Part shown: piece by piece, positions 1 through 35,733 of the stretch
How the letters are laid out: every line of letters starts with the position of its first letter
Position numbering within the stretch: the first letter of the stretch is position 1
Program-made: the position numbers and the translations under genes
Source of the DNA: Planctomycetes bacterium DG_23
Lineage (GTDB): Bacteria; Planctomycetota; DG-23
DNA length: 35,733 bases
Assembly (NCBI GenBank): GCA_001302825.1
Contig: LIZR01000005.1
Location: forward strand, 1 to 35,733
Reading direction: 5' to 3'
The notes under the pieces: generated by a model
Seen by the model: the letters and a program-made list of their open reading frames with translations, nothing else
What the model was told of the DNA's origin: nothing
Database searches by the model: none

Positions 1-447
1 CACGGAAATGGGACGCAAGAGGCTTTTTATGAAGACCCGGGCGTACTTTACATCTCATTTCATCTTTTTCCTTTCTATCCGGGAACCGGCAGACCGGAGG
101 AGACCGGCCGGGGCCCGGGCGCCGGTTTCACAGTGAATGTGCCCATTGGTTGGAGGACGGACCGGCAGGAATATCTCAATGTATTTCAGAAGACACTGCA
201 AGAGAAAGTACCTCCCTTTGAGCCCCAGTTTCTGCTCATTTCCGCCGGCTTTGATGCTCATCGGGCCGACCCTCTGGCTGCGCTTCTCCTGGAAGCCGAG
301 GACTTCGGCCGAATGACCGAGATGGTCGTGGAACTGGCCGCGCGCTTCGCCTCCGGACGCTTGGTCTCTGTGCTTGAGGGGGGCTATCATCCCACATTCC
401 TTCCTTTATCTCTTGAGGCACATTTGAGGGCTCTTTCTCTTGCCTGA
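1..447 (+). CDS. Histone deacetylase / acetylpolyamine amidohydrolase family protein, 3' part (5' end lies outside the window)
   Basis: Frame 1 is open from base 1; the ORF track only shows it from the internal Met at 133. Translation starts HGNGTQEAFYEDPGVLYISFHLFPFYPGTGRPEETGRGPGAGFTVNVP and continues FEPQFLLISAGFDAHRADPLA...VSVLEGGYH. HGNGTQ, FYPGTG, SAGFDAH and EGGY are motifs of the arginase/deacetylase fold. Stop TGA 445-447. Confidence 0.85.
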   Translation, partial: HGNGTQEAFYEDPGVLYISFHLFPFYPGTGRPEETGRGPGAGFTVNVPIGWRTDRQEYLNVFQKTLQEKVPPFEPQFLLISAGFDAHRADPLAALLLEAEDFGRMTEMVVELAARFASGRLVSVLEGGYHPTFLPLSLEAHLRALSLA

Positions 448-448
448 A

Positions 449-471
449 GGCCTCTTTAGGCCGGGCTTTTT
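449..471 (+). terminator. Possible weak intrinsic terminator after the HDAC-family gene
   Basis: GGCCT (449-453) pairs with AGGCC (458-462), CTTT loop, followed by GGGCTTTTT. The stem is only 5 bp, so support is weak. Confidence 0.3.
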
Positions 472-549
472 CCTTGCTTTTCTCATATCTTGCAGTAAAA
501 TAAGAAAAAACTCAGTTTAATCTCACCCATTGTGAAAGGAGGCCTTTAG

Positions 550-1539
550 ATGGCAGCCAGGATTATTGACGGCGAAAAGATAGCGGCGCAGATTAAAGAG
601 GGCCTCAGAAAAGATGTAGAGGAACTCGCTGGCAAGGGCAAATGTCCGCATATAGCGGGAGTTATGGTGGGCGAAAATCCGGGGGTGCGGGTGTATGTGC
701 GCAGTCAGGAGCGGGCCTGCGAGGAACTGGGGATAAAATATACCCTGGACCAGCACCCGGATACTATGACTGAAGAAGCCCTCGCCGGCCGCATCCAGGA
801 ACTAAACGGCGACCCGGAGATAACCGGCATCATTCTTTTGATGCCTGTGCCTGCCGGAATAAATGCCCGGCGCATCCAGGCGCAGATAAACCCGGATAAG
901 GATGTAGAAGGAATGAACCCGCAGAATTTAGGCAGGCTCATTTACGGGACGCCCCTGCTCGGCCCCTGCACCGCGGTGGGGGCGGTGGAACTGCTCAAAA
1001 CCACAGGCGTTCCTATCGAAGGCGCTGAGGCCGTGGTTGTTGGCCATAGCGAGATTGTGGGAAAACCCATTGCCGTTTTGCTTCTCGGCCTTAATGCCAC
1101 GACCCATATATGCCATATTTTTACCAAGGATTTGGCGTACCATACCAAGAATGCGGACATTTTGTTCATTGCTGCGGGAAAGTCCGGGGCCGTCTGGCAG
1201 CGCTACTGGAAGGAGAAGAGAAAGTATAATGAGAACCCTGAGGGCGAGCCGCCGGCCTTGCCGGATTTGTCGCCACTCATTAAGGCCGATATGCTGAAAC
1301 CCGGGGTGGTCATCATAGATGTGGCCATAAACCGTATTCCGGAGGCCCTGGATGAAAGTGGCGACCCGGTCTTGAGCGAAAAGGGAAGGCCCCAGATGAA
1401 GACCACCGGCGATGTGGATTTTGAAGGGGCAAAGGAAATAGCCTCTTGGATTACCCCTGTTCCCGGTGGAGTGGGCCCGATGACCGTGGCCATGCTCTTG
1501 AAAAATGCGGTAGAGGCGGCGAAGATGGCGGTTGGCTAA
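550..1539 (+). CDS. folD: Bifunctional 5,10-methylene-THF dehydrogenase / methenyl-THF cyclohydrolase (FolD), long form
   Basis: ATG 550 preceded by AAAGGAGG (535-542, 7-nt spacing). MAARIIDGEKIAAQIKE, GVMVGENPGVRVYVRSQERACEELGI, NPDKDVEGMNP, VVVGHSEIVGKP and ITPVPGGVGPMTVAML are canonical FolD motifs. 329 aa versus about 285 for typical FolD. Confidence 0.93.
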   Translation: MAARIIDGEKIAAQIKEGLRKDVEELAGKGKCPHIAGVMVGENPGVRVYVRSQERACEELGIKYTLDQHPDTMTEEALAGRIQELNGDPEITGIILLMPVPAGINARRIQAQINPDKDVEGMNPQNLGRLIYGTPLLGPCTAVGAVELLKTTGVPIEGAEAVVVGHSEIVGKPIAVLLLGLNATTHICHIFTKDLAYHTKNADILFIAAGKSGAVWQRYWKEKRKYNENPEGEPPALPDLSPLIKADMLKPGVVIIDVAINRIPEALDESGDPVLSEKGRPQMKTTGDVDFEGAKEIASWITPVPGGVGPMTVAMLLKNAVEAAKMAVG

Positions 1540-1617
1540 TTGGAATTGGTGAAGCCGAACCGCGCTCAGCAGAGAGGTGTAGGGAAAAATTGGAGGCTGC
1601 TTGGATAGCTTTTTGCA

Positions 1618-2337
1618 ATGGCACGCAAAATTCTAAATATCGCTCACCGCGGCTGGTCAGCAGAGTTTCCGGAAAACACTTTGAGCGCTTTCCGTGCTGC
1701 TTGCGAGTTGGGAGTGGATATGGTTGAGGTGGATGTGCGGCTCACCAATGACGGCGAACTGGTGGCTATGCACGATAGGGAGGTTTCCCGCACCACGAAT
1801 GGGAAAGGGTCGGTGAGCCAACTTACCCTCAAGCAGATAAAATCGTTGGATGCCGGGAGTTGGTTTGATAAGCGTTTTTCCGGGGAAAAGGTGCCTACGC
1901 TAAAAGAGGTGCTGGATGTAGTGAGCGGTAAATCCGGCATCCTGATGGAAGTAAAAGGGCCGGGTAAAGGGACGGAACAAGTCATAGAACGCATCCTGGA
2001 ATTGGCTGACGGTTTCCCCGGCCCCTTAATCGTGCAATCCTTCAATTCCCGCTTTCTGGCCAAGTTTAAAGAGCGCGCCCCGCAGATAACTACCGGGATT
2101 TGTTCCCGCCAGCCGGATATAGTGCAGCGCGCCCTCAAGGCCCGCTGTCAGGGAATTCATTTCGGCTGGCTTTCACTTGCGGCCACGGCGCTGGGAGCAG
2201 CGCGCAAGCACGGCCTGCAAATTTTCGCCTGGACGGCCAAGCGGCGCCGGGATATAGAAATAATCCTACATTTGGATGTGGACGGCATCATCACTGACTG
2301 CCCGGATGTGCTCAAGCAGCGGCTCAAATCCCGCTGA
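1618..2337 (+). CDS. Glycerophosphodiester phosphodiesterase (GDPD family)
   Basis: ILNIAHRGWSAEFPENTLSAF...GVDMVEVDVRLTNDGELVAMHD gives the HRG / ENT / E-x-D ... HD catalytic pattern of GDPD/UgpQ-type enzymes. 239 aa is a typical size. Confidence 0.85.
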   Translation: MARKILNIAHRGWSAEFPENTLSAFRAACELGVDMVEVDVRLTNDGELVAMHDREVSRTTNGKGSVSQLTLKQIKSLDAGSWFDKRFSGEKVPTLKEVLDVVSGKSGILMEVKGPGKGTEQVIERILELADGFPGPLIVQSFNSRFLAKFKERAPQITTGICSRQPDIVQRALKARCQGIHFGWLSLAATALGAARKHGLQIFAWTAKRRRDIEIILHLDVDGIITDCPDVLKQRLKSR

Positions 2338-2376
2338 GCCTTCGTTGCGGGAAGAAGTTTCCTTGGCAGACCCTTC

Positions 2377-2730
2377 TTATTCTTCCTTTGCCTCAAGTTC
2401 CTTTATGCGCCATTTCAAAATAGCCAGATGCTGCGCCAATTCCTTATTCCTATCGGCAAGGCTGGAGATGATAGTGGAAAATTGTAAGAGAATCATCACC
2501 AGGAACAGGAAGGAAAGCACCAGAAGGGCGGTGAGGTAAAAAAGTCCGGTCACCTTTGCGATAAAACCAACCGAGCCCGGCCAGAAAGCAAAGACCAGCA
2601 TAACCACTGCAGTAAGTAGCCAGAGCAGTGAATACTCTTCCCGAAGTTTACCCCGCCTTATAAGTTCCAGCACCAAAAGCAGTAGGCCAAAGGCTATAAC
2701 GCCGATAGTGAGTTGTATCCTGATTATCAC
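2377..2730 (-). CDS. Small multi-TM membrane protein, DUF2304-like; probable partner of the adjacent GT2
   Basis: 117 aa with a GTG start overlapping the GT2 stop (GTGA). It has several hydrophobic segments, an RRGKLREEYSLLWLL motif that I associate with DUF2304 proteins (usually next to GT2 genes), and a charged coiled C-terminal tail. The family call is from memory. Confidence 0.6.
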   Translation of the reverse strand: MIIRIQLTIGVIAFGLLLLVLELIRRGKLREEYSLLWLLTAVVMLVFAFWPGSVGFIAKVTGLFYLTALLVLSFLFLVMILLQFSTIISSLADRNKELAQHLAILKWRIKELEAKEE

Positions 2731-3455
2731 TTTTCACTCCTTTCGTCAAACTTCGGTTTTTTCTTGAAAAGGCCAATCATCAAGGCCAAAAGAACCTTAA
2801 TCATATAATAAACTGACCGGCCCGGCGTGATGGAAGAGGCCCCGGCCAACCGAGGGCTCATAGTTACCGGGATTTCGGTAATCTTAAATCCGGCGCGATG
2901 AAGAAGAACGATGGATTCGGGCTCAGGATAATCGGTAGGATAAATGCTGGCGAGGAATTCAATAGTTCTTACGCACACGGCCCGAAAGCCAGAGGTGACA
3001 TCTCTAATCCTCTGACGGATAATTAGAGAGATGAAAGTGCTTAGGATCAACATCCCTAAACGGCGCACCAGAGGTGCCGGATACGAGGTTTTATTTCCGA
3101 AAAATCTGGAGCCAATAACCATATCCGCCTGGTGATGGGACAGGGAATTAGTTAGTTTAGCGATTTCGCTGGCCGGATGCTGCCCGTCGGCATCAACCTG
3201 GACGACAACAGAATAATCCATTTCTCGGGCGAATTTGAAGCCGGTTTGTTGGGCAACTCCTATGCCCATATTATAGGGCAGGTCTATCACTGCTGCGCCT
3301 TCGGCCTTGGCCTTATGGGAGGTGTGGTCGATGGAACCATCGTTAACTACTAAAATATGGACATCAGGTAGATGTGATTTTATATCCCGCACCACTTTCG
3401 CTATGGTTTGCTCTTCGTTATAAGCAGGAATTATGACCAGAGTTTTGGCAGACAT
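2727..3455 (-). CDS. GT2 (GT-A fold) glycosyltransferase, polyprenyl-phosphate sugar synthase type (DPM1/GtrB/ArnC-like)
   Basis: LVIIPAYNEEQTI, VVNDGSIDHT and VVQVDADGQH (DxD), followed by a C-terminal hydrophobic helix. ATG at 3455 overlaps the stop of the upstream GT-C gene (TGATG). The ORF-track start at 3458 is an in-frame GTG one codon upstream. Confidence 0.85.
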   Translation of the reverse strand: MSAKTLVIIPAYNEEQTIAKVVRDIKSHLPDVHILVVNDGSIDHTSHKAKAEGAAVIDLPYNMGIGVAQQTGFKFAREMDYSVVVQVDADGQHPASEIAKLTNSLSHHQADMVIGSRFFGNKTSYPAPLVRRLGMLILSTFISLIIRQRIRDVTSGFRAVCVRTIEFLASIYPTDYPEPESIVLLHRAGFKITEIPVTMSPRLAGASSITPGRSVYYMIKVLLALMIGLFKKKPKFDERSEK

Positions 3456-5071
3456 CACTGACTTCCAGGCTTTGAATTATCTTGAGCAGGATATTTCAAC
3501 CTGTAAATCTTAGCATGCTCGTCGATTTTTGCAAGTGGATGGGAAACGAGTTCAAGGTCTTGAGGATTTAACTTATTCCAAAAATCGGGGCATATTCTGT
3601 CAAACTTCCTATCCACGATTAGGAAATCCGCTCCAGCGGACCGGGCCTTAAGCATAATATCTTCGTAACTACCCCACGTAACCCTGTGGAAGCCAGCGCC
3701 GGCATAAAAGGCCTCCTGTGGCTTTTGGGAGGCGATGGTGAATTCCGCCAGTCCAGAATTCTCTTTGAGCCAGCGTCCAACTTCTTTCTGCCAGGCCCGG
3801 TGTGCACGAATAGGACGAAGCCCTCTGGGCAAGCAGGCACCAAGGATAGCCAGTATAATTATACTGCTTGTCAGAAAAGACCAGTGCCTGGCCGAAGCCT
3901 TCCCCTGCACCGGCCCCCATTCTGAAAATCGTTCATCAATTTCCCAGAACCCCACCGCTGCCCACGATAAGGCCATAGGGATGAAGGCGTAAAGATATCT
4001 ATCGTTTATGGGAATGTTTGCCGAGAACGCCAGGTATCTGGGCATGATGAAGGAAAGGATATAGGCTTCACCGAGTCTAAAGCGCGGCAGTCTTTTTCTT
4101 TTAATGAGGCCAAAGGGAAGAAAAATGAGAAAGGCAGGATAGTATGACTTGGCCAGGCCCTGCAGGGCATCGGGAAAGTTCAGTAAAAGCCTTCGGGGCA
4201 TTCTTTGAGCAATTTTTAGATAAGGGGCCAGGCCCGGCTCGTAAAAGTCTTCCCCATATAAAAAATTAGCCTTTACCCTGTTGGTGCGGATTCTTATCAG
4301 TCTCGCTGGCGATTGATGGAATAAGACCATAAAAATTGAAGCGAAGATTACAAGAAGACCCAGGCAGATGGCACTGGCAGCGAGTTTCCAGCGCCACTCC
4401 TTTCTTATAGTGCGAATCCGGTAAAGCCAGAGCCAGCCCGTTACCACGAATGTAGGCAGAAGACCTTCCCACCGGGTCATAGATATAAGCAGCAAAAGAA
4501 TGCCGATAGGGACGAAAAGGAAGACCTTTTTTCTCTGGATACCAACCCAGGCGAGATAGGCGATGGAAGTCAAAAGGAAAAAGTAGGTGGCTTCGGTAAG
4601 GACCTCGGCAGAGGCCTGCAGGAGATAGGGATGGATGATGTAAAAGAAAACGGTTAAGGCAGCGACCTTTCGGTCAAAGATATCCTTTACCAAGAAAAAA
4701 AGCGGAAAGACCGTTAAAGACCCCAGAAAGAGTGAAACCATCCTGCCGGAGAGTTCAACATCGCCGAATATATACGAGAAAAGGCGAGTAAGGATAGGCA
4801 AGAAAGGAGGATAGTGTGGATAGTAGGGAGAAGGCATTTTGGGCAGGGCCTTAGCAAGCCAGAGATAAGCACAGCCATCTGCAGCAACTCCTTTAGCCGT
4901 CAGAACCATAAAGAGCTTTAGGGCGAAAGCAGCTATGAAGAGAACCAGGACTATCTTGCGGTTTCTAAAAAAAGCCCCTAATTTGCAGCAGGAGTTTCCT
5001 GCCTCGGCTTGTGCATCAGGAATTGCCATAGTCCTTGAACTTTCGCTGGTTAACTTCAAGGTAAAAAGCAC
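3455..5071 (-). CDS. GT-C fold membrane glycosyltransferase (ArnT/PMT-like), paralog 1
   Basis: More than 10 hydrophobic segments followed by a soluble C-terminal domain. It shares long identical blocks with the next gene. The start is uncertain: GTG 5071 (GGTGGA 6 nt upstream) or ATG 5029 (MAIPDAQ...). Confidence 0.75.
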   Translation of the reverse strand: MLFTLKLTSESSRTMAIPDAQAEAGNSCCKLGAFFRNRKIVLVLFIAAFALKLFMVLTAKGVAADGCAYLWLAKALPKMPSPYYPHYPPFLPILTRLFSYIFGDVELSGRMVSLFLGSLTVFPLFFLVKDIFDRKVAALTVFFYIIHPYLLQASAEVLTEATYFFLLTSIAYLAWVGIQRKKVFLFVPIGILLLLISMTRWEGLLPTFVVTGWLWLYRIRTIRKEWRWKLAASAICLGLLVIFASIFMVLFHQSPARLIRIRTNRVKANFLYGEDFYEPGLAPYLKIAQRMPRRLLLNFPDALQGLAKSYYPAFLIFLPFGLIKRKRLPRFRLGEAYILSFIMPRYLAFSANIPINDRYLYAFIPMALSWAAVGFWEIDERFSEWGPVQGKASARHWSFLTSSIIILAILGACLPRGLRPIRAHRAWQKEVGRWLKENSGLAEFTIASQKPQEAFYAGAGFHRVTWGSYEDIMLKARSAGADFLIVDRKFDRICPDFWNKLNPQDLELVSHPLAKIDEHAKIYRLKYPAQDNSKPGSQ

Positions 5072-5145
5072 CTGTTTTCCACCACTTTCGCTATGGTTTG
5101 CTCTTCGTTATAAGCAGGAATTATGACCAGAGTTTTGGCAGACAT
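5056..5145 (-). pseudogene. Fossil 5' fragment of the GT2 gene (22 codons) left by the tandem duplication
   Basis: 5080-5145 is base-for-base identical to 3390-3455, which is codons 1-22 of GT2 (MSAKTLVIIPAYNEEQTIAKVV). Seven unrelated codons and TGA at 5056-5058 follow. No catalytic domain follows. The TGATG overlap with the upstream stop is retained. Confidence 0.85.
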
Positions 5146-6704
5146 CACTGACTTCCAGGATTTGAACTATCTTGAGCAGGATATTTCAACCTGTAAATCT
5201 TAGCATGCTCGTCGATTTTTGCAAGTGGATGGGAAACGAGTTCAAGATCCTCGGGACTAAACTTGCTCCAGAAATCCGGACATATTTCATCAAACTTGCT
5301 GTCAACGATTAGAAAATCTACCCTGGCCGCCCTGGCCTCACGCATAATATTTTCATAGGTCCCCGGCTTAAGTTGTTGGAAGCCAGCGCCGGCATAAAAG
5401 GCCTCCTGCGGCTTTCGGGAGGCGATGGTGAATTCCTTTGTTCCGGAATTTTCTTTGAGCCAGCGCCCAATTTCCTTCTGCCAGGCCCGGTGTGCTCTAA
5501 TAGGACGAAGCCCTTTGGGCAAGCAAGCACCAAGGATAGCAACCATAATCAAACTGCTTATAAGGAATGACCAGCGCCTGGCCGAGAGAGTACCTCGGCT
5601 TAGCGCCCGTTCTGAAACTCTTTCATTTATCTCCCAGAAGCCCACCGCAGCCCAGGATAGAGCCATAGGGATGAAGGCGTATAGATATCTATCAGTTACC
5701 GGTATCAGTGCCGCTATTACCGGTATCCTGACCATAAGGAAGGAAAGGATATAGACTTCACCAACTCTAAAGCCGGGCAGCCGTTTTCTCCTGATTAGGC
5801 CAAAGGGAAGGAGAATGAGAAAGGCAGGATAATATGACTTGGCCAGCCGCCGCAAGGTGCGGGGCAAGTTTCGCACGAATCTAAGCGGCATTCTCTGAGC
5901 AATTTTTAGATAAGGTCCCAGGCCCGGCTCGTAAAGGTCTTCCCCGCGCAAGAAAACATTCTTTACGTTGATGAGGCGGTTTTCTATCAGTCTCGCTGGC
6001 GATTGATAGAATAAGACCATAAAAATTGAAGCCAAGATCACAAAAAGACCCAGGCAGATAGCAGTGGCAGTGAGTTTCCAGCGCCACTCCGTCTTGATTC
6101 TCCGCCCGTGCCAAAACCACACCCAGCCTATTACCACGAAGGTTGGCAGAATTCCTTCCCAGCGGGTCAGAGATATAAGAGGCAGAAGGATACCGATAGG
6201 GACGAAAAAAAGCGCCTTTTTCTTATGTACAGCCACCCAGGCGAGATAGGCGGTGGAGGTTAAGAGGAAAAAGTAGGTGGCCTCAGTGAGGGTCTCTGCG
6301 GAGGCCTGTAGTAGATAGGGATGAATGATGTAAAAGAAAACGGTCAGAACTGCGACCTTGTGGTCGAAGATATCTTTCACTAAGAAGAAAAGCGGAAAAA
6401 CAGTCAGAGAGCCCAGGAAGAGCGAGACCATCCTGCCGGAGAGTTCAACATCGCTGAATATGTAGGTAACAGCACGAATGAGGAAGGGGAACAGGGGAGG
6501 AAGGAATAGGTCTGGCCTCTGCGGAGAAACCATTTTGGGGAGGGCTTGTGAAAGCCAGAGATACCCACAGCCATCTTTGGCCACTCCTTTGGCGGTGAAA
6601 ACGGAGATGAGCCGAAGCCCCAAGGCGAGCAAAAAAAGCACCAGAAGTATGCGCCCTCTGTGGTCTTCTTCTGAAAATATTTTTGAAAAATGTCTCCTTA
6701 GCAT
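5145..6704 (-). CDS. GT-C fold membrane glycosyltransferase (ArnT/PMT-like), paralog 2
   Basis: 519 aa, ATG 6704 with GAAGG 8 nt upstream. Identical to paralog 1 over blocks such as DVELSGRMVSLFLGSLTVFPLFFLVKDIF and the C-terminus DLELVSHPLAKIDEHAKIYRLKYPAQD. The N-terminal ~45 aa are unrelated. Confidence 0.8.
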   Translation of the reverse strand: MLRRHFSKIFSEEDHRGRILLVLFLLALGLRLISVFTAKGVAKDGCGYLWLSQALPKMVSPQRPDLFLPPLFPFLIRAVTYIFSDVELSGRMVSLFLGSLTVFPLFFLVKDIFDHKVAVLTVFFYIIHPYLLQASAETLTEATYFFLLTSTAYLAWVAVHKKKALFFVPIGILLPLISLTRWEGILPTFVVIGWVWFWHGRRIKTEWRWKLTATAICLGLFVILASIFMVLFYQSPARLIENRLINVKNVFLRGEDLYEPGLGPYLKIAQRMPLRFVRNLPRTLRRLAKSYYPAFLILLPFGLIRRKRLPGFRVGEVYILSFLMVRIPVIAALIPVTDRYLYAFIPMALSWAAVGFWEINERVSERALSRGTLSARRWSFLISSLIMVAILGACLPKGLRPIRAHRAWQKEIGRWLKENSGTKEFTIASRKPQEAFYAGAGFQQLKPGTYENIMREARAARVDFLIVDSKFDEICPDFWSKFSPEDLELVSHPLAKIDEHAKIYRLKYPAQDSSNPGSQ

Positions 6705-6736
6705 CTAAAATACCTTCTACGCCAGAACATCCGGTA

Positions 6737-8419
6737 TCATTTGTTACTCGGTGCCTTGACGATATATAACACAACAGGGTAATGGCTTTTAGGCCAGGGC
6801 AATCTCGCCATAAAGGAGCCCTTTTTCTCTAAAGGGCCTCCTACAATTTCCACCGGATAATTAGTGGTCAGAAACTGTCCCACTTGCTTATCCATTCTGT
6901 GTTCAACATAGGCAATGGAATAGCCTCCATTCAAAATTGAATCAGTCAGTTCCTTTAACTGCTGCCGGGAGAGACTCCTGGTGTTTGTAAAGACAGGTCT
7001 GTGAGGGAAAAGCCCTACATCCCAATAACAAGTCAAGACGACCGTTTTCTCTCCGGTGTGGGCTAATACAAAATTGGACACATTACGAAAATAGAGTCGG
7101 GCCAAAGTCTTTTCAATCAGCCCCCAGGGAGCAAAGACAAATGTAAAGAGGCTAAATGCTATCAGAATAAGAAGGGCCGGTTTTTGAGCAGAAGGGGCAA
7201 AGGCGGAAAGCGCAACCGTTGCCCAAATGGGCAAAAGCGCAAGAAGCGGCAACAGATATCTCAGAAATGATGAGCCCAAAGTCAAGAAATTCTCTCTGGC
7301 CACCTCGGGGTCTCCATAACCATAAGGCATAAAGTTGCCAAAGAACCAAATCGGAAGTAGCAAAATCACCAGGCCGAGGGAGGCCTTGAGCCAGGTAATC
7401 CTGCGCCGCCTCACCCAGAGATATAGACCGACCAGGCTGAAAACGAAGACCGGGGCAGCCAGACTAAAAGAGACCGGAATCGACAAAAAGTTGAGCCTTA
7501 GCCATATTAAGGAAGGCCGTAACAGGAGTTCTAAACCGAGGGAAAGACCGCTTATGGAACTTGTGGCCAAGGTGGAGAACCCCCTGTGCAAGGAGTGTGG
7601 ATATCCCGTAGCCAAAGGAGAGCCATATAAAAAATTGAGATAAACCATAAGCAAGACTATGAAAAAACACCCCGAAGCAAGGGAAAGAAGCAGATGCCGT
7701 TTCCTGAGCCTTTTCCAATTCCAATAGATAGGAAAGCCCAGGGCCGGAAGAAAAATCACGCTCGAGTACCTGGCCCAAACCAGAAGTCCACAACAGGCGC
7801 CAAAAATAATATAATATGTCTTTTTGTTCTCACTCACCGCCTTCGACAGGGCCAGAAGCCCTGCCAGAAATAGCACTAAATTGAGCATGCCCGCCAGCAG
7901 CGAAGTTGCCAGCCAGGCAAATATGGGCGTCACAGCCAAAAGCAGTGCGGACCATAGGGCCCCTCTATCATCTTCTAAAATGATGCGGGAGAGGTGATAG
8001 CACAGATAAATCGCGACAGTGGCTAATAACGGATCAACTATTAAGGCCCAGGAATCAGGAAAAGCCAGTTTGAATAACCCTAAAAGAAAGATGAGCCCGG
8101 GAGACACTCCCGGTGCCGCCTGGCCCTTTTCATTATTGACGAAAGCCCTGGGAAGGAGTCCCCTGATGCCTAATTCAACCTCTGCCGGCATATGAGAAGT
8201 AATCTTGCCGCGACTGGCCAGCAAAGTAGAAAAATAATCGTAATTGGCTTCGTCCGGTGAGAGGTGATGCCTGGCTACCAGCCAGGGCGATGCATAAAAT
8301 ACAAAACAAGCGATGAGGAGATAAAAAATGCGCCCTCTTTGGCTATTTGTTTTTCCGCTTCTCACCACAATTCTCTTTCTTAGCTGTGCCTTTTGGGTCC
8401 AATTGAAGAAATCCGCCAC
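6737..8419 (-). CDS. Multi-pass membrane protein, probable GT-C glycosyltransferase (third in the row)
   Basis: 560 aa. It has an acidic SPDEANYDY motif in the first predicted external loop after TM1, more than 10 hydrophobic segments and a soluble C-terminal domain of about 110 aa. The only upstream start in the ORF is GTG 8419 (GGAGG just 3 nt upstream), so the true start is uncertain. Confidence 0.55.
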   Translation of the reverse strand: MADFFNWTQKAQLRKRIVVRSGKTNSQRGRIFYLLIACFVFYASPWLVARHHLSPDEANYDYFSTLLASRGKITSHMPAEVELGIRGLLPRAFVNNEKGQAAPGVSPGLIFLLGLFKLAFPDSWALIVDPLLATVAIYLCYHLSRIILEDDRGALWSALLLAVTPIFAWLATSLLAGMLNLVLFLAGLLALSKAVSENKKTYYIIFGACCGLLVWARYSSVIFLPALGFPIYWNWKRLRKRHLLLSLASGCFFIVLLMVYLNFLYGSPLATGYPHSLHRGFSTLATSSISGLSLGLELLLRPSLIWLRLNFLSIPVSFSLAAPVFVFSLVGLYLWVRRRRITWLKASLGLVILLLPIWFFGNFMPYGYGDPEVARENFLTLGSSFLRYLLPLLALLPIWATVALSAFAPSAQKPALLILIAFSLFTFVFAPWGLIEKTLARLYFRNVSNFVLAHTGEKTVVLTCYWDVGLFPHRPVFTNTRSLSRQQLKELTDSILNGGYSIAYVEHRMDKQVGQFLTTNYPVEIVGGPLEKKGSFMARLPWPKSHYPVVLYIVKAPSNK

Positions 8420-8560
8420 TCACCTCCGACTTTTTTCTTTATACTGTTGAAAAACAGCACTTCGGAGTCCCAACCCACACCAGGGCGCGCTCCTTTCGTC
8501 CCAAAAGCGTTTCAGCTCATCCAATATGGGGGAGATAATATTCTATGACCATTAGTATTT

Positions 8561-14355: not shown

Positions 14356-16788
14356 GTGCGGCGCATTAAAAAGGTGAGAAAGCGGGACGGCCGTGTCGTG
14401 CCCTTTAACAAACAAAAGATTGCCGATGCCATCTTCAAGGCCGCTCAGGCGGTGGGAGGCGAGGACCCCCTCCTGGCAGAGGAACTGGCGGGCGTGGTTG
14501 TCTTATTCCTGGAGAAACACTATGAGGGAGAAATTCCCGGGATTGAGGATATCCAGGATATGGTGGAGAAGGTGCTCATTGAGACCGGCCACGCCAAGAC
14601 GGCCAAGGCCTATATACTCTATCGGGATAAACGGGCCAGGATTCGTGAGGCCTTGCGAGTGAGAAAAGAACACATCGCCCCCAAAGATTCTACGGATATG
14701 AGCCTTATGGTGGACCCGGGCACCAAGGATGAGATTATGCCCTGGTCAAAGGGAAAGATAGTCACGGCGCTGGAGACCGAAGCGGATTTGGATACCGGCC
14801 TTGCCCAGGAGATTGCCTCCGCCGTGGAGAAGCGGGTCTTCTCCTCGGGTCTGAAGCGTATCTCCACCTCTTTAGTCCGAGAATTGGTGGATAATGAACT
14901 TTTTGAGCGCGGCCTTTCGGCCAAACTGGAGCAGCAATCAATAGTGGGTATGCCCAAATACGACCTGGAGCAATTAGTATTCTCCAAGAGCAACGAAAAT
15001 AGCAATATCACCGCCAATAATCCCGAGGCCATAAATCTGGCTATCGCCGAAAATACGCTAAAGCAATATGCCCTGCAGGAGATTTTCCCCAGGGAGGTGG
15101 CCGTGGCCCATCGTGAAGGCGTTATTCATCTTCACGACCTAGGCTATCCCACCCGGGTTTATTGCTCCAGCCATTCCCTGGAATATCTCAAGAAATACGG
15201 GCTGAGCCTGCAGAACCTGGACACCTCTTCCGCCCCGGCTCGGCACGCCCGCACGCTCACCGGCCATCTCAACACCTTTCTGGCATCAATGCAGGCTTAC
15301 TATGCCGGGGCCTTGGGCGTGGGCTATATCAACATATTTTACGCCCCTTATGTGGAGCAAATGAGTTATAAGATGATGAAGCAGGAAGCACAGCATCTCA
15401 TCTTCAGCGCCTCCCAGAGCGCTTTCTCCCGCGGCGGCCAGACCCTGTTCCTGGACTTCAATGTCCACACTGGAGTGCCTGCTTATCTTCGCTCCATTCC
15501 GGCCATGGGTCCCGGCGGCGTCTACACAAACAAGACCTACGGCGAATATGAGGGAGTGGCTCAGGAATTCTTGCGCGCTATGCTGGATGTCTGGAGGGAG
15601 GGAGACCAATTCGGCCATATCTTCGCCTTCCCTAAATGCGACCTGCATATTACCCAGGAGTCCTTCACCGACCCTAAGCAACTGGAACTGGCGAAATATG
15701 CTTGTCAGATTGCCAGCGAAAACGGTGTGCCTTACTTCGTCTTTGATCGGGACGAAGTTACCCTGGCCGCTTGCTGTCGGCTGCGTACCACCATTGAGGA
15801 TAATTTTATGATTCAGCATCCCGAAAGCATGCGTTTCTGCGGATTCCAAAATGTGACCATAAATTTGCCCCAGGCAGCCTATCGGGCCGGAAAGGGAAAC
15901 TTTGAAGGGCTTTTTGACGAAATTTCGCAGGCTATGGATTTGGCGGTTGAGGCGCATCTGGCCAAGCGCAAATTTATTTCCCGGCTGATGGCCACGCCGG
16001 AAATGCCTTTGTGGGAGATTGGCAAAAATGCGGCCGATGGCCGGCCTTATATAGACCTGAGCAAAGTTACCTATATTATAGGAATAGTAGGGCTAAACGA
16101 ATGTGTGCAGTATCTGACCGGGCGCGAACTGCACGAGGGAGATGATGTGGTAAAGTTGGGGCTAAAGATAATCTCCTTTATGTATTTTAAGGCCAAGGAA
16201 GCGGAGAAGAAACTGGGACTGAAATTTTCCTTGGAGGAATCTCCCGCAGAGAGCGCCACCAGACGGCTGGCCAAGATTGACCTTAGGAATTTCCCTGAGG
16301 CCCGGGAGGTTATCCGCGGCGATGTTGAAGAGGATGAATGCTTCTATACCAATAGCATCCATCTTCGCCCCGATGCCCCGGTAGACCTCTTAACCAGGAT
16401 CAAAATGCAGAGCAAGTTTCATACGATGATTGAATCCGGCGCCATCATCCATGCCTTCGTGGGCGAGCATCTACCGCCGGCCGAGAGCATCCTCAATCTG
16501 GTGAAAAAGACCTACGAAAAAACTCAGGCCGCCCAACTTACCATCTCCCCGGAATTCACCATCTGCAACCATTGCCACCAGACCACCAGGGGGCTTTCGG
16601 ATGTGTGTGCTTTGTGTGCTTCTTCCAATGTCTATCAAATAACCCGTATAGTGGGTTATTACAGCCGTATCAATAACTGGAATAAATCCAAACTCGGTGA
16701 ACTGAAGGCGCGCCGCCGCGGCAATTACCGTCTCTCGGAGGCCGCGCCCAAAAGGGCCGAAGTCAAACAACCCGTAGCCGCTTCCTGA
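14356..16788 (+). CDS. nrdD: Anaerobic (class III) ribonucleoside-triphosphate reductase NrdD
   Basis: GTG 14356 with GGGAGG 8 nt upstream. N-terminal ATP-cone (VRKRDGRVVPFNKQKIADAI), active-site LAACCRLRT, C-terminal Zn ribbon CNHCHQ...CALCAS and glycyl-radical motif TRIVGYYSR. Confidence 0.95.
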   Translation: MRRIKKVRKRDGRVVPFNKQKIADAIFKAAQAVGGEDPLLAEELAGVVVLFLEKHYEGEIPGIEDIQDMVEKVLIETGHAKTAKAYILYRDKRARIREALRVRKEHIAPKDSTDMSLMVDPGTKDEIMPWSKGKIVTALETEADLDTGLAQEIASAVEKRVFSSGLKRISTSLVRELVDNELFERGLSAKLEQQSIVGMPKYDLEQLVFSKSNENSNITANNPEAINLAIAENTLKQYALQEIFPREVAVAHREGVIHLHDLGYPTRVYCSSHSLEYLKKYGLSLQNLDTSSAPARHARTLTGHLNTFLASMQAYYAGALGVGYINIFYAPYVEQMSYKMMKQEAQHLIFSASQSAFSRGGQTLFLDFNVHTGVPAYLRSIPAMGPGGVYTNKTYGEYEGVAQEFLRAMLDVWREGDQFGHIFAFPKCDLHITQESFTDPKQLELAKYACQIASENGVPYFVFDRDEVTLAACCRLRTTIEDNFMIQHPESMRFCGFQNVTINLPQAAYRAGKGNFEGLFDEISQAMDLAVEAHLAKRKFISRLMATPEMPLWEIGKNAADGRPYIDLSKVTYIIGIVGLNECVQYLTGRELHEGDDVVKLGLKIISFMYFKAKEAEKKLGLKFSLEESPAESATRRLAKIDLRNFPEAREVIRGDVEEDECFYTNSIHLRPDAPVDLLTRIKMQSKFHTMIESGAIIHAFVGEHLPPAESILNLVKKTYEKTQAAQLTISPEFTICNHCHQTTRGLSDVCALCASSNVYQITRIVGYYSRINNWNKSKLGELKARRRGNYRLSEAAPKRAEVKQPVAAS

Positions 16789-16851
16789 GAACATATAATC
16801 ACCTAACTTACAAATCAAATTTTGCCATCTTTGGAAAGGGGGATTCGCGAG

Positions 16852-17130
16852 ATGACCGTGGCCATCTTCGGCAAAGAGGACTGTCAAATTTGCAAGGCCG
16901 CCAGGAAAAAGATAGCCTTTTTCCTCGGTAAATGGGGTTTGTCCGGGAAGGTGGCCACGAAATTTTACGATATGTCCACTGTGGATGGGATGGCTGAAGG
17001 GGCCTTCCACGATGTGCTTGAGATACCTACCACCATCATCTTTGCTGGCGAAAAGAGTCTGGCCCGCTGGGAAGGGAAACTCCCGCCTTCAAGTGAACTT
17101 GGTGCGCATCTCCAAAATTCCCTCAAGTAA
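16852..17130 (+). CDS. Thioredoxin-fold CxxC redoxin (glutaredoxin/NrdH-like), 92 aa
   Basis: ATG 16852 (AAGGGGGA 8 nt upstream). VAIFGKEDCQICKAARKKI carries a CxxC at the end of the first strand, and IPTTIIF is a cis-Pro-type loop. Both fit a small thioredoxin fold. The ORF-track start at 16822 is a non-ATG extension. Confidence 0.65.
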   Translation: MTVAIFGKEDCQICKAARKKIAFFLGKWGLSGKVATKFYDMSTVDGMAEGAFHDVLEIPTTIIFAGEKSLARWEGKLPPSSELGAHLQNSLK

Positions 17131-17162
17131 AATTAGGAAGAAAAACTTTTAAGGCCTTCTCT

Positions 17163-17885
17163 ATGCTCCCGGAAATAAAAGGTTTTATCCAGACCACGCT
17201 TATCGACTGGCCGGGGAAGATAGCCTCGGAGATTTTTCTCGCCGGCTGTAACTTCCGCTGCCCTTATTGCCATTCCCGCCATCTGGTAGTTGCCCCTCAG
17301 GAACTGGAGACCATTCCCCTTGATGCGGTGCTGGCACATCTTAAAAAGAATGCTGGCTGGATAGATGGAGTGGTGGTTTCGGGCGGTGAGCCTACGCTTC
17401 ATCAAGACCTCGGTGCACTTTTGGAGAAGTTCATTCGGTTGGGCTTGCCGGTCAAACTTGATACCAACGGCACCCGGCCTGAATTTCTTACAGAACTTTC
17501 CCGGGCCGGGCTCATCCATTATGTGGCTATGGACATTAAGGCCCCCCTGGATGAGCGCTACTTTGGCTCCTCTGGCGTTAAATGTGACCTGGAAGCCGTT
17601 CGCCACAGCATCGATTTTCTACTCCAGGATAACCTGGACTACGAGTTTCGCACTACGGTCTGTCCGGCCTTCTTGGAGCGAAAAGACATATGCGATATTG
17701 CGCGGCAGATTGAGGGCGCCAGGCGTTACATTCTGCAGAATTTCCGACCGGTGAATTGCCTGGACCCGAAAATGGAAGAAGTTGACCCCTTTCCAAAGGA
17801 ACTCTTGCAGGAGATGGCTTCGGAAGCGCGGGCGTTTGTGGGTGAGGTGAGCGTGCGCGGCGAAATTCCCTCGGTCTCTGCTTAA
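17163..17885 (+). CDS. nrdG: Anaerobic RNR activating enzyme NrdG (radical SAM)
   Basis: IKGFIQTTLIDWPGKIASEIFLAGCNFRCPYCHS (CX3CX2C radical SAM cluster), VVVSGGEPTL, and a position directly downstream of nrdD. Confidence 0.9.
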   Translation: MLPEIKGFIQTTLIDWPGKIASEIFLAGCNFRCPYCHSRHLVVAPQELETIPLDAVLAHLKKNAGWIDGVVVSGGEPTLHQDLGALLEKFIRLGLPVKLDTNGTRPEFLTELSRAGLIHYVAMDIKAPLDERYFGSSGVKCDLEAVRHSIDFLLQDNLDYEFRTTVCPAFLERKDICDIARQIEGARRYILQNFRPVNCLDPKMEEVDPFPKELLQEMASEARAFVGEVSVRGEIPSVSA

Positions 17886-17889
17886 AATG

Positions 17890-17935
17890 AAGGCAAATTT
17901 CGCTTCGGTGTTCCTGGAATTTGCCTTTATTTTTT
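17890..17935 (+). terminator. Rho-independent terminator of the nrd operon
   Basis: A perfect 10-bp stem, AAGGCAAATT (17890-17899) with AATTTGCCTT (17918-17927), extendable outward, followed by TATTTTTT. It starts 5 nt after the nrdG stop. Confidence 0.8.
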
Positions 17936-17998
17936 GTCCACATTATATTAGAATACAAAAGTGATTTTTTGGCGTATTTAGAGATAAGAGAGGCTCAA

Positions 17999-18985
17999 GT
18001 GAAGGAAGCGCTTCACTGGCGAAAACTGAAAGATGGACGGGTTCACTGCCAACTTTGCCCCCATTACTGTGTGATAGCCGATGGTGAAGTGGGCAAATGC
18101 CGGGTGAGAAAGAATATTGAGGGGGTGCTCTATTCGTTGATTTATGCCCGGGCCACCTCCGTGGCTATGGACCCCATAGAGAAAAAGCCCCTTTATCATT
18201 TTTATCCTTCCACCAGCATTCTTTCTCTGGGCACCAATGGCTGTAATTTCGTATGTCCCTGGTGCCAGAACTGGCATATCTCCCAGGCCACCGCATCTAC
18301 AGAAGAGGTCTCGTCCCAGCGGGCCGTGAAGCTGGCTCAGCGCGCCGGTTCCATAGGCATCGCCTACACCTATAACGAGCCCCTAATCTGGTTTGAATAT
18401 GTTGTGCATACTGCCAAACTTGCCCACGACAGTGGCCTTAAGAATGTCTTGGTGACCAATGGATATGTAAATCAGGAACCTTTGGAAGAACTTCTTCCCT
18501 ATATGGACGCTCTGAATATTGACATAAAGTCTATGGAAGAGGATTTCTACAGGGAATATTGCGGTGCGAGACTTGCGCCTGTGCTGGAGACGGCCAAAAC
18601 AGCGAAGGCTTCGGCTCATATAGAACTTACCAATCTGCTCATCACCGGAGAAAACGATTCTCCGCAGGGAATCGAAAAATTCGTCGACTGGGTGGAAGAA
18701 AACCTCGGGCCCGAAACCCCGGTGCATTTCTCCGCTTACTTCCCCAGCTATCGCTTCAGCGCCCCGGCCACCCCACTTTCCTCTCTCCTTTCCGCTTATT
18801 CCATCGCTACCCAGCGACTTCACTATGTATATCTGGGCAATGTCAATGCCCCGGAAGGTCGGGATACGCTCTGCCGGCATTGCGGTGCCACTATTATAAG
18901 TCGCCTCGGATATAGCACCGATATTTCCGCTCTCAGTGATGGTAAATGTAAGGCCTGTGGCGGCGAAAATAATATTGTGGCCTAA
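17999..18985 (+). CDS. AmmeMemoRadiSam-system-type radical SAM enzyme (PFL-activase-like)
   Basis: GTG 17999 (AGAGAGG upstream) gives MKEALHWRKLKDGRVHCQLCPHYCVIADGEVGKCRVR, the N-terminal auxiliary Cys motif. It also has MDPIEKKPLYHF and GTNGCNFVCPWCQNWHIS (CX3CX2C). The ORF-track start TTG 17921 lies inside the nrdG terminator and is rejected. Confidence 0.8.
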   Translation: MKEALHWRKLKDGRVHCQLCPHYCVIADGEVGKCRVRKNIEGVLYSLIYARATSVAMDPIEKKPLYHFYPSTSILSLGTNGCNFVCPWCQNWHISQATASTEEVSSQRAVKLAQRAGSIGIAYTYNEPLIWFEYVVHTAKLAHDSGLKNVLVTNGYVNQEPLEELLPYMDALNIDIKSMEEDFYREYCGARLAPVLETAKTAKASAHIELTNLLITGENDSPQGIEKFVDWVEENLGPETPVHFSAYFPSYRFSAPATPLSSLLSAYSIATQRLHYVYLGNVNAPEGRDTLCRHCGATIISRLGYSTDISALSDGKCKACGGENNIVA

Positions 18986-19108
18986 GATGGCCAAATTTCT
19001 TGTTCAAAGACTTCACTAATTCTCGGGCCTTAACATATCTATTAAGTGGCACGGGAAAATCCTCAAGGAAAAGGCTATTTATGCCGATATAGGAAAAGGA
19101 GGTGATGT

Positions 19109-20725
19109 ATGGGGAGATTTTGGAAAAAGGTTTTAACCAGAGGGCATGGGCTGGCCATAGTGGCGTTAATCCTGGGCCTGGGGGCTTGCACTGTGGCGGG
19201 GAAGTCTGAGCCCGTGACTCTGACAGATGTGACTGCCGAATTGGGCCGAAGGGGCTTGCGAGGTTTGCCGGCTCTGGACTACCTGGGCCTTTCCCGGCAA
19301 ACCACCGTGGCCGAATTGACTGAACTTCGGGCCACTGACTTTGTTGAAGTGGAAGGATATGGGTTAGTGATAGGGCTGAGGGAGAAGGGCTCTTCGGCCC
19401 CACCCGAACCTATGCGCAGCGAACTCAAGAAAGAGTTAGCCAGGCAGGGCTATGATAGGGACATAATACCCGATATGCTGGAATCGCTGGATACGGCCTG
19501 GGTAAGGGTCTGGGGACGCATACCGCCTGCTGCCCCTAAAGGCTCATCATTTGACTGTTTCGTGGAGGCCGGTAGCCCCTCAGTGGACTTAACCGGCGGC
19601 TATCTTCTAAGGGCTAACCTTTATTGGGGTCTAACGGAAGCAGAAGGATATGTGGATGTCAAGGCCACTGCCCAGGGCCCGGTAGGCGCTGGAGGATTTG
19701 ATTATAAGGCCGTGCATTCCGGTAGGGGCATTGTGCACCAGGGAGTAATCCTCGGAGGCGGAACCGTCTTAGATACCCGAGTCCTTTATCTGAATCTTAA
19801 AGAACCAAACCCTAAGTTCGCTTTGGGCTTAACTTTACTCATAAATAGCAGATTTTCCGCTCGGGCAGCGGTAGTATCCGAACAGCAAATTATGTTGGGG
19901 GTGCCCCCTCAATACCTTGATGACTGGAAGCGCTTCACCCAGGTGGTGGACAAAAGGGCCTCTTGGATGCTGGATGAAGAGGGGCGCTATGGTATGCTGG
20001 ACGAGATTTACAAAACCCTAATACATGCAGAAGGTGACGAGGTGAGTGAAGTAGCCTTATACCTGGAAGCCATTGGCCCGCCTGCTGCGGACCATTTGCG
20101 GGCCGCGCTCAGGCTGCCGGATAGGGAAGTGCGCTATCAAGCGGCTAAAGTTCTTGCCTTTAGCAGAGACCAAAGCGCAAGCGAAGCGCTCTATGAATTC
20201 GCCACCACCGGCACCCCCGCTCGCCGAGTAGAGGCGACAAGGCTTTTGGGCAAGACGGGCGGGGCCTCCAGCGTGCCCCTTTTGGCCCGCCTTCTGGCAA
20301 GCGAGATATACCAGGTGCGTTGGGAGGCTATGCAGGCCCTGCAAGCCTTGAAGGACGAAACCTACATCCGGGTTGATGAGATGCGCCATTTCCAACTATT
20401 GGCCGTACGTGGCGAAATTGAGCAAGTCATTCTTGTCAATCAAAGGGGCCTGCCCAAGATAATGCTCTTCGGCGAAAACATCTCCGTGATACCCCCGGCC
20501 ACCGTTGAGGTAAGGGGCGGGCTGGTTAATCTCCTCTTTGAAAAGGATGGAGCCACGGCTTATTTCTGGCAAGGCAAAGAACGCAAAAAACTTGAACTGT
20601 CTCTCAGAGTCAGAGATATAGTGAAACTGCTGGTAACCTTAAACTTAAATTTTTATGACATTGTACAAGTGTTGGAAGATCTGAGTAAGGCTGGGGCCTT
20701 GAGAGCCCAGGTGGTTTCCATTTAG
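19109..20725 (+). CDS. FlgI (flagellar P-ring)-family lipoprotein with an internal HEAT-repeat insertion
   Basis: ATG 19109 after AAGGAGGTGA. Lipobox LGLGAC. VEGYGLVIGLREKGS, IPPAAPKGSSFDCFVEAGSPSVDLTGGYLLRANL, ATAQGPVGAGG and the C-terminus LNLNFYDIVQVLEDLSKAGALRAQVVSI parallel the E. coli FlgI motifs GYGLVVGLDGTGD, LPPFGRQGQTIDVVVSS..SLRGGTLLMTPL, ALAQGNILVGG and [28 protein letters not shown] (from memory). About 20035-20360 encodes HEAT-like repeats (REVRYQAAKVLAF..., ARRVEATRLLGK..., YQVRWEAMQALQAL). Confidence 0.65.
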   Translation: MGRFWKKVLTRGHGLAIVALILGLGACTVAGKSEPVTLTDVTAELGRRGLRGLPALDYLGLSRQTTVAELTELRATDFVEVEGYGLVIGLREKGSSAPPEPMRSELKKELARQGYDRDIIPDMLESLDTAWVRVWGRIPPAAPKGSSFDCFVEAGSPSVDLTGGYLLRANLYWGLTEAEGYVDVKATAQGPVGAGGFDYKAVHSGRGIVHQGVILGGGTVLDTRVLYLNLKEPNPKFALGLTLLINSRFSARAAVVSEQQIMLGVPPQYLDDWKRFTQVVDKRASWMLDEEGRYGMLDEIYKTLIHAEGDEVSEVALYLEAIGPPAADHLRAALRLPDREVRYQAAKVLAFSRDQSASEALYEFATTGTPARRVEATRLLGKTGGASSVPLLARLLASEIYQVRWEAMQALQALKDETYIRVDEMRHFQLLAVRGEIEQVILVNQRGLPKIMLFGENISVIPPATVEVRGGLVNLLFEKDGATAYFWQGKERKKLELSLRVRDIVKLLVTLNLNFYDIVQVLEDLSKAGALRAQVVSI

Positions 20726-20759
20726 GCCTGGGAAAGCACAATCCCGTGGGTTCTGAGAT

Positions 20760-23700
20760 ATGTTCCTGAAGCAACTTAAGATATCCGGCTTCAAATCCTT
20801 TGGGGAGAAGACCGAGTTCCTTTTTGACCAGGGACTAACGGCCTTAGTGGGGCCCAACGGGTGCGGCAAGAGTAATCTGGTGGATGCGGTTAAATGGATT
20901 CTTGGGGAGCAAAGCCCCAAGAGCCTGCGTGCCCGGGAGATGGCCGACCTTATATACGATGGTGGCGCTTCCGAGCGTGCTTTAGGCTTTGCCGAGGCCA
21001 CATTGGTTCTGAGTCTGGATGGCCACGATAGCCAGGCGGAAGATGGAGAGGTTCTCATTACCCGCCGGGTATATCAGAGTGGCGAAGGCGAATATCTTCT
21101 GAATAACGAGCCCTGCCGACTCAGGGATATTCGCGAACTTCTTATGGACACTGGCCTCGGTGCCAGCGCTTACTCGGTCATCGAGCAAGGCAAGGTGGAT
21201 TTTCTCCTCTCCGCTGGGCGCCAGGAACGGCGTATGATTCTGGACGAGGCCGCCGGTATTAACAAATTTAAGCAGAGAAAAAAAGAGGCCCTGGCCAAAC
21301 TGGATAGAGTGGAGATGAATCTCCTTCGCCTGGGCGATATCATCCAGGAGGTGAAGCACCAACTTCGCTCCATAAAATATCAGGCCGGGCGTGCCCGCAC
21401 CTTCCGACGCTTGAAGCGACTCCTTCACACTATGCAACTCACCTGGGCCCTGCACAACTATCACGGCCTTTATAGTGAGAAAGAGTCACGGGAGCGGGAA
21501 CTTTCTCTTCTGACAAAGAAGAAGTCCGGTCTTGAAACCAAGGCCCGGGAAATTGCGCAAAGAAGGGAACACCTTGAGGCACAGGCCTCCTCTCTCCGTA
21601 ATGAGGCCGCACACCTTACTCAGCAAAAAGCCACCCTCAAGGCTCAAGAGACTTCCCTCTCAGAGCAAATTGAATTTAACGAGAAGAGAATAGAAGAACT
21701 TACTCAAGAGACGGATAGGCTCCAGCGCTCTGAGGCTCATATTCGTAAGCGTCTCGCAGAATTAGAGGTTCAAATTTCTGATGAGACGAAGGCCCTGGCA
21801 AATCTTCAGGAGGAAAAGGGCAAGAACGAGCGCCGCCTCGAAGAGTCCCGCAGAGAATCTCAGGAAATAGCCAGCCGTCTGCAGGAACTTAGACTTCATC
21901 TGGCCACGAGAAAAAATCAGGTGGTTGAGATTGCCAGTGTTCTGGCAAGACTTCAGAATAAAAAGGCGGTGCTTACCACCCAACAGGAAAGTCAGAAGCA
22001 CGGGCTCAAGCGTCTTAAAACCAAGGCCTCCGAGGTGCGTAGCCAACTGGAGGCTATCCTTTCTCGGAAAGACGCCCTTAAAAATAACGAGACTCAACTT
22101 CTCACTCAGGATGAAGCGCTGGAGCACGCGCTTGGGGAATTGAGAGGTAAGGCGCACCAGTTAGAAACGGCCCTGGCCGAGATAGCCCAGAAGTGCGCCA
22201 GGAATCTTCGCCTGAGTGAGGCCCTTGCATCCCAGCGCGAACTGCTGCAGAACTTGATATCGCGCCGCGAAGGCGTGGACGCCGGTGCCGCGGCCGTCCT
22301 GGAGGCCTCTTCCCAGAACCGACTTCAAGGCATCAAAGGCCTCCTGGCCGATTTTGTTTCTGTGTCTCAAGCCTTCGCCCTTGCAGTGGAAGCAGCCCTG
22401 GAAGATATAGAGCAGTATATTATAACCGAGAATCGGAAGGCGGCCCTTGCAGCCTTGGACTTCGTTGATAAAAAAAATCACCGGGCCGCCTTCATACCTT
22501 TGGATGCCTTCAAATCTTCATCGTTCATCGTTAACCGTTCACCAGCCAAGGGCGAAGGGCGAGCGGCGAGCGGTGAGCGCTTGGACTTTCCAATTCCTTT
22601 GATTAGCGTAGTTGAGGCAGAGGAAACAGCCAGAGCAGTCGTGGAATCTCTTCTGAGCGATTTCTTTTTGGTAGAGAATCTGGCCCAGGCCGAAGCACTC
22701 CGGGCCAACGGTTACGCGGACAAGATACTGGTCACCTTGGATGGAGAGATAGTGAAGCCTCCGGGGATAATAGCGGGGGGAAAGCAAGGTGGGGGCGGCC
22801 TCATTATGCGGAGTAGTCGCCTTGCTGAGATAGAAGAGCACCTCCGCGTTTTGGCCCAGGAGCACATAAGTCTGGAGGAGGAAAAGGAGAAAAAGTCCTT
22901 AGAACTTCAAAATATGCAAAAACAGAGCTCCAGTCTTGAGGCCAACCGCAGAGAACTTGCCGAGAAACTTGTACAATGCCGTAATGAACTTTCTCGCGTT
23001 TCTCTTTCAGAGAAGACCTTGAGCGATGAAACGGAAGTGAGCCGCCTGGAGATAGAAGAGGTCGAAGCCGAACTTAATAGACTACGCTTTGAGGACGAGG
23101 GTCTCGGGAATGAGATAAACCAGAAAAGTGAAGATAAGTCTCAAACGGAAGCGGAGGTCGCCTCCCTTGAAGGAGAAATTAGAGCGACCGAAGAAGAGTC
23201 TTTAAGGCTTGGTTCTTTGGTAGCGAAATTAGAAGTTACTATAACTGAAGGCGAAAAAAGATTTGAGGCTGCCCAGAGCCTCCTGGGCGAGTTAAGGAAA
23301 AACTTGGCTGAGCGCTCTGAGGAACTTTCCGCTATGGAGGAAAAAAGGTGCGTAACCAGAAATAAGATTGCTCAAACCGAGCGAGAGATAGAGGCCAAAA
23401 AAACACTTCTTGTCCAGGTGCGGCAAGAATGCGCCCAGGCAAATGCCGAACTCTCTCGTCTCCAGCAGAAGGAAAATGCCCTGGCGTCTTCCTTAAGAGA
23501 GACAGCAAGCGCTCAAGATGAGATAAATGCTTCAATTTCAGAAGTTTCTCAGGAAATATCCCGGCTGGAACTTGCCCAAAAAGAGACTTGTGTCAGGATG
23601 ACCAACTGGGAGGAGCGCATAGAGGAGGAGTTTTCCGAGAGGCTCTCACACTTGCATTCCCGCTTCTTATCCTCTGCTTCTGATCCAGATGCGGTGGCTT

Positions 23701-24464
23701 CCCCGGCAACTGCTCTGGCGGCAAACGAGCGAATGGAAACTCTCTCTCTACCCAGCGAAGACGATGCGCCATTTGATCTGGCGGCTCTGGCCTCTTCCGA
23801 GACGGACTGGCTCGCCTACAAAGAGGAGATGGATAAGTTGCGCAAGAAAATCTCTTCGTTGGGGAATGTCAATTTGGAGGCCCTTTCCCAGGAGGAAGAA
23901 CTCCAGAAGCGGGTGTCTTTTCTCACCGCTCAGGAGGAAGACCTCAAGAAGGCTAAGGGAGAACTCCTGGAGGTCATCTCCCGCATAAATCGCAAAAGCC
24001 GTGAAATGTTCCTCGCCACCTTTTCTCTGGTGAGGGAAAATTTCCAGGAGATTTTCCGCAAACTCTTCGGGGGCGGGCGTGCTGATATATTTCTGGTGGA
24101 TGAAAGCGATGAGCTGGAATCGGATGTGGAGATAATCGCCCGGCCTCCGGGCAAAGAGGTCAAGTCCATTACGCTGCTTTCCGGCGGCGAAAGTGTGCTC
24201 GCGGCTATGGCCTTGTTTTTCGCTATCCTTAAGGCCAGACCCTCGCCTTTTTGTATCTTGGATGAGGTGGATGCCGCTCTGGATGAGGCCAATACCGTCC
24301 GCTTCCTTCTGGTACTTCAGGAATTCCTTAAAGGCACTCAATTTGTCATCATCACTCACAACAAGCGCACTATGAGCGCGGCGGGCGCCCTTTACGGTGT
24401 CACTATGCAAAAATCTGGCATCTCCAAAAGAATAGCCGTGAAGTTCCAGGGAGAAGCAGCCTGA
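20760..24464 (+). CDS. smc: Chromosome partition protein SMC
   Basis: 1234 aa. MFLKQLKISGFKSFGEKTEF, Walker A GPNGCGKSN, long coiled coils, a hinge region (GIKGLLADFV...), signature LSGGE and Walker B ILDEVDAALD. Confidence 0.95.
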   Translation: MFLKQLKISGFKSFGEKTEFLFDQGLTALVGPNGCGKSNLVDAVKWILGEQSPKSLRAREMADLIYDGGASERALGFAEATLVLSLDGHDSQAEDGEVLITRRVYQSGEGEYLLNNEPCRLRDIRELLMDTGLGASAYSVIEQGKVDFLLSAGRQERRMILDEAAGINKFKQRKKEALAKLDRVEMNLLRLGDIIQEVKHQLRSIKYQAGRARTFRRLKRLLHTMQLTWALHNYHGLYSEKESRERELSLLTKKKSGLETKAREIAQRREHLEAQASSLRNEAAHLTQQKATLKAQETSLSEQIEFNEKRIEELTQETDRLQRSEAHIRKRLAELEVQISDETKALANLQEEKGKNERRLEESRRESQEIASRLQELRLHLATRKNQVVEIASVLARLQNKKAVLTTQQESQKHGLKRLKTKASEVRSQLEAILSRKDALKNNETQLLTQDEALEHALGELRGKAHQLETALAEIAQKCARNLRLSEALASQRELLQNLISRREGVDAGAAAVLEASSQNRLQGIKGLLADFVSVSQAFALAVEAALEDIEQYIITENRKAALAALDFVDKKNHRAAFIPLDAFKSSSFIVNRSPAKGEGRAASGERLDFPIPLISVVEAEETARAVVESLLSDFFLVENLAQAEALRANGYADKILVTLDGEIVKPPGIIAGGKQGGGGLIMRSSRLAEIEEHLRVLAQEHISLEEEKEKKSLELQNMQKQSSSLEANRRELAEKLVQCRNELSRVSLSEKTLSDETEVSRLEIEEVEAELNRLRFEDEGLGNEINQKSEDKSQTEAEVASLEGEIRATEEESLRLGSLVAKLEVTITEGEKRFEAAQSLLGELRKNLAERSEELSAMEEKRCVTRNKIAQTEREIEAKKTLLVQVRQECAQANAELSRLQQKENALASSLRETASAQDEINASISEVSQEISRLELAQKETCVRMTNWEERIEEEFSERLSHLHSRFLSSASDPDAVASPATALAANERMETLSLPSEDDAPFDLAALASSETDWLAYKEEMDKLRKKISSLGNVNLEALSQEEELQKRVSFLTAQEEDLKKAKGELLEVISRINRKSREMFLATFSLVRENFQEIFRKLFGGGRADIFLVDESDELESDVEIIARPPGKEVKSITLLSGGESVLAAMALFFAILKARPSPFCILDEVDAALDEANTVRFLLVLQEFLKGTQFVIITHNKRTMSAAGALYGVTMQKSGISKRIAVKFQGEAA

Positions 24465-24556
24465 CCTTTCTTTGTGGGTGAAGTGGTCCGCTGATAACAT
24501 CAAATTTTATATTGCAAGCGCTGTCCAATTTTTATTATCCTTCTTGCCAGGTGCTT

Positions 24557-25648
24557 ATGAAATCCTTATTTGAAAAGGCTCGAATTGGGGACCTTACGCT
24601 GCCCAATCGTCTGGTGCGCTCGGCCACCGGAGAACGGGCTGCCGATGACGGCGGCCGGGTGACTGACGATTTGGTGCATATTATAGAGAAGTTGGCGGAA
24701 GGGGAGGTGGGCCTTATAATCTTAGGTCACTCGTTCGTCCATCCTCCGGGTAGAGTTAGCCGGAAGATGACCGGGATACATCAAGACGGCCTCATCAGCG
24801 GGCTTACTCGCATTACCGAGGCCGTGCATAGATATGATTCCAGGGTAGCACTCCAGATAAATCACGCCGGACGCCAGACATCCAAAGAGATTATCGGTGG
24901 TCTGCCACTGGTTCCTTCCCTGGTGCCAGAGTACGCCCCCAAAGGTGAGGTTAAGGTTTTAACCGATAAAGATATAGAAGAAATCATAGAGTGCTTCGCC
25001 CAGGCGGCAAGGCGAGGTAAAGAGGCCGGTTTCGATGCCGTCCAGATTCATGCCGCCCACGGCTATTTGGTGAGCCAGTTTCTTTCACCTATGATGAATC
25101 ACCGCCAGGACAAATGGGGTGGTAGCCCGGCAGGAAGGATGCGCTTTTTGCAGGAGATAGTGCGGCGCACGCACAGACTCCTCGGCTCTAATTTCCCCCT
25201 TTTAGTCAAACTTAACGCTGACGAATTTATTGAAGGAGGCTTGAGGATTGAAGAATCCTGTGAGGTATCCGGGATGCTTGAGGCCGAAGGGATAGATGCT
25301 ATTGAAATCTCCGGCGGCATAAGAGAGACGGCCAGTCTTATCATACGCAAAGACATAGACGCGCCGGAGAAGGAGGCCTATTTTCTTCCCTATGCTCGCA
25401 AGTTGCGCCAGGCGACGAGTATCCCGTTAATCCTGGTGGGCGGGATAAGGACACTTGCTGTGATGGAGCGGATTTTAGGAGACGGCGAGGCGGATTTCAT
25501 TTCTATGTGTCGGCCCTTTATCCGCCAGCCGGACCTGACCAGGAAACTCAAAAACCGTGAGACGACTGAGGCCAGTTGTATTTCTTGCAGCCGCTGCTCC
25601 CAGGAGCGCGAGCGCCCGGTTTACTGCCCATTAGACGAAACCTACTGA
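24557..25648 (+). CDS. Old-Yellow-Enzyme family FMN oxidoreductase with a C-terminal [4Fe-4S]-type Cys motif and no fused FAD/NAD(P)H module
   Basis: ATG 24557. LFEKARIGDLTLPNRLVRSATGE, QINHAGRQ, VQIHAAHGYLVSQFLSP..N.R.D.WGGS and LILVGGIR are OYE TIM-barrel motifs. It ends with CISCSRCSQERERPVYCP (C-x2-C-x2-C-x10-C). Confidence 0.85.
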   Translation: MKSLFEKARIGDLTLPNRLVRSATGERAADDGGRVTDDLVHIIEKLAEGEVGLIILGHSFVHPPGRVSRKMTGIHQDGLISGLTRITEAVHRYDSRVALQINHAGRQTSKEIIGGLPLVPSLVPEYAPKGEVKVLTDKDIEEIIECFAQAARRGKEAGFDAVQIHAAHGYLVSQFLSPMMNHRQDKWGGSPAGRMRFLQEIVRRTHRLLGSNFPLLVKLNADEFIEGGLRIEESCEVSGMLEAEGIDAIEISGGIRETASLIIRKDIDAPEKEAYFLPYARKLRQATSIPLILVGGIRTLAVMERILGDGEADFISMCRPFIRQPDLTRKLKNRETTEASCISCSRCSQERERPVYCPLDETY

Positions 25649-25662
25649 CAAAATGGTGGGCT

Positions 25663-26664
25663 ATGTCCCGACTACCGCTGGGTAAACTCAAATCCGAACT
25701 ACTGGATAAGTTGCTCACGCTTTATAAGGGCCAGGCTGACTCTTCCGTAGTCCTGGGGCCCCGGATAGGCGAGGATGCTGCGGTTATTGACCTGGGCGAT
25801 AGATACCTCATAGCCAAAACCGACCCCATCACCTTTGCTACTGAGGAGATAGGCTGGTATGCGGTGCACATAAACGCCAACGATGTGGCCACCACCGGGG
25901 CCCGGCCGCGCTGGTTCCAGGCCGCGCTGCTTCTCCCGGAAGCCTCCCCGGAGGATTTGGCCGAGCAAATTTTCGCTCAGATGGACCGGGCGATGAAAGA
26001 ACTGGGTGTGGCCTTAGTTGGAGGCCACACCGAAATTACCTACGGCCTGGACCGGCCTATAGTAGTAGGCTCTATGTTCGCCGAGATAGAAAAGGATAAA
26101 CTCGTCCAGAAAACGAATATCCAGGTGGGCGATGAAATCATCCTCACCAAAGGGATAGTAATAGAGGGAACGGCTGTCATCGCCCGGGAAAAAGAAAAGG
26201 GACTCAAAGAAGATTTTCCTCCCGAATTCATTCAGCGGGCGAGAAATTATCTCTATGAGCCGGGGATAAGCGTGGTGGAGGATGCGCTCATCGCCGCTTC
26301 TGCCGGCGCTTGCGCTTTGCACGACCCCACCGAAGGCGGCCTTAATATGGGGCTCTGGGAACTGGCCACTACCTCGGGGAAAGGAATTGTCCTTTACGAG
26401 GACCAGGTTCCCATACTACTGGAAGCAAAGGCATTGTGCGAGCGTTTCGGCCTCAATCCTTTCGGAACCATCACCTCCGGAAGCCTCTTGGTGGTCATAT
26501 CAGCAGAAAAATCCGCAGAGCTTCTGGCCCGCTATGAAGAAAAGGGCATTAAGGCGGCTAAGATTGGAGAGATTACCTCCAGCGGCCTGAGTGTGAAGCG
26601 CCAGGGAAAGATTTACGATTTGAAATATAGCGAAAAGGATGAGATCACCAGGATTTTTGAGTGA
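25663..26664 (+). CDS. AIR-synthase-related protein (PurM/HypE/ThiL/SelD superfamily)
   Basis: ATG 25663. RIGEDAAVIDLGDRYLIAKTDPITF...YAVHINANDVATTGARP, VGGHTEIT and HDPTEGGL follow the PurM-superfamily ATP-binding N- and C-domain pattern. The subfamily is not resolved. Confidence 0.75.
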   Translation: MSRLPLGKLKSELLDKLLTLYKGQADSSVVLGPRIGEDAAVIDLGDRYLIAKTDPITFATEEIGWYAVHINANDVATTGARPRWFQAALLLPEASPEDLAEQIFAQMDRAMKELGVALVGGHTEITYGLDRPIVVGSMFAEIEKDKLVQKTNIQVGDEIILTKGIVIEGTAVIAREKEKGLKEDFPPEFIQRARNYLYEPGISVVEDALIAASAGACALHDPTEGGLNMGLWELATTSGKGIVLYEDQVPILLEAKALCERFGLNPFGTITSGSLLVVISAEKSAELLARYEEKGIKAAKIGEITSSGLSVKRQGKIYDLKYSEKDEITRIFE

Positions 26665-26673
26665 GGGCGGTCC

Positions 26674-27753
26674 TTGAAGGAAGATAAAAGGGAAATGGTC
26701 TATGAGGCCCTCAGGTTTAAGGAGCCTACCCTTCTTCCTTACCATATAGATGTCCTTGCGCCGGTGGCCGAGAAACTGAAGACCCATTTCGCCACAGACG
26801 ATATTGATGCGGCTATGGGGAATTTCCTGCGCTGGCTGAGTATGGAGAAACAGTGGCAGGAACTACCAGGCGGCCCGGGCAGGCTACCCATCCCCGCCGA
26901 AGGCGGGCAGGCGGCCCGGTCGCCTCGGCGACACGCCCGTATGGGCGGCAGGGCCCTGGATGAATTCGCCGTTATCTGGCGAACAACCGGCGTCAATCGT
27001 GGCTATGTGGTGGAGCATCCCTTAAAGGAACCCAGCCTCAAAGGTTATGAATTCCCTCAATTTGATTATGAGAAGAAACTCGGCTATTTTCCTTTTGCGG
27101 TTGAAAGAGGCAAGGGTCACTTTCTGGTGGCCTGGGTGGGCGACCTGTGGGAGAGGGCGCATTTCCTGCGGGGCCTGGACCATCTCCTGAGTGACCTTTT
27201 GCTCCATCCGGCCTTTGTTCACGAACTTCTCCAGCGGCTGGAGGAGATTATCTTGAGGAATATGGATGCTATGAGCCGCTATGTTGTGGACGCTTTTTTC
27301 CTGAGCGATGATTACGGCCTTCAGGAGAACTTGATGATGCGCCCAGCGACCTGGCGGGAGTTTATAAAGCCGCATCTGGTGAATATCTTCCGAAAAGGCC
27401 ACCAGTTGGGCAGGATTTGTTTTCTTCATTCTTGCGGAAATGTAAGCGAGATAGTGCCGGATTTAATTGAAGTGGGCCTTGATGTGCTTCATCCCATCCA
27501 GCCGGAGGCGATGGACATCGCCGGGTTGAAGAAAGAGTATGGAAGCGATTTAACTTTTTATGGTGGCCTGGGTACGCAACAAGTTTTAGTGCGGGGAAGC
27601 CCAGGAGAAGTGAGGGAAGAAGTGAAAAGGCTTGCTGAAGTGATGGGGCAGGGGGGTGGATATATTCTGGGGCCGGGGATTTCCATCCAGCACGATGTGC
27701 CTTTGGGTAACCTCCTGGCCTTAATTGAAGAAGCCAGCCTTCTGGCCAAGTAG
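26674..27753 (+). CDS. Uroporphyrinogen-decarboxylase (URO-D) family protein, MtaA/CmuA-like methyltransferase candidate, carrying an in-frame GC-rich insertion
   Basis: LSDDYG, ICFLHSCGNV, VLHPIQPEAMD, TFYGGLGTQ and GGGYILGPGISIQHDVP are URO-D-fold motifs. The start is either TTG 26674 or ATG 26695. Residues around PGGPGRLPIPAEGGQAARSPRRHARMGGR are encoded by repeat copy A. Confidence 0.75.
   Translation: MKEDKREMVYEALRFKEPTLLPYHIDVLAPVAEKLKTHFATDDIDAAMGNFLRWLSMEKQWQELPGGPGRLPIPAEGGQAARSPRRHARMGGRALDEFAVIWRTTGVNRGYVVEHPLKEPSLKGYEFPQFDYEKKLGYFPFAVERGKGHFLVAWVGDLWERAHFLRGLDHLLSDLLLHPAFVHELLQRLEEIILRNMDAMSRYVVDAFFLSDDYGLQENLMMRPATWREFIKPHLVNIFRKGHQLGRICFLHSCGNVSEIVPDLIEVGLDVLHPIQPEAMDIAGLKKEYGSDLTFYGGLGTQQVLVRGSPGEVREEVKRLAEVMGQGGGYILGPGISIQHDVPLGNLLALIEEASLLAK
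26887..26953 (+). repeat. GC-rich multi-hairpin REP-like element, copy A (inside a CDS, in frame)
   Basis: Contains hairpins CCGCC-GAA-GGCGG, GTCGCC-TC-GGCGAC and CGCCC-GTAT-GGGCG. By my hand alignment, about 57 of 68 aligned positions are identical to the reverse complement of 27782-27849. Confidence 0.75.
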
Positions 27754-27781
27754 CCCGTCAAGGGCCGGGCTATGCGGCCGT

Positions 27782-27849
27782 CCCTGCCGGCCGCTACGGG
27801 CGGGTCGCCCTGGCGACCAGGCCGCCTGTCCGCCTTCGGCGGATATGGG
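27782..27849 (-). repeat. GC-rich multi-hairpin REP-like element, copy B (between convergent genes, inverted relative to copy A)
   Basis: Same three-hairpin layout as copy A. It is flanked by CCTGCCGG / CCGGCAGG terminal inverted repeats (27851-27858 and 27783-27790 on the plus strand) and lies in the 128-bp gap between the stops at 27753 (+) and 27882 (-). Confidence 0.75.
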
Positions 27850-27881
27850 CCGGCAGGCGGGCTTCCGTTTGACGGATAGCC

Positions 27882-29807
27882 TCAAGGCAGCACGGTTATG
27901 GATAACAGACCGTCTTCATCGCGCACCTGGGTAGCCGAGATGTAGGTCAGATGTTGCTGCAAGACTTCCAGGCTGGGCAGAGGAACCTCCTCGCCAGTGG
28001 CTGCAGAGATTGTCGCAATGAGCGTATAGACTTGATCGAGAAGTTGGCCCAGGTCAGCATAAAAAAGTACCAGAGGCTGCGGTGGGAAACCGGCGGTGGC
28101 TTCCCGGAAAAGGGCATTTTCCTGAATGGTTGGCGCCGGCTCGGTCAGGCTGCGCAGGGCGGACTTCAAGAGGATATTGCTGGTGGAGAAGAAAAAGAAG
28201 TCGTCGGTCACCACATAGGCCGGGCCATCTATAGGCAGAGGTGGTGCCTCGGCCTCGCCCGGGGGCATAGCCATAAATGCCGGCGGTAAGAAAACATTTA
28301 TCCTGTAGCCCAGATAGTCCTGTTCTTGCACAGGAAACATCATCAAGGGAGGAATAGGGAGTTGTCTTATTTTGGAGAGGGCATCTGCAAATCTGCCGCT
28401 ATTTTCCAGGGCGCAAAAGACCACCACTGCCACGGTTCCTTCAGCGCCGTAAGCACTTTTGGGTACCACAAATAGACCGGCTTCATTACCCATAGAGCCT
28501 ATTAGGTCCTCCTCCAGGCTAAAATCAAATTCCGCTTCATACTGGGCCAATAGGGCTTGAAACTGGCCGAAATGCTCCATACCAGGTTCTGCGGACCGGG
28601 CCTCCAGTTGTGCCATTATCTGTTTCCAGTATTCTTGGTAATCCATAAATACATAAGAGTAGCAAATTGCTGCGGTGGGGGTGAAGCTCAGGGATCTTGC
28701 TGGAGGTATTTCTGATGGAAGTATCTTCATACTACCCGTAGGCATACCCGGTGCGTAGGTATAGGAGGTAAGTAGCGTTTTTCCCGGAGCAAGAGTTATT
28801 CCACCACCCATGGCCTTAATGGAGGCCTCTTCCATACTTGTGAATGAATCTCTCATTTGATTTTTAGGGCCGAAGGTGGCTCCGGGAGGTTGTGGAGGGC
28901 CGAATTCTCGGAAGAATTTCTCGCTTATTTCTTCTATGGGAAGGTCGTATAAGGGCTCACTATTAACGAAGAACACGGCGTCCGGTTTCTCGCCAACTTT
29001 GCTCGTGACATATCTATAAGTGGGGTTTTGGGAAAGCGGCGCCTGGAGTTGGGTTTTATAGCTGGCAATCATTCGCTCCAGCGCTTCCACGCCATAGGTG
29101 GCTATGAAAAGATTATCCATAAAGGCATAGGCCACGGCGACGGACGGATCTTCCTTATCCTCCAAGATATTGATGGCCACGCCGCGGCTTTCGGCGGTTT
29201 TGCGGTAAGGGGCGTTTTCCGCTGCGCTATCGAGGGTGCGTTCAATTATTTCCTCCAGGGCGGCTTGTTTTTCCCCTATGTCCGCAATGATGGCTAAGTA
29301 AGGGACGACTTTGGTTTCGCGAATTTCCACCTCTTTTTCAGGAAGTTTGCCGGTTTCAAAATCGAAATTTTCGAAGTCCACCGCATCCCAATCTACTTCC
29401 ATCTTTTTTTCGGTAGAGGTTTCAGTTTTTAGGTCAAAAAGGACAAAAGCCATCTCGCCCACGAACATCTCGGAGATTTCCTTGAAGGAAATGCCTATTT
29501 CCAGTTCCGCTTTTTGAAGGCCCTGGCGAGCCTCCTCCACGGTACTCTGGAGGAGATTTTGTATCTCCTCTTCCTCCCAGAGTTTATAGAGGTTGGTTTC
29601 CTTGAAATTTTCTTTTGTTTGGCTAATGTTTCTTACCGAGACATAGACCAGTGCAGTATCCGGGATAAAGGTGTCAAACGAGTCCGTTTCAGCAAGGGCT
29701 TGGGGCAGGGCCAGAATTAAAGTGAAAGTTAAAAGAAAAGCCACAAGCCAAGCCCTCTTGCCGCTTCGTTTGCCGAAAAACAGAGCGAGACCCCCGTCCT
29801 CTTTCAT
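27882..29807 (-). CDS. Secreted or membrane-anchored 641-aa protein of unknown function (possibly DUF3352-like)
   Basis: N-terminal signal/anchor (AWLVAFLLTFTLILALPQALA). No catalytic motif recognised. Its ATG at 29807 overlaps the protease stop by 1 nt (TAATG), implying translational coupling. The DUF3352 resemblance is recollection only. Confidence 0.6.
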   Translation of the reverse strand: MKEDGGLALFFGKRSGKRAWLVAFLLTFTLILALPQALAETDSFDTFIPDTALVYVSVRNISQTKENFKETNLYKLWEEEEIQNLLQSTVEEARQGLQKAELEIGISFKEISEMFVGEMAFVLFDLKTETSTEKKMEVDWDAVDFENFDFETGKLPEKEVEIRETKVVPYLAIIADIGEKQAALEEIIERTLDSAAENAPYRKTAESRGVAINILEDKEDPSVAVAYAFMDNLFIATYGVEALERMIASYKTQLQAPLSQNPTYRYVTSKVGEKPDAVFFVNSEPLYDLPIEEISEKFFREFGPPQPPGATFGPKNQMRDSFTSMEEASIKAMGGGITLAPGKTLLTSYTYAPGMPTGSMKILPSEIPPARSLSFTPTAAICYSYVFMDYQEYWKQIMAQLEARSAEPGMEHFGQFQALLAQYEAEFDFSLEEDLIGSMGNEAGLFVVPKSAYGAEGTVAVVVFCALENSGRFADALSKIRQLPIPPLMMFPVQEQDYLGYRINVFLPPAFMAMPPGEAEAPPLPIDGPAYVVTDDFFFFSTSNILLKSALRSLTEPAPTIQENALFREATAGFPPQPLVLFYADLGQLLDQVYTLIATISAATGEEVPLPSLEVLQQHLTYISATQVRDEDGLLSITVLP

Positions 29808-30898
29808 TACTTGCCTCCTTCCTCTCTTCTTTCCTCGGCTGGCTCCTCCTGTTTGCCCGGGCCCGTTTGGCCGGGCTCTTCAGAAGGTTTTTCCGCCTGC
29901 TTCCTCTTGGGAGGTGCCAGATACCTGTAACCCAGATTTGGGTTATCCTTGCCAAAAGCGAAGGCCGCCCGATTCTTTATGAAGTCCCGTACATAATTCA
30001 CCGGCACGGCAAAGGCGATGTTTTCCTGAAAATAACTTTTCAGGGTTACAACCCCTACCACCTGGCCGTAAATGTTAAATAAAGGGCCGCCGCTATTTCC
30101 CGGATTTACCGCAGCGGTGGTCTGGATATAAAGTATACCGCGGATATTTCTGGCCTTAGAACTTACTATTCCCTCGGAGACCGTGTGATGCCAGAGGAGG
30201 CGCTTAAAACCCTCCTTCTCCAGGGTGAAGGCCCCGGGATTGCCTATGGCCACCACCTGGTCGCCGGTTTTGAGTTTGTCTTCATCGCCAAATGGGGCTA
30301 CAGTGAGTTCCACACCTTCCAATGCCTCATCCTTTATCTTGAGCAAAGCGAGGTCGAAGTAGCGGTTGAAGGCCACTATCTCCACCTCCTCAATTCTTTT
30401 CCGTTCCACGCTCTCGCCCCGGCCGCCCACGCCGGATTTGGTGAAGATAGTGATGGCGTTTTTCCTTTCTCCCGCAATGACATGGTGGTTGGTAAGACAG
30501 TAACCATCCGAAGTGATGATGAAGCCCGTGCCCCAGCCCTTGGCGTTGCTTATGACTACCACTGAATTCTCATAGAGGTCTACCAGTTCTTTGACTGATT
30601 TTTCCGGCTCCGCTGGACCGGCGGGCTTATTCGTAAGAGCGAGAAGAAGGTCGGCCGGAAGGGGTTCGGTTTTTTCTACTTCTTGGAGGGTTTCTTTTTC
30701 TTTCTCGCGCTTTATCTCCAGGACTTCGGAGCGGGGGATCACCAAAACATCGTATCCCAAATCCACCACCACTACTTTTTCATCCTCTTTTAATATCTTT
30801 CCCTCTACTTGGGCCTTATCTTTAAGATATATGGTATCCGCCCAAATTGCTGAATACATTGTCAGCAGAAAAAATGTAAAGAAAATTCTCTTCAGCAT
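29807..30898 (-). CDS. Secreted trypsin-like (S1, HtrA/DegP-related) serine protease without a PDZ domain
   Basis: Signal peptide MLKRIFFTFFLLTMYSAIWA. Catalytic triad context CLTNHHVIAG (His), FDLALLKI (Asp), NPGNSGGPLF (Ser). It has an extra N-terminal small beta domain and an acidic/Pro-rich C-terminal tail. ATG 30898 with AAGGA upstream. Confidence 0.85.
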   Translation of the reverse strand: MLKRIFFTFFLLTMYSAIWADTIYLKDKAQVEGKILKEDEKVVVVDLGYDVLVIPRSEVLEIKREKEKETLQEVEKTEPLPADLLLALTNKPAGPAEPEKSVKELVDLYENSVVVISNAKGWGTGFIITSDGYCLTNHHVIAGERKNAITIFTKSGVGGRGESVERKRIEEVEIVAFNRYFDLALLKIKDEALEGVELTVAPFGDEDKLKTGDQVVAIGNPGAFTLEKEGFKRLLWHHTVSEGIVSSKARNIRGILYIQTTAAVNPGNSGGPLFNIYGQVVGVVTLKSYFQENIAFAVPVNYVRDFIKNRAAFAFGKDNPNLGYRYLAPPKRKQAEKPSEEPGQTGPGKQEEPAEERREEGGK

Positions 30899-30962
30899 CT
30901 CTTATCCTTAAGTCCTGCCACATCCGATGAGGCAAGATTTGCCATAAAAAGTAGCCCTTTTA

Positions 30963-30990
30963 ATTATACACTTTTGGGTTTGACTGTCAA
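30963..30990 (-). promoter_or_regulatory. Sigma70-like promoter for the protease / 641-aa protein operon
   Basis: On the minus strand: TTGACA (30990-30985), a 16-nt spacer, then TATAAT (30968-30963). Confidence 0.6.
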
Positions 30991-30992
30991 AC
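30978..30992. promoter_or_regulatory. Perfect 15-bp palindrome GTTTGACTGTCAAAC at the centre of a divergent promoter pair
   Basis: GTTTGAC-T-GTCAAAC read directly from the sequence. It contains TTGACT on the plus strand (30980-30985) and TTGACA on the minus strand (30990-30985). Confidence 0.8.
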
Positions 30993-31008
30993 GAAAACTT
31001 TTTATCTT
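30980..31008 (+). promoter_or_regulatory. Sigma70-like promoter for the FG-GAP gene
   Basis: TTGACT (30980-30985), a 17-nt spacer, then TATCTT (31003-31008). Confidence 0.5.
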
Positions 31009-31076
31009 TTCAAAATAATACGGAAATGCTACAATAAGCGACTAAGCACTGGCAGAATACTCTTATTACGGGGGAG

Positions 31077-33374
31077 ATGGCGATGGCTAAAGTTTTCTCA
31101 TTTTGCGTAATATTCTCACTTTTTTGCTTATGGAGCATCGCCGCGGCAGAAGAGGACGATGTAGCCGAGAAGCCAAAGGTAAAGATGATCTCCGATACCT
31201 TCGGCTTTCTGGGGCCCGAAATCTATAAAGCTGATAAGGCCGCCGAGTTCCTGCGCATAGCCGATTTTAATTCCGACGGCAAGCCCGATATCCTCTTCGT
31301 CGATAATTCCAAAAATGAGATTTATGTACTTATGCAGAGGGAAACCGACGAGCACCCTGCTTTTGAGAAAATTACCTTTGCAACAGAGCGCTGGATAGGG
31401 AGTCTCGATGCCGGGGATTTGAATCAAGACGGTCGAGTGGACTGGGCCTATGTGGGCGACCCCAAAAAGGTGGCCATACGCTACGGAGCGGTCGAAGGTC
31501 GTTTCGAAGAACAGCAGGAACTGGAGACCGAAGGCCGCTATCTTGAGATAAGCGATTTCAATGGCGATGGTCGCGCTGACCTCCTGGTTTTGGATGAGGC
31601 CTTCTTTTATCTCATCTATCAGGACGACGAGGGAAATCTAAAGGAGCCGGAAAAATATCCTTTCCGTAGCCGCGAGGGAGCCTTCTTCGAGGTTGGCGAC
31701 ATAAACGGCGACGGCAAAGGCGATGTGGTTTTCGGTAGTAGGCGCGGAAGTGACGAGATTTCTTACCGACTGTCAAATCCTCAAGGTCGTCTGGACCCGG
31801 AACTCGTGCAGGAGTTGAGGAATCTCCAGGACCTTTATGTTAAAGATGTAGATGGCGACGGCCGGGCAGAAATATTTTCCTTCCACAAAAATACCAAGGC
31901 CTTGAAGTTGCTGAGCTTGAAAGAGGCCGAGGAAAGCGACAAAAGCCCTCAGTTGAGCCAAGTCCGCTATTATGCTTACAAAGACCGAGGTGTCCGGGGC
32001 GAGTTCCGTGTGGCTACCGGCGATATAAACGGAAATGGTAAGTTGGAAGTGGTCCTGGCGGATAGCTCCGCAGCTACGCTCAAGATATATGAACAGGACG
32101 AACAGGGAAATCTCATCCAGGAGCGGACTTTCCCTTCCCTCACCGGGGTGACTGCGGTAAAGGTGCACGATTTGGACGCGGATGGACGCGGGGAGATACT
32201 GCTCTTGAGCCCGGAGGAAGAACTAATAGGCATCGCCGCGATGAAAGACGGAGAAATCAAGTTCCCCAAACCGATACTTCCCTTGGGAAAACCAGTGGCC
32301 TTTGACGCGGGAGATGTTACAGGTAGTGGCAAAATGGATTTAGTGTATGCTACTGAGAGGAAGGGAGATGCGATGCCCGCGCTCTATATCCTGGCCCAGA
32401 CCGAGGAGGGCTCTTTTGAACAACTCAAAAAAATAGATTTAGACAAAAATGCCGTGGCCAAAGAGATTGTGGTGCGGGATTTGAATTCCGATGGTCCGAT
32501 AGACATACTCGTCTTTTACCAGTTCACCCCGATTTCCTTTTTTCTACAGGACGATGAAGGGAATTTCCAGGATGTCGCCGGGGCCAAAGAATTTCAAAAA
32601 GGCCTGGTGCAAAAAATAGCCCCGGAGAATGTCTCCTTCGCCGATGTGGATGGGGATGGTCAGACTGAATTACTGGTAGCCCGTAAGAATTTTGCCCGCT
32701 CTTTATCACTTGATGAGAACCATTCTCTGGTGGTTGAAGAACAGTTTAACGGCAAGAGCGCAAATTCTATCATCCTTTGGACTCAGGTGGAGGACCTGGA
32801 TAAAGACGGCCAAAAGGAGGTTCTGCTTCTGGACGCCTTTGCCCGAAGTCTCTGCATTTTGAAGAAAAACAAAGACAACATCTACGAGGTTACTCAGGAA
32901 ATGAATGTGGGCCGGCTCGCTTTTTCCGGCGCAGAACTTGCCGACCTCAATGCCGATGGCAAAAAGGATATTCTTCTGGCTGAAGATGACCGGTTCGGCT
33001 GTATTTATACGGGAAAATCTGACCCTCAGATCAAGCTCCTGGATACCTATAAGACCTTGCTCGAGGAAGGCCATTACACCGCCATTACTTCGGGCGATGT
33101 AAACGCAGATGGCAAGTGTGACCTTGTGCTGATAGAAGGTCGCAAACATCATCTGGAGATACTAAGTGTCACGGAAAAGGGGCACTTCCGCCAGGAACTC
33201 GCCTTTCCGGTCTTCGAGATTCCGGTGGAGGAGATGGAAGCGCCCATTTTCCGACGGGAAGGCACAGCCACACCAGAGCCGCGGGAAATCGCCGTCGCCG
33301 ATATGAATGGCGATGGCAAAGAAGACATCGTCGTTTTGGTGCACGATAATGTCTTAATTTATCCCCAGGAGTAG
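31077..33374 (+). CDS. Secreted FG-GAP/VCBS-repeat protein with 14 repeats (predicted double 7-bladed beta-propeller)
   Basis: Signal peptide ending SIAAA. I count 14 Ca-binding-type D-x-[ND]-x-D-G-x-x-[DE] loops: DFNSDGKPD, DLNQDGRVD, DFNGDGRAD, DINGDGKGD, DVDGDGRAE, DINGNGKLE, DLDADGRGE, DVTGSGKMD, DLNSDGPID, DVDGDGQTE, DLDKDGQKE, DLNADGKKD, DVNADGKCD, DMNGDGKED. Confidence 0.85.
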   Translation: MAMAKVFSFCVIFSLFCLWSIAAAEEDDVAEKPKVKMISDTFGFLGPEIYKADKAAEFLRIADFNSDGKPDILFVDNSKNEIYVLMQRETDEHPAFEKITFATERWIGSLDAGDLNQDGRVDWAYVGDPKKVAIRYGAVEGRFEEQQELETEGRYLEISDFNGDGRADLLVLDEAFFYLIYQDDEGNLKEPEKYPFRSREGAFFEVGDINGDGKGDVVFGSRRGSDEISYRLSNPQGRLDPELVQELRNLQDLYVKDVDGDGRAEIFSFHKNTKALKLLSLKEAEESDKSPQLSQVRYYAYKDRGVRGEFRVATGDINGNGKLEVVLADSSAATLKIYEQDEQGNLIQERTFPSLTGVTAVKVHDLDADGRGEILLLSPEEELIGIAAMKDGEIKFPKPILPLGKPVAFDAGDVTGSGKMDLVYATERKGDAMPALYILAQTEEGSFEQLKKIDLDKNAVAKEIVVRDLNSDGPIDILVFYQFTPISFFLQDDEGNFQDVAGAKEFQKGLVQKIAPENVSFADVDGDGQTELLVARKNFARSLSLDENHSLVVEEQFNGKSANSIILWTQVEDLDKDGQKEVLLLDAFARSLCILKKNKDNIYEVTQEMNVGRLAFSGAELADLNADGKKDILLAEDDRFGCIYTGKSDPQIKLLDTYKTLLEEGHYTAITSGDVNADGKCDLVLIEGRKHHLEILSVTEKGHFRQELAFPVFEIPVEEMEAPIFRREGTATPEPREIAVADMNGDGKEDIVVLVHDNVLIYPQE

Positions 33375-33378
33375 GACT

Positions 33379-33765
33379 TTGAGTGGCGCTTCGCATCCTG
33401 AGGATGCTTCCCTCGGCCCTGACCCGTACGGGGAAGGGCAGAATCGGAAGGGCGCTTCGCGTCCTGCCTGGCCGACCAGGGAGGGCGCGGAATTTTTTTG
33501 CGAGAAGTTAAAGGTTTCCTGGCAAGGAGCGCCTCAGGAAGGTGAGACTTTCACCTGGCGCGGCAAGGAATATGAAATTCGCACCGTTCTCACCTCCTGG
33601 CGAGAATGGCGCACACCCGCTACCGTTGCCCATAAATCCTGGCGCACCCGTCGGCATCGAAACTTCTACCATATCCGCACTCATAGCGGCGAGACCTTTG
33701 AAATCTTCCTCGACCGCACCAATAAAGCAAAACCAGAGTGGTTCCTCCGAAAAAGGCTCTCCTAA
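33379..33765 (+). CDS. Small W/R-rich protein (128 aa as drawn), possibly DUF6504-like; coding status and start uncertain
   Basis: The only in-frame ATG/GTG/TTG in the whole ORF is TTG 33379, 7 nt after AGGAG (33367-33371) and 5 nt after the FG-GAP stop. The C-terminal two thirds (FTWRGKEYEIRTVLTSWREW...SWRTRRHRNFYHIRTHSGETFEIFLDRTNKAKPEWFLRK) look like a real small domain. The N-terminal 40 codons run through GC-rich hairpins and a terminator-like structure. Confidence 0.45.
   Translation: MSGASHPEDASLGPDPYGEGQNRKGASRPAWPTREGAEFFCEKLKVSWQGAPQEGETFTWRGKEYEIRTVLTSWREWRTPATVAHKSWRTRRHRNFYHIRTHSGETFEIFLDRTNKAKPEWFLRKRLS
33458..33499 (+). terminator. Strong intrinsic-terminator-like hairpin plus T7 tract downstream of the FG-GAP gene (inside the small ORF)
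   Basis: The 5' arm 33458-33471 (CGCGTCCTGCCTGG) pairs with the 3' arm 33476-33489 (CCAGGGAGGGCGCG): 13 of 14 positions pair (one of them a G-U wobble, one G-G mismatch), loop CCGA. GAA and TTTTTTT (33493-33499) follow. Confidence 0.7.
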
Positions 33766-33779
33766 CCCGCTAATTTCTA

Positions 33780-33808
33780 TTGACAAAATGGGCATCCGCT
33801 GATATGTT
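33780..33808 (+). promoter_or_regulatory. Near-consensus sigma70-like promoter upstream of the TPR gene
   Basis: TTGACA (33780-33785), a 17-nt spacer, then TATGTT (33803-33808). The leader to ATG 33989 would be about 175 nt. Confidence 0.55.
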
Positions 33809-33988
33809 TTGGATAAATCAGGCTACTCTGCAGCCAAGGATTGAAGTATTTTATGTGTTTTCTTCAATTCCGTGTTTCAGTGATTTTTTTGTGTAGTTAG
33901 TGCAGTATTTTTTCTCTGCGATTTTTTTGATTACTGAAAGCGTGCTTGCCGGCAGGGCCGTAAGGCTGCCGGGCTGAAAGGCTGTAAG

Positions 33989-34567
33989 ATGAAGGGGATT
34001 GCCGCCATTTTGATAATTCTCTTACCCATAACCTTAATCGTTCTGGCTTTGGCGGTCAAACGCCAACCCGTGGATGAATTGGATAGACAGGGGCTGGCCC
34101 TTTTTAATTCGGGAGATTACGACGCCGCCATAAAGATGTGGCAAAAGGGCCTGGAAATTGACCCCAACTCGCTCGTCATCTTGAATAGAATTGGCGTGGC
34201 CCTCACCCAGAAAGAAGATTTCCTCGCCGCCCGGGAGACCTTCCTCAAGGCCATAGAGATAGACCCGGATTATCCTCAGAGTCACTTCAATCTCGGCCTG
34301 CTATACCTCTATATGGAAAACGAGGCTAAGGCGATCGAGGAACTCAAAGAAACCATTCGCGCGGCTTCCTGGTATCCCGAGACCCATTATCACCTGGGCC
34401 TTATCTACGAAAAGCAGGGCAAATTTGATCTGGCGGCAGAGGAATATGTGGCGGAAGTTAATGTAAATCCTAACTGCGCCGGGGCCTGGCGGCGACATTT
34501 CATCCTCAAGGAGAAGCAAGAAACCCAGCCGCGAGAGAGGGAGCCAGCCAGCCGGACTGCTGAATAG
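33989..34567 (+). CDS. Membrane-anchored TPR-repeat protein
   Basis: N-terminal TM helix (IAAILIILLPITLIVLALAV) followed by about four TPR units (ALFNSGDYDAAIKMWQKGLEIDPN, ...ARETFLKAIEIDPDY, ...AIEELKETIRAASWYPE, ...AAEEYVAEVNVNPN). Confidence 0.8.
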   Translation: MKGIAAILIILLPITLIVLALAVKRQPVDELDRQGLALFNSGDYDAAIKMWQKGLEIDPNSLVILNRIGVALTQKEDFLAARETFLKAIEIDPDYPQSHFNLGLLYLYMENEAKAIEELKETIRAASWYPETHYHLGLIYEKQGKFDLAAEEYVAEVNVNPNCAGAWRRHFILKEKQETQPREREPASRTAE

Positions 34568-34655
34568 TCATAGCGTCGCCACTCCTGTGGCAACAAATAA
34601 TATCTACGGAGGCTGAATAGCCGAATGGCTAAAAGGCCCTCTCGCTTCCAGCACT

Positions 34656-35714
34656 TCAGTACTTTCCGTATTTCCTCACCAGTTCCATAGTTCGCTCATA
34701 CTGCTGGAAACTCACATTTTTGGGAACCGAGTGGTCGGAGTGATAGATATACCCCCCGCCGGGCATAGCCACCTCAAATTTCGTCTTTATCTCCTCTTCT
34801 ATGGCTGATGGGTCGGGACTCGCCATCTTTCGCACATCTATCCCGCCCATAAAGGCCATTTCCTTCCCGTATTCTGGCTTGAGTTCCTTGAGGTCCATCC
34901 CGGCCTTCACCTCCAGGGGCTGGAGGCAGTTAAATCCGGCCTCAATCAGATGGGGAATTAACCCTTTAACGCAGCCGCAGGAATGCAGGATAATGGGCAT
35001 ATCGTGGGAATGAAAGAAGTCGCAAATCATCTTGTGCGTATCAAATAAGACCTCGCGGTAGGTCCGGGGAGAAAATAGCGAAGAGTTTCTATAACCCATA
35101 TCATCGTAAAGAAAGGCCCCGTCAAACTGAAAGTCCTTCTCAATCATCATCTGGGCCATCGCCACCAGAAGTCGGGCGTGGGTCTGGAACATCTCCCGCA
35201 CCCAATCAGGCTCGGTTACCATAAGCATCAGAAGTTCTTCGCTTCTTACATAATTCTGAAAAAGGTCGTAACCCACGGCGGCATTGAATGTGATGAAGTA
35301 ACCCTCCTCACGAGCCCGACGAAAGTTTCGAAGCCCGCTGGCCCAATCCACCCGCGTGTAGTCAGGCTCTAAACGCTCCTTTATCTTCGCCCAGTCCTCC
35401 TTTGTTTTTATGGGCCAGTCTATAACCTCCGGCGTGGTGGAACGGTCGCGATGATTCCGCCTCATACCCCCGTAAGCCGTGGTCTCGATTATATACTCTT
35501 CGTCCTTCTCCACCGTCCTCACCGGAAACCTCGGGCTGAGGTCAGCGCCGAACCCCCAAAGTTCATAGCCAAAATATTCCCTTACCGGAATTTGCGGCGG
35601 AAGGCCTTCATTATGCCACCTGTTTATGGTTGCCGACCAGGGACTGTCCTGAATGGGCACCCGGTCCGGCTCCTTGTGCTCTAAGGCCATCCGCACCCTT
35701 TCTCGCGAAGTCAT
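34656..35714 (-). CDS. Uroporphyrinogen-decarboxylase (URO-D) family protein, MtaA/CmuA-like methyltransferase candidate (second, divergent paralog)
   Basis: ATG 35714 with AAGGAGG upstream. MTSRERVRMALEHKEPDRVPI, LYDDMGY, IILHSCGCV, CLQPLEVKAGMD, MGGIDV and GGGYIYHSDHSVP are URO-D-fold motifs. Confidence 0.8.
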   Translation of the reverse strand: MTSRERVRMALEHKEPDRVPIQDSPWSATINRWHNEGLPPQIPVREYFGYELWGFGADLSPRFPVRTVEKDEEYIIETTAYGGMRRNHRDRSTTPEVIDWPIKTKEDWAKIKERLEPDYTRVDWASGLRNFRRAREEGYFITFNAAVGYDLFQNYVRSEELLMLMVTEPDWVREMFQTHARLLVAMAQMMIEKDFQFDGAFLYDDMGYRNSSLFSPRTYREVLFDTHKMICDFFHSHDMPIILHSCGCVKGLIPHLIEAGFNCLQPLEVKAGMDLKELKPEYGKEMAFMGGIDVRKMASPDPSAIEEEIKTKFEVAMPGGGYIYHSDHSVPKNVSFQQYERTMELVRKYGKY

Positions 35715-35733
35715 AGTCCCCTCCTTGCCTCAA

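Follow-up and report, generated by a model that had tools for sequence, protein, structure and literature searches.

Bacterial MITEs that duplicate a TA dinucleotide at their target include the Correia elements of Neisseria and RUP of pneumococcus. Part of this background is covered by a review (PMC10969869), which also records in-frame intragenic palindromic repeats from the Rickettsia palindromic elements (RPEs) and other MITEs. In the account given there, the RPEs (Ogata et al. 2000 Science) are small palindromic repeats that lie both between genes and in frame within unrelated housekeeping genes; RPE-1 is described as ~150 bp long, AT-richer and confined to Rickettsia, and the RPE families as encoding a conserved peptide in one frame. 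Further, GTAG/CGTC-tagged intragenic REPs (Di Nocera et al. 2013; PMC3733652) occur in many phyla and provide inserts encoding 20-30 residues, and REP families have been reported in Planctomycetes and Verrucomicrobia (PMC3733652).

The element described here was found in a 35,733-nt stretch of DNA from Planctomycetes bacterium DG_23 (the window). The window is ordinary chromosome, carrying folD, MTHFR, four PMT_2 glycosyltransferase genes, nrdD with its activase gene, smc, and genes for an old-yellow-enzyme-type reductase, an AIR-synthase-like protein, a URO-D pair, a trypsin-like protease and an FG-GAP protein; the nearest named relatives of its NrdD belong to Candidatus Brocadia, Candidatus Jettenia and other Planctomycetota (72-75% identity). 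A repeat search returned, as the longest inverted repeat of the window, two 60-nt arms at 26887-26946 and 27790-27849 with 85% complementarity. By alignment, the repeat consists of copy A (core 26887-26954, forward strand, in frame inside a URO-D-family gene; nhmmer envelope 26877-26956) and copy B (core 27782-27849, reverse strand), almost exactly the match of 26887-26953 to 27782-27849 that the preliminary description had proposed. The two copies are inverted, 843 nt apart and flank one gene; each has a G+C content of 76%, compared to 51% for the window, and at most one stop codon summed over all six frames. Sub-patterns of 22-24 nt (CCGCCGAAGGCGGNCAGGCGGCC and GGTCGCCNNGGCGACNCGCCCGTA) match the window at copies A and B alone when three mismatches are allowed, and none of 100 dinucleotide-preserving shuffles matches either of them.

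The three hairpins ascribed to the element in the preliminary description are all found in copy A: hairpin 1 at 26893-26907 (CCCGCC-GAA-GGCGGG), hairpin 2 at 26919-26932 (GTCGC-CTCG-GCGAC) and hairpin 3 at 26934-26947 (CGCCC-GTAT-GGGCG), all read on the forward strand. Likewise, the terminal inverted repeat attributed to copy B is present as a perfect 10-bp pair on the forward strand, with CCTGCCGGCC at 27783-27792 and GGCCGGCAGG at 27848-27857. A weaker relative that had been suggested at 33380-33490 does not belong to the family, since the stretch has no nhmmer match and consists of a strong hairpin followed by T7, which is an ordinary intrinsic terminator after the FG-GAP gene.

Two scans were carried out for copies elsewhere. 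The first compared a 22-nt core with one genome per species and returned nine matches in genomes of 63-70% G+C, from GC-rich Proteobacteria or Dehalococcoidia; these are attributed to chance, because the genomes are GC-rich and nothing beyond the pattern itself is similar. The second covered metagenome contigs, using the stems of hairpins 1 and 2 as the pattern CCGCCNNNGGCGGN{11,13}GTCGCCNNGGCGAC, and identified 68 loci. When these were ranked against copies A and B, six (L048, L025, L022, L078, L076 and L067) scored far above the others, all on contigs of 52-55% G+C. L048 and L025 are the same locus as L081, recovered from three samples at 99.4-99.9% identity, so that the element occupies seven distinct loci, namely A, B and five extra sites. 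All locus counts are lower bounds, as the metagenome scan missed contigs that contain a match to the pattern (L082 and L088, for example).

The separation between these sites and the background is wide. In particular, an nhmmer profile of the core recovers family members with E-values of 1e-16 to 1e-20, compared to 8e-4 or worse for everything else, and in BLAST comparisons the element is the sole sequence that the family contigs share with the window. Because the search pattern itself specified the stems of hairpins 1 and 2, these do not vary among the five extra loci; outside that pattern, the GAA loop, the linker CAGGCGGC and the CCGTA of hairpin 3 are also invariant or nearly so. Pairwise local alignments place the shared core at columns 21-88 of alignment A4 (~68 nt), and for some pairs at columns 9-100 (up to ~92 nt); at copy B, homology to the L076 copy reaches position 27861. 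With the L081 and L078 copies, copy B shares 92-94% identity, compared to 76-85% with copy A, and it lies nearer to the family consensus than copy A does. Within ~46 kb of the window organism's contig there are two copies, the ~10 kb of extra flanking DNA yielding no further one, and searches of viral contigs and plasmids returned no match to the element. Overall, the check for further copies that had been proposed at the outset yielded, through the metagenome scan and nhmmer, five more distinct loci at unrelated positions, which together with the shuffles answers the concern that the similarity might lie within what GC-rich sequence gives by chance. Judged from these alignments, copies A and B clearly belong to a dispersed family.

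A secondary structure was evaluated on the ungapped alignment A4, where seven related sequences make the shuffle test indicative only. In the tested fold, hairpin 1 pairs columns 27-32 with 36-41; after it, columns 47-51 and 86-90 form a helix, and the region enclosed by this helix contains hairpin 2 (53-57 paired with 62-66) and hairpin 3 (68-72 paired with 77-81). Under this fold 91.8% of paired cells can pair, compared to 29-52% after the partners are slid by one to three columns. Double-sided changes occur at four pairs (27/41, 50/87, 68/81 and 72/77). For example, the closing pair of hairpin 1 (27/41) is U-A (T-A in the DNA) in four copies and C-G in three, while 50/87 appears as C-G, G-C, U-A and U-G, and a covariation score as high as the observed one was reached in none of 500 shuffles. 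This result owes nothing to the stems of hairpins 1 and 2, which are invariant by ascertainment. These patterns are indicative of four helices maintained through compensatory changes. Moreover, four copies have U-G at pair 51/86; such a pair can form on just one strand, a hint that the folding strand is the one written for copy A. Copy A alone folds no better than its own shuffles (z ~ -1), and Rfam 15 gave no match at gathering scores for the window and eleven related loci, with the hits of a relaxed search far below threshold. A tRNA-like cloverleaf was considered and rejected, as ARAGORN finds none and the loops are just 3-4 nt long.

The gene that hosts copy A (26695-27753, forward strand; longest ORF from a TTG at 26674) encodes a URO-D/MtaA-like TIM-barrel protein, and the ORF at 26674-27753 matches the Pfam URO-D family at 2e-22. 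Protein searches returned 1306 homologs at E <= 1e-10. In alignments of 20 and 59 sequences, 54 homologs with 47-54% identity do not have the segment encoded by copy A: they carry nine residues at the insertion site (e.g. ERVGENLER), compared to 34 in the window protein, a net gain of 25 residues (75 nt) that leaves the reading frame intact. An AlphaFold2 model built from the 59-sequence alignment has a mean pLDDT of 92.5 and a pTM of 0.90, and Foldseek groups it with MtaA-like methyltransferases and uroporphyrinogen decarboxylases. Two segments alone, residues 63-67 and 69-83, have a pLDDT under 50. Both belong to the stretch of residues 63-83 (RLPIPAEGGQAARSPRRHARM, counting from the ATG at 26695; forward strand, 26881-26943), which is coded by the element and sits between two strands. 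The 21 clearly element-coded residues are thus predicted to be disordered and to loop out at the barrel edge. The in-frame position of copy A, the absence of its segment from homologs and its standing as the sole low-confidence stretch of the model all agree with what the preliminary description had claimed or proposed to examine; its comparison with the paralog at 34656-35714 is uninformative, since that protein aligns only from residue 126 on and does not cover the insertion site.

Four nearer homologs (76-80% identity) contain a shorter insert at the same site, and the DNA of three was examined (L010, a 13-kb contig with 9.6 kb in synteny, L011 and L012). Their identity is 78.6% to the window and 87-89% to one another. 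They retain the left end of the element (...GCCAT) and, at the right, its final 17 nt (GTATGGGCGGCAGGGCC, the same in L010 and L011), and are without the 36 nt that span hairpin 1 and half of hairpin 2. The shortened copy was undetected by nhmmer in all three, and its homology to copy A is deduced from its position and the identical right end. The relatives differ freely in the sequence of the remnant loop (CASAIPVRVMGG, CASAIRDASMGG and CASAMRDACVGG). Outside the insert, dN/dS between the window gene and its relatives is 0.135-0.142, a level of purifying selection from which the gene appears to have been functional ever since the insertion. The shared remnant firmly places the arrival of copy A ahead of the divergence between the window lineage and three lineages of ~79% DNA identity, and together with the dN/dS of ~0.14 it marks the insertion as old and tolerated. 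The most economical account is a single insertion, followed by an in-frame deletion of 12 codons in the ancestor of the three relatives.

A second intragenic copy was identified at the L081 locus. When six-frame peptides of the element were compared to 5.8 billion proteins, the matches listed included only the URO-D-family protein itself (P0001) and P0121, a 420-residue polysaccharide-deacetylase/DUF2334-like protein. A HMMER search with P0121 returned 1724 homologs, none above 45% identity, and in most of them the alignment begins just past residue 60. The insert of P0121 (SGPYPPKAGRRPGRRGDPPVAAG) adds a net ~21 residues and is absent from all 11 aligned homologs; it is flanked upstream by a conserved N-terminal motif (LxL..P.WL) and downstream by the conserved body of the protein. 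With conserved protein sequence to either side of the insert, the element is truly within the P0121 coding sequence. P0121 reads the element one frame off copy A (YPPKAGRRPG... compared to PIPAEGGQAA...), and this difference in frame rules out selection for a particular peptide.

Copy B occupies a 128-nt gap (27754-27881) between the stop codons of the URO-D-family gene and a convergent DUF3352 gene (27882-29807, reverse strand), whose own stop bounds it. The placement between convergent stops (27753 and 27882) stands as first described, whereas the accompanying view of a classic terminator position does not: there is no T-run or terminator-like site at copy B, and its function as an intrinsic terminator was rejected on that ground. 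The orthologous gap measures 2 nt in L010, 2 nt in L011 and 13 nt in L012, and these empty sites firmly place copy B, by comparison of the gaps, in the window lineage only. In L012 the site reads GGGCCGGG-TA-ACC, compared to GGGCCGGGC-TA-[about 100 nt]-TA-GCC in the window; this one empty-site comparison, made across 22% divergence (78% identity), offers no more than a lead to a putative TA target duplication. The higher identity of copy B to the L081 and L078 copies than to copy A indicates that it is not a local duplicate of A. The arrangement of A and B was assembled independently in ENA ERZ27275847 and JGI 3300028917. In JGI 3300027893, from a 99.9% identical strain, copy A and the start of copy B are present and the contig ends inside copy B; contig breaks within repeats are common.

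Across the family, five copies are intergenic, in both orientations, and two lie inside coding sequence. In addition to copy B, the intergenic copies are located between murE and murF (L078), between an aldo-keto reductase gene and a superoxide dismutase gene (L067), upstream of an ECF sigma gene (L022) and downstream of a small ORF (L076). Their orientation to neighbouring genes is mixed, with sense and antisense copies in upstream, downstream and intragenic positions. The L022 copy shares a stop-to-stop frame with the ECF sigma gene and was considered as a third intragenic case; this was rejected, as the sigma domain begins ~20 residues past the element, which most likely lies upstream of the true start. 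Flanking inverted repeats were also rejected as a general feature of the family, because L081 alone is nominally unusual (8 of 500 shuffles). Pfam scans found no transposase genes in the window or among the genes of the fetched loci, which cover a small part of any genome.

How the element relates to described families depends on the feature compared. It resembles the RPEs, as far as the review describes them, in being both intergenic and in frame within genes, in adding a fold-compatible peptide, in having no known transposase and in persisting across species. In particular, the in-frame and intergenic repeat is absent from homologs of both the URO-D-family protein and P0121, and the AlphaFold2 model and the dN/dS of ~0.14 point to a fold-compatible loop in a functional gene. 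It differs from the same description in its core of ~68 nt, its 76% G+C, its host, which probably belongs to the Planctomycetota, and its two intragenic copies in two frames, and it has no sequence similarity to the RPEs presented there. With REPs and BIMEs it shares short GC-rich stem-loops (5-7-bp stems, 3-4-nt loops) joined in composite units, a location mostly downstream of genes or between convergent genes, intragenic copies that encode 20-30 residues, and a conserved GTA(G/T) motif. Each element contains three stem-loops of the REP kind (5-13 bp stem, short loop). REPs carry GTAG/CGTC as an unpaired terminal tag; here, GTA(G/T) is the loop of hairpin 3 (A4 columns 73-76) in all seven copies, and copy B alone can be read as GTA followed by a GCGGCCG/CGGCCGC stem. 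Moreover, REP/BIME units are inverted dimers of one REP, whereas this element has three distinct hairpins in fixed order. REPs number tens to thousands of copies per genome, compared to two copies in ~46 kb and, as a lower bound, seven loci across metagenomes, and they accompany a RAYT (Y1 HUH transposase) flanked by repeats, compared to none among the genes of the window and the fetched loci, a small part of the genome.

The likeness to MITEs lies in a length of ~100 nt, the 10-bp terminal inverted repeat of copy B, the TA...TA there compared to a single TA in L012, and the long hairpin that the element forms when transcribed. It departs from MITEs in that the target duplication comes from one comparison and no IS630-like parent element is known. 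Further, terminal inverted repeats are not shared among the copies: copy B has CCTGCCGGCC/GGCCGGCAGG, L076 has CCTGCC/GGCAGG, and the ends of A, L081, L022, L078 and L067 differ. The element is therefore not assigned to any named family, though RPE- or REP-like in behaviour, as it has neither the strict REP tag nor MITE terminal repeats. It is read here as a new REP/MITE-like family that acts like the Rickettsia palindromic elements, the phenomenon itself having been described before in Rickettsia and other bacteria.

The explanation preferred with considerable confidence is that A and B are members of a dispersed, non-autonomous, GC-rich palindromic family, REP/BIME- or MITE-like, that would spread in trans. 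This supports the original proposal of a small mobile palindromic element tolerated as a surface loop, with mobility deduced from the distribution of copies. The element folds into hairpin 1 followed by a short helix enclosing hairpins 2 and 3, and would be mobilised by a transposase encoded elsewhere. The favoured candidate is an HUH tyrosine transposase (RAYT or IS200/IS605 type) that would recognise the hairpins: conservation is seen in the compensated hairpins and in GTA(G/T), and does not extend to inverted repeats at the ends. A TA-duplicating DDE enzyme would be less likely, though possible given the terminal repeat of copy B. Intragenic survival may owe to the scarcity of stops in all frames, a net length that is a multiple of three, and landing in a surface loop; from base composition, a 26-codon frame at 76% G+C is estimated to be free of stops with a chance of ~70%. 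Between convergent genes, the hairpins may shield the 3′ ends of mRNAs. No host function is required by the data, as copy B has no T-run and the relatives lack copy B.

Other readings must be weighed against this distribution. The conservation of four helices through compensatory changes, a U-G pair at 51/86 that implies a one-strand fold, and the probable transcription of copy B, between convergent genes, and of the L078 copy, between murE and murF, would all suit a functional structured RNA kept by selection (an mRNA 3′-end stabiliser or attenuator, or a protein-binding motif) in place of selfish mobile DNA. Such an RNA is nevertheless improbable, as Rfam offers no match at gathering scores, copies are found in sense and antisense orientation, upstream and downstream of genes as well as within them, copy B lacks a T-run, and three relatives manage without copy B and have lost half of copy A. 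The Gly/Pro/Arg-rich segment could instead be a selected protein feature, such as a binding or targeting loop, from which the DNA similarity would follow; the host gene is indeed under purifying selection and the loop is kept in four lineages. This is very unlikely when P0121 reads the same DNA in another frame, five loci are non-coding, the loop sequence varies freely among relatives and the segment is predicted to be disordered.

It is slighter still that A and B arose through a purely local event, a nearby inverted duplication or gene conversion with no mobile family behind it. The sole two copies in ~46 kb do flank one gene in inverted orientation, with 843 nt between them, but copy B has more identity with copies on unrelated contigs (92-94%) than with A (76-85%), five further loci exist, and copy A is older than the lineage split while copy B is younger. 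Least credible of all, and regarded as refuted, is the view that GC-rich sequence matched by chance or that the assembly is at fault: GC-rich hairpins are common and the 22-nt core does match nine unrelated GC-rich genomes by chance, yet none of the 100 shuffles gives two matches, nhmmer reaches E-values of 1e-16 to 1e-20, and the locus was assembled independently in ENA ERZ27275847, JGI 3300028917 and JGI 3300027893.

Beyond the preferred reading of a REP/BIME- or MITE-like family, a bolder version of it is tentatively put forward and rated rather doubtful, though less so than any of these rivals. The copies could represent a class of mobile DNA built from hairpins, hitherto undescribed and still active in Planctomycetota-like bacteria, having a four-helix one-strand fold and an unknown enzyme, without a RAYT-type tag or fixed terminal repeats, and seeding disordered Arg/Gly/Pro-rich loops in more than one frame.

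The locus presents three stages side by side: a full intragenic copy, a shortened copy in sister lineages, and a neighbouring site that is empty in some lineages and filled in another. It is a clean natural example of selfish palindromic DNA turning into protein sequence, in a free-living uncultured lineage and not in Rickettsia. There are also practical consequences, as such elements break metagenome assemblies (one contig ends in copy B) and the low-complexity loops they add can lead to wrong annotation and wrongly chosen start codons. If the element does represent a still active class, RPE-like seeding of protein loops would extend outside obligate intracellular bacteria.

An exact direct repeat is shared by copy A, the element copy lying in frame inside the URO-D-family gene, and its host flank. 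The 12-mer CAGGCGGCCCGG occurs in the window at 26867-26878, as the host flank immediately to the left of the copy, and again at 26907-26918, as the element's own linker; GGCGGCCCG is also present in the flank of the relatives that carry a shortened copy A at the same site. This repeat could have arisen by chance or by partial duplication, or it could point to a preferred target. A second, short unit is found in L022, a metagenome contig that carries the element at another site, where GGGCCCATAGGGGCCGCCCGTATGGTGCGG (~1340-1386, minus strand) adjoins a full copy at 1399-1474. Of the element, this unit reproduces the left end and hairpin 3 but lacks hairpins 1 and 2, and its similarity to the relatives' shortened copy A suggests that a short form of the element may recur.

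Some copies are flanked by inverted repeats of their own, equidistant from the element core. In particular, the copy in contig L081 has CTCATTAA/TTAATGAG at 1233-1240 and 1344-1351, 15 nt out on each side, which was equalled in 8 of 500 shuffles; copy B has CCGTCAA/TTGACGG at 27755-27761 and 27869-27875, 19-20 nt out, equalled in 55 of 500. These repeats hint that the element may have inserted into pre-existing palindromes, or they may be due to chance. In the 99.9% identical strain, contig L082 ends inside copy B (3966-4025) and its final 10 nt change to CCCGTATGGG, as though assembly had broken off at a repeat or hairpin.

Downstream of the FG-GAP gene, CGCGTCCTGCCTGGCCGACCAGGGAGGGCGCG followed by T7 (window 33440-33500) is a canonical intrinsic terminator. 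Two occurrences of the motif GGCGCTTCGC(A/G)TCCTG lie upstream of it. According to gene calls for L087 and L088, which are syntenic, the 33375-33988 gap holds a minus-strand DUF6504 gene and is thus convergent. Elsewhere in the window (3390-5902), in a row of four PMT_2 glycosyltransferase genes, two have 300-nt blocks in common, 1690 nt apart, whose 77-86% identity points to a fairly recent tandem gene duplication. In L066, an unrelated GC-rich contig, positions 1550-2390 hold a coding tandem array whose period is 66 nt (and 21 nt) and which is rich in AAGTGCCCGCCG (Lys-Cys-Pro-Pro).

The stems CCCGCC-NNN-GGCGGG and GGTCGCC-NN-GGCGACC also build other repeats in unrelated metagenome contigs with 56-68% G+C (L016, L019, L027, L037, L066, L071; L023, L032; L020, L034, L041, L042, L061; L050, L058, L062), where the enclosing outer stems differ. 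Rfam returned no match in the seven loci scanned among these contigs. L023 carries three copies of the GGTCGCC-NN-GGCGACC hairpin, and L034 has two along with a degenerate third; this hairpin may represent a REP-type module of wide occurrence.
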